Shown piece after piece: positions 1-64,000 of a DNA stretch of 64,000 nucleotides; the stretch's first letter is position 1, and every line of letters starts with the position of its first letter. The notes beneath the pieces were generated by a model, which was not told where the DNA came from, ran no database searches, and was given only the letters and a program-made list of their open reading frames with translations. Both the position numbers and the translations under genes were made by a program. Origin of the DNA: Hydrolagus colliei (taxonomy: Eukaryota); NCBI GenBank assembly GCA_035084275.1, contig CM068747.1, positions 17,732,001 to 17,796,000 of the forward strand, written 5' to 3'.

Positions 1-383
1 AAGAAATAAGATTTTAAAGTTTGTATAGGATTGAAAACACATTTGAATCAATTTGTTTCAAGTTGAAGTGTTAATTTTTATTATGTGAAGGGTGCTAGAT
101 AAATGCAAGCTGTTGTTTTTATCTTTGCTACATTCTTCGAATAAAAAAAAGGTTATCTTTTTCTTTTGTACATTTTATTGGTGGTTTCCAATGAATTAGC
201 CCCAAACATGCACAGAACGCAACATTGAAGTGAAATTTCTAGTGTCCCTATCAAACAAGGATATTATAGAATATAATAATCAAAATGTTTATTTGAGGCC
301 TGAATTTGGAAAATTACAATGCATTGAGTATTTAATATTGGTATTCAATATCAATATTTTAACAGAATTGATTATGGTATTTG

Positions 384-674
384 ATGATAATATTCATTGC
401 ATTTGATATAGACATCTCAAAGCGCTTCACAGAATATACTGTAAAGAGAATTGACTGTATATTTTGTGGACAAAACGTGGCAGCCAATTGCACACAGCAG
501 TGCTCCACAAACAGCCATGGATTGAAATGACCAATTTATTATTGTATTATTTTGGGGATTATTATTAGGCATGTGGAGTAAGGAAACCTACCCAGGGTTT
601 CACCCTGTCTGGAATTGAACTCAGGTTTCTTGCTTTCAAGATGAGTGCTCTAACCACTGAGCTACAGGACTCCA
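384..674 (-). mobile_element. tRNA-derived SINE with L2-like tail (dominant SINE of this genome), near full length
   Basis: Reverse complement begins TGGAGTCCTGTAGCTCAGTGGTTAGAGCA (A box), has a B-box-like GAGTTCAATTCC and the family core and tail; matches the copy at 8250-8562. Confidence 0.85.
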
Positions 675-2196
675 TTTGATAACAGAAATTCAAAGCTAAA
701 ATTTAAAACTGAATTCAACAAATTGCTAAATCCTGCACACTATAAAATGTTCCGCTAATGGGTGACTAAATCTAGTCCCAGGTGGAATTCCTACTCATAG
801 ATTTGCTGGTCTAGCCACTTTACTGCTGCCAAGTTGACATGGCTTCTCTAAGGTAGGTCTCCTTCAAAACAAAAGATTACTCTTAAACCTATTTTTAAAA
901 ATATTAAATTGTGAAAGCATTTTTAAAACACAGCTCCTGGATTTTCCGAATCTTCACAGGAGAGGTTTAACATTCTACTCCTTTCCTCATTTAGACTACA
1001 TCACAAACATTTCAAAATCAAAGTTTACTTACTGATTGTGGAATAAACATGATTGTCATTTCTAACCATACTTCTTTGTACTCTCTCTTTGGTTTCTCTC
1101 TCCTTGGTACTAGTAAACAAGCAGAATTTTTTCCCTGCACTCCAGCCCTCAGCTATTCTGTGACTGACAGAGTAAATCAGCTGTACTTGAATGAAAACAG
1201 AGACCTCTGAGACCACCACAGCCAAAGGAAAGGCAGCCAAGGTTCTCTTTAGAAAACACCACATTAGAATCCAAACAGATTACCTGAAAGTTAGCAAGAG
1301 GTCCTTAGACAATGTCCTGTCACCTCTTTGCCAGTTATTGATATCCTCTTTCTATACATGTTTGGGCAGTTTCTCATGGGTATTGGTCCCATTCGTACAA
1401 TTCATGCATTATCTACAATCAAATAGCATCAGTACCAGCAGAATGCACTCCAAAATCATTAAGTTGACAAGCAGAGCCTATTAAGGTTGCTCTCTCCAAT
1501 ATTTTTTCCATTATAATATACCACTATCAGGAAATCTAACATCCAACACAGATATGTTGGTGCTGTACAGTAATTCCAAAGTTTGAACATTATCTGTCTT
1601 TGTATCCCAATGTTATTTTAGTAGATTAAATTAGAATGCTGATGCACAAATGCATAACGTAAGGAAATAGTCTAGCCTCACATATTTAGCAAGATGGGTA
1701 TATTAATCAATATGACTTTTCTCTGCTATGCAAATGTGTATTCACAAATGATCCATTTAGTTGCATTGCTGTTCAAGATTATAATTGATTCAATGTTAAT
1801 TATGTCCCCAATCAATCAAAAGATAGAAACAATGTTATTTACTGCTCAGAACACTCCACCTCCAAATGTTTGTCCAATTCAGTAAATATTAAGGGATGTA
1901 TCCCTCCAAGGAATATTTGTGTATTTGAAGCCTTTTCTTCAGCCTTGTCTAAAGCATTCTGCAAGAAGCCAAATACATTTCAGTCCATTGTCCCTGGAAA
2001 AGGGAAAGTCCCCAAATAAGCCTTAGCTGAGCTCTCCCAAACATGGAATACCCTCATTTTCACTTGGATGTTAAGTTCACAAACATTTTATCGTGGTGGT
2101 CACAACTTGAGGAATGCCCACAGTTAGTAGTGTAATCCTAGATTTCCACACAAACATCTCCAGGAATTTTATTTTAAATTAAAGTTTAAAAATGCT

Positions 2197-2282
2197 AATA
2201 ATAATCCTTGCATTTGATATAGCGCTTTTCACGTCTTCTGGACATCTCAAAGCACTTCATAGAATGTACTGTAATATGTACT
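2197..2282 (-). mobile_element. SINE 3' tail fragment
   Basis: AATAATAATCCTTGCATTTGATATAGCGCTTTTCACGTC is the reverse complement of the SINE tail. Confidence 0.75.
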
Positions 2283-2539
2283 TTCCTTACCATTCATTTG
2301 AGTTAACTTGAGAGATTTTGATTTGTATATTATCAATATTGAAAAACATATAGATAAACTTAAGATAAACATACAGTATATATTTTATATTGATGGCAAT
2401 TGTTGTTGATTTTCTGGTTTATTGTTGTTGTTCAATCCCCCCGCCCCCTAACCTTTCCCCCCTTTTCTTCTTCTTTTCGCCCACTAATATACAGTTACTT
2501 TTCCTACTATGCTTTATCCTGCCCTGATCCTTCCCACCC

Positions 2540-2850
2540 TGCTCTTGTCCTACCTGACTGTACAGCGCCTTGGGATGTCCTCTCGACGTGAAAGGCGCTA
2601 TATAAATGTAAGTTTTGTTTTGTTTGTTTGTTCTTCCCCCCCTCCCTTTCCCCCCTTTTCTTCTTCTTCCCCCCCTCCCTTTCCCCCCTTTCTCTCCCCC
2701 TTTTCCCCCTTCCCTCCCTCTTCACTCTTACCCCCCTCTTCCCTCTTTACGCCCCTTTCTCCCCATCTCTCCCTGATTTTGTCGCACACACATCTTTCCC
2801 TCCCTCTCCCCCCTTTACCGCCTTTCTCCCCCTTTCTCCCCCGGCCCCAC
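2540..2850 (+). repeat. L2 3' tail followed by CT-rich low-complexity tract
   Basis: CAGCGCCTTGGGATGTCC...GTGAAAGGCGCTATATAAATG (L2 tail), then about 220 bp of C/T runs. Confidence 0.7.
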
Positions 2851-3000
2851 TTCAGTGACTGTTTGTGGGACACTTCTGTATGCAATTTGGCTGCCGCGTT
2901 TCGCCCACAAATATACATTCAATTTTCCTATTCTCCTTCCCCTCCCACTCTGCTCTGATCCCAACCTGACTGTTCAGCACCTTGGGACGTCCTCCCAATG

Positions 3001-3733
3001 NNNNNNNNNNNNNNNNNNNNNNNNNNNNNNNNNNNNNNNNNNNNNNNNNNNNNNNNNNNNNNNNNNNNNNNNNNNNNNNNNNNNNNNNNNNNNNNNNNNN
3101 NNNNNNNNNNNNNNNNNNNNNNNNNNNNNNNNNNNNNNNNNNNNNNNNNNNNNNNNNNNNNNNNNNNNNNNNNNNNNNNNNNNNNNNNNNNNNNNNNNNN
3201 NNNNNNNNNNNNNNNNNNNNNNNNNNNNNNNNNNNNNNNNNNNNNNNNNNNNNNNNNNNNNNNNNNNNNNNNNNNNNNNNNNNNNNNNNNNNNNNNNNNN
3301 NNNNNNNNNNNNNNNNNNNNNNNNNNNNNNNNNNNNNNNNNNNNNNNNNNNNNNNNNNNNNNNNNNNNNNNNNNNNNNNNNNNNNNNNNNNNNNNNNNNN
3401 NNNNNNNNNNNNNNNNNNNNNNNNNNNNNNNNNNNNNNNNNNNNNNNNNNNNNNNNNNNNNNNNNNNNNNNNNNNNNNNNNNNNNNNNNNNNNNNNNNNN
3501 NNNNNNNNNNNNNNNNNNNNNNNNNNNNNNNNNNNNNNNNNNNNNNNNNNNNNNNNNNNNNNNNNNNNNNNNNNNNNNNNNNNNNNNNNNNNNNNNNNNN
3601 NNNNNNNNNNNNNNNNNNNNNNNNNNNNNNNNNNNNNNNNNNNNNNNNNNNNNNNNNNNNNNNNNNNNNNNNNNNNNNNNNNNNNNNNNNNNNNNNNNNN
3701 NNNNNNNNNNNNNNNNNNNNNNNNNNNNNNNNN
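3001..3733. other. Assembly gap (N run)
   Basis: 733 consecutive N. Confidence 1.
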
Positions 3734-5697
3734 AAAGTGTTTTTTAAAGGAAGTGCAGCTAAATTATTTGAAACCACAAGTTCCTATTTCTACGAATCGA
3801 ACAACAGATAAGCTACAAAGCAATTTATGGATATCTTATAAAACAATGCATTGGGGAATTTATAATAACATAATAATAATCCTTGAATTTGACATAGTGC
3901 CTAGGACTAGGACTAGGAAGAAAACTCACTTGGTTGAGAGGCAGTGCCACCAGTTGAAACATTCTGATCAATCCACCTCACTACCTCCACAACAGTGTTC
4001 CATCATCATGCCATATGATGCACTCAACTGATTGCTGAACGATCGATTTCCAATATCACCAACATAGTGTTCAGTTATTTTCCAACCCCAATAGTTTAGG
4101 TTTACAGCAGTTAAAATATTCCTAAGAATTCCTAAGAATATTTACATACTTTAAGAAGTCCCAAGTACCATTATTTACTTGGTCCTTTAATAATGTACTA
4201 AATTAAGTTTGAGTTATTTAATTTGTCCCATCCAATCAATCCCCCACAAACATAGGCATCCAATTAAGAGGTGCAGAAGAGTGGGGGATATGGGGAAAGT
4301 ATATTACAATGCAACCACCTTGCTTGGTGAAAAAGAGTTTACATAACCTGTGTCAGGTTTACATAACCTGACAATCTCATGGTGATATCTGACCAAGAGA
4401 TGCTTCCCTTCTGCATCTCGCTCTTGCCAGTTCAAACCTAGAATAGACTTGGCTTTAGTCTTAAAACAATCTGAATTACGAGTCATTTAGTAATTGTAGC
4501 CTGAAGACATTTGAAGTGCAGCCTTAACTCTGCAATAGCTTTAAGCATTAAGAGAAAGATTGCAATAAAATTAATAATTTAAGAAGAGGAGAGTGATGAA
4601 ATAGTTGATAAATCTTAGAAGAGAATTAATGGAGTTTTATTATATCTGCACAGATCAAAATGATTATTCAGTTGTTGGAGGATGTTCTCCCGTTTTGGTG
4701 AGGGATGACAACAACAACAACAACTTGCATTTATGAAGAGCCCTCCAAACCGGGCAGCGTCTCAGGGTGCTTGATCCATTGAACACCAAAGGGACAAAAA
4801 GAGCATTTAGATTCTGGTTAGTCTTGTGCTCAGAATCAATTTCGATCTGAGCATAAAAGAACTGCTGAACATAGTCAGCGCCAGTATCATGCAAAGGTTG
4901 TGCATGTACAATGTCAGACCAAGAGTCAGATTTCTGTTCGATCTCAATATCCCCTAACCTGAGCTGTTCCTCATTGATTCACAGAACATACCAGCAGATA
5001 TACGAAAGCAACGCTATAAATAACAACTCATGCAATCTAAAAGGAGGATGTCTATGCACACATTATGGCTCAATCTCACTCTTTCCACTCTGATATTCTT
5101 ATGAGACCGATTTAGAAGACAACAAGGACCTCAATTATAATTTCTCCGTAGATTCATGTCGCCATGTGTGGTCAGCCTGCATGACCAAGCCCTCCCTAAA
5201 TTGTCTCCTTCCTGTCTGACCCCATCTTCCCCCCTCACCCTCCCGCCCCCACCCATCCACTCCCCCACACACAAAATACACATATACTTGTACAGCTTTC
5301 ACTGCTGACAGCTAGATAATACATCCCACATTCCCCAAGTTCAAAGACTTATTGAAAGGAATTCAGCCTCAAGAATATAATCAAAAGTAAGTTAAAAGTA
5401 TATTTAAAAGAGGAAAAACCTTACTCAAAAAACAGAATTATCTATAAAGTAAGATACTGTTGAGGCAATGAAATGTGTATAATGGCATTTTCACCCCACG
5501 GACAATTTTGTTGAAGTCAGAATTGGATGCCATTATGGAAGATGGATGAGCTTGAGTGAACTAAATGTTTTTTTCCAATTCCATTTCTTCTGAGGTAGTA
5601 ACCTTCTCCCGGATCACTAGTTGCTATGTTTTTTGTTGGTAAATTGGGATTTCTGGAATTTATGTAAGATGAGGCTAAATGAAGACTGCAATATATC

Positions 5698-6090
5698 TAA
5701 TAATAATAATTCTTGCATTTGATATAGCGCCCTATCACGTCTTCAAGATGTCTCAAAGCGTTGTAAAGTGAATGGACTGTATATTTTGTGGGTGAAACAT
5801 ATTACGTAGTTTGATATAACTAATCAAAGACCTTAAAGACATAAAATAAAATCTTTCCTGGTTCATAATATTCTGCAAAAAACATTCCTGATAATTAACA
5901 TTTCTCTCAACCAGATTCAACATAATAATAATATAAGAATATAATTCTCACCTTTGACAGTGCCTTTTATGTCAGGATGATGTCTCAAAGTGCTATACTG
6001 CATGTACTGTAAAGTGTGGTGACTGCATAGGCAAACAAGGCAGCCAATTTACCCACAGCGATGTCTCACAAACGATCATGAAGTGAACGG
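5698..6090 (-). mobile_element. Two SINE 3' fragments (about 5698-5800 and 5940-6090)
   Basis: Reverse-complement SINE tail and core motifs (TTGCATTTGATATAGCGC; GGCAGCCAATTT). Confidence 0.65.
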
Positions 6091-7614
6091 CCATCCTAAC
6101 CATTATAAAAGGGAAAGGGAAGCAGGTCTGAGTGTGAGGTTCTACATGCCACTGTAAAGTCATGCAGTGAGGAGAGCAATGTTTGTTAATGTTTGAATAT
6201 AATAAATTAAAGATGACGAGTATTGGTACTGCATTTTTCGATAGCTCATATTTGTCCACGAAAATATACCTTAGCAAACAAGCTTTCGTTCTTTCTTAAG
6301 ATTTGAAAGCATTCCCATTATGATTTGAAAACATTACATTGCATTGTGTATTTATGCTAATCTGTGACACTAGTTCTGGATACCACTAGTTGCTGAATAC
6401 AGTGCATTTGCTAGGTCAACATGAAAAATATAAATGAACAAAAAATTATACAGTAGTAACTAAACAGAGTGCAGGCATGAACGTAACTATTACAGGTTTT
6501 ACAATATAGACTTTTTTTTCTCTCTGACTCTACACTCTCAAACCAGTTTTGAGGCAACTAAATTGTCTGCTGCAATGTTTTGAAACTTCAAACATTTCCA
6601 GGTGTTAATTGATCACATTTACATTTTTGATTTGAGAAGCTTCAAGACTGTTTGTGGGACATTCTCTGTACAAATTGCCTTCTGCGATCACTCGCAAATA
6701 CATAGATGCTCCATTTAATGGAAACCCCTATGCACTTTGAGGCAATAAGGTGCATATCAAATGTAAGGATACCTATTTGGAGAAGACTGATTCTTTCATT
6801 GATTTGGAGCACAAGTAAGCAATTTGCTTTCACAAGTACATATGAAGGTGGGAAACACAAACTGACTTCTCTTGCCTTTCCCCCACAGTGGATCGGAAAG
6901 CAGGCACAATCATTAGTCAACTCAAATTACATGACTTCCACTTCCAGACAACATGTGGCCTAGTTATAGCCATTAATAAAGTGCGTTCGAGTGTAACAAA
7001 TGACCTTTCCAGGGCATCAGTGTTGTTTTGGGAGTTGTATGTATGAAGACATCTGTCAGAGCTGCAAATCACTTCCAAATCCATGGATATACTGTCCTCA
7101 AAGGAATCTAACACTGCTGCTTACATGTAAAGGCTTTTTATACTATATGATGCGAGGTTGTTGAAAGTAATTTTAGTTTTACAATAATCATTATTTTGCA
7201 GTGCAGAACCTGGTGGGGGGAGTGGGGTGGGGGGTGCGGTTTGGGGGTGAGACTAAGAGGTAGAATATTGTCTGTGAAAGGAATTATAAAATGGTGAGAT
7301 AATAGAAATATATCTCCTCTCCCCTACTTTCCTAACTATTGTAATGGACTGAACTTAAAAACACGTAAGCTGTGTATGATTTTGTTCAATTCAAACTGAT
7401 AACTAAAATCATGTCAAATTTTACATTTTATATTGTGCCTTTCGTGTCGGGAGGATATCTCAAAGCGCTTCACAGGATATCCTGGTTAGTGTAATGATGA
7501 CTTATTTCATAAGTGAATGCAGTAGCTAATTTTGCATGTGTCAATATCCCACAAACAGCCATGAAAGTGAGTAACCAATTTTATTTGGGGGATTGTTGGG
7601 GAATTGTTGGCCTC

Positions 7615-8250
7615 CCCACACCTCTACAACATTTCCTGGCTCTGCCATTGTTTCACACCACAGGCCACTGAAACTCTCATACATTCATTCATAACATCCA
7701 GGCTTGACTATACAAACTCCTTGCTTGTCGGCCTCTGCAACTCCTCCCTCCACAGGCTGCAGATCATCCAGAACTCTACAACCCTTGTCCTCTCCCACAC
7801 TACGCTCCATGACCACATCACCCCCACCCTCTCCCGACTCCACTGGCTTCCCATCCCACAGAGGATACACTTTAACATACGGGTTCTCACCTTCAAAGTC
7901 TCCATGGCCTTGCTCTCCTCTACCTCTGTGACCTCCTAACTTCCTACCAACTTGCCCGATCCCTCCACTCAGCAGGCCCCAGCGTGTTGCCTCTGCCTAG
8001 CCCCACCATTGGTAGGCGGGCCTTCAGTCACTCTGCCCCCACTCTCTGGAACTCCATCCCACAATCCCTCCACTTCGCCCCATCCCTCGCTTCCTTCAAG
8101 ACCCACCTCAAGGACCTCCTCTTCGACCGTGCCTTTGATCACCCTCCTTCCCCCCTGCCCTCCACTGTACCCAATCCCTACCTTCAGCTCAGGTCCGAAA
8201 TACCGTCTATCCAGCATTTTGGGACATCCTTCCGACATGAAAGGCACTAT
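7615..8250 (+). mobile_element. L2 LINE 3' fragment (degenerate RT C-terminus and 3' UTR)
   Basis: Translates to ETLIHSFITSRLDYTNSLLVGL...HDHITPTLSRLHWLPI...GRRAFSHSAPTLWNSIP, the typical L2 ORF2 end. Its tail resumes after the SINE at about 8563. Confidence 0.9.
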
Positions 8251-8562
8251 GTGGAGTCCTGTAGCTCAGTGGTTAGAGCCCTCGCCTCGCAAGTGAGAGA
8301 CCTGAGTTCAATTCCAGTCGGGGCGAAACCTTGGGCAAGTTTCCTTATTCCACACACCTGATAATAATCCCTTAAGAAAAAAACAATAACAAATTGATAA
8401 TTTCAATCCACAACTGTTTGTGGGACACTGCCATATGCAATTGGCTGCTGCGTTTCGCCCACAAATATACAATCAATTGACTTTACAGTATATGCTGTGA
8501 AGCGTTTTGAGGTGTCTAGAAGACGTGAAAAGTGCTATATCAAATCAAGGATTATTATTATC
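8250..8562 (+). mobile_element. Full-length tRNA-derived SINE nested in the L2 tail
   Basis: GTGGAGTCCTGTAGCTCAGTGGTTAGAGC (A box), GAGTTCAATTCC (B box), core, and tail ending AAGGATTATTATTA. Confidence 0.9.
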
Positions 8563-8959
8563 ATACAAATGTTATTTTGTTGTTGTTGGGCGCTGAAAGA
8601 AATTCACTTCATCCTTGCTAATCTTTCTCTAAATGTTTGTGTTCCAAGCATAGCTAAATCATCAATTATTTTAAATAGAGTGTGACCAAAATTAAAAAAT
8701 TTCTACTGAATTACAACACAATTACTGCTCTCCATTTTAATGTTGTTTTCCAGGAAAATATCCTGGTTGGAACCATCATTTCAAAATGCAAATCCTGCCA
8801 TCCTGTGGCAATTTCACAGATTAACTAGAACAGATTCTCCTGGCATCACAAAGCTACACAACATATTTTTGTTTAAATATCAGCTGTTCCTGGTAGATTC
8901 ATTCTCAGAAACATGAGGTAAATGGGATTCAAGTCAATAAATCATTAAAATATGGTCCC

Positions 8960-9480
8960 CAGGTGCAGAAAGTGGTCAATAAGGCAAATGGGATGCCTCT
9001 TTATTACAAGGGGTGTAGATTATAAATGTAAAGTGCTGCTTCTCTGGTTATACAGAACTGTGTTCACATTTGAGAAACTAGTCTTAAGAAGGATGTATTA
9101 GTCTTTCAGGTTGTCAGCAATAGTTCATTGGGCTGAAGGGTTCAGCTGTGGTGAGAGGCTAGGTAGACTGGCGTTATATTCCTTGGAGCAGCAGAGGTTA
9201 AGGGATGATTTGATTGAGGCATTCAAGATAATTAAAGGAATTAGACAGTGGATGATTCAACCTTCTGGATCAATGCAAGAGGGCATGGCCTTAACATCAG
9301 AACCAAGACAGTTAGAATTGAAGTCACAAAGATGGGTGTGAAGTTGTCTGCTCCAGAAAGCTGTGGAGGTGAAATCAATACGGATATTTATAAGGGAGAT
9401 AGACAGATAATTGGATGGTAGAAATATGAAGGGGTATAATGGAAAGGTAGATATTAAAAAGTCTAATAAACTGGTGGGAC
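8960..9480 (+). mobile_element. Old CR1 LINE 3' fragment
   Basis: Translates to GERLGRLALYSLEQQRLRDDLIEAFKIIKG, the CR1 ORF2 C-terminal motif. Confidence 0.8.
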
Positions 9481-11137
9481 AGGTTTAATATGTTTCCTAC
9501 ATGAAAGGCATCGAATAAGTGCAAATAGTTGTTATCACTGTGATGAGCACAGCGCAAAAAGCATCAGATCATCTCAGCTATCAAAATTTAGAAAGGCTTC
9601 ATCTTGTTCTTATTTCACAAAACAAAAAGGTAAAATAGCCATGGGTCAGCTAATTTCTAACTTTTATATTTTACCAGAAAATCACTGTAATGCTTTCACA
9701 TAATACATTATGCAAAGCAAACACTCATTGTCCATAGCAAACACTCTATTGTCTGTGGCAAACACAAGGTACAAGTCACCCTGAGACTCCTAAAAGGAAG
9801 CGGGTCACTCATTTTCCACCTCAAGCATTCCTGGTTAATGTTGTTCTTTTAAAACAATTGTTAATGCTGGGAGATTTATACTACCATACCGGCTTGAAAA
9901 TGCGTTCAGACCGTTCAAATCATGAGTTTATTAACCAGTTGATTGACTGATAAAAATCACGATGACTATTTTACAACTTGACCAGAAAATGGGAACCTGT
10001 AACGATACTGATGACTCCATTCTGAGTGTTCTGACATGATGTGATGTTAATGAGTTTTCCTCTTATTCGAGTAGTAGGTTAATGGCAAATTCACCAACCG
10101 TTGACCAAAGTAATCTTTACGCTCGCAATCTGCCTCCTTGAGATATTCACCACTGCCCTCCTTCCATTATATCAAAGCAGCTTCCTTAAACTGCAGATTT
10201 TTTTTGTTGATTCAACATGATTTACACATCAAATCAACGCAATCTCGGTTGTGTAACTGACCTATTATGCTTCAGTCATTAATGTGTCAACAAGTCACAT
10301 CACCAGCATCAGTCTTTGATTAAACAACTAGAAGAGCAGTTTTACTTCGGTTAGAAACATCCAGTTTAGTTCTGCTTCATCTCCTTTTTTTCCTTTAAAA
10401 TGCAGATGACTCTCTCTTTTATTGCAGCACCCAGCAGACTATTTCTAATCTAATCTGATTTATTTTATGGTTAGATTTTCTTTATTTACATAAGCAAAGC
10501 AAAGGCAGCCCATTAGTTGCAAAGAAAAAAAACAATGAGACAGCTGCAAAGATTACACCCTCCTGTTTACTGAGATGGAACAATCATAGGGACTAACTCA
10601 AAATATGAATCACAGTCACATGTTAGCACCTAAAATATTACATTTTGCTGCATGACAAAAGACAAATAAAGGTCAGCGAGGACTCGGTGCTGAGTTAACT
10701 CATTTTTAAAAGGAAAATAATCTTCATAATGTAATTCCACCATCTGAGAATGAAACCCACCAGTATTGTTCTGTTCCTGCCCACATTATGAAAGCAATAA
10801 GATTCAATACTTTTTTTTATAACTGCACACATAAAAGGTTTCAAATGTACTTCATCCCCCTAGAATTTAAAGTAAGACACCTCTGGAATTTAAAGTAAGA
10901 CAAGCAAGGGCAAATGTGAATAACCAATGCAGATATTTAATAACAGCGTAATCCTTAGCACCATTACATGAGTGACGTTTTGTTCAAATGAATTTAAAAT
11001 TTACCAGAAAAAAATATAAAACACAAACCAAGACCCTACCACAAAAGATATATGATCATTTAATAGAGTGCAGCAGAAAACATTCATGTCGTACTGACTG
11101 ACTTGGACCTGGTATCAATTGAAATACATTTTTTTTC

Positions 11138-11528
11138 TCAGCCAGGTGTTTGACACATGCAGAAACCAATCACCATGATTAAGACTAGTCAAACTAAGGT
11201 AAGAATTGCATCCAGTTCACTACACATGGAAATCCCACAGGTGGAATGGAATGTACACTCTCTGCCTGGAGGGACACATCCTGCTTACCTAATTTTGGAA
11301 AGTATTAGGCACATGTTGGCAAGAGCCTCGCTGAGAGACCCCAGAGTGTGAGTTGGGGTAACTGCTTGAGTCCAACCAGCTAAAATCGCATAGCATGCCA
11401 TTGATAATACTGCCCAGCAAGCTTTCTTATATTTGTCCAGCTAGGACCACCTGATCAGTTAGGGCTTTGATATACAGGATTAACAGGAGCTGAGTGGGAT
11501 GATTCTTTGCCCACATTGACTGGTTTGC
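11138..11528 (+). repeat. Unclassified ~400-bp dispersed repeat, most complete copy
   Basis: Shared with 21240, 35787, 40708, 51220 and 61108 (motifs TGACACRTGgAGAAAccCATCACyATGCT, CATCCTGCTTACCTAATT, TCCAGCTAGGACCAC). Confidence 0.75.
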
Positions 11529-11554
11529 TAACAAAATATTTTTTTTAATTTTAA

Positions 11555-11885
11555 AAACAATTAAACTACTTTGGGCATAGGTAGCAAGGGTACAGTGAGA
11601 TGCGGGTGTCGAGTTTGGTCCATATGTCAGTGTGCAGGCCATAGAGTTCTGAATTAGCTGGATCATTTGATTGGTGGAGCTGGGGGGGGCTGGTGAGGAG
11701 CGCTTTGGAGTAATCCAAGTGGTAGGTGACAACACCCATGCACAAGGATTTCAGCTGCATTTGGGGTAAAGTCCAAATGCGAAGGCAGGCAATGTGGTGG
11801 AGGTGGAAGAAGGCAGTCCTGGACAGGCACCAGATGTGGGGGAGGAAGGACAACTGGGGATCGAACCAGATGGCTAGACTGCTCA
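11555..11885 (-). mobile_element. L2 LINE fragment
   Basis: Minus-strand WFDPQLSFLPHIWCLSRTAFFHLHHIACLR...HLDYS, from L2 RT. Confidence 0.8.
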
Positions 11886-13167
11886 CTAATACTTACTCCC
11901 AAAACAAACAACCAATTGTGGAATTGAGTATTAGTGAGTATTGTGAGTACATACATATGCCTTTACACATAAGTGCAACATCAATGTCCATAGAAAGTAG
12001 GCTCACTATTTATCCCCTCTGTCGCACAACTTTGGTTTATTCATATCCGTTATTATTCCTTTTTCTAAAACTTGCCAATAAAGAAGTATCAGCCCGAGGA
12101 CAAGTTTATCATCCATTGACCTTTATCTTGAGCGTTCCTATTTTTTGAAATGTAGCAACAAATTGATTTTGGATTGTCAAATTTATTCTCGGATTCATTT
12201 TATCTCCTTGCAAAAACTCTTTTACGCAGCCATAACATTTTCTTCTGTGACAGTGACATAATGAACTGTGGATGGATTGAAGGGCAAATTTGAAAATCTC
12301 TATAATAATCAACACGCTGTTGGCCTCAGCAATTTTCTCCCCTCTATCGTATTATTGGTCGTATCTCTGCTGCAGCCTTCTCTTGTAAACAGTTTGCAAT
12401 TAGATGCTCCATATAGCAAAAATTGCACTCTTTTCAACAGTATGCATTTTGTACTTTTGATTCTTTCTTCAATTGCCTATCAGTCATACTCAACGATTTG
12501 CTCTTGCACTGCAGACTTGTAAATAGAAATTGCTGTAGGTGATACATCTTATAAAGTGCTGCATGTTGCAATTTAGTCCCTCATTTACTGAAGGCTTCAC
12601 AGTTTACTGGGAAACAATAATGTCTTCGAAACTGGATATCCTTCATATCAATGTGAACATGCATATGACCAAACACAAGGGTTGAAAACGAATTGTAGCA
12701 CATGGTTAATGATATTTACATTTTTTTCAAAAAGTGTAATCATGCTAAGAAAAACATGCTCATGGTGGTGTACTCAGAGAAAAGCTGTACAGTCTATTCA
12801 GTGTTGGATGCAACCCAAATAAAAACATGAAGTTGCAAACTATCACTACCAACCAATAATAATGGGGAGTTTTTAGTTAAATAACCCAGAAACCAGTACT
12901 TATAAACACAAATGTTATGGACTATAAAATGATCAATATTCTAGGTGTCCCATAAACTCATCTATATTTAGTGGTCAAAACAAGTGGCAACTGAAGCCTT
13001 GAGTCCAGCAATGATTAATATTGTGGAGGTATTTAGAGCAGAAAGCTAAAATAACCCATATTTACAGAGAGATAACACAGTATTGTAATAAATCAGCTTT
13101 TTGGAAATGGAATAAAATAGTGTAAGAAAATATTGCTAACTATAATAAAATGGAAGATATTCGGATC

Positions 13168-13420
13168 TTATAATAATAATAATCCTTGCATTTGATATAG
13201 CGCTTGACTTCTCAAAGTCACTTCTCAAAGTGCTTCACAGAATGGACTGTAAAGTGAATTGACTGTATATTTGTGGGCGATACAAAGCAGCCATTTGCAC
13301 ACAGCAGTGTCCCACAAACAGTCGTGAATTGAGTGACCGAATTGTTATTAATTTATTGTTTGAAGGGATTATTATTGGGCGTGAGGTGTAAGGAATTGTG
13401 CCCAAGGTTTCTCCCTGCCT
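13168..13420 (-). mobile_element. SINE, 5'-truncated
   Basis: Tail, core and AAGGAATTGTGCCCAAGGTTT motif in reverse orientation. Confidence 0.8.
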
Positions 13421-15054
13421 TATTATATCAAAACATGTAAAAGTGCTTTGCATGCAATTTCTGTCAGTGAAGTGACATCATCGGTACGTAAACGCACCCA
13501 TAATTACTTGGTGGGACCTTGCAGTGAGCAAAATTAGCAAAATGATCACTGCCTTTTGCTTGTAAATACACAGCCAGTACACTTGACAGCAATTCCCTGA
13601 AGAACTGAAGAACCAATCTTAGTAAGAGAATGGTTGACTCACTCAGCATTGAAGACATAATTTATGCACGGGATGGCATGGAAATTACAGTCAACAACAT
13701 GAACAGCGACAACTTGCATTTATATATTGCCTTCTATGCAGGGAAGCGTCTTGGAGTGTCTTACAGACACATCCCATTAATTCCTTTTTCATTGACGCAG
13801 TAAGTAGTGTATGACTAGTATAACAACAACAACAAAAGTACATTTATCGAGTGCCTTTCACGTCGTGATCTGTAATGCCAGAGCATTGCTTTGATAAATA
13901 GGCTATCACCATGGTAACCAAATACTATGTACCTCAAACAAAAGTAGAAATCACGCTGTTTGACTACAAGTTTATCTCCAGTATTTCAGAAAAATAAATA
14001 GGTCCCAGGAATGTCACATTCCAATTTTCCTGTATCGTTAAACTAGTCTATATCAATAGGGGGAGATGGAAATTATCAAGGCCTTGCAAATTCTCCCGTG
14101 ACTTGCTGTCGCGTGCAGACACATCTTTACTAAGTGAAACACTCTATGAACAAATCAAATTACTTGATTTCAAACAATTTTTTTCCTGCAAAAACTATTG
14201 TAAACCCAATGTTTTCTAAATACTCCTGTCTAAAAATCCTCACAAACAAAGAATGATTTGGGATGCAGAGTTTGTTCATGGCGTAGAGTAGCAGTGGGTC
14301 TTTTTGTAATATTTCAACATGTATTTCTCTTTCGCTCAATGCCCCACAACTCCCACAACCACCCATTAAACATCATGGCCACCTTTTGTTTGTTAGGGAA
14401 GATAAATGGGTTGCAATGCCTTCAGAGTTCCTGACACCAAAATTGTTCAAAATTTTAGCAAATTTCAATCCAAACCAAAGGCACTTTTTTATGCAAAGAA
14501 TTATTGGAATGTCAGATTTCACCATCAAGTGTAAAGGCCCAATTTGTGGTTAAATTGAGATTCGACAAACTCATCATATTAACAACAACACAATTATATT
14601 TATAGAGCATCTTTCATGTCGGGAGGACATCCCAACATCACAAATATTTGATAAACTACACGATTACGAAAGTTGCAGAAAATTATGCAATTCATCTGAA
14701 ATCAGAAATTGCAGAGCTTGGGAACCAATTTATTTCCAATGTCAGAGGAAAGCAAGCACACAAGTTCCAGGCTACAGCTCCTATGTATGTAAGTAACATG
14801 ATTGAAATCAATACAAAGAGATGGATGATATTAAGCCAATTCCACGTATTGTTGCATCACAAAGAACCAAATCAGCATTGTCCCATAAGAGAGATCTAAC
14901 ATTGATAAATAATTATATCCTTTGAACAATAATTTCATTCCACATGGTTAAAACAGAAAGTAACTTTCTGAACTGAAACTTCAACTTCCTCAGCCTGAGG
15001 CAAGACATAGATTTGAAATTGGCTGAAGAGAAGAATGTAGGAAGTTGCTATCAT

Positions 15055-15250
15055 AGCAAATCCTTCCATTTGATTTAGCGCTTTATCAAGCCGTCTGCCA
15101 AATGACTAACAACCAGGCTCCTACCTACCACTAGGTAAACAAAGGCATGTGGAGTAAGGAAACTAGCTTCACCTTTTGCCCTGTCCGGGAGTCAAACCCA
15201 GGTCCTCTCACTTGTGAGGCAAGTGTTGTATCCATTCAGCTACAGGACAT
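15055..15250 (-). mobile_element. Degenerate SINE
   Basis: GGCATGTGGAGTAAGGAAAC...CAGCTACAGGAC. Confidence 0.65.
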
Positions 15251-15950
15251 TATAGAACCCTGCGTCAAAATTGGGACAGGTAGTAACTGTGGTACCTCAT
15301 TGCTCCGTACAGATAAGGTACAATGTTTAAGGAGAAGCAAAAGGAAGCACATGTATTATTTTGATGGGAAATTATTTGCCAAGGGGGAAGCCAAAAGAGA
15401 CTTGTTAATTGACTCATGCCTCGCCATGTTAAAGCACTGTGAGCTGGCGATAAACAAGGTAAGGAGAATTCTGGGCTAATTGCCAAATCAGTTAAGTTCA
15501 GAGTTCATACTTAAGTTATACAATGTTCTGATCAAGGCCTCATTTGCAGTGTTCCATGTACCTGTGGTCTCCAAGCCCGAGATGTACTGCAGAAAAGAGC
15601 AACAAGGATGTATAAAGGAATGAGCTGAACAGCGAGAGCGAGATGCAGTCTTGAAATTAAATATTTTGGTGGAGACATTTTGGAGGTATATCCTATTTTT
15701 AAATAGGGTTGAGGAAGTAAACCCAGAACAATACTTTCACACATGGTGCGATACAGAACAAAGACTAAGGTTGCAAAAGGCAATTTCAAGACTCTGTTCA
15801 TTATTAACTGGATGGATTACTAGAAGAATGATGAAGGCTAGGTCATGGGATTGAATTTTTAAAAATGGCTTGATGTTGTAATGTGAGGGTAAGTATGGTG
15901 GGTATTCTGGAAGAATGAGATCAAATGGACCAAAGGGCTTTCTTTATCCA
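15250..15950 (+). mobile_element. Old CR1 fragment
   Basis: Degenerate CR1 RT C-terminus (AINKVRRILG; QKRATRM) and a 3' UTR-like end. Confidence 0.6.
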
Positions 15951-16511
15951 AATATCTCTTGCGAGTAAAAGTCAGAATGAGATGCTGTTGATTTACGTTA
16001 GTTTTTCAATTCTTAGTGATCAGAGACCGTGAGTTAAGTTATTTTTCATTCTTAAATTACTCAGGAATACACAAATTAAGATATGACTTAAGTTTACACA
16101 GCTGGCTGCTTACATTCCACCATTATCTGCTTTATTCTATGACTTTATCCTCTCAAAAACAATCAGCTCGGCACAAGGGAAAATAGCATTTTAACTATAC
16201 CGTATTTCGAAGCAACAAAAAGTACAACAAAAGGATTGGAAGCTATCAATGTTAGATAAATTATTAGTTTCATTCCAAAGGCTATAATAGTAATTGTAAC
16301 ATTGCTTACAAAATACATTTATTAAGTGCTTGAAATACTGTACTCTGCCATTATCAAGCTTGCTTATCAAAGATTGTTGAAGTTGCAATATTAGGATATT
16401 GTAGGCTATATATAGCATGACCGAAACATCATGACACTATTACAATGCCTAATAAGTCATGAAGAAATTATGCTATTTTTGTCTGATTTTAGATAATAGG
16501 GTAGTTATCAT

Positions 16512-18240
16512 GAACATAAGAACATAAGAATTAGGAGCAGGAGTAGGCCATTCAGCACCTCAAGCCTGCCCCGCCAATCAATAAGATCATGGCTGATCTT
16601 CTATTCTAACTCCACCTACCTGCCTTATCCCCATATCCCTTTATCCCTTTATCCACAAGAAATCTATCAATCTTAGTCTTGAATACCTTCAAGGACTGAG
16701 CATCCACAGCCCTTTGGGGTAGTGCATTCCATAAATTCACTACCCTATGAGTGAAGTCATTTTTTCTCAACTCAGTGCGAAAGGGCTGACTCCTAAATTT
16801 AAGATTGTGACCCCTGGTTATAGTTTCTCCAACTAGGGGAAACAGCCTCCCACTGTCTACTCTGTCATGCTCCTTAATAATCTTATAGGTTTCTATAAGA
16901 TCACCTCTGATTCTTCTATATTCTAGGGAATATAGGCCTAGATAACTCATCCCTCTCATCCCAGGTACCAACCTAGTGAATCTACGTTGTACCCCCTCCA
17001 TGGCGAGTACATCCTTTCTTAAATAAGGAGACCTAATCTGCAATAATATTCACTATTCAATATTCACATAATAACTGCACAATATTCTAGGTGTGGTCTC
17101 ACCAGGGCCCTATACAGTTACACCAAGACTTCCCTACTCTTATACCCTTTTGTATATAAAATATCCTTATAACCCTTTTGTAACGAATGCCAACATACTG
17201 TTAGCCTTGCTGTACCTGCAAACTAATATTTTGTGGCTGGTGTACAAGGATAACCAAATCCCTCTGAACACTAACACTATCTTGTCTCTCCCCTTCTAAA
17301 AGATAATCTGCTCTACTGTTTTTACCATTTAGGTGGATGACTTCACACTTCCTTATATTATACTTATATCTGCCACCTACTTGCCCACTCACCTAACCTA
17401 TCCATACTGTGTTGCATTTTTTTTAATGTATCCTTCGTGTTTACTCTCCCTCCCAATTTAATGTCATCCGCAAATTTGGATATTTTAAGTTCGATGTCCT
17501 CATCTAGATCGTTGATGTAGATTGTAAATAGTTGAGGCTCAAGCACTGATCCTTGTGGCACTCCACTAGTCACATCCCGCCAATCTGAGAAGGACCTGTT
17601 TATCCCTACTCTTTGTTTTCTTCCCGTTTACCATTCTTCAATCCATGCTAATATATTCTCCTTAATTCCATGGGCCCTTATCTTGTGGATCAAACTTTTA
17701 CGCTGCACCTTATCAAATGCCTTTTGGAAATCTAAAATACACTTCATCTACTGATTCCCCCCTATCTAATCTACTTGATATGTCCTCAAAAAAATCTAAA
17801 AGATTTGTTAAGCATGACTTCCCTTTTGTAAAACCATGTTGACTCTGTCTAATCATATTGTGATCCTCTAATTACCCCACTACGACATCCCTTATCACCC
17901 ATTATAATTCCTCCTGTCTCTGCCTGTAATGGACTCAGATTTACTTTTGCTAGCCTATTCCTCTTAATGTATTTATAAAAACTCTTACAATCTGATTTAA
18001 TGTTCCTAGCTAGCTTGCCCTCATTATCCATTTTCTCACTCTTAATGAGCTTTTGGGTTTTTCTTTCTTGGTCCCCAAAACACTCCCAGTCCTCAGGTCT
18101 GCTGCTCTTTTTGGCAGTTTTGTAGGCCTTTTCTTTTAGCTTTATACTTTCCCTAACTGCTGTAGTTAGCCATGGATGAATTGATTTCCCTGTGGTACTC
18201 TTATTCCTCAAGGTAGTATGTGACTGTTGAGACTTTTTGG
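16512..18240 (-). mobile_element. CR1 LINE, 5'-truncated, with frameshifts and internal deletions
   Basis: Minus-strand [22 protein letters not shown]...KFADDIKLGG and VQRRFTRLVPGM...YSLEYRRIRGDLIETYKI...FTHRVVNLWNALP; (TTCTTATG)n-type tail at 16512. Confidence 0.95.
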
Positions 18241-19184
18241 TCACTCTGTAAAAACTATTTCCTTTTAACCCAGAACCATACAAAACAACCATAACTTGAA
18301 TTTATATAGTGGCCTTTACTAAGAGCATCATATATCTTAATCCCAATCATGATTTTGTCAGCCTTATTATGTTTTTTTCAAATTTTAAGACAGGTCCAAA
18401 TTTTATTTATGCTTTGTATCAAATTTTGTGACGGTTCCACTGAGAAAAATGATCACTATACACCTGGTTTTATGGTAAATCAATTTATATTGATAAAAAT
18501 TGGCAACACAGTCTTTTTTAAAAAAAAACTGTACATAATCAATATCAAAACTCAAGAATGAAAGACTTTCTCGTTATTTATAAGGTAATACTCTCAGGAT
18601 TCTGATTATACATTAATTTTGTGGTACTAGAATTAAATATTGAGTGGATATTCAGTACTATATAGCATATAACCCTTGATATACGTTACAACCCTTGGTA
18701 TATCATATAACCCTTGGTTTCTTGTGGAGAGGTTACAAATGATTTGTGAGTCACATTTCCTAGTGTCATTGGGTCATAGAGTCATTGCACAGTTCATTCG
18801 TACCCTAGATGTGGGAAGAGTGAAGAAGGAAGTGGTAGGTACATTAAATTAAGCAGCTGGGACTGTGACAATGACTTTTAGTGAGTAAAAGCTGATAACA
18901 GAATCAGGACAAAGAGTGCAGTTAATATAAGGTAAGTTGATGTGATATATGAGTTAAGATTTGGAAATTATATGTAAAGAAATGGCAATGTGCAAGAGTA
19001 TTTGAGATAGCACTTTATTATCTCGTAACATTGGAAAACATTCACACAATGAATAATATGTGAATTATGGTGATTGGTGTTATATAAGAAAACATTGCAA
19101 TTGATTTTCACCATCAATAATCTGCATGCATCAATGAAATAAATTAATTACCAAAATAATTTTGCATGAATGTGGATAAGAGAG

Positions 19185-19350
19185 GAACGTTGGCCAACAA
19201 ATTGAGAGAACTCCTGCACTTCTTCAAAATAATGCCATGGAATTATTAACCTGCATCTGAATATACATAAAGGACCTGATTTAACTTATCATCCAAAGAG
19301 TGTTACCTCCCTCTGACAATGCAGCTCTCCCTCAGCGCTGCCTTGAACCA
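19185..19350 (-). mobile_element. Ancient SINE fragment with Deu-domain (DeuSINE-like)
   Basis: GAACTCCTGCACTTCTTCAAAATAATGCCATGG...TCATCCAAAG...TGACAATGCAGCTCTCCCTCAG resembles the reverse complement of the Deu core, from recall. Confidence 0.6.
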
Positions 19351-19769
19351 AGGGAGCAACAACTCATCCAAACTGACACAACATAAATGTGGTTTTAAGT
19401 GAGCCATAAATTGAGATTTAAGGAATTTATGGATGGCTCATGCAAGATAATGTAGTAATAGTTTAATTGTTATCACTACTTTAGTGTCATCAGTATCATA
19501 TTTTGTATTAGCAATACAATATTGTGATATTGATAATAAAAATATATTAGAAACAATAGATGTAGGCCAAAGGTGCGATTGATAGAGCTGCAGTTTAAGG
19601 ACCAGGTTTGCGCATTCAAGTCCCAGCCTCTGCTACGTTTGCTGGTCTCAGTCGGGTTTACAAGAGGAGTTTACATTGGCTCCAGATTTTTCAGGGTTAG
19701 AGAGGGGAAACAAGCCAGAGTTCCGGCTACTGATGCAGGACAACACCCTCTGCAGGTTGGACATGTGGC

Positions 19770-20190
19770 TAAGAACATAAGAACATAAAAATTAGGAGCA
19801 AGAACAGGCCATTTGGCCCCTCGAGCCTGCCCCACAATTCAATAAGATCATGGCTGATCTTCTAATCTAACTCCACCTACCCACTTTATTCCCATATCCC
19901 TTAATCCCTTCATCCATAGGAAATCTGTCAATTTCACTTTTTAATATGTTCAAGGACTGAGTATCTACAGCCTTTTGGGGTAGAGAATTCCATAACTTCA
20001 CTATCCTCTGAGTGAAGACATTTTTCCTCAACTCAGTGTGAAAAGCCTGACCCCTAATCGTAAGCCTGTGACCCCTAGTTATAGCTTCTCCAACCAGAGG
20101 AAACAGTCTCCCACTGTCTACTCTGTCAAGCCCCTTAATAATCTTATAGGTTTCTATAAGATCACTTCTAATTATTCTATATTCTAAGCA
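19770..20190 (-). mobile_element. CR1 3' end, same subfamily as 16512
   Basis: Closely parallels 16512-16930 and has the AAGAACAT tail repeats. Confidence 0.9.
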
Positions 20191-20307
20191 GGTGTTTGTG
20201 GCTGTGTGGAAGAGGTCAGTCTCAGGTGAGACTCCATTTACAGTGAAGTGACCTGCTGATATTCATTGCAAGGCTCAAACATGAACAGTTGGCCAATGTC
20301 TAGCACC

Positions 20308-20622
20308 ATAATAATAATCTTTGCATTTGATATAGCATTTTTCATGTCTTCTAGATGTCTCAAAGCGCTTCACAGAATGTACTATAAAGTAAATTGACTG
20401 TATATTGTGTGGGCGAAACGCGGCAGCCAATTGCACACAGCAGTGTCCCACAAACAGTCATGGATTGAATTGACCAATTTAACAAAAATTTTTGGAAGGA
20501 TTATTATTAGGCATGTGGAATAAGGAAATTTGCCCAGGGTTTCAGCCTGACCAGCCTGGATTCGAGCACAGATCTCACACTTGTAAGGTGAGTGCTCTAA
20601 CCACTGAGCTACAGGACTCCAC
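20308..20622 (-). mobile_element. Full-length SINE
   Basis: Tail at 20308, head ...CCACTGAGCTACAGGACTCCAC at 20622. Confidence 0.9.
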
Positions 20623-20899
20623 AACTTCTATTTAAACTTCTTATGGGGAATCTGTGGTTTAGCCACATGAGTGCTTTCTCAATAAATTTGAAACATTTAA
20701 ATGTTTAATTTATAATTACCGGTATATATAAAATTATATTATAATTTTATTTTATGAATTCTTATTTTAAACAATGTTGTTTGTTTTCAATTTAATTTGT
20801 TTAGAAAAGTTAGATTTTTTTAAAAACAGCCCATGTCAGCCTATTACAGTCATCTAGATTATGATAATAGTTGTATTTAGAAGCACTTCAGCACAACTG

Positions 20900-21165
20900 T
20901 ATTTGCTCCTCCGGTTCTGGTCTCTTCCTTGTCCCCCGAATCCTCCGCTCCACCATCAGCGGCCATGCCTTCAGCTACTACTCCCCGAAGCTCTGGCACT
21001 CCCTTCCTCACTACCTTCACCTCGCTCTCTCTCTTCCTAGTTTCAAGTCTCGGCCAAAAACCTTTCTGTTTCTCCCCCTGGCTCGGGCCCGGAATCCATT
21101 ATTGTGAAGCGCTCTGAGACGTCCAGCATGCAGGACGCTATATAAATCAAAGTTGCTGTTGTTGT
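20900..21165 (+). mobile_element. L2 3' fragment
   Basis: GHAFSYYSPKLWHSLP...SFKSRPKTFLF and tail GCTATATAAATCAAAGTTGCTGTTGTTG. Confidence 0.8.
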
Positions 21166-22359
21166 ATCTACTTTTTTAAAAATATATGTGTACTGTACCG
21201 TGTATACTAATCTTGTGTAACATTGCAGTTTTTTTTCATTATCTGACATTGGAGAAGCCAATCACTATGCTTAATGAGAATTTCATGCGTGCCATCTACC
21301 CGTGCTATTTCCCATGTTTGGAATGGAATACTCTGTCCCTGCTTCCCTAATCCCAGAGTTTGTTATTTGCAGGTTGGGAACAAATTTCGATTCCAAAATT
21401 GGTTTATCCCAAAAATAATTTAAAAATTTGCATTTAATATAGCGCCTTATCATCTCAAAATGCTTCACAGGATCTATTGGGTTCACAAAATCTTATTACT
21501 CCCTTGTTTATTTCTTTCAATTAATTCTTATTTTCTGTTGCAAAGCAGACGAATGTAACAGTGCCTAAAATCAGCAACTTGCTCTAAGATATCACACTGT
21601 ATCGGTGTGAAATGAGGGTATTGTCACAACAGTGTTGTCTAGTTGTAAACATTCAAAATTGTATCTAACAAGATGCAGCAATTTTGCTGAAGTTGTGAGA
21701 GAGTTTGTGTGCACTTTGAAAGCTGAAAAGCTGTTTCACTGTTCAAAGGGCTAATAGCGGTTGAACATCACGCCCTGTTTGTCTACTGGAACTGAAGTGA
21801 TATCGCTTCCAACAATCAAACGGTTAGCAGAGAGGAAAGCCTGATTCAAACTTCCTGCTCTTAATCACATCGGCTGAGAAGAATTCTGTACATGTACAAG
21901 TAAGCATATGGGTGGAGCTCTAGTAATGAGTACAGTACCGACTTTTTAATCTTATCAAAGAGCCATCTGCACGACTGGCTGGTTAACAACATTAGAAATT
22001 TTCGCAAAAACTTTTTTGTCTCAGGTTGCCAACTGGACGAGAGAAGACAATCTTTTAAAGTAGGGTCAAATCCATTTGCACTATTTGCCATTGCTAATGC
22101 AGCAATGTATATGTCTTTATACCTCCTTCTTCGACGGTCCCATCGGTCACCCCAAATTCCCCCCTTTCCCTCCACCCGTTCAATCCAACTCTTCTCAGAT
22201 CATGCTCCCTGCATTTCCCTACATCAAGGCAACTTTTCATTGCTTCAGATAATCCCCTTCAACCCAAGCAATTCCCAAGTACATTACAATATGGACATTA
22301 CAATATGGACAATATGAGGGAATATGTTGGCAATATAAATAATCACCTAAAAGAAAGGA

Positions 22360-22665
22360 ATAGCATTTTTACGATGTCTTGTCATGTCAGAAAGTCTCAA
22401 AGTAGTTTCCAGTTATTAATGTCAAGTGTGATGTGATTATATTTGCAGGCAAACTCAGCAGCTGTTTTGTGCACAGCAAGATCCTGCAAACAGCCATCAT
22501 TCAGGCGAATGACGAAATTATCTGGTGGGATTGTTGGCCAGGGCAACAGGAGAAACTCACTTTGCATTGTGAGCAATGTGATGGAACCTATAAGCAAATT
22601 GGAACTCAGTTTAATGCTTCTTCTAAAAGTTGCACCTCTGGACATGCAGGACTCCCACTGGACCA
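22360..22665 (-). mobile_element. Ancient DeuSINE-like element
   Basis: TGTGCACAGCAAGATCCTGCAAACAGC...TTGGCCAGGGCAACAGGAGAA...CAGTTTAATG...GCACCTCTGGACATGCAGGACTCCC. Confidence 0.55.
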
Positions 22666-22889
22666 TGAGTTTGGGGAGCAAGCAGGATAGTGTGATGAGC
22701 TCAGTTGCATGTTAATAGGTCAAATTGCCTGTCTCTTTGTTGTACCATTCTACAATTTTATGTCTATAAATGTAATTTTGTTGTTGTTGTTGTTGTCTGG
22801 ATGTTGGGCTTGAACTCACAACCTTGTGTCGACACTAAATAAACCAACATGACCCCATGCATTGGTTCGTCGATAAGGCTGGGCAGGTC

Positions 22890-23260
22890 ATTACAGACTT
22901 TGGTATTTCTGAGGACATTAAGGGTTGATACGATTGAAATGTTCAAATAAAAAAGGGAATGAATAAATAAGATGTTCTTCCCACTGGTAGGTGGATCCAA
23001 ACTAAAGGGGACACAATCTTAAAGTGAATGTCCGAAAGGTTAAAAGTAAGCTCGGGGAGATGGGCGGTTCATTTCACACAGAGTGTTATAAAAAAAGGTG
23101 GACAGCACTGCCTGAGAAAATCACAGAGGCATCAATAAGAATGCTTAAAAATGAGTTAGATGGATACTTAGGAAGTAAGTGTATTCAGGGGTATTGAGAA
23201 AAGGCAGAGGAATGGGATTAAAAGATCTGCCAATGATCTCATAAACTGCAGCAAAAGGAT
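22890..23260 (+). mobile_element. Old CR1 3' fragment
   Basis: Degenerate RGHNLKV / FTQSV-type CR1 end and GAGTTAGATGGATACTT. Confidence 0.6.
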
Positions 23261-23717
23261 TGATAGCTTGAGATGTTACCTTAGTTGGTGTATTTTATCA
23301 TTTCCCTCCTGTATTGCACATGCAATCGATTAATTTTGAATAAATGTTAATATCATGGACACAAAACAGAATAAAATGTGTAAGGTTTAATAATTTCAAG
23401 AAACAAATTGTGAAAACCAGTCACCTGTTAATTCCACATCTTTTTCTATGAACCTGTAATTTTCTTTTTCTACGACCCTGCTGCTTCTGCTGCTGCAGTT
23501 GCTACTGGTTCCTTCTGTTTCATGCCAGTGTGATGCCACTAAATCTTTACAGCAATTTGGTTACTGCCGGCAAGTATGTTGTGTATCACAGGCTGTATCA
23601 TTGAAACAATAGGGATTGACTTGGTTGTTCTTTTGCTGACGAGGGAGGGTACACTTGCTGAAGCTTATATCACAATGAACCAGGCTCTGTGCGCCCGTCA
23701 TCATCAGTGCCCTAGAG

Positions 23718-24033
23718 CAGCGGTTCTCAACCAGGGGTACATGTACCCCAGGGGGTATAAAAAGACGTTCAGGGGATACAGATGGCGTTACATTGATTTA
23801 TTTAGCTCTCTTATTTAGTGTTTTATAGCCTTCCAAATTATATATTTGATTGTTATTACCCTTGTTTTGTTTGTGCTAGTTATTTTGTTATATAAGAAAA
23901 GCTTGGTCACAAAATGGTGCAGTGGAATGAGGGAGGTGATGTGTGTGTGTGTGTGTATGTGGTTGGATGGGGGTACACGATAATGTTGAAAATTAACAAG
24001 GGGTACCTAACTGAAAAAGGTTGAGAACCACTT
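23718..24033. mobile_element. hAT (Charlie-like) MITE, 316 bp
   Basis: TIRs CAGCGGTTCTCAACC ... GGTTGAGAACCACTT; exact 8-bp TSD CCCTAGAG at 23710-23717 and 24034-24041. Confidence 0.9.
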
Positions 24034-24119
24034 CCCTAGAGTACCGCAGATCCACCTGACTCAGGAAACGGACTGAGATCACCACAGAGGATTGACTCGA
24101 TTCCGACATTTCCGGCAAC

Positions 24120-24278
24120 TCTAACAACTTTTAAAAGAGAGGTAGATGTTTATTTGGGGAGGACGGGTTTCCGTGGTTATGGGGAGAGAGCTGGGAAGTG
24201 TAATTGAGTTGCTCTTTTCAAAGAGCCGGCACAGACTCGATGGGCCAAATGCCTCCTTTTGTGCCGTAAGATTGTATG
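24120..24278 (+). mobile_element. CR1 3' UTR/tail
   Basis: GGTTATGGGGAGAGAGCTGGG...CACAGACTCGATGGGCCAAATGCCTCCTTTTGTGCCGTAA, as at 46690-46790 and 48497-48560. Confidence 0.8.
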
Positions 24279-24472
24279 ATGTCATCTTGGAGCCAGTTAA
24301 AGCTCCAAACAGATGCCACTTACTTCCCAAAGAGGACAGTCACTAGTTGATGGCTCATGATCCAAAAAACACAGCTTTGAGCCCTAACTAGGTGGATAAT
24401 AGGTACAAGGAACTCCCTTTGATCGTTCAGGTGAGTAACGCATCTCAGCATGAAATGCATGAGAGCATTATA

Positions 24473-24740
24473 AATAATAATCCTTGCTTTTGATATAGCG
24501 CTTTTCATGTCTTCTAGACATCTCAAAGTGCTTCACAGAATATGCTGTGAAGTGAATCGACTGTATATTTGTGGGCAAAAGCATTGCCACAATCTTATAC
24601 AGTCAATTCACCCACAGTCATCTCCTACAAATATACAGTCAATTCATTTTACAGTATATTCTGTGAAGTGTTTTGAGACGTCTAGAAGACGTGAAAAGCA
24701 CTTTATCAAATGCAAGGATTATTATTATTATTATTATTAT
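24473..24740. mobile_element. Two inverted SINE 3' halves, head to head
   Basis: 24473-24576 (minus) and 24624-24740 (plus) are near reverse complements of each other. Confidence 0.85.
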
Positions 24741-27159
24741 CTTCCTGTCCGCAGCTCAGACAGACATCTCTTCCCATTGAGCGATGGTTCCACCAGTTGG
24801 ATGTGCGGACTCTGCAGCCAATCAAGGTGGATTCCAGGCACTGGACGTACAAACTTGCATTCATGAACTTGGACTCCGGGTAACGCCTTCCAGCAACTCT
24901 TGCTCCAAGCCTCAGAGTTTCCTCATCAGCGTCTGGAGGAGGCCGTCTCAGTGTAGTGGGAGGACCTTTACAGTACAGCTTGTGACATATTGACCAACTT
25001 GATGTTCTCAAGGTCCAAGTCCAATGCCATGTACTGCTCAGTCCAGGTCCTCATTAGAGAGGCTTTCACCTATGAAGCTTCCTCTGCCTCCAAGGGGTTA
25101 GTGTCAGGTCAGTGCCAGCCAGAGACCTCCTTCCCTGAAGCCGCTTCCCGTATTTGCCAGGAGTCCACCTCACTGCTTGATCCTGGACTTTGCAGATGGG
25201 TCTGAATCATTGCTTTCCTGTGCAGGGCAAGGAAAGCCCTCCAATGTCAAGCCAGACAGAATTGCAAGTAGCCTGGCCAGAGCAGTTACAAGGCTTGAGT
25301 TGATGACTGGGGATCTCAACACATTGATTTGACAATTTTGCCCAGCATCCTGTTTGGTCATTGAGTTAACGGACATCTCTTTCAGCTTCCCCCTTGGCAT
25401 GCTCTGTCCCATCCATGGAGTACAAGTAACTCCCACTCTTACTTCCATATACACCACCATGCATTTATTTATTATTGATCCTCATTAGCCAGTCACTACC
25501 TCATCTACATAACCTATCAATCACTCTTTATAACATCATTGCTGACTCTTATGATACCAAAATTACCCCCAACTTCACACCATCTGCAAAATTACCTTAC
25601 ACTAGACCCGCAAATGCAGATCAGATCACAAGACAGGTTTGTATGACAAACCTATTACAGCTCATTTGATCTCTCCCTACTGTCTTCCTATGGTAACATA
25701 AATTATTTCAATAAAATGAGTCCTGGCCTCATAATCGATTGATAGGTAAATTGTTTTATCTATTGATTAACAGCTGAGCAAAGAAATACTTCCTGGTGAA
25801 TGCCTCTCCTAATATTGCCCTTCATAATCTTGAACTATGACATTCTGTACCTTGTTATCTTGGATTATGCATCCCCCAATATTCCACTGATTTTAACCCA
25901 GCTCAACGAGCAATAGCTAACCTTTGGACTTTCCATATTAATCAACTGCTAACAACACTTTCTTTCATTATTACATTTATTAAAGATTTTCAAACTTCTA
26001 TCTTATTTGAATAACACAAAATATGCTTTGTGATTTTGTTATGTGTGATAGCAAACTGTGACAGGTGGTGTTTAAATTATAACAAGGTGGAACTCAAAAT
26101 CCTTGAGGGTTTCTTTCCAATAATATCAGCCACATCAACAGTAACCAGTGTCACCTAGTGGATGGTAATATACTGCAGCCATATGTGTGTTTATCGTCTG
26201 AAAATTAAAAATTAGAGCTCTTCCTAGTGTACATACAATTTCAGGGTAAAATTGTTAATCCGAGGAAATTGATGCAGATTTATACAAACCATAGTGAACT
26301 ACATAGGCATATAATAGTTTCAATGAAATGCTGAATTGAAGATGCACTGGAGTGATGAATTTAATTTAAATTTTATGTGGTTTGAACACATTACTGAGAA
26401 ACAAATTAGGAAGATAAAATGTACTGCTCATAAGGATAGGGATGGAGTCTGAGGCAGAAGTTTCCATTGGAAATGAATTTGTAATCGTTTTCGCACGGCA
26501 AAGTAAATCACTGCAAGATAAAATACTTTGCGGTCCAATTTTCCCCAAGGATAGACAATAACAGATTTACTACCAGTCACCTTAGCAGAAATTATTGCCA
26601 TCAGTCAAAGTGGATATTCTCCCTGTGTGCAAGGCTAAAATTTTAATATTCTAAATAGCGAGCAGACTAGCCAGGCACACATAGTGGGTTAAGCAATCCC
26701 TTTATTTTTTTGGAGGGGATGGAGAGTTCTCAGGATGAGATGTAATTGAATAGCTGGGATCCTATCCCCTGACGAGATCTCATTTCCACACAATTTTCTT
26801 CAGTTGATTTCTCAAGTGCAGGTCGTCTTTGCGTAACAATGTGCAGACAATGCAGCAGCAGACAAAAACACATTTCACAATACACAGAGGCTCCTTCATA
26901 ACATATGCATTAGGTGAATAAAATCTGCAGCTATCCATCAGATTTCTGACAAATAATAGGCATATAATCGAATTGCAAGAATGATTAACAAGCAACATAA
27001 GAGTCACGACGAGTGTAAAGGGAATTCCCTGTGTGAACACTTCAGTTCACCAGCCGACTCTAAACTTTAGAGGGTTTAGAAACTTTCAGAGTAAAGGCAC
27101 ATCTAAAAAGATGTCTGGTTAACTATGAGGTCAATCTCACTCAAACTACCATTGCACAT

Positions 27160-27292
27160 TTCAATCTCTTGACTGCCATGCTTTGCCCACAAATATAAAG
27201 TCAATTTCACTTTACAATATATTCGGTGAAGTGCTTTGAGACGTCTTGAAGACATGGAAAGTATTATATCAAATGCAAGGATCATTATTTAT
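27160..27292 (+). mobile_element. SINE 3' fragment
   Basis: GCCCACAAATATA...GTGAAGTGCTTTGAGACG...TCAAATGCAAGGAT. Confidence 0.8.
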
Positions 27293-27781
27293 TCATTATT
27301 ATCAACCACTGTTGGAAACAAAAATACTACAGTGGCCTCTTCCAGTGAAATGTTTCTTAACATGCCATTTAAGATGACAGCTAGAAATTAAATTGGATAT
27401 TTTTAAAACTCTCCTTTCGTACAAGTGCGTAGGATTCCTAATTATGGATGGTAATCTCCATTGATTCCTTTCAGTTTATGCTACATTGATGCCAAACAAA
27501 CAAAATCTTGTGTTTTTACATATATACATACATACATGAGCTACTCAACCTCGAACGTCTTCAATATTCATTCATGATCAAACAGTACCCACATCAATCA
27601 GCGTACACAAGCACTCAATGTTTGATGTAGGCAACAACAAAAATTTGTATTTTTATTTGCCCATTTTACACAGGGTAGTGTCTTGGAGTGCTCAGAAGCA
27701 CACACATGTTATAGGCACAAGAACATAGATACTTCATGTCTTCTGTATATGTGTGTGTACTATCTGATTCGTGGCACAGCA

Positions 27782-28530
27782 TACAACAACAACAAAATTA
27801 CATTTGTAATTTGGAGGACGTCACAAGGCGCTGAACAATCAGGTCAGGACCCGAGCAGTGGGGGAAGGATTGGGGTAGGTGGAAGCGGAGGGAGAGTAGG
27901 AGAGGGGGAAAGAGTTAGGAGGGGAGCAGAAGGCACGGTCGAAGAGGAAAGTCTTCAGACCGGCCTTGAAGGAGGAAAGAGACCGGATTGGGTGGCAGGG
28001 GTGGAGGGTATGGGGATGAGAAAGGAGAGGTTAGCCCCGGATCTGTGTCCAGCGTGGCTGGCAGCGGAGGTGGGGAATGGTGCAGTCGGTGTGGCTGTTG
28101 CTGGACAGCCTAAACCGAGTGCCAAGGTGAGCCCAGCGGAGGATTCCCAGGCCAGAGCAGAGGGAGGCTGTGGGAGGATCGAGTGGGGATAGGAGGTAGG
28201 GAGGGCGGAGAGAGAGCAGGGCAGAGCAGGAGAGTTGCAGAGGGGTGGTGGGGCGGGAGGAGGGTAGGCAGGGAGGACAATGGGAGAGAAGGACAGAGTG
28301 AGAGTAGCAGATAGAGGTGGGTGGGAGGAGAGACATTTAGGGTGGTGGGGGAGACTCGAGTCGGGGCGGCAGCCATAATGCGCATGCAGGAGACCGAGAG
28401 TGAGCGATCAGTGGGGCAGCATCAGCCCACAGGCTGTATACCGATGGCTATGGGGCGACTAGCCATATCAGCCCTGCCATTTTGTCCTAGTTTATTTTTG
28501 TGGTTTTTTTTGTTTGTTTTTTTGTTGTTA
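27782..28530 (-). mobile_element. Internally deleted L2 (putative 5' region joined to 3' UTR and tail)
   Basis: 27782-27975 is the reverse complement of the L2 3' end at 29447-29650. It is followed by a GC-rich segment whose minus strand reads GANLSFLIPIP. Confidence 0.6.
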
Positions 28531-28589
28531 GTCTAGTGTTAGTGGTGATTGGGGAAGCACCGGTTATTTGTTTAGTAGTTCAGACAGTT

Positions 28590-29650
28590 CAGACAATGAA
28601 CGTGCAGTTGTATGTGGCGTTCCCCAGGGCTCTGTCCTTGGCCCCCTGCTCTTCACCCTATACATGCTCCCACTGGGTGATATCATCCGCAGACATGCGG
28701 TAAATTTCCACATGTATGCGGATGACACCCAACTCTACCTATCAGCATCTACCCTCGACTCCAGGACTACCGGCGTTCTGATTGCATGTCTGTCTGACAT
28801 TGAGTCCTGGACGAGGGCCAATTTCCTCCAGCTCAATGTCAACAAGACGGAGGCCCTCCTGATTGGCTCGCGTCAGCGCCTCCGCACCTCAGGCACAGGC
28901 AACATCAGCATTCAAGGCTGCTCTCTCCACCTCTCGAAGCCAGTCAGTAATCTGGGTGTCTTGTTTCACCCCGAACTGTCCTTCCTCCCTTATATCTGGT
29001 CCATTACCGGTATAGCCTTCCACCACCTCCGCAATATTGCCAGACTCCGCCACTACTTCAGCCCCCCACGCCGTCGAAACGCATTCACGCCTTTATGACT
29101 TCCAGGCTCGACTACGGGAACTCGCTCCTCGTCGGCCTCCCCAGCTCCTCCCTTCACAAGCTTCAAATTATTCAGAACTCTGCAGCTCATGTACTCTCCC
29201 GCACCAGGCTCCGCGACCACATCACTGTCTCCACTGGGTCCCCATCCCCCAGAGGATCGAATTCAAGATCCTCGTCCTCACTTTCAAGGCCATTCACGGC
29301 CTTGCCCCCACCTGTCTCTCCGACCTGCTGTCTCCCTATCAGCCTGCCCATCCCCTCCATTCAGCAGGCTCTGGCCTGCTCCATGTCCACTGCCCTAACC
29401 GCCCCACCATCTCGCAATTCCTTCGCTTCACTTCATCTCTTTTCTCCTTCAAGGCTGGTCTCAAGACCTTCCTCTTCGACCGTGCCTTCTACTCCCCTCC
29501 TAACTCTTCCCCCTCTCCTACTCTCCTTCCTCTTCCCCCTACCCTGACCCTTCTTCCCCTGCTCAGTTCCCGACCTGATTGTTCAGCACTTTGGGTCCTC
29601 CCAATGTGAAAGACGCTTTATAAATGTAATTTTGTTGCTGTTGTTGTTGT
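28590..29650 (+). mobile_element. L2 LINE, 5'-truncated, RT domain to tail
   Basis: [22 protein letters not shown]...[13 protein letters not shown]...[10 protein letters not shown]...SRLDYGNSLL; (TTG)n tail. Confidence 0.95.
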
Positions 29651-30479
29651 ATATAGCAATCATATCTGTCACAAATGCAAATCTGATGCAAACACACATG
29701 CAGCACCTGGCTCATAATTAAAATCTGAATGTGTACACAACATCTGACATAACGAACACACCAATTCTTCCAACGCTTGGGAACTGCACACCCACATTGC
29801 TCATGTACCTTTGAATAGTACAACTGAGCTACATGTACATTCATGCTTTTTACTGCTGGCCATCACACAATATTTTATATGCACAGACACACAAAATGTG
29901 ACACCTATGCATATACAAGCATAGTACTTGTGATTGTCACATTCAATGCGATGCACAGATAAAATCTTCCATATGTATAGTGTCTGATGAAACAGCATGT
30001 ACATGAGCTTTTAAAATATTATTCAACATTGAACTGGCTTTCAGAACCAGCAATATAATTGGATCTTGGCTAAACACACCCGCATTTGAGCGGTTGAACC
30101 TGATTGTAGATTTTGCTTCAAATATTATGAACCAAACTAAACAAACAAAATTAGGGTTACTCAGAATGGATTCAATCTGTCAGTTTCTACCGTTAGTTTA
30201 GTGGTTGCTGGTTGCCACCTAGAAAAAAAAGTGTAAACTACACTCAACTAAAAAGGAAACTAAACATGTGACTCAGATATTCCAACAGCAGTACGGTATA
30301 TCATTAGTAGATGTTCTTTGTTTGAAGGCATAAAATGATGCTGAGGTTTCTAACCGCAGGGAACGGCTGTTCCATCATATATTTTAAAAAATTGCTCCTG
30401 AGAACAATGACATTTTACGTTGCAGTTTCCAATAAACCTACCAAGCAGCTGCAGAAAGTAATAAAAAAAAGGCTAAGGT

Positions 30480-30740
30480 GTTGGTGAGTTATATAACAGG
30501 AAACATGGAATATTAAAGCAGGGAACTGCTGCTGCAGTTATACAGAGTGATCAGACCTCATTTAGAATTGCCCAATTGTAGGAAGGATATACTAATCTTG
30601 GAAGCTCTCCAGTTATAATTCAACACATTAATAACTGAACCGAAGGGTTTCCGCTATGATAAAAGTCTTAATACATTTGGGTTATATTCCCACAAGCTTG
30701 GGCGGTTCAGGTGGAAATTTGATTGAGGTGTTTCAAATTA
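30480..30740 (+). mobile_element. Old CR1 fragment
   Basis: CAGTTATACAGAGTGATCAGACCTCATTTAGAA...GGAAGGATATA...TTGATTGAGGTGTTTCAAATT. Confidence 0.55.
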
Positions 30741-31074
30741 AACACTATTAAAAATCAACTGTTGGACAGGCTTGGCTCAGGGCCTTCAGACCAATGAATA
30801 AAGGGTCATTGTTTGCCATAACACAGCACAGATTTCATCCCACCCAGGTAAATAAACCATTGGAAAGTAATACAGTATTAGTGTGAAGCTTAAAAATTTG
30901 CAAAATATAGGATGAATTGAATCAAAGTCGAAACAAGTTGACAGAACTTGGACCCCGAGTGGAACAAATGAGTTTGCTGCAGTGAGGTGGTGCACGCTAG
31001 TGTTTCCAAACAAGGTTAGGAGCAGGTTAGCAAATCTGCAGTTTTGCCCCTTAGTGAACTAGGACAATTAGAAA

Positions 31075-32140
31075 ATCAACCACAACTTGCCTTTATATAG
31101 CGCTCTGCAGGCAGTGTAGCAGCCCGGAACGCTTGTCAGTGGCAGAGCACGATGCCAAGCCAGATGGAGGGCGTGGTGACCGCAGGCACAATCAAATAGG
31201 GAGGTCTTCAGGCATGCTGCCTGAAGATGGGGAAGGCAAGCTGGAGGAATAGAGCAAGAGTGTTCTAGAGTTTCCAGGAATAGTGGCTGAAAGCGAGGCC
31301 ACCAATGGTGGAACAGAGGGCACAAGGGACATGTCGTTGGCCGGAGACAGTCGAGCAGAGGCAGCCAGCCAGTTGTGGGTTGGGTGAGTAAACAGGTCGG
31401 AGTGGTGGGGACATGGCAGGGAATTAAGAGATTTGAAAACAAGTGGAAAGTTCTTGAAATCGATCCGTTCGGATATAGGGTGCCAGTGGAGCTTGGCTGG
31501 AGGCGGTGTGCTTCGGGTGCGTAGTTTAGTACGAGTGCGTATGCCGATGGTGAAGTTTGGGATCAGCTGGATCCTCTGCATGGCAGAGCAGGAGAGACCA
31601 GCAAAGAGAACATTTGAGAAGACAAGTCGGGAGGTGACGAACGTATGGACGAGTTTTGCAGCCACATCTGTGATAAACTACAGACAGAGGCAGGCAATGT
31701 AGTGGAGGTACGCGGTCCCACTCAACGACCAGATGTGGGGAAGGAAGGACAGCTGTGGGTCAAACTTGACGCCTGGGTTTGGTAAGTCAGAGGGATAAGT
31801 GGGGGAGGTTGAGGAGGTCAGAGCCACAGGATAGAAGACGTTGATGGGAACCAATGTGTGTGGCTTCTGTCTTGTCAACATTTAGTTGTAAGGAAGTTTT
31901 CGCTCATCCAAGCCCTGATGTCTGCCAGACAAGCCGAGAGAACATCTACCGACCTGGAGACACAGCTGGAGGAGAAGTAGATTTGTGTGCCATCCACATA
32001 CATGTGGAAGTGTACCCCATGTCTGCTGATGACATCGCCAAGCGGGAAAATGTAGATGAAGAAGGGGAGAGGGCCAAGGATGGAGCCCTGGAGTACACCA
32101 GAGGTGACCAGGTGGGGACCGCAGGAGAAGCTGTTTGAGG
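31075..32140 (-). mobile_element. L2 LINE fragment
   Basis: Minus-strand SGVLQGSILGPLPFFIYIFPLGDVISRHGVHFHMYVDGTQIY...KFDPQLSFLPHI...VHTFVTSRLVFSN. Confidence 0.9.
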
Positions 32141-33074
32141 AGATAACATCAGATAATATTTCTTTATACAAAGATTTGTGAGAAGGTGGTATGTACTAAA
32201 GCATCAGGCTCTAATTGCAGAATTAACTGACCCTACTATAGTCAACTTTAATTACTGTGGTATGCCAGTGTATTCTAGTCCATAATTCAAGTGCACATAC
32301 ATGTTCACATATACATGGTTGTTGCATGCGGAAAGTCATTAATTTGGGTAGGAGTATTGGAATGAGAAAAAAAAACTCACACCAAGCTTGCAAGCTCAAA
32401 GAAGCCGATGAAATAAGTCAATTGACATGGTGGTTGTGCAACTCTTTCTCCAAGTTCAAAAGCTATTATATAAGTATAATGGTCAAGTTGAATTTGATTT
32501 CAGCAAGAGTCTCTGATTCTTGCTTAATTTGAGTCAGTAAAGAAAACCTGTACTATGTATATCTTCTAGTCAATGTCTGGTTCTAAAAAACGAAGTCTCA
32601 ACTGAAAACCACAAGCAAAACAATTTTTTTTTTGGGGTGTTCAGACGTCTGAAATTTGTTGTCAGACTTTTGGTGGGGCCCGATTTTATCTCGCCTTCCC
32701 TAAAACAAACTTGGTATCTACGTCACAGTTAACAGTTAGTAAGTGCTAACACCCTCTCCCACCCCACCCCACCTCCAATCAAAACCTCAATCACAAATTT
32801 GGTTTGAATTTTGTGGTTTTAGTTCCTCATCAGATAATTCAACGCGCCAAAGGAGACATTGCCATCAGACAGCTTGTAACAGTGGGCTTGACTTGTTGTT
32901 CTGACAGGAAGTTTCAAAAAACTGCCACACCTCGGCTGCTGCATCTGTTCACATTGTCCCGCGTGGGCTATCTGTGCTTATGGTACAGCTTTGCACGTGA
33001 ACATGCACCATAGATTAACCATTTAACAGGGATCCCTCCATACATCTGTACACCACCTGCGCACATTTCTTGTA

Positions 33075-33335
33075 CACTTAGTCCTTGCGTAACGTCACAG
33101 TTGTTTTCGCAAAACGTGCGACTTTAAGCGAAACAATGTTAAAAGAACCCGCACAAGAATACCGGACGTTAAGCATCTATATATGCCTACGCTACCCAAA
33201 GTAGTTCATTTCCACCCACGTGAACGGCGTAATAGCGAATGTCGAGACGTTAAATGAATACGTGTTCCCTATGTATCAGCAACGTAATAACAAAACAACA
33301 CTGACTGAAGCAAAACGTTAAGCGAAATCTACCTG
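33075..33335. mobile_element. Tigger/pogo-like MITE
   Basis: TA-flanked imperfect TIRs CACTTAGTCCTTGCGTAACG / CGTTAAGCGAAATCTACCTG; CpG-rich interior. Confidence 0.6.
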
Positions 33336-33377
33336 TATTTGGAAAAGTGTAAAGCAAATAGGGCAGAGATTCATATA

Positions 33378-33597
33378 CAGTAAAAGTCCGTTTATCCAGC
33401 ACCCTCGGGACCTGGCCAATGCCGGTTAAAGCGTGTGCTGGATATTCAGCAGAAAACGCCCCCACCTCAATTAAAAAAAAAAATTAAATGCATTTTTCCG
33501 GATAAATTCCGATTAATTGAATGGGGAACTTTTTTATGCAATGCCACTTAAACGTAAGCTAGGGTTGATCGGGTGCCGGATAAACTGGCTGTTACTG
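33378..33597. mobile_element. Tigger/pogo-like MITE, 220 bp
   Basis: TA-CAGTAAAAGTCCGTTTATCC ... GGATAAACTGGCTGTTACTG-TA; homologous, in opposite orientation, to the ends of 62880-63670. Confidence 0.85.
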
Positions 33598-34129
33598 TAA
33601 TAGGTTACGCCTACACACAGTTGCTTGAAAAGGAGCATAGGTAGCGGCACGTATTGATACAAATAATATCTTATTTTTTCTTTAAAAAAGACAAATAAGA
33701 AACATGACAGTGGCTGATTTTATTCTGAATATAGTTCTATAAATAATTTCTCGTGAGGTGATTGCTGAACGTGGATAATCCTGACTTGTAATATGATGAA
33801 GATTGTAGGCTTCCCTCCAATGAGGGGTGTGCACTCACCCACATTTTCCTTCCAATCCTGATGCAATCAGCTTCAGGCCAGTGACTGACATTGTGATGCT
33901 AGGCTGCTGCTCGGGCTATATCCAGTTCACTGCCAGGATATGTATAACAGCTGCCAGTGAGGATTCCCCCTAATTATCCCTTCCCCCGCCAGGAAGAATT
34001 TTCAATCTGGAGTTCCTTCCTCAAGTAATCACAGAATCAAAGAACATTTCAGCACAAAAAATTGTGAAGGAAATTTGGCCCATCCTGCACTATCATTCTT
34101 GTCACAAGCCACCTAATCTCACACTAAAT

Positions 34130-34895
34130 TCAGCGACCACATCACTCCCATCCTCGCCCAGCTCCATTGGCTCCCCATCCTCCAGAGGATCGAAATCACA
34201 ATCCTTGTCCTCACTTTCAAGGCCATTCACAGCCTTGCCTCCTCCTATTTTTCTGACCTGCTGTCACTCTGTGAACCTCCCTTCCATTCAGTGTGCTCTG
34301 GTCTGCTCCATGTCCTCACCTGACCCACCTTGCCATCGGTGGCTGGGCTTTCTCTGCCCTAACACTGGAACTCCATCCCACAATCCCTTCACCTCCCTTC
34401 CTCCCATGCCTCCTTCAACAACAAATAACAACAACAACAAATTACACTTATAAAGCGCCTTTCACGTCGGGAGGACGTCCCAAGGCGCTGCACAGGAGGC
34501 GTGTGACCCGAGCTGGGAGGGGAGTGTACGGGGAGGGGTGAACCACGTAGGGGAGGTCGAAAAATTCTGGGTGGAACAAAAGGCACGGTCGAAGAGGAAA
34601 GTCTTCAAACCGGCCTTGAAAGAGGAAAGGGAAGAAACGAGATGGAGGGATTGGGGGATGGAATTCCATAGGGTCGGAGCAGAAAAACTGAAGGCCCGGC
34701 CTCCGATGGTGGGGCAGTTCAAGGCTGGTCTCAAGACCCTCCTCTTTGATTGTGCCCTCTGACGCCCTCCCAATTCTCTCCCTCCCCTCCCCACCCCCAC
34801 CCTGGCCCTCCCCCTTGCTCGGGTCCCGATCCCTGACTGTTCAGCGCCTTGGGACATCCTCCCAATATGAAAGGCGCTCTATAAATGTAATTTTT
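34130..34895. mobile_element. L2 3' fragment (+) interrupted by an inverted L2 3' end (34419-34717, minus)
   Basis: Host reads ...CCTCCTTCAA|insert|TTCAAGGCTGGTCTCAAGACC; TTCAA duplicated at 34414-34418 and 34718-34722. Confidence 0.85.
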
Positions 34896-34923
34896 TTGGT
34901 ATTGTAATCTGTATGTTATAGGA

Positions 34924-35265
34924 TGTGGAGGCCTGTAGCTTAGTGGTTAGTGGCATTCACTTTGGAAGTGATAGAACCAAAGTTTCTATCATCCCAGGAG
35001 GGACAAAATGTTAAGCAGATTTCTTCCACACGCCTCTGTTCATTAGTAAAAAAGAACCCGATTATTAATCAATTGGCGGATTGCCTTCCAGAGGTAATAA
35101 TCCCTTTGAAAAAAAATCAATCCATGACTGTTTGTGGGTTACTACTGTATGTAAATACTGCAGCGTTTTGTCCACAAAATTTACTGTACAATATATTCTG
35201 TAAAGCACTTTGAGACATCACAATGAAGTGATGAAGCACTATATCAAATGTAAGGATTATTATTA
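34924..35265 (+). mobile_element. Older full-length SINE
   Basis: GTGGAGGCCTGTAGCTTAGTGGTTAG ... CTATATCAAATGTAAGGATTATTATT. Confidence 0.8.
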
Positions 35266-36549
35266 TGTTACCAAGCTCTGGCCCTTGTTAACTAGCTGTA
35301 CTGGCTCCAAAGTGATGCGCTTGGCAGCCAAAAGTCAGAATCAAGTTATTCCTCTCTGACAGTCTTGGTGGTCTGATTTCTGAGTCAGGTGAGTCTGTAC
35401 TACCCCAGGTCTCCACTGAGGATGGACCCAACAGCCTGGCTCGTCAGCAAAACTTGGAAGAAGAACTTGGAACAATGCTGAGGTATATAGGATTTTTATT
35501 AGGTAAGTGTACATTCCTTGTGTTTGTTAAGTCACTTAATACAACTCCATCTGAATCTCAATAAAACAGTTAGTCAGATATGTGCTTCCGCGTTGTTTTT
35601 CTTTCGATAAGTAAAAGTCCTCAATACCCATCTTGGTTTTATTTTAAGTCCTCTTGCACCACCTAGCTGCAAGCCTGCAACATGTCGCAGGTCTGCCCAT
35701 TGTTTTCGTCTGATTGTGAATACAGTACTGTATAATAATAGAAAAAATGATGGACTTTCCAGTTTCAATTAAAATATTGTTCTAGGTCAGCCAGGTGCCT
35801 GACACACGGGGAATCCAATCACCATGCTACAGAGTATCCAAACCTAACTGAGAAATTCCTTGTCTGAAAATACAATACACATGAAAATTCCAGAAATAGA
35901 TTGTTGAATTTCCTTCCCCTGACCAACTAACTCTAATGATTCTTTGTCATTCATCTCGGTCCTGTCAACTCTCCTCATTGGGGAGCAGGTGAGCGAGGTA
36001 ACCTTTGAACTTAATTGGCTCCAAGGTGACATGCCTGACAGTGGGATGTCAGAATCCCGCTCTCTCTCTTGTGGTCTTGGTCGCCTGGTTCCTGAGCCAA
36101 GCAGTTCCAGAGTATGTTGTGGTTTTGAGCACTCCTGATGGCATTGCAGCCAGCCTGCCTCATTGGTGGGGGGGGGGGGGAGGGGGGGGTGGGGGTAGGA
36201 GGGCTCAAAAGGCAATTAATCCTGTCCATTTCAATGCTTCCTCCAGTGGGAATGAAAAATCCAGGCTTCTCCAAATTGTGTGGATAAGAGCATTTGAGAG
36301 GGAAGACGTCAATATATTTTGCAACATTTGTGGTTGACTTAATTCAGTCTGATGCACATTTTGCGCTAAGTGGAAGGGCAATAAAGACTGTAGTGCCTGA
36401 TATGGTTGAAGTACTTTTCAGCAACCTATCTCTAGGGAATTTGCAGTCCGAGCCATGACACTGCCGCCCATTGTTGAAATGCTATCCAACAAATGTGTTC
36501 ATAAATCAATCAAATTCATAAATGAATGAATTAATACATAAAGAGGTCA

Positions 36550-36992
36550 CTCAATCCACTGCTGTCTGTGGGACACCGTTGTGCGCAATTGGCTGCCTCG
36601 TTTCTCCCACAAAATATACAGTCAATTCACTTTACAGTATATTCCGTGGAGCACTTTTTTTTCCCATGCATTTGATATAGCGCTTTTCACATCTTATCGA
36701 CGTCCCAAAGCGCTTCACAAAATATACTGTAAAGTGGATTGACTGTATATTTATGGGCGAATCATCGCAGTCAATTGCGCACAGCAGTGTCCCACACACA
36801 GTCGTGGATTGAAATGACCAATTTTATTATTGTGGTTTTTTTGGGGAGGGATTATTATTAGGCGTGTGGAGTAAGGAAACTTGCCCAAGGTTTTGCCCTG
36901 ACCTGCCTGGATTCGAACCCAGGTCTTCCCCAGCTTGGTCTCTCCCAGCTTGCAAGATAAGTGCTCTAACCACTGAGTCACAGGAGCTCCAA
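36550..36992. mobile_element. SINE fragment (+, 36550-36655) tail to tail with a full-length SINE (minus, 36667-36992)
   Basis: Family core present in both orientations; the minus copy's head is ...CCACTGAGTCACAGGAGCTCC. Confidence 0.85.
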
Positions 36993-37261
36993 AACGACTC
37001 CACTTTGAGTCTTTGCGAAGAAATGATAAGGATCGACTTAACAGCTTCTTGTGTGTGCTTGAGCGCGCATTGGGGGGGACGGGGTGGGGTGATTTGTGCT
37101 AACAGTTATGATTGTGTTCCTGTATTATCCGTTACATCTCCGACAGGGTGTGTCTAGTTTCCTATTACATATATATATATACACACACACACACAACTGG
37201 AGTGAAGAACCGTTAAACTGCGTTTGTTTGCGTTTGAGAACATGTTATAGACACTCAGTCC

Positions 37262-37298
37262 CGAGCATGCGCAGATGGATTTGAGCGGATAGTTAAAA
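37262..37298 (+). promoter_or_regulatory. CXCR4: Putative CXCR4 core promoter: NRF1-type site plus TATA-like element
   Basis: CGAGCATGCGCA (37262-37273; one mismatch to YGCGCAYGCGCR) and TAGTTAAAA (37290-37298), about 115-150 bp upstream of the ATG. Confidence 0.5.
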
Positions 37299-37338
37299 CT
37301 GAGTTGAAACACTGAGATTATCAGACCAGCCTCTGTGC

Positions 37339-37357
37339 GTGTGTGTGTGTGTGTGTG
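37339..37357. repeat. (GT)n microsatellite in the probable CXCR4 5' UTR
   Basis: GTGTGTGT run. A (TA)n(CA)n run also lies at about 37169-37195. Confidence 0.9.
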
Positions 37358-37411
37358 AGAGTGCAGGGAACTCCTCAGTGTTTGAGCAGCGAGACACACA
37401 GCGAGGCTACA

Positions 37412-37444
37412 ATGGCAGATGGAATGGACTTATTGGGGTACATG
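37412..37444 (+). CDS. CXCR4: C-X-C chemokine receptor 4, coding exon 1 (MADGMDLLGYM)
   Basis: ACAATGG Kozak context, 11 codons, then donor ATG|GTAAGA in phase 0, joining in frame to exon 2. A tiny first coding exon is the known CXCR4 structure. Confidence 0.8.
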
Positions 37445-38941
37445 GTAAGAGCAGATTTATTTTATTATTGTTATTAGTGGTAGTATTATCACTACCAGCT
37501 TCTGTTATGAATATTTTATTATGCAAAAGACGAAAAAAATAGTATTTTCAGGTGGTTCATCTATTTTTGCAAATCTTTTTTTTTTGTAGAAAAAAAAATT
37601 CCTCGGAGTTATTTCTGAGTGTTTATTGATCGATTGATTTGTTGCTCGCACTAAAGTGTAACTGTGACAACTGAATCGGATAGACTTTTAACAAGCTGCC
37701 GTTCTCTTGGTGATGAATAAGTGGGTTGAAAATCACGACAGAAAGAGCAAATCTTATTGGAATTTGACAAGTTTTATTCCCCCCCCAATAAAACAGTAAC
37801 TTGTGTTTTTATTTTGGACATGCGTTACTACCTTCATGGGTTGAGTGTGCCCTCTCTCTGTTCATTGAGTGTCTGCATTCAATTGAATGACTATATACTG
37901 GAAGTGCCTTGTTCACAGTATTGTACAGGAGGTTGTTTTACAACAGTCGGTTTGCAGTTGTCTCCTCGCAGACCAACCCGTGTAAATCATTTGGGTTTCA
38001 ACCTGAGAGTTTCAGAAGAGGCGGATTTTTTTAATGCAAAAAAAATTCAAATTTTTTAACATTCATTTACAATTTTTTTTTAAAAAATCATGTTTTCATT
38101 ATTAATAATAGTTTAAAATAGTTTGCAACTGCTTTCCTCACGTTTGCAAAGTCAATAGATGCAGTTCAACTCAGAACCTCTATAAGACAGTTTGTGTATG
38201 TATGTTTCTTTCATTTTTTTTTAAAAATCCCCCAATACCCAACTTGGTATTATTTTAAGTCATATCAAGATCCGAAACTTTGACCAGGTACTTTCAGACA
38301 CTCAGTCACGAGGGCGTGAGTTTCTGATCTGACACTCACTCTCTCTGCCCACTTGTTGAAGTCAATGGTGAGAGGAGAGGAACTGGACACAGCACATTGA
38401 TTTATTTATTAATAGATTGGTTGATTTTTTTATTTGTTTATTTATTTCTGGGTCTCCTTTACGAAACTCACTTCCCAAAGCACAGCGATCAGTGTGACAG
38501 CCCGCACATTGCTGGATGTCAGATTTGGTTTTCAAATTCTTGAGCGTCTCCAGATTCAGTTGGTCTAATTTGAGCTAATAATGAAAGTGTGAAAGTTCAC
38601 TGTAAATTCCCCCTCCCCAACAGCAAAATCTAACCACCACTTTAGGATTAGGCGTTACCATGTGTGAACAACAGAAAAGCATCTATTGTCTGTTATCTAT
38701 CTAATTATCTATCTCTCTATCTTCAAAGCCGTTACTGCATCATTATCTCCCAAGTTTCAAATCTTCAAAAGTCACTGTTAATTTTTTCACAGTTTATATT
38801 GTATCCTGTGATGTTATGTTTTCGAAAGCGCCTGTGCAACTTGTTTCTAAAGTCGATGCAAATGAAGTTAAGACAGGTTGGTTAAGTTTTCCATATAAAA
38901 AAGAACTTTTTTTTTTAAAAAAATTGTTTTCTTTCTTGCAG

Positions 38942-39994
38942 TCCTACGACCATAATGACTCGGCCAACTACAGCTATGATGGGGAGTTTATGTGCGAAGA
39001 CCCGTATACGTACGTCAAGGGAGTTTTGATCCCTTGTTTCTACTCTCTGATATTCGTCCTGGGTATTGTGGGTAATGGGCTGGTAGTTCTGATCATGGGC
39101 TACCACAAGCGTTACCGCAGCATGACTGACAAGTACAGATTGCATCTCTCTGTGGCAGATCTGCTGTTTGTGCTAACGCTCCCTTTCTGGGCCGCAGACA
39201 CCGTCAACTGGTACTTCGGAGACGCTATGTGCAAAATTGTGCACATCATCTACACTGTAAACCTGTACAGCACTGTGCTGATCATGGCCTTTATCAGCTT
39301 AGATCGCTACTACGCTGTCGTGCACGCAACCAACAGCACCAGTCAGCGGAAGATGTTGGCCAACCGCTGGGTGTATGTGGGCGTCTGGTTACCATCGATT
39401 CTGCTCAGTGTGCCTGATATGGTGTTCGCCAAAACCAGTCCTTTTGTGGACCACATTGTGGACAGGGTGGTATGCGACCGCATCTACCCGGCCGAGACCT
39501 TCGAGACTTGGTTGGTGGCATTCAGGATGAAGGGTGTGCTGGTGGGATTTGTCCTGCCCGCTCTAGTCATCCTCACCTGTTACTGCATCATTATCTCCAA
39601 GCTGTCCCAGTCCACAGGTTTCCAAAAGCGCAAAGCCTTGAAAATCACTATCATCCTGATTGTGATTTTCTTCATCTGCTGGCTGCCCTATTACATTGTG
39701 ATACTGATCGACACAGTGATGCAGATGAGAGGCAGAGCGTACACCTGTAAGATAGAGCAGGTGGTGGTCATGGCCATGACTTTGACTGAAGCTGTAGCCT
39801 ATTGTCACTGTTGCCTCAATCCCATTCTGTATGCCTTTGTGGGGGTGAATTTCAAGAGCTACACCCGAAAAGTCTTCAGTCATTCGGAAATGAGATGCTC
39901 ATCTCTCAAAAAGCTTCAAGGCAAAGATAGAAGAGCGACTCACCCATCAATTTCCACCGAATCGGAATCATCCAGCCTTCAATCCAGTTGCTAA
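38942..39994 (+). CDS. CXCR4: C-X-C chemokine receptor 4, coding exon 2 (7TM GPCR)
   Basis: Acceptor TTTTCTTTCTTGCAG| then SYDHND...; [58 protein letters not shown] and STESESSS are CXCR4-diagnostic; stop TAA at 39992-39994; DARS1 is the neighbour. Confidence 0.97.
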
Positions 39995-40497
39995 ACTTGT
40001 TCCTGGGACCCATCTACTCATTCCATTCTGTTTCCGAAGCTGAAACACTGCATTAATTTCATTTCTGTTTGGTAGCAGTTTTTCACTATCTATGTCCATA
40101 CTTACATTTGTATTATTTCACTGCTGTATGTGTTTGCTATTTATAGAATTATTTATATCTGTTTTTCAAATCTGTCTGCTCTACAGGTGTATGCATTTGA
40201 AATGTGTGTCAGGCCACTGCCATTGTAAATTGCGCTGTTTTATCATTTTTTTTGTAAGAGCTTTGAAAGCCACATCCAGTGACAGAGGAGATACCATTCA
40301 CTCCTTTGAGCATTTGTTTCTTAGCCAATTTCAGTGTTGTAAATAGTTTGTGTTGCAACAATTTCTGTTTGTTTGTTGTCTGAGTATCCACTGTAAATGA
40401 AGCAGTAAGAAATGGTTGCTGTACCTAGAGGAGTTTGGCTTGTATCAAATGTGCATATAATTGGATTAAGTGCAATTGTATTGCTCAATGCAATGTA

Positions 40498-40503
40498 AAT
40501 AAA
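40498..40503 (+). terminator. CXCR4: Probable CXCR4 polyadenylation signal
   Basis: AATAAA about 500 nt after the stop, ending a U-rich 3' UTR with ATTTA elements at about 40138-40157. Confidence 0.6.
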
Positions 40504-40707
40504 TGCAATATTTTCAACATGAAGTTTCATCCTTCTTTTCTTTAAATGGCCTTTCCAACCTTACTTCCATACATGAAATCTGCATTTAGAAAAAAAAATC
40601 TGCATTTAGCCTCAAGATCATGACTGAAGACTGATCTTGTACAGGAATTCGGGCATTCCATCTGCATCCATCAGGAGTCACCTCTCACATCAATGCTTAA
40701 AAAGTCA

Positions 40708-41085
40708 ACCGGGTTCTGACACGTGTAGAAACCCATCTCCATGCTTGACTCTCTGAGCCAGACTGAGAGTCTGGGTGTGGAATAGAATGTGCATTCTCTC
40801 CCCAGAGGGAAACACCTTACTTACCTAATTCTAAAGAATGTTAGGCACACATTGGAAAGAGCCAAGCCTTGGGGACCCCAGAATGTGCTTAAGGATAAGG
40901 ATACATAATGCTGGAGTTAACCAGCTATAACTGCATAACTTGCCATTCAAGGCAAGCTTCCTGCTGCTTGTCCAGCTAGAGCCACCCTAACTGTTAGGTC
41001 TTCGGCTTGCAGGATAAACAAGAGCTGAGTGAAAAGAATCCCTGCCCTCAGTTTGTCCCTCCCAAGTTTTGCTGTTGAGCCAGGA
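40708..41085 (+). repeat. Unclassified ~400-bp dispersed repeat
   Basis: CTGACACGTGTAGAAACCCATCTCCATGCT...CTTACCTAATTCT...TGTCCAGCTAGAGCCACC. Confidence 0.75.
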
Positions 41086-41231
41086 AATTAAAAATATTTT
41101 CGACAAAAATATTTTAAAATAATATGCCAAAGGCTTAATGCTATGGTTTTTATTAAATGCAAGAATTATTAAGTTGGTAGATAGGCTTATTTGTTTTGGA
41201 ATATTTGCTACTAATAACTGCTATTGCAGTC

Positions 41232-41930
41232 ATCAACAATAAAATTACATTTGCCTTTCATGTTGGGAGGACTTCCCAAGGCGCTGGACAATCATTGTTT
41301 CAGCCACGAGTTGGGGGTTGAGATCGGGGAGGTTGGAGGGCAGGGGGAAGGAGGGCAACCGAAGGCATGTCAAAGAGGAGGGTCTTGAGACATGTCTTGA
41401 GGCAAGGGAGGGGCTGAGGTAGACAAACTGCAGGATGGAGTTCCAGAGGGTGGAGGCAGAACGCCCGCCCGCCAATGGTGGGGCAGACGAGGCAGGGAAG
41501 GTGAAGTAACAATAACAACAAAATTTGCATTTATAGAGCACCTTTCACATCGGGAGGATGTCCCAAGGCGCTGGAAAGCAGCCCAGACCCTGCTGAGTGG
41601 AGGGAGTGGACAAGTTTGTAGGGGATTCAGAGGTTTTAGAGGTGGGGGGGCCATGGAGGACCATGGAGGACTTTGAAGGTGAGGGCCAGGATCTTGAACT
41701 GTATCCTCTGTGGCTCTGTAAAATGTAGAGTGCTGGAGTAAGTCCATGGAGGGAGATGCTATCTTCGCCCAAGGTGAGGAGATGCTGATGGGAGCTAAGT
41801 AGGAGGCTTGTTGACATTCAACTGCAGGAAACTAGCTCTCATCCAGGACTTGATATTCAACAGGCTGTGAGGACAGCAGTGGTCCTGGAATCAACTGTGG
41901 ACAGGTAGAGTTGGGTGTCATCCACATGTG
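41232..41930 (-). mobile_element. Tandem or nested L2 3' fragments
   Basis: Two L2 tails (about 41235 and 41510) plus CPTIGGRAF / LKTLLFD on the minus strand. Confidence 0.8.
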
Positions 41931-42564
41931 TAAAAAAAATCTAAGCAATCAAGAAAGGATAGCTTCAGGATTTAGTTAATATAAACTATAGTCAACTATA
42001 ATTTATTTGTATAGTATTTGCTTTTTTAAAAAACGCTGAAATACTAGCCAATGTGGTAAACCTCCTCAGGGGATTTTCATTAAATGCAAAACAAGTATAT
42101 AAGTTAAAAAAAATGGAACTTATTTTCGTGAAATGCTCTGTGGGTGTAATTTAGTGAAAGCCTAATTTCCTCTTCAGTTAACACCTTCAGTGAGATGGTA
42201 GATTATGACCTATAGGTAAGATTTCCACTTTTCACACTGTGCAAGTCTCAACAAATGCTTTAAAAATAACAAGTGTGGATAAAAAAAACTTTTGAATATT
42301 ATTAAAGCTACTTTGGATAATACTTCAACATTTTAACAATTAATGATTCACGTATTTCCTATTCACATTTATGTAAACCTAATTGTGTATTAAAAGCAGT
42401 TAATTATTTGATGACAATCTCTTTTCAATATCTGCTTACCGTGGGTTTAAACCATAACCCTAAAAGGATAAGCCAGTTGATGATCAAATACTGCACAGAT
42501 ACCAATGGTCGCTTCTCCTGGAGACATCAAAATATGATCTGTGGACTCCAATCACTGAGTTCAA

Positions 42565-43050
42565 CCTGAATTCTGTAGCCCGTGACCTCTCCCGCACCAG
42601 GCTCCAAGACTCTATCACCTCCATTCTCACCTGACTCCACTGGCTTCCACATCAGTTCAAGATCCTGGTCCTCAATGGCCTTGCCCCACCCTATCTCTAT
42701 GACCTTCGAACACCCTACCAACCTGTCTCCTCCCTCCATTTAGTGGGCTGCAGCCTGTTCCATGGCCCCTGACCCACCCTGCCTCACCATCAGAGAGCAA
42801 GCTTCAGCCACTATGCTCCCAACCTTTAGAATCCATCCCACAATCCCTCTGCGCTGCTCCCTCCTAGCCTCCTTCAAATTGTGCCTCAAGACTCTCCTCT
42901 TCGACTGTGCCATTGGTCACCCCCTTTCCTCCACCCTTCCCGATCCCTACCCACCCCAGCTCTGGTCCAAAACATTGACTGTCCAGTGTTTGGACATCTT
43001 CCAAACTTGAAAGGCGCTATATAAATGCAATTTTGTAGCTGTCGTTGTTG
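42565..43050 (+). mobile_element. L2 3' fragment
   Basis: LHWLP / ASFKLCLKTLLFDCA and tail AAGGCGCTATATAAATGC. Confidence 0.8.
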
Positions 43051-43247
43051 AATGAACCAAGTCAAATCAAAATCCTAGAGCTTCTGCCAAGGTGACAGAA
43101 AACTTTGGCAGGTACATGTTTAATCATTTGGAAGATAATTTTTCTGTCGGAAGTTTTTCTGAAATTAGTTTACTTGTTACTATGTTCAAGCGCTCTGAGA
43201 CGCCGTCCGGCGTGGAGGGCGCTATATAAATCAAAGTTGTTGTTGTA

Positions 43248-43565
43248 GGTTGACACTTCAATCCAGCACTGGGATGCGTTGTATTGTCAGAAGTGCTATA
43301 TCCTTTGTATGAGTTAAGCCAAGGCCTATATCTGCCTAAAGATCTCATGACACTATTCGAAACGTAAAAATAATTTCTCCTGGTATCCTGGTCAACAATC
43401 CCCCAGGCAAAACATTCACCTCATGATTATTTGTAGGTACTGCTGTGCATAAATTGGTTGCCATGTTCACCCACAAAATCCAGTGGCTGCACTTTACAGT
43501 GAATCCTATGAAATGCTTTGAGATATCTCAATGATTTGATAAAGCATATCAATCATAATGATTAT
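43248..43565 (+). mobile_element. DeuSINE-like element
   Basis: GGTTGACACTTCAATCCAGCACTGGG...TGTATTGTCAGAAGTGC...AAAGATCTCATGACACTATTCGAA...TCTCCTGGTATCCTGGTCAACAATC. Confidence 0.6.
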
Positions 43566-43869
43566 TACTTAAGGAGAATTTAGCAAATTCAGTATAAGAA
43601 AAGTATCCCACCCAATCTATAATTTGATTTAGTGTCCCCGAGTTCCTAATCTAATTGCAATCCAGTCACTACTGCTGGAAAGCAGACTGAAGCAGATATT
43701 GCCCCACCATATCTCTGCAGCCTTCTCAAACTCTAACAACCTCCCTAACCTGGTCACTTCCTTCACTCAATGGGTTCTGGCCTGTGGAATAAAGTTGAAT
43801 AAAGTAATTACATATTAAAAGCACAGTTCTAGTATTTAAATCTCTCCCCCATCAATTTGGCAAATAAAA

Positions 43870-44535
43870 CCTATAAATAAAATTGGTCAATTTCTCTGTG
43901 GTTGTTTGTGGGAACATTGCTGTGTGCAACTAGCTGTGTGCGGTTCCCCCACAAAACACACTTCCACACCACCTTACAGTGTGTCCTGTGAAGCACTTTG
44001 AGATGTCTCAAAGATGTGATGAGGAACTATATCAAATGCAGGATTATTATGCATTGTGCAATTCCTCTGACAATTCTGCCCCACCTCTACTGAACTATAA
44101 CTCAATTTCTGATGTGAGGCCACCAACTGTGCCAAGCTAAAACATTGCTGTACTTCCTAATTCAGTTTAACTATAAAGCAAAAAAGGAAGCATTAATTAT
44201 GGATTTCTGGCAAATGTAATTCTTTGCAAAGTAAGTTCTTCCGGAGTATAATTGTTTGTGTATTACTCCTTTTTGTGTAACTAGTATATGAGAACAAACA
44301 CTGGAAAGTCCTTGACCCACAAGTGAAAAGGGCGTAATGTATAGCCCTTCTTGTGTTTGTTGTTGACTTTATGAAAGAAAGATATTGTTACATTCAACAG
44401 TACAAATCCATTGTTGCATTTTCAGTTTTCCCAGATTAGTAATGTTGTACTGTATCAGTATATTCTGTGAAGCTCTTTGAGACATCGATAAGATGTTAAA
44501 AGCACTATATCAAATTCAGGGATTATTATTTTTTA
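43870..44535 (+). mobile_element. Two SINE 3' fragments (about 43870-44050 and 44455-44535)
   Basis: Family core and tail motifs. Confidence 0.7.
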
Positions 44536-45104
44536 TTATGATATTTCCAGGTGTCTCTCTCGTATCATCAATCTGAACTCCAATAAAAAGCGCTCCTGAC
44601 AGAAATATATTCTCGAATGATAATTATCATTACTAACACAATGCATGACACCAAATAATATGTTTGAATTATTCCTGTTTGGGAGATGCAGGAATTCTAG
44701 GCTGTGTCATTCCAGAGGGAATGGGCCATGAAACGTGAATTATTATTGCAATAAATTAAAATTATTTGACAGATTTTAAGCCGCTTCCAGACATGGAATG
44801 AGAAAACACAATTTTGTCTATTAAGGCTGCACCTTGAACAGACCTTGCAAAACTTTTCCTATTATTTACTTATTTAATCATAGCCAGACAGAAAAGAAAA
44901 TACCACACAGCGTAGGGAATTTGTTCATTTTCACCATTCTCCTATATACCGTTAAGTGTAACACAGTCCAGTTCTGCTGCATTGGGTATTTACTCTGCGA
45001 ACAGTCACATTGAAGAAAGAGTTAAACCAGTTGAACAGAAAACAGAATTGCTTAATTGCATAGGTTGGTAATATTATTGGCTAATACTACAGTATGCGGA
45101 AAAT

Positions 45105-45958
45105 CCACAGATCTACCTCGCTTCTTCAAGTACCAACTCCAGGTCCACCAATTCTATCAGTTCTATCAGTTTGTCTGGCAGACATCAGGTACTGAATGAG
45201 TGTAAACTTTCTGCTGCTGAATTTGGACAAGATGGAAGTCATACTCCTTGGTTCCCGTCAACGTCTTCACTCATGTAGTTCTAAACTCCTCAACCTCCCT
45301 GGGAACTCTCTCAAACTCACTGAACCAGTGAGCAATCCAAGCATCCAGTCTGACCTCCAATTGTCCTTCCTCCTTCATATCCGGTCACTGACCAGCACCG
45401 CCTTCTTCTACCTCATTGCCAGCCTCCAAACGCACCTTACCCCAAAGGCAGCCAAAACCCTTGTGCATGTGTTTGTCACCTGCCTCTTGGATTACTCCAA
45501 CACACACCCTGCTAGTCTCCCCTGCTCCACCGTTCAAAAGATCCAGCTGATTCAGAACAAACTGACCAGGACCACATCTCACTGGTTCTGGCCAGGCTCC
45601 ACTGGCACCCCAAACAACAGAGGTCAACTTTGAGATCCTCACACCCCTTCCACCACCCGGCGCCTCCGTTTGACTGGCACTAGTCTCCTACTTAGCCCTT
45701 GCACCCTCCGCCCTATCATTAGAGGACTTGCATTCAGAGCCACTACTCCCCCAAACCCTGGAACACTCTGCTGCATCTCTCAATCTCTCCTCCTCGCCCC
45801 CTCTCTCCTCTCTTTCAAGACTTGCCTGAAAAGTTTTCTCTTCGACCGTACTTACGGCCACCTCCCATCTCCATCCAATTCAAAGTTAGGCTCCGCCACT
45901 GTTAAGCGCTCTGAGACACTACCCTATGTGGAGGTCGCTATGTACGTGCAAGTTGTTG
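45105..45958 (+). mobile_element. L2 fragment
   Basis: MSVNFLLLNLDKMEVILLGSRQRL...KTLVHVFVTCLLDYSN...SFKTCLKSFLFDR. Confidence 0.88.
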
Positions 45959-46170
45959 ATAATAATCCCTCCAAAAAAACACAATAATAAAATTGGTCAT
46001 TTCAATCCACGACTGTGTGTGGGACACTGCTGGGCGCAATTGGCTGCCACAATTCACCCACAAATATATACAGTCAATTCACTTTACAGTATATTCTGTG
46101 AAGCGCTTTGGGACATTGATAAGATGTGGAAAGCGCTATATCAAATGCAAGGATTATTATTATTATTATT
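45959..46170 (+). mobile_element. SINE, 5'-truncated
   Basis: Core and (ATT)n tail. Confidence 0.85.
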
Positions 46171-46249
46171 TGTTGATGTTGTTTACTAGTGTCAGAGCTG
46201 GTGCATTTGTTTATTGTGCTAGAGTTGTACATCTCATTAATCAACTAAA

Positions 46250-46795
46250 TCAACTGTGTTCAATTCTGCTCACCACTATAGAAAGGATGTTAAGGCATTG
46301 GAAAGGGTGCAAAGAAAGTTTACTAGAATGGTACCAGGATTGAGGGTCTTCAATTACGGGGAAAGGCTATAGACGGGCTAGGTTTATTCTCTTTAGAACA
46401 GAGAAGGTTGGGAGGAGACCTAATAGAGGTTTATAAAATCATGAGGGGATGATCATGAGGGTGAATAAGGAAAAACTGTTTCCACTGATGGGCGAATCTG
46501 TGACTCGTGGTCACAGATTTAAAATAGTTTCAAAACGAAGTAGAAGGGAGTTGAGGAGAATTTTTTTCACTCAGTGGGTTGTTCGAATCTGGAATGCATT
46601 GCCTGAAAAGGTGGTGGAGGCCGATTCGATAACAGCTTTTAAAAGAGAATTAGATCTTTATTTAGGGAGAACAGGTCTGTTAGGTTATGGGGAGAGAGCT
46701 GGGCAGTGGGATTGAGTTATTCTTTTCAAAGAGCTGGCACAGACTAGATGGGCCGAATGGCTTCCTTTTGTGCTATAAAAATTCTATGATTCTAA
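46250..46795 (+). mobile_element. CR1 3' end
   Basis: SLEQRRLGGDLIEVYKI, TRGHRFKI...FFTQWVVRIWNALP; tail TTCTATGATTCTA. Confidence 0.9.
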
Positions 46796-48584
46796 AAAAT
46801 AAAAGGTACAATTGCGCAAGACCACACATAGTACATCACAAGTACTCTGAAGATCAGCCACCACTTGGTAAAGGACGTGTACATTCCTGCAGCTGTCACT
46901 AGCGTGATCAGTGCAAACAAGTAATGTGAGAACCCTGTAAACAAAGCACATTGACACCAGGAAGTACGTTGATGGCAGTTAACTGATCTTGAGATTAACA
47001 TTGTTTTCATAAAATGCTTAACTACATGATATGATGTCAATTCAATCTACGTCATGTTATACGCTTGATGTGCTAAACTGAAGTAAGGAATTATTTAGTT
47101 GTGTGCTGCTGATAGCAGTGATTACATTCACACAACTGGTATTCGTCTTTTGACCAATGATTGAGGAACACGCAGAACTGAGAAGTTGGAAAGTGTGATA
47201 CACTGCGGAAATAATTTTTGATGGCTTGCTCAAGAAGATTGGCAATTGGCAATTGCAGAAGCAGTTCATCTTCCTTCCCATTCCCTTTGCTAAGTAAAGG
47301 TATAATCTGTGGGGTATATAACATAACTAAATATAACTGCAAAATATTCATTGATTTCCACATATCTACTTTTGAACTGTGAGCTAGCATTCCCCTCCTT
47401 CCCAGGATCACAGGAAACATAAGGCACAACGCAACAACCAACAACCTGCAGATTTATTGCTTGAACAAAATATGATTTGTGGATTAAAATATTTCCAATG
47501 ATGCTCTTTTCTGATATTTCACAAAATATCTTACCAGGAATTTAACAAAACCTGCAACCCCATTAAAAATCCTAAATGTTAATTGAAACACTGAAATATC
47601 CGGCTGCCAGGGATTAGTTAAACAAGTTCACTGTGTGAAACTAACAAATACTAACTGAATGTTTGTAGATGGTTTATGTAAAAAGGTATCTCCAACATTC
47701 AGTGAGATAGCTTTTATATCTGTAACTAATCTATTAATATTATAATACATGTAATAATATTCCTTGCATTTGATATAGTGCCTTATCAAGTCGAGATGTC
47801 TCAAAATGCTTCACAGAATGTACTATAAAGTGAGTTGCCTGTATATTCACTACTAATACACACAAAATAGTGAATATTTTGATAATATAATTTAAAATAT
47901 TGCAAAAATAACTGTTAATTCCAGGAAGCAGTGTATTTATTGTATGCCACATTGCATCAAGTTTTGTAACATATGAACTTCACAACTAGCATTTGCCACA
48001 GTCGCTCTCAATTTCCCGCGCATTTTCAGAAAAGGAACTGAATGAGAGACGGGGAACCAATCTGACGAAGCTGTTTTCATATTACCCAGGAATCTGGCTC
48101 ATAAAAGTCCCGAGGACATGGACACATGTCCATGCACTGTACTCAGTCAGAGTGCAGCTTGGTGGAAGAGACCTAAAGCTGAAGAAAAATAAAATCAATC
48201 CTAAGAAATAAGAGTTGTTTTATTTTGAAAAACGTTCCTTGTCACAACAGTTTGTGACAGTTTGTATTGCTTCATCTCCCAATCATATATTGTGAAACTA
48301 CAAACTTGAACTCTGAAAGGGGAAGAGTGCCAGCTGCTGGCTGGATAGCAATAAACCAACTGCTATCAAGACTACCAACTGCTAGCCGGTCTTGAGACTG
48401 ACTACCAACTGCTAGCCAAGCTACCAACTTGGCTAACGTACAAGTTTAATGACTAAATTAAAAGGGTTCAAAAAGAGCAAAATATCCATACTAAGCCACA
48501 GACTAGATGGGCCGAATGGCCTCCTTTTGTGCCGTAAAATTCAATGAATCTATGAATCTATGGCTTTCATCGATAATTCTCCAT

Positions 48585-48830
48585 AGAGCACACATCGCAA
48601 ATGAGAGACCTGGGTTTGATTCCCGGTCGGGCGAAACGTTTGGCAAGTTTCCTTACTCCAGGAATCTGGGAATATATGTAGGAATGTTCATACGGGAATC
48701 TGGTTTTTGATTGATTGGAAAGGGGAAAAAAGAAGAAAAGTTGGTTGCACACTGATTGTAGGGCACCGCTGTGCAAATTGGCTGCCACATTTCAGGCATT
48801 AAATCTACAGTAAATTCGCTCCACAGCACG
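48585..48830 (+). mobile_element. Degenerate SINE
   Basis: GAGAGACCTGGGTTTGATTCCCGG...GGCAAGTTTCCTTACTCCA...GCAAATTGGCTGCC. Confidence 0.65.
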
Positions 48831-49109
48831 GATGTGCAGTCGTGTAGTTTGAAGCACAGGGTAGTTACGGGTAGTCCCGTGAGTCAAAAAGTTATCACCG
48901 AGATCAGGATAAGAGTCCCGAGGAAGAATAAAACATGGATCAGGAAAAGCAGACCAAGACCAAGGAAGCATTCAGAGAGTGGACAACCAAGTATGAGGAG
49001 AAATTGTGTGCACAGGTTGGTCAGGCTGACGCAGGTTTAGAAGAGAGAGTGCGCGACTGAACGCAGCTTTGAACAAGGCTTATCTTATATGGAAGGAGTT
49101 AAAAGCAAT

Positions 49110-49662
49110 GAGACAGCTGAAGGGGAGACAGGGAGAGAGAAGGGGAGACAGGGAGAGGGAGAGAGAAGGGGAGACAGGGAGAGACAGAGAGAAGGGGAGA
49201 CAGGGAGAGACAGAGAGAGACAGAGAGAAGGGGAGACAGGGAGAGGAGGAGACGGGGAGAGACAGAGAGAAGGGGAGACAGGGAGAGGAGGAGACGGGGA
49301 GAGACAGAGAGAAGGGGAGACAGGGAGAGAAGGGGAGACAGAGAGAAGGGGAGACAGGGAGAGAAGGGGAGACAGGGAGAGACAGAGTGAAGGGGAGACA
49401 GAGAGAAGGGGAGACAGGGAGAGACAGAGTGAAGGGGACACAGGGAGAGACAGAGAGAAGGGGAGACAGAGAGAAGGGGAGACAGGGAGAGACAGAGTGA
49501 AGGGGAGACAGAGAGAAGGGGAGACATGGAGACAGGGAGAGACAGAGAGAAGGGGAGACATGGAGACAGAGAGAAGGGGAGACAGGGAGAGACAGAGAGA
49601 AGGGGAGACATGGAGACAGGGAGAGACAGAGAGAAGGGGAGACAGGGAGAAGGGGAGAGAGT
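49110..49662. repeat. GA-rich compound minisatellite upstream of DARS1
   Basis: About 550 bp built from GGGGAGACA, GGGAGAGACA and GAGAGAA units; + strand almost all purine. Confidence 0.95.
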
Positions 49663-49687
49663 GACACAGGTGGGGGGGCGGGGTGCA

Positions 49688-49762
49688 GGTGATGCTGTTT
49701 CCGGTTGGTACCGGAAGTCAGGCCGAGGCTGTCGGGGTGAGTGGGGACCGGGAGCCGCCGCC
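49688..49762 (+). promoter_or_regulatory. DARS1: DARS1 core promoter/5' UTR (CpG-rich, ETS/GABP motif)
   Basis: TTTCCGG (49698-49704) and CCGGAAGT (49711-49718) just upstream of a perfect GCCGCCATG Kozak. Confidence 0.6.
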
Positions 49763-49785
49763 ATGACAAAGGAGGAGATTCAGGG
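49763..49785 (+). CDS. DARS1: Aspartyl-tRNA synthetase 1, coding exon 1 (MTKEEIQG)
   Basis: GCCGCCATG, donor GG|GTAAG in phase 2, in frame with exon 2; resembles teleost Dars1 N-termini from recall. Confidence 0.85.
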
Positions 49786-49904
49786 GTAAGGACGAGGCTC
49801 AGGCCTAGTGGGCGATGGGGGGGGGGGGCGGGGGACTGAGGCTGAGGGAGCCGTGGGTGGGGAGTTACATCATCTCCCCCCACCCCCGGGGCTGTGTCTA
49901 CTCC

Positions 49905-50134
49905 CAGGCCCCGGCCTCCCGCAGGCCCCGGCCTCCCGCAGGCCCCGGCCTCCCGCAGGCCCCGGCCTCCCGCAGGCCCCGGCCTCCCGCAGGCCCCGGC
50001 CTCCCGCAGGCCCCGGCCTCCCGCAGGCCCCGGCCTCCCGCAGGCCCCGGCCTCCCGCAGGCCCCGGCCTCCCGCAGGCCCCGGCCTCCCGCAGGCCCCG
50101 GCCTCCCGCAGGCCCCGGCCTCCCGCAGGCCCCG
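49905..50134. repeat. Perfect 17-bp GC-rich minisatellite (CAGGCCCCGGCCTCCCG), about 13.5 copies
   Basis: Directly readable tandem array in DARS1 intron 1. Confidence 0.97.
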
Positions 50135-50554
50135 CTCGGCTCAGCGCTGAAGGACCCGCCGTCGGCCGGTAGATTCCCTTTGGAATCCCTCGGTCATCAT
50201 TGGCGCCTCGCAGTCCTCACTGAGCTGTGAGCACAAACACACACGTTTTTTCTCTGGTGCATAGATACTCTCTGTAAAATACATACAACTACATATATAC
50301 TGTATATATATATATACAGTATATATGTGATATATACGAGTTGTTTAAAAGGTCCACGGTTAAATAAAACACTTCGCACCACAGGCTGATGGTCGGTGGC
50401 GTGTTTCACAGCACATAACCGGACAGCGCCGCTGGTGAGAATTCACTGGTTTGATTCCTGGGCTGAGCTACAGTCAGCTTTATGCCCCCCCCCCCCCCCC
50501 CCCCCGGGGAGGGAAGTGGAAGTTATCAGATGTTCCTGTTCCCCCCCCCCCCCC

Positions 50555-51080
50555 AATAATAAAGATTTGGTCACTTTCAATCCACGACTGTTTTGCGAGA
50601 CGATTGGCTGCCGCGTTTCGCCCACAAACACGCAGTCGATTCGCTTTACAGGATATCCTGTGAAGCGCCTCGAGGCGTCAATAGGATGGGGAGAGCGCTG
50701 CATCGAAGGCAAGGATTATTGATGCAATAAGCGGTGAGTGATCGTTGCCGGAAGAGGCTGGATTGACCACGGCTATGATCTCCCGCGACGGTTGAGTACA
50801 CTGGTGACAATTGCCATTTGCGCTTTACGCTTGTGGCAAAGCACGGGAGGACTAATGGTAGCCATTGGAATATCTGGAAAGAGACACGTCCATTAGCAAG
50901 GCTGTTTTACACTTCCTTGGTGTATTTGGTCTGTGAAGAGGGGAGTGGTCTGTTTGCATTTTAAATGATTATTATTAGGCATGTGTCGTAAGAAAACTTT
51001 GCCAAAGGTTTTGCCCTGCCTGGAGTTGAACTGTGGTCTGTCACTTGTAAGGCGACCGCTTCTGAGCTACAGGATTCCAC
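50555..51080. mobile_element. SINE fragments (+ 50555-50720; minus 50968-51080)
   Basis: Family core and tail in the first, head in the second. Confidence 0.75.
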
Positions 51081-51291
51081 AATCTTAGCCAATATCTGTT
51101 CTCAGTTAGAGAAGGAAATCTCTTATCTAGCAGAAATGGTTAGTTGCACCTCAGTAGGGGAAAATATCTGAGTTGATCATTTGTAAATGTCATGACCAAG
51201 TCATTTTTGTTTTGTAATACCCATCACCGTGCTCAAGAGTATCCAAACTGAAACTGAGAGTTGCATGCGTCCAATCTACACATGGAAATTC

Positions 51292-51559
51292 GGAGCTCCT
51301 CTAGCTCTAGTGTTGGTGATGCTGTTTCCGGGCCGAGGCTGTCGGAGCGAGTGGGGACCGGGAGCCGTCGCCATGACAAAGGAGACAAAATTGGTCATTT
51401 CAATCCACGACTGTTTGTGAGACAATCCTATGCGCAATTGGCTGCTGTGTTTCGCCCACAAATCTACAGTCAATTCATTTTACAGTATATTCTGTGAAGC
51501 TCTTTGAGACATCGATAAGATGTGAAAAGCATAGTATCAAATGCAAGGATTATTACTAT
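51292..51559 (+). mobile_element. Chimeric SINE containing a copy of DARS1 exon 1
   Basis: SINE-head-like GGAGCTCCTCTAGCTCTAGTG, then 51315-51384 matching 49688-49774, then SINE core and tail; AAATTC duplicated at 51286-51291 and 51560-51565. Confidence 0.85.
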
Positions 51560-54011
51560 AAATTCCAGCAATATTTGTTGGAATGAAATGCGTACCCTCG
51601 CACTTGATGCATGCATACTGCTTACCTAATTCCAGAAATCAATGTAAAGAAGTATAAAAATCTTGCATTTGTGATAGTGCTTTTCACATCTAGACGTCTC
51701 AAAGCGCTTCACTGAATATACTGGAAAATTAATTGACTATATTTGTGGGCAAAGCTTGACATTAGCCAAGGCTTAGGGACTCTAAAATGTGTGTTAGGGT
51801 ACTGCTTGGGTCTAACCAGCACTAACTGAATAGCTTGTCATTGAGGACACTGGCTGGCAAGCTTTCCCTGCTGCAAGTCACAAATTATTTATGGAGGAGT
51901 AATGTCGGTGGCTAAGTACAGTAAAAGCTTATTTATCTGGTACCCAACCAACCAGAATGCTCAACCAACCAGTACCGCCCAATGCAATTCACCATTCCAG
52001 CAAATGGATCTCATACTGAAGCCATCTGGGACACTCGCGAGTATGCTCACTTTGCACATGCGTGCAGACCTGGTATCAAACCTGATGCCTGAGTTGCACC
52101 AGGTTTGGTGAGTCTGAGGAAGTAGAGCGACTAGATTTGCCTGATCCACTTACATTCAAATATCCTCCTACATTCTTTGTCTGGGATCATGTATGAAGAG
52201 AGAACAGAGGGCAAGTCAAATGGCAATTCCTCCTAGTGAATGAGGAGAGAGTAAAATGTGTATTTTCACCAATTTTACATTCCATGTTGTAAGGACTGCG
52301 AGGGTAACCTGAGTGTGTTTTTCATCCTGTCACTATAACCACAGGACTCCTGGGCTTTGTTTTCAATGGAAAAATAAATACTGACTAAATACCAGCTTGA
52401 GCTGAAAGTCTGTTAATACCATGGTCCATTGTTGAATCTGGGCTCTGAGTGCAACACGTACAGTGCTGGGGAAGCCATGCTTGGCATTTTATCAAGCTTT
52501 TTTTTTAAGAGTATTTTCCAGGCATGTCTGGAAATATCATGTGAAGGAAATCACTGCAGTAAGTTTTCCTGTTTATTACAGGAAATGTTTAAAACTGGAA
52601 TTTCTGCTATTCACCATTCAGAAAAATTGCAGGTGTAGTCTTTTCATAATTTGGGGCAGCTGGATTATAGGACAACAATTGTGCTTGTATGAAGTCATCC
52701 AGGAAGGTGAAAAAACAAATTTGCTTGATCAGACACATGATACAAAAATTAGAAAATTATTCAAATAATATACTTTAATTTAATATACATTTAATGCACG
52801 TATTGTGTAAATTTATAGTAGCAAAAACCCTATGTTATTGGCATCTCCATGTACTGTGTTATTTGGGTATCGTCTTAGAACATTTAAGATATTAATGCAA
52901 ACTTCAATAATTAGGATTAAGATGTTATAATGAAACTGGGAAACCAAATAAACCCCTAAAATTTATTATTTATTACATGTATAAGCATTTTTTTTTTTCT
53001 TTGGAAAAATTGCATGTGGGACTGCTTCTGGTGGTAATATATATATTATGTAGTAGAGCAACAGTAGATGCAAAACAGTGTGGAGGCTATATAATAGTAC
53101 AAAACATTGTCGATTTACTGCCACAGGTTACATTGAGTATTCTGTCCTCTGCAATTGTAAAGTATGAGAAGCATTGGTTTCAGTATATGCATATTTAAAT
53201 AACAAAACCTTTAGTATAGGGTTATGAGGTGAAACTGCACATTTGAAATTCTAATTTTTTGGATCATGAACTGGCCGGATGCAGGTTCCATGTTTGCAAT
53301 TCTCCACAATGTTTTCCTGATCTCACTTGGGAGGGGGAAAGAGATTGTTGTGCCATGCAGAGGGCAGCTGCTTCCCACATAAAGTACTAATGGGATTGTT
53401 ATATCGATCAGCTTTTCTCATCTTTCAATGGCAAATTTGTAAAGCCAGACATTCTCTTATGCAAACCATGTTCAAGTTTGGCTTTCGAATTCAGTGCAGT
53501 GTTATATGGTTGTTGATAGTTATCAAGGGGGATTAGGTTGAATCTGTTGGTTCAGTGGAATAACAAGATGACTAACTAGAACAAAGCACTTTGAAACAAA
53601 CACCTGGAATTATGTCTATTTTCCTTGCAGCTGGCAAGCCAGTCCAAATGACGAGGGTTTCACATGAATGTTTATTTCCTGAAGGAACAGTTTAGTAATT
53701 CAATAGAAAATTCTTCTCTGATCTACTTTATCTGTTGTGTGATCAGGAACAGTGTAAAATAACAATCCAACAGTTGATATTGTAAGACAACATGTAAATA
53801 GCACGATATAAACAAATGCATTCATCGAGGGATTAAATCACTTTTACATTCAGTGGAGTTCTACATCTTGATTTTTCTGATCACTCTTGAACATCCTGAA
53901 GGAAATATATGGAAAGCACAATAGATGGAAATAACAAAACAGCTGCTGTTCATAAATTTTGCATGGCACTTGGCAATCATTACAATGACACTCCTGTTTT
54001 ATCCTATATAG

Positions 54012-54108
54012 TGCCCAAGAGGACCAGGCACAGTCCAAGAAGGCTGCCAAGAAACTGCAGAAGGAAGCGGAGAAAGCTGCCAAGAAGGCGGAGAAACAGA
54101 CTAAACTA
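54012..54108 (+). CDS. DARS1: DARS1 coding exon 2 (AQEDQAQSKKAAKKLQKEAEKAAKKAEKQTKL)
   Basis: TATAG| acceptor, |GTGGGT donor, 97 nt, phase 2 to 0, consistent with both neighbours. Confidence 0.88.
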
Positions 54109-54534
54109 GTGGGTTTGGAATCATTGGGCATTAATGAAACCATATTGTCACAATGAGATTTGTAACATTTCTTGTCAGCACATCGGAAATTATACTATCA
54201 TTTTCCAGTGAATTATTAAAAAGAACCAACTATTATGTAGAAACAAATGCTTACAAAAAGCAGGGATGAGAAATGCCTAATCACCCGCATCTGAACCTCA
54301 AGGGAGAAGTGATGGCCCAGGTTGATTCTGTTACTGGCGTTGATACCTACATTAGTTGGTGGCTGTGTGCATCGGATTCATACACAGATTTGCTTTTGTT
54401 TGTGAGATAACCACTAAACAATCTTAGATGGTGAGACAGTGTCTGCTGTGCAGATATCTTTGTCAGCTGCAATGATGAACATTCCTGATTGGTGAATATC
54501 ATCATTCAGAAAGAATATATTGGATGGCAGATTA

Positions 54535-54850
54535 CATATATAAATTAAGTTTGTATAGTGCTTTACACGTTGGGGGACATCTCAAGTCGCTCAGCAGTCA
54601 AGGGTTTGCACTCGCGCTGAGGCTTATAATCAAAAGGAACGGAGGTCAAAGGGGTGGGAATGGAAGGATGATCAAAAGCCGAATTAAAGAGGAGGGTTTT
54701 GAAGGAGGCAAGGGAGGTGGCGAGGCAGAGGGATTCCAGGATGGAATTCTAGAGGGTGGGAGCAGAAAGGCTGAAGGCTGACTTGATGATGGATGGGGCA
54801 GGGTGGGGATATGGATGATGTCAAGGCCCGCCAATTGGAGAGATTGGCAG
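54535..54850 (-). mobile_element. L2 3' fragment
   Basis: Reverse-complement L2 tail and AFLLPPSRIPSWNP-type end. Confidence 0.65.
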
Positions 54851-55324
54851 GCTAGTAATGTTTCAGTAGGTCAAATGATAAAGCTTTGGGGATGGTTCTC
54901 CTCCATTTATATAGTACTCCTATGCATTAACCCTGTTATAGAAAATTAGTTTGAGTGATGGCAACAGGATGCATTCTTCCAAGTTGGGTGGATTTCATTC
55001 AGCTGCTTGACCCACTAGGTGACCCCATACATAGGCGTATATCATCAATCAGCAACATAAATTCACTAATTAGCCCCCTACTTAAAAGTGCACCGTGTAT
55101 TAATGATAGCCGGTATGGTCAGTGTTTATATGATAAATGACACCAAATTTCCTTATGTAAGTAATTTTACATGTTATTTCTTTAATCCTAATGTTTTTAT
55201 ATTGTTTTGAGAGTACGGTATTGTTGAACATTATACACCAATCTTTGTCTCACTTAAAATTGATTGTAACAACCAGAACAATGAAATATTCATTACTTTT
55301 ATAAAAAACCCTTTCTCCTTAATT

Positions 55325-55690
55325 ATAGAATTATACAGCACAGAAGGAGGCCATTCGGCCCATCATGTTTGTGCTGGCTCTTTGAAAAGCACTGTCCAAA
55401 TGAATCCCACTCCCCCGCTCACTCTCCATATCCCTTCAAGCCTCTCCTCCCCCAAATAACTATCTACTTTTCTAATAAAAGATGTTATCGAATCGGCTTC
55501 TACCATGCTTTCAGACAATGCATTCCAGATCCAAAATAACGGGCTGCGTGAAAAAAATTCTCATCTACCTTCTGTTTCTTTTAACTATTTTAAATCCATG
55601 TCCTCGGTTATCGACCCACTTACAAGTGGAAATAGTTTCTCCTTGTTCACCTTATCGAATCACCTGATAATTTTGATAACTTCTATTAAG
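55325..55690 (-). mobile_element. CR1 3' end
   Basis: ACAGCACAGAAGGAGGCCATTCGGCCCATC (reverse-complement CR1 tail); FFTQPVIWIWNALSE on the minus strand. Confidence 0.85.
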
Positions 55691-56508
55691 CCTCAAATAA
55701 ATTTCTATTAAACTTAATAACTGAAGTGATAAGTCATGATAACTCATGTTAGTATGCATGCCACTGCGTATTCAACATTCAGAGGCCTGAACACTATTCA
55801 CTGTTAATATCACTCCATGATTGATCACATGTGAAATTCAAGTGGATTGACTGTTAGTTCTTCAAATCTATTTAAACTCACTTATTGCACTTGTGTTGAA
55901 TAATGGAAAATATTTGCAAATTTCATGTATTGCATTGGGTAGCATCCAATTAAACATTGTTGGTTTTTAAGTTGGTACATTTAGTAATTTAAACGCTGTT
56001 TTCTTTTACTTTTTCAGATTACATGAGAAAAGCTTTTATTTATTTGACAAACAAACAAAAATCCTTATTGGTTCTTATACTTTCCAGCATCAATCATGAG
56101 CTAACAATCAGGAAATAATATTGTCTACTTCTGACCCATACACTTTCTTTCCCTTGACCAAAGACCAATGCCATTGCTGTTTGGAGTGAGATCAACGTAC
56201 TCACCGTAGGCCACACTTCTTAAATTGAACCCTTCCCTATCTCTATGCTGCAGCATTATCTATTTGTCCAATAAGTTTTTGGTTTCGCCATTTAAGATGT
56301 GTTTTTAAACAAGAAATTGCATCAGTAAAATATTAATATTGAATTTTTTGGTGTAGAATTTTGAATGTAAGGCAGAAATTGCATCTATGTGCCAAACCAT
56401 CACCCAATAAACCTGGCATTATTTCAGAGTCCTAGTTAGTTTATACAATTTTTCTAGATAGTTTATAAAATGCTATAATATGAACTTATCTTATTTTGTT
56501 TGATTTAG

Positions 56509-56538
56509 GCAGCAGAAAGTCAAGTAGCTGAAGGAGAG
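56509..56538 (+). CDS. DARS1: DARS1 coding exon 3 (AAESQVAEGE), 30-nt micro-exon
   Basis: TTTGATTTAG| acceptor, GAG|GTGAGC donor, phase 0 to 0. Confidence 0.78.
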
Positions 56539-56632
56539 GTGAGCACTCAATCAATGTTAAACATTGTGCTAAAATGAACCTATAGTAAAACTCACATTTC
56601 TATAGTGGATCCTTGTTTTATTATTATACCGA

Positions 56633-56932
56633 TTATAATAATAAAAATATAAATTCTTGTATTTGATATAGTGCTTTGCACATCTTCTAGACATCTCAAA
56701 GCGTTTCACAGAATATACTGTAAAGTGAATTGACTGGTTTTGTGGGCGAAACACGGCAGCCAATTGCGCACTACAGTTTTCCACAAATAGTCGTGGATTG
56801 AGTAACCAATTTGTGTTTTTTAAGGGATTATTATCAGGCGTGTGGAGTAAGGAAACTTTCCCGAGGTTTCATCCTTCCTGGAATCAAACCCGGGTCTCGC
56901 TGTGTGGCGAGTGATCTCACCACTGAGCTATA
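56633..56932 (-). mobile_element. Near full-length SINE
   Basis: Tail, core and head ...CACCACTGAGCTATAG. Confidence 0.85.
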
Positions 56933-57252
56933 GTACTGTTGTTGTTGAGAGATAGCAAAACAGTGGGGCAAATAGAGCAGGGAGGGGACGTAGAGCAGGG
57001 AAGGGGACGTGGTGCAGGGCAGGGAACGTGACGTGGATCTGATCTGGGTGGCGGAGGCATTCAATTTATGCTCTTCAATGCAGCACTGTTACTTGGAATG
57101 TGGCGATTAGTGTAGGACTGCACTAACCAGGTGCGCAGTTATTTCTGAACTTTAGTTATAATTTTATGGTAATACACTTGAATTTTTAGCATCAGGTTGA
57201 CAATTGAGTTTTGTATACATTTCTGGTGTAATACATGTGCCTTCTGCTTCAG

Positions 57253-57310
57253 GATATTGCTAAAGACAGATATGGAACTCCTCCAATGATCCAATCACAT
57301 GAAAAAAATG
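57253..57310 (+). CDS. DARS1: DARS1 coding exon 4 (DIAKDRYGTPPMIQSHEKN)
   Basis: TTCAG| and G|GTGAGT; matches the vertebrate DYAKERYG..MIQSQEK segment. Confidence 0.92.
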
Positions 57311-57339
57311 GTGAGTATAATTCTAAAGAATAAATTATT

Positions 57340-58150
57340 CTTTGGGAACATAGTAGACAGTGAGGAGGATGGTAGCAGCCTCAGGGAGGACATAGACAGT
57401 CTGGTAAAATAGGCACACATGGCAAATGAAGTTTAATGCAGAGTGTGCGGTAACACATTTTGGGAAAAAGAATAAGGAGAGGCAATATACACTGAATGGC
57501 ACAGTTTTAAAGGGGGTTCAGGAACAGAGATTCACATACGCGGGGTTCACGTACAGGACAGGTTGATAGAGATGTTTGTAAGAAAATGCATATGGGATCC
57601 TTGGCTTTCAAAATAGCGGCATGAAACAAAAGCAAGGAAGGTATGTTAAACCTCTATAAGTCACTGGTTAGACCTCAGCTGGAGTATTGTGTCCAATTCT
57701 GGTCACCACACTTTAGGAAGGATATCGAGATCTTGAAGAGGGTGCAGAGGAGGTTTACCAGAATTGTGCTAGAAATGAGTGACTTTAGAGAAACGTTCGA
57801 GTGAAGATTAGAGAAACAGGGATTCCTCTGCTTGGATCAGGGAAAGTTAAAGGAGATTTAATAGAAAATTAGGAAGGGTTTTGATAGAGTAGATGGAGAT
57901 AAACTGTTTCCACTGGCAGGTGAGTTGGTAACATAGATGCAAAATAATTGGCAAAAGATTCAGAGGGGAGATGAGAAGATTTTTTTTTACACTTAAGAGA
58001 ATTGTTCACATGTGAAATGCACTGTCTGAAAGGGTGGTGGAAAAAGATTTAATAAACTTCCAAAAGGGAATTGGATAGATAATTAAAGTAATTGCAAGGA
58101 TATTGGGAAAGAGCTAGGGAGCAGGACTGATTGGGTAGCTCTTCCAAAGA
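57340..58150 (+). mobile_element. CR1 fragment
   Basis: LYKSLVRPQLEYCVQFWSPHFRKDIEILKRVQRRFTRI. Confidence 0.9.
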
Positions 58151-58911
58151 TCCAATGTAGCATCTATAAAAGTAAGGTAACGTCATTTATTTCGCCCAAT
58201 AGAAATATACAGAGTGGTGTAGTGCTTAGCCATAAAGAAAAGTGAATGGGGGGAGGGGAGTGGTGGGGGAATAGGCCAGGTAACATTGACTGATCACTAT
58301 CTAATTACTCAACAAAATTTCTCTCGGCCATTAATATGCTGTGGCAGCAGCTCAAACTCCGATAATATTCTTTTGAAAATGAGAACATGATTAATTTAGA
58401 CTTGTGGATTGACAATCGTATCACTATCATGTCATCAAAGTGAAGTTATCTGATTTTTGACAACTACTTTTTTTATTTCAATGTGCACATTTGGAATGAT
58501 TCATTTAGTTATAACAAGCATTGTTATTGCGATTATCTAATGCATGTCACATGTATTTAACCGCACTTTGTAAATATTTTTCGCCAGCACCAAGAGAAAA
58601 TTTCTAAGAATCTTAGAATCTAAGTGTATTTTGTTTGCATTTTTCTTTCATGTTAACGGCGCTAGAATTGTTCAATGTTCAAATAAAAATTGGATTGGTT
58701 CAGATGGATCCTGTGGTATTGCGGGTTAAAATGCTCCTTAATCTCTTCTTAGAACTTGGTTTGAATCCAGCCTAGATTAGTCAATTGAAGATTGTATCTG
58801 ATGGCTACAGTCGAGAAATGATGTGGCATTAGAATATTTACATTGGTGGAGTAGAATTTTTTTAAAGTTAGATTGAGGAGCACTGTTTACATGAGCTTCA
58901 CTTTGCTTTTG

Positions 58912-59226
58912 AATTTCTTGTATTGCAAGTTTCAAACAAGAAAGCTGAGAAAAGTCTGAAATGCAACATTTATTGATTGATTAGATTCTGGTACTGAGTA
59001 TAAATAGGTTTGGACTTCAGAATTTATCTCTTTTTCCTTGAGGAGGGAATCCATTTACTTCTACTCCATTGTGCTTGGAGTAGAAGTCGGCTGTTTATTT
59101 CAGCTGGACTTTCCAGTCTTTCTCTGTATTGGAATCTTTCAGAAATTCCATTTCTTTCTTTATCCATTTAGGATTTTTCAGGATTTTTCTCAGCTTTCCA
59201 GTTTGAAACTTGCAATACTAGAAATT
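58912..59226. mobile_element. Putative MITE with ~50-bp terminal inverted repeats
   Basis: AATTTCTTGTATTGCAAGTTTCAAACAAGAAAGCTGAGAAAAGTCTGAAA (58912-58961) versus its near reverse complement at 59176-59226. Confidence 0.65.
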
Positions 59227-59516
59227 TGCACTTTTCTTAATGCAGTAACTAAATCTGTTAACTAAAGGCATTTGACTGATGCATGTGAAGAATAATTAAT
59301 TTGCCGACTCATTCTGTTTCACTCTTGTTAAAGGTAGATCTTCTCCAAATGTAAACACTTTTAAAAAAATACATATTGGGAACAAGCTAGTCCGTCCATC
59401 GAGATATTAAACAGTATCCATAACCTTACTGAATTAGTTGGATGTTGAGTCGTTAGTGACGATGTGTTTTCTGAACTAACACTGTAAGAAGGCTAAGATT
59501 GCTTCTGTGCACACAG

Positions 59517-59609
59517 ACCGTGTGTTGGTTCTTGTGAAAGACCTGACTGAAGAGAAAGTTGGTCAGGTTGTTTGGCTGCGATCCAGAGTCCATACCAGCA
59601 GAGCCAAAG
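59517..59609 (+). CDS. DARS1: DARS1 coding exon 5 ([30 protein letters not shown])
   Basis: CACAG| and G|GTAAGA, 93 nt; AspRS anticodon-binding OB-fold start ([13 protein letters not shown]). Confidence 0.95.
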
Positions 59610-59871
59610 GTAAGAACTAGAGTCAAAAACAGATGTTTGCAAACTTTATTTTACTGCAAAAACCTTGTTTTTATAAAATTAGTAAGCTAGATTGCTAACA
59701 TTGAAATCTGAAGGAAAGTATTTTGTGATCGATTCTGATTAATTTTCCTTTCCAATTGAAGAAATCACTTATTTTGGTGTAGGGTGATGAGAATAGGGGA
59801 CAAATTGATGAAAGTCAATTCAGTGCATACGTTTTAACTGCAGACAGTCTTAATTACTCTTTAATCTGTGA

Positions 59872-60138
<267 letters not shown>

Positions 60139-60204
60139 TAAGTTCGGAACTACATCCTGTTGTCTGAAATACAATTGTGAGAAAGTATAGACCAAATTAC
60201 ACAT

Positions 60205-60330
60205 GCAGTTGACTGCCACGTTTTACCCACAAGTATACAATCAATTTAGTTTACAGTATATTCTGTGAAGCACTTTGAGACATCTCGAAAACGTGATGAG
60301 GCGCTGTTTCAATTGCAAGGATTATTATTA
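60205..60330 (+). mobile_element. SINE 3' fragment
   Basis: Core and tail ending TTGCAAGGATTATTATT. Confidence 0.75.
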
Positions 60331-61107
60331 TAACAATAGCCAAGGCTTTTGTAATTTTTATCATGCAGTTCTTAAATCATATGTAATGTTTTGCACATGA
60401 GCAGGTATGAATTTGATAGGTATAAATACATTTATTTTGAAAATCCAAACATCCTTAGTTTAAAGTAGCCTACAAAGTGATTTAAGGATAAAAATCTTAT
60501 GAAACATTATTTATTATTGTGATTATAATGTTATTGCTTTCCTAGAAGATTTTTTTTCAAAAAGCCTACAGTCAATGTAAAGCATTGTTTTTGATTGGAT
60601 ATCCTGTAGGATGTTTTTGTGAGGCTGATCACAGGTCAAAGCTTATTAAAGGGCATTGTGAGTTTGTAGTTAAATGTGTAATTACTTCAATGTAGTTCTC
60701 ATGCAACCTTTTAGCAGATGGCCTTGTTTTTTCTAAGATGATAAGCAAGCTTTACATACTGAGGACAGGAAGTTCATTTGCACCTGTCTCAGTTGAGAGT
60801 GTTCGTTGCTCGCAAACCCAGCATTTTCATTGTCTGGGTTTCTCAGCCCAGCTTCAGTGGGAAAATGTGTTTGTATGCAACAGTTTGTCACGCAAGAAGT
60901 AATTTCTTGAGACAAAAAAGGAACTTATGATTTTTTTTAAAAAAAACTTTGCTTCCCCCCCAAACAACAGTATTTTGGTTTATCTTGTAAATTGATGCTT
61001 TCTCTATGATTCTTCCTCTCATAAATTATACTTAATTATCAACATTCTTTGAAAGTATAGGGGGAATTGTATTCATAATATTGAATTTGATTTATAATAT
61101 TGTTTTT

Positions 61108-61520
61108 TGGTCACCTGGGTGTCTGACACGTGGAGAAACCCATCACTATGCTGAAGAGTATCCAAACCAAAGATAATTCCATGCATCCCACTTAGACATG
61201 AAAATTCCTGAGATATTTATTGGAATGGAATGAGCACACATCCTGCTTTCCTAATTTCAGAGATTAACAGGCACAGGTTTCAAGAGTCAAAGCTTGAGGA
61301 CTCCAGAGAATGTGATGGAGTACAGCTGGTGTTAAAACCCACATAGCTTGCCATTGAAAGCCAATGTCTGTGGCAAGCTGTCGTACTGCTTATCGAGCTA
61401 GGACCACTCTTATCCATTAGGGCTGTGGCTTGCAGTAGTAACAGCAGCTGATTGGGAAGAGTCCCTTCTTCCATTAACTGGCCTGCCCTTCCAAGACTGC
61501 CGATGAGCCAGGCAGGCTGG
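61108..61520 (+). repeat. Unclassified ~400-bp dispersed repeat
   Basis: GTGTCTGACACGTGGAGAAACCCATCACTATGCT...CACATCCTGCTTTCCTAATTTC...GAGCTAGGACCAC. Confidence 0.75.
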
Positions 61521-62590
61521 GCTGTCATCAGCAGTGTCCTGGAATACTGGCTCAGGAATGGAAATACCAAGACCACCTCAGAGAGTCAGTTTGATTCTGA
61601 TATTTCATTACCAAACAAGTCACTTCTGAGCCAGTTCATCTCCAAGGAGACCTCACTTACTTCTCTCCTTCCCCACCCACCCACCCCAAACTCGCAGGAC
61701 AGTCACCAGATGGTAATTTGACATCCGACAAACGTGGGTTTGGCATCCATTCACCTCACTCCCTCCCCTGCATCCTACAAGGCACATCGAGTCCCTCCTC
61801 TTTGACTGAGCCTTCAACCACCCTCCTACAATACGGTAGTTATTTGAATATTGATGTAGGTGAAGTATATGTGCCCTTTTTCCATAAGTTCCTCTTCAAA
61901 AAAGCAAAGTTTTTGTCGTTAGTAAAAAGCAGGCTTTTGTTGGATTATTGTGCATTTATAAAATTAAACAGAATAGACAGTGGGGAGCGAGAAGTACAGC
62001 CAACGTATTAAATTATTTTACATCATGTTTTGACAGCATTTGATTGTTCTGGACACACAAACTAATTTTTTTTAAAAGACCTTTGTGTTCAGGAACATGC
62101 TAATTTCAATCACCTTGGAAATAATTAAAGCCTGGAATATTTTGGTCACGTCCAGCATGTGTCACTGATGTCACTTCCTCTATAATGAGCAAAACTGCAA
62201 CCTAATGATCATGGTGGTGCTGTTAGAGCAACCTCCTTATAACACGGTCTGAGTTTATAGACCCATTACAACTGGTTCTGAATTCAGTATTTTCTACCTG
62301 TCTTCCTTTTAAAACTACATTGTTTAATTATTTTATAGTAGTTTGAATTTCTTTTAAATTGATCATTTAAAATATCAGTCATCAGCATGTCTCAAAACAT
62401 TGCTTTGTATGGTTGATTCTATACAAATGACCAAGAAAGGTGTTTTTTTCTTGTATCCATATCACCATTCATGACTTCAGCTTTTGTGCTGCAACAAATT
62501 GATCCAAGTCTGCCTGCCTCATTGGTTTCAATATTAAATGTAAATTTAATGTGAATTATATAAACTGGAACTTTATGATTTTTTTCATAG

Positions 62591-62693
62591 CATCAACAAA
62601 GAGAGTATAGTGGATGTGCAGGGCATTGTGCAGAAGGTGGATCAGAAAATTGAGAGTTGTTCCCAGCAAGATGTTGAGCTGCACGTTGAAAAA
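62591..62693 (+). CDS. DARS1: DARS1 coding exon 7 (NINKESIVDVQGIVQKVDQKIESCSQQDVELHVEK); gene continues past the window
   Basis: TTTTTCATAG| and AAA|GTAAGT, 103 nt, phase 2 to 0. Confidence 0.96.
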
Positions 62694-62879
62694 GTAAGTC
62701 TTTTTACAAAACCAGAAAAATTTAGATTTTTGTTAAAAATGGGCAATCTAGTAAAGCGGTTTCACAATCATAGCCTAAAAGAATATAAAAATGCATGAAG
62801 ATTCATATTTTGAAATACCAATTCAAATTTCAGTCAAATTGTCTCTTGAATTGTGAATTGTAGCTAAGAAGTTAGAGTA

Positions 62880-63670
62880 CAGTAGAAGCCCGTTTATCTG
62901 TGACTCGATGAACCAACACTTCCGTATAACTGGCACGCCAAAAAAGTCCCCATTCAATAAACTGGAACTTATCCAGAACAATAGCGGTGGAGCATTTGTA
63001 AATGCATAAATAATAACATAAAAACAGAATATTGTATTGGTACTTATTGTTAAAACTACTCTCTTGCGCTTCTCACCTTTACTGGTAGATGCTGCGCTTA
63101 AAGCCATGATGCTGTGGTAGAGGTTTATAGTCCAGCGATTCTTTTTAAAATGGAGCACCCCAAGTGGGTGAAAAAAACTGAGCGCGACTTTAAAGCCTTA
63201 CTAGCAGCAAGCCGATAACGCTAGCCTATAACCCACATTGGCGCGCAGGTGTAGTATTTTGGTTTGCCGCTAGTAGAGTCTAGGGTTATCGGCTTGCCAC
63301 TAGAAGAGTCCAGGGTTATCGTCTTGCCGCTAGTAGAGTGTAGGGTTATCAGCTTGCCGCTAGTAAGGCTTTAAAGTCACGCTGCTGTTTTTTTCACCTG
63401 CTTGGCGTCCTCCATTTAAAAAAGAATCGCTGGACTATAAACCTCAACCAGTAAAGGTAAGAAGCGCAAGAGAGTAGTATTAACAATAAGTACAAATACA
63501 ATATTCTGTTATTATCTGTTATTATTTAGTCTGGTGTGTATGGTGTGTGTTAAAAGAACTTTTAATTTTTTTGTGGTGGGTTTTCGGCCGCGGGCTGCCC
63601 GAATATGTGGCAGGCGCTTTAACCGGCATTGACCAGGTCCCGCGGGTGCTGTATAAACGGGCTTTTACTG
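62880..63670. mobile_element. Tigger/pogo-like element (791 bp) with internal foldback, inserted in a SINE head
   Basis: TA|CAGTAGAAGCCCGTTTAT ... ATAAACGGGCTTTTACTG|TA. The flanks (TGTAGCTAAGAAGTTAGAG / CTTGACTCTCAAGCAAGAGACCTGG) rejoin into a SINE 5' end. Confidence 0.9.
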
Positions 63671-64000
63671 TACTTGACTCTCAAGCAAGAGACCTGGATT
63701 TGATTCCCAGCAGGGCGAAACTTTGGGCAAGTTTCTGTAGTCCACACACCTCTGTTTACCTCGCAGTAAACTTTTCCAGGTAATAATTCCTTTAAAAAGG
63801 AATCATGCACATATTGTCTTTATGAGTTAACAAGCTCACCACCTTGGTGTGTTTTCAGTGCTTTTCCCGCTCATTCCGAGGCCTTGTTCTCCATAAAACC
63901 TCTAATTTCAGTAATTTATAGTCTGGGATCAAACTCATTGTCAGTTATGCAAATTTGGTTTGTTGTTCAAGTGAAATATCACTAACTATTCCTGCTCCAT

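Follow-up and report, generated by a model that had tools for sequence, protein, structure and literature searches.

The window analysed here, a stretch of 64,000 nucleotides, contains the 5' part of a gene that can be assigned to DARS1: one of the exons farther downstream matches human cytoplasmic AspRS, exon 2 encodes a peptide that agrees with Callorhinchus milii DARS1 at 31 of 32 residues, and the DARS1 proteins of shark, ray and coelacanth start much like the true exon 1, which contributes 23 coding nt and ends in phase 2. The host must hence be a cartilaginous fish, probably a holocephalan. Three listed Callorhinchus milii DARS1 models do not contain this conserved first-exon peptide, probably because of a gene-model gap at the GC-rich exon. 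Two tandem repeats flank the promoter region, a purine-rich GA minisatellite with a strong G skew immediately upstream of it (49119-49658), and a 17-nt GC-rich repeat of 13.5 copies, 100% identical, located 120 nt into intron 1 (49905-50134). Intron 1 also harbours a chimeric SINE, in which a patch copied from the start of the gene itself lies about 1.6 kb downstream of its source. The features concerned are the following.

49688..49774, plus strand: source of the patch, comprising the DARS1 promoter/5' leader and the first 12 coding nt, intact
49699..49716, no strand: two ETS cores that face each other and make up a perfect inverted repeat of 7 bp; partly gone in the copy
49763..49785, plus strand: coding part of the true DARS1 exon 1, followed by the phase 2 donor GTAAGG
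50555..50725, plus strand: 3' half of a SINE within the DARS1 CpG island, with an A/T to G/C shift (19:1)
51219..51285, plus strand: left part of an unnamed multi-copy host repeat, which resumes at 51566
51286..51291, plus strand: left target-site duplication (TSD) AAATTC of the SINE, single in the empty-site paralogues of the host repeat
51292..51307, plus strand: remnant of the tRNA-like SINE head, 15/16 to family consensus positions 2-17, its last base fitted by contigs of relatives
51308..51314, plus strand: 7 junction letters, either the SINE consensus with two edits or letters newly added in repair
51315..51330, plus strand: patch, part 1, exact copy of 49688-49703
51331..51384, plus strand: patch, part 2, copy of 49721-49774 with 3 substitutions and the copied start codon at 51373
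51385..51559, plus strand: SINE 3' half with an ATT-repeat tail, 15/175 sites off consensus, 5/9 CpG lost
51417..51422, plus strand: candidate cryptic splice donor GTGAGA, weak, predicted in phase with exon 2
51560..51565, plus strand: right TSD AAATTC of the SINE
54012..54108, plus strand: DARS1 exon 2

Alignment confirmed the layout described in an earlier note on this DNA, with its coordinates, the duplicated AAATTC and the flanks that rejoin into a repeat. The rejoined flanks of the host repeat (51219-51285 and 51566-51620) align across one AAATTC to copies at window positions 61138, 11165 and 35815, at least 39 further copies were scored among 679 candidates, and the equivalent site was empty of SINE in 9/9 paralogues fetched from the genome. 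The 70-nt copy of DARS1 49688-49774, announced with three substitutions and a 17-nt deletion, was borne out letter by letter: copy and source differ at 51346, 51348 and 51368, and the copy lacks 49704-49720, including CCGGAAGT. With an E value of 4e-15 against the 1.0-Gb genome, the match lies far above chance. The 23-bp SINE head proposed earlier stands for its first 16 nt (51292-51307), and the remaining seven (51308-51314) are better described as junction letters. Compared with a 319-nt consensus of 14 full copies, about 125 nt of the SINE interior, B box included, are absent from the chimera. The patch has neither a TSD nor a tail of its own, the sole TSD (6 nt) enclosing the entire chimera.

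The structure is real and confirmed. In a second sample of the same organism, sequenced in another study (run X5), one unbroken contig of 800 nt runs from 50609 to 51408 without a gap and with 3 differences, at a depth of 38.4 against 42.6 for the adjacent long contig; the 5' junction and the 17-nt gap both lie within it, and it extends 24 nt beyond the 3' junction, where the bridging threshold was 31 nt. The unbroken contig suggests that this sample has no second allele, the chimera being apparently present there on both chromosomes. An assembly artefact might be suspected from the nearby source, itself located between tandem repeats; however, the contig from an independent sample and study contains the 5' junction with the 17-nt gap and continues 24 nt past the 3' junction, and the copy differs from the source by 3 sites and a gap, so the chance of an artefact is practically negligible. 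Mobilisation, which had been raised earlier, was addressed by searching the genome for other copies: DNA search returned only the source and the copy, and a 15-nt pattern used to detect a third copy gave 3 matches, namely the source, the copy and one unrelated sequence, its reversed control giving 2.

The head of the SINE family is tRNA-like, since four Rfam tRNA matches were found in the window and three of them fall at the heads of identified SINE copies. By exact pattern, the family has at least 6267 normal-length copies in the genome. The CmiSINEs of Callorhinchus milii, SINE2-1_CM and SINE2B-1_CM, resemble it in their tRNA-derived head, very high copy number and holocephalan host as described (PMC5499810); the chimeric copy differs in having lost the B box and the interior. 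Against the 6267 normal-length copies, 115 internally shortened ones were found. None of the 30 examined among these 115 contains a filler of 12 nt or more; they are simple deletions whose filler, if any, does not exceed 11 nt, and recurrent filler capture in the family was discarded on this count. Hence, the patching of a SINE of this family is a rare accident. Four shortened SINEs outside the 30 examined seemingly hold 15-30 nt of non-consensus filler (C3:69519963-69520063, C14:26404874-26404971, C21:16826368-16826481 and C26:12436068-12436185). Near-identical SINE copies were also observed at even spacing, at C23:14200197, 14234531 and 14268891 (about 34 kb apart) and within C1:8586205-8651742 (14-22 kb apart), pointing to large tandem duplications. 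In the window, a SINE head and 5' half without 3' half lies on the minus strand at 50965-51075, about 200 nt upstream of the chimera and facing away from it.

The order of arrival of SINE and patch was examined in relatives, a check already suggested by the earlier note. Besides X5, six further runs were compared, of which X8, X11, X13 and X14 had no listed piece across the chimera and prove nothing. Organism B (run X7) differs from the window at 63 of 2404 nt over 8 listed pieces, that is, by 2.6%. A 193-nt contig of this run fits 51154-51307 with 4 differences and continues with 37 nt unlike the window; two contigs of run X6, from another study, fit up to 51307 and continue with 32 unlike nt, one of them having 4 differences in 48 nt. 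Position 51307 is the last base common to the chimera and the SINE consensus, where the patch side begins. The relative contigs share the unique left flank, the TSD and the SINE head, and end like unitigs entering multi-copy sequence; their depth is low (2.0-3.9), and an intact SINE in the relatives, deduced from the departure point, would be the simplest reading. A paralogous repeat-plus-SINE locus was sought as origin of these contigs and none was found. Given that the left flank is single-copy (51150-51210) and that 0/39 scored paralogues of the host repeat run into a SINE head, at least the X7 contig is, judged from its sequence, the orthologue.

Internal decay was also compared. The SINE half has lost 5/9 CpG and the patch keeps 6/6 of those of the source (Fisher p 0.044, on only 15 sites), although the retention in the patch could reflect low methylation instead of youth. 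The 70-nt patch has 3 substitutions, where 0.9 would be expected to arise along a single lineage after the split (P 0.066); they fit error-prone copying and also an older patch. Another match of run X6 fits 51340-51384 with 4 differences and is then unlike; it is probably the true exon 1, which would place the three substitutions on the side of the copy. Since the relatives hold the SINE head at the site and leave it at 51307, the SINE likely came first and the patch later, after the split from the relative that is 2.6% apart. By the clock of PMC5499810, which amounts to 42-48% in 421 million years, organism B may have split off, very roughly, 10-15 million years ago.

The reading that we favour, with a probability of roughly 60%, is that a germline break in a resident SINE was patched from the start of the gene itself, leaving a one-off and probably inert chimera. 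A germline DNA break in the SINE residing in DARS1 intron 1 would have cost the element about 125 nt of interior sequence; the repair polymerase would then have switched template in cis to the DARS1 start, 1.6 kb upstream, and skipped 17 nt by slippage at the ETS hairpin, and the patch would have been rejoined with little or no microhomology. Deprived of the B box, the product is predicted to be no longer transcribed or mobile as a SINE. The local templated insertion put forward in the earlier note is thus supported, and the departure of the relative contigs places it, in all likelihood, after the SINE had settled. Polymerase copying, a cut DNA fragment and cDNA would give the same data; copying by a repair polymerase in cis is favoured because error-prone synthesis more readily yields both a 17-nt slip next to a perfect hairpin and a pair of substitutions lying 2 nt from each other. 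Microhomology amounts to 1 nt at the 17-nt gap, and the other junction matches do not beat the null. The source has a good predicted fold (z -2.6 and -3.6), although a pure hairpin skip was rejected as cause of the gap, which does not coincide with the ends of the hairpin. A tiling of the junction letters by multiple switches to the source (three 6-mers) was rejected too: it beat a naive null (0/1238 windows, 0/3000 shuffles) but failed a fair one, in which 7/16 two-letter fillers matched on the 3' side, while on the 5' side the share was 4% for random fillers and about 12% for SINE-decay ones.

The same succession of events, SINE before patch, is shared by an explanation in which the patch is a fragment released from the DARS1 promoter of another chromatid by two SPO11 cuts and ligated into the SINE deletion. 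In mutant mice, fragments from two SPO11 breaks are inserted into deletions, with medians of 67-95 bp (10.64898/2026.02.11.705388); ectopic insertion of such fragments is also the subject of 10.1101/2020.06.23.168138. The present case resembles those ectopic insertions in insert size, as the 70-87 nt of the patch are matched by medians of 67 and 95 bp, in the combination of deletion plus insertion, in the little microhomology and, putatively, in a source located in a break hotspot. The hotspot is suggested by the SINE half at 50555-50725, 800 nt from the source, which has 19 weak-to-strong against 1 strong-to-weak non-CpG changes, compared with 59:69 in 29 other copies (p 2e-5). Membership in a GC-rich subfamily was rejected for this SINE, its next best genome copy being only 81% identical; GC-biased gene conversion is the likely cause of the shift, which hints at meiotic breaks at this promoter. 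Over 43 SINE copies the G/C shift rises with the CpG ratio of the flanks (Spearman 0.51, p 5e-4), a correlation biased by the 14 copies picked for likeness to the shifted one. Promoter-directed breaks would fit, moreover, what is reported for elephant shark PRDM9, which lacks a domain, evolves slowly and is the sole orthologue without detected expression (PMC5519329). However, no G/C shift is visible in the recipient SINE (2:5), which lies beyond the edge of the CpG island, and a ligated piece should be unchanged, so that the 17-nt gap would require a second event. The mouse events come from Atm or Mre11 mutants (10.64898/2026.02.11.705388), whereas a fixed or common natural fish allele with an internal gap is seen here, and its hotspot is deduced from the G/C shift. 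Ligation of a double-cut fragment is consequently regarded as unlikely, though deserving of attention.

RNA could have entered in two ways. The break in the resident SINE could have been patched on the spot from the nascent DARS1 transcript or its cDNA, as the sense orientation and the local source of the patch would allow, and reverse-transcribed RNA patches are documented among class 2 templated insertions (PMC5110952). But the patch has no RNA hallmark, as it does not span a splice junction, and it begins upstream of the ETS pair. At ETS promoters transcription may start only downstream of such a pair, and may hence not yet have started where the patch begins; an RNA or cDNA template for the repair is accordingly improbable. 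Alternatively, the LINE enzyme that inserted the SINE could have copied its 3' half, jumped to DARS1 RNA and then to the SINE head. One TSD around the whole chimera and a patch in sense orientation from the 5' end of a transcript speak for such jumping, and template switching has been proposed for the building of this SINE group (PMC5499810). It needs, however, two switches and a source that happens to be merely 1.6 kb away, SINE half and patch are unequal in CpG decay, and the relatives appear to have the SINE without the patch. The template switch mentioned in the earlier note, if meant as a reverse-transcriptase switch at SINE insertion, is disfavoured by the relatives and appears quite improbable.

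Repair from the gene's own start has parallels in described classes of insertion. With the class 2 templated sequence insertions of Onozawa and Aplan (PMC5110952), ascribed to break repair in germ cells, the chimera shares a short templated patch at a deletion, an intact donor, the absence of TSD and poly(A), end-joining-like junctions and a germline origin; their recipient sites have deletions with microhomology or extra letters, and here approximately 125 nt are missing with respect to the consensus and 7 junction letters are present. Those insertions have distant sources, are polymorphic and include RNA-derived patches, whereas here the source lies 1.6 kb away in cis within the same gene, one further sample gives no sign of polymorphism and the DARS1 patch bears no RNA mark. 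Germline insertions by MMBIR (Osia et al. 2021, PMC8421209) are likewise copy-paste events by template switching, and accumulate where genes stay undisrupted; their templates were sought within 100 bp, and clear microhomology is not seen here. Therefore, the patch works like both and formally belongs to neither, as its source is not distant enough for class 2 nor within 100 bp as for MMBIR. Tandem exon duplications and unannotated intronic exon copies (PMC9013439) are similar in that a partial copy of an own exon lies in an intron with a possible new splice form, but here the true donor was not copied, and the SINE would supply a candidate one. In the openly accessible main texts searched, no description of this DARS1 locus was found. 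The class of event is already known, and the chimera is an additional, well-bounded instance of a repair accident.

Whatever its origin, the chimera might serve DARS1 as an alternative first exon and supply a new N-terminus of 15 residues. As the earlier note had claimed, the copied ATG at 51373 is separated from the GT at 51417 by 44 nt, in phase 2 and without a stop, so that the predicted frame is open into exon 2; the start codon lies in a good context, the CpGs are kept and the chimera is apparently on both chromosomes of the second sample. Unspliced, the frame stops after 15 codons. GTGAGA at 51417 is, as anticipated, a minority variant, carried by 5 of 29 SINE copies that were selected as those most like the SINE of the chimera, and its A is hence also present elsewhere in the family; the phase match has a prior of 1 in 3. 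Pairing between the donor and U1 is limited to +1 to +5, and its weakness was confirmed: it scores 11 against 18 for exon 1, and 123 of the 232 GTs in intron 1 score as high (by a simple consensus-based score), which makes it an average donor. Regarding the promoter, the loss of the ETS site noted earlier applies to the strongest site, which is deleted, and a weaker core, CCGGAAAC, survives on the minus strand at 51324; the GC box was not copied, and the site lies outside the CpG island, with a CpG observed/expected ratio of 0.33-0.38 in the preceding 400 nt. An internal cassette exon was discarded, since the pyrimidine tract is short and the exon would have 106 or 112 nt, out of frame. The alternative N-terminus occurred in 0 of 120 listed proteins of a DARS1 search, a weak indication because these are cluster representatives, mostly of other species. 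With an average donor, the main ETS site and GC box absent and a position outside the CpG island, the evidence from sequence leans against exon use, no regular first exon is predicted, and a working alternative exon is rated very unlikely. A scenario joining hotspot and exon, in which the hotspot promoter pasted its start-codon region into a SINE, the SINE gave the splice donor and a functional second first exon thereby arose in DARS1 over the past few million years, must be considered highly unlikely.

Repair of a break in the resident SINE would make the chimera a clean natural case, in a cartilaginous fish, of a templated repair patch that can be dated and for which the resident SINE supplies the known sequence before the event. 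If such patches were enriched at CpG-island promoters, promoter-directed meiotic breaks would be tied to changes of gene structure in wild genomes, a link observed until now chiefly in mutant mice. Use of the exon, if it occurred, would offer a rare snapshot of a first exon born from repair debris, with only a few poorly conserved N-terminal residues of DARS1 being swapped. Moreover, were hotspot and exon both to hold, promoters that are hotspots would give rise to alternative first exons of their own, in a lineage with a weak PRDM9.
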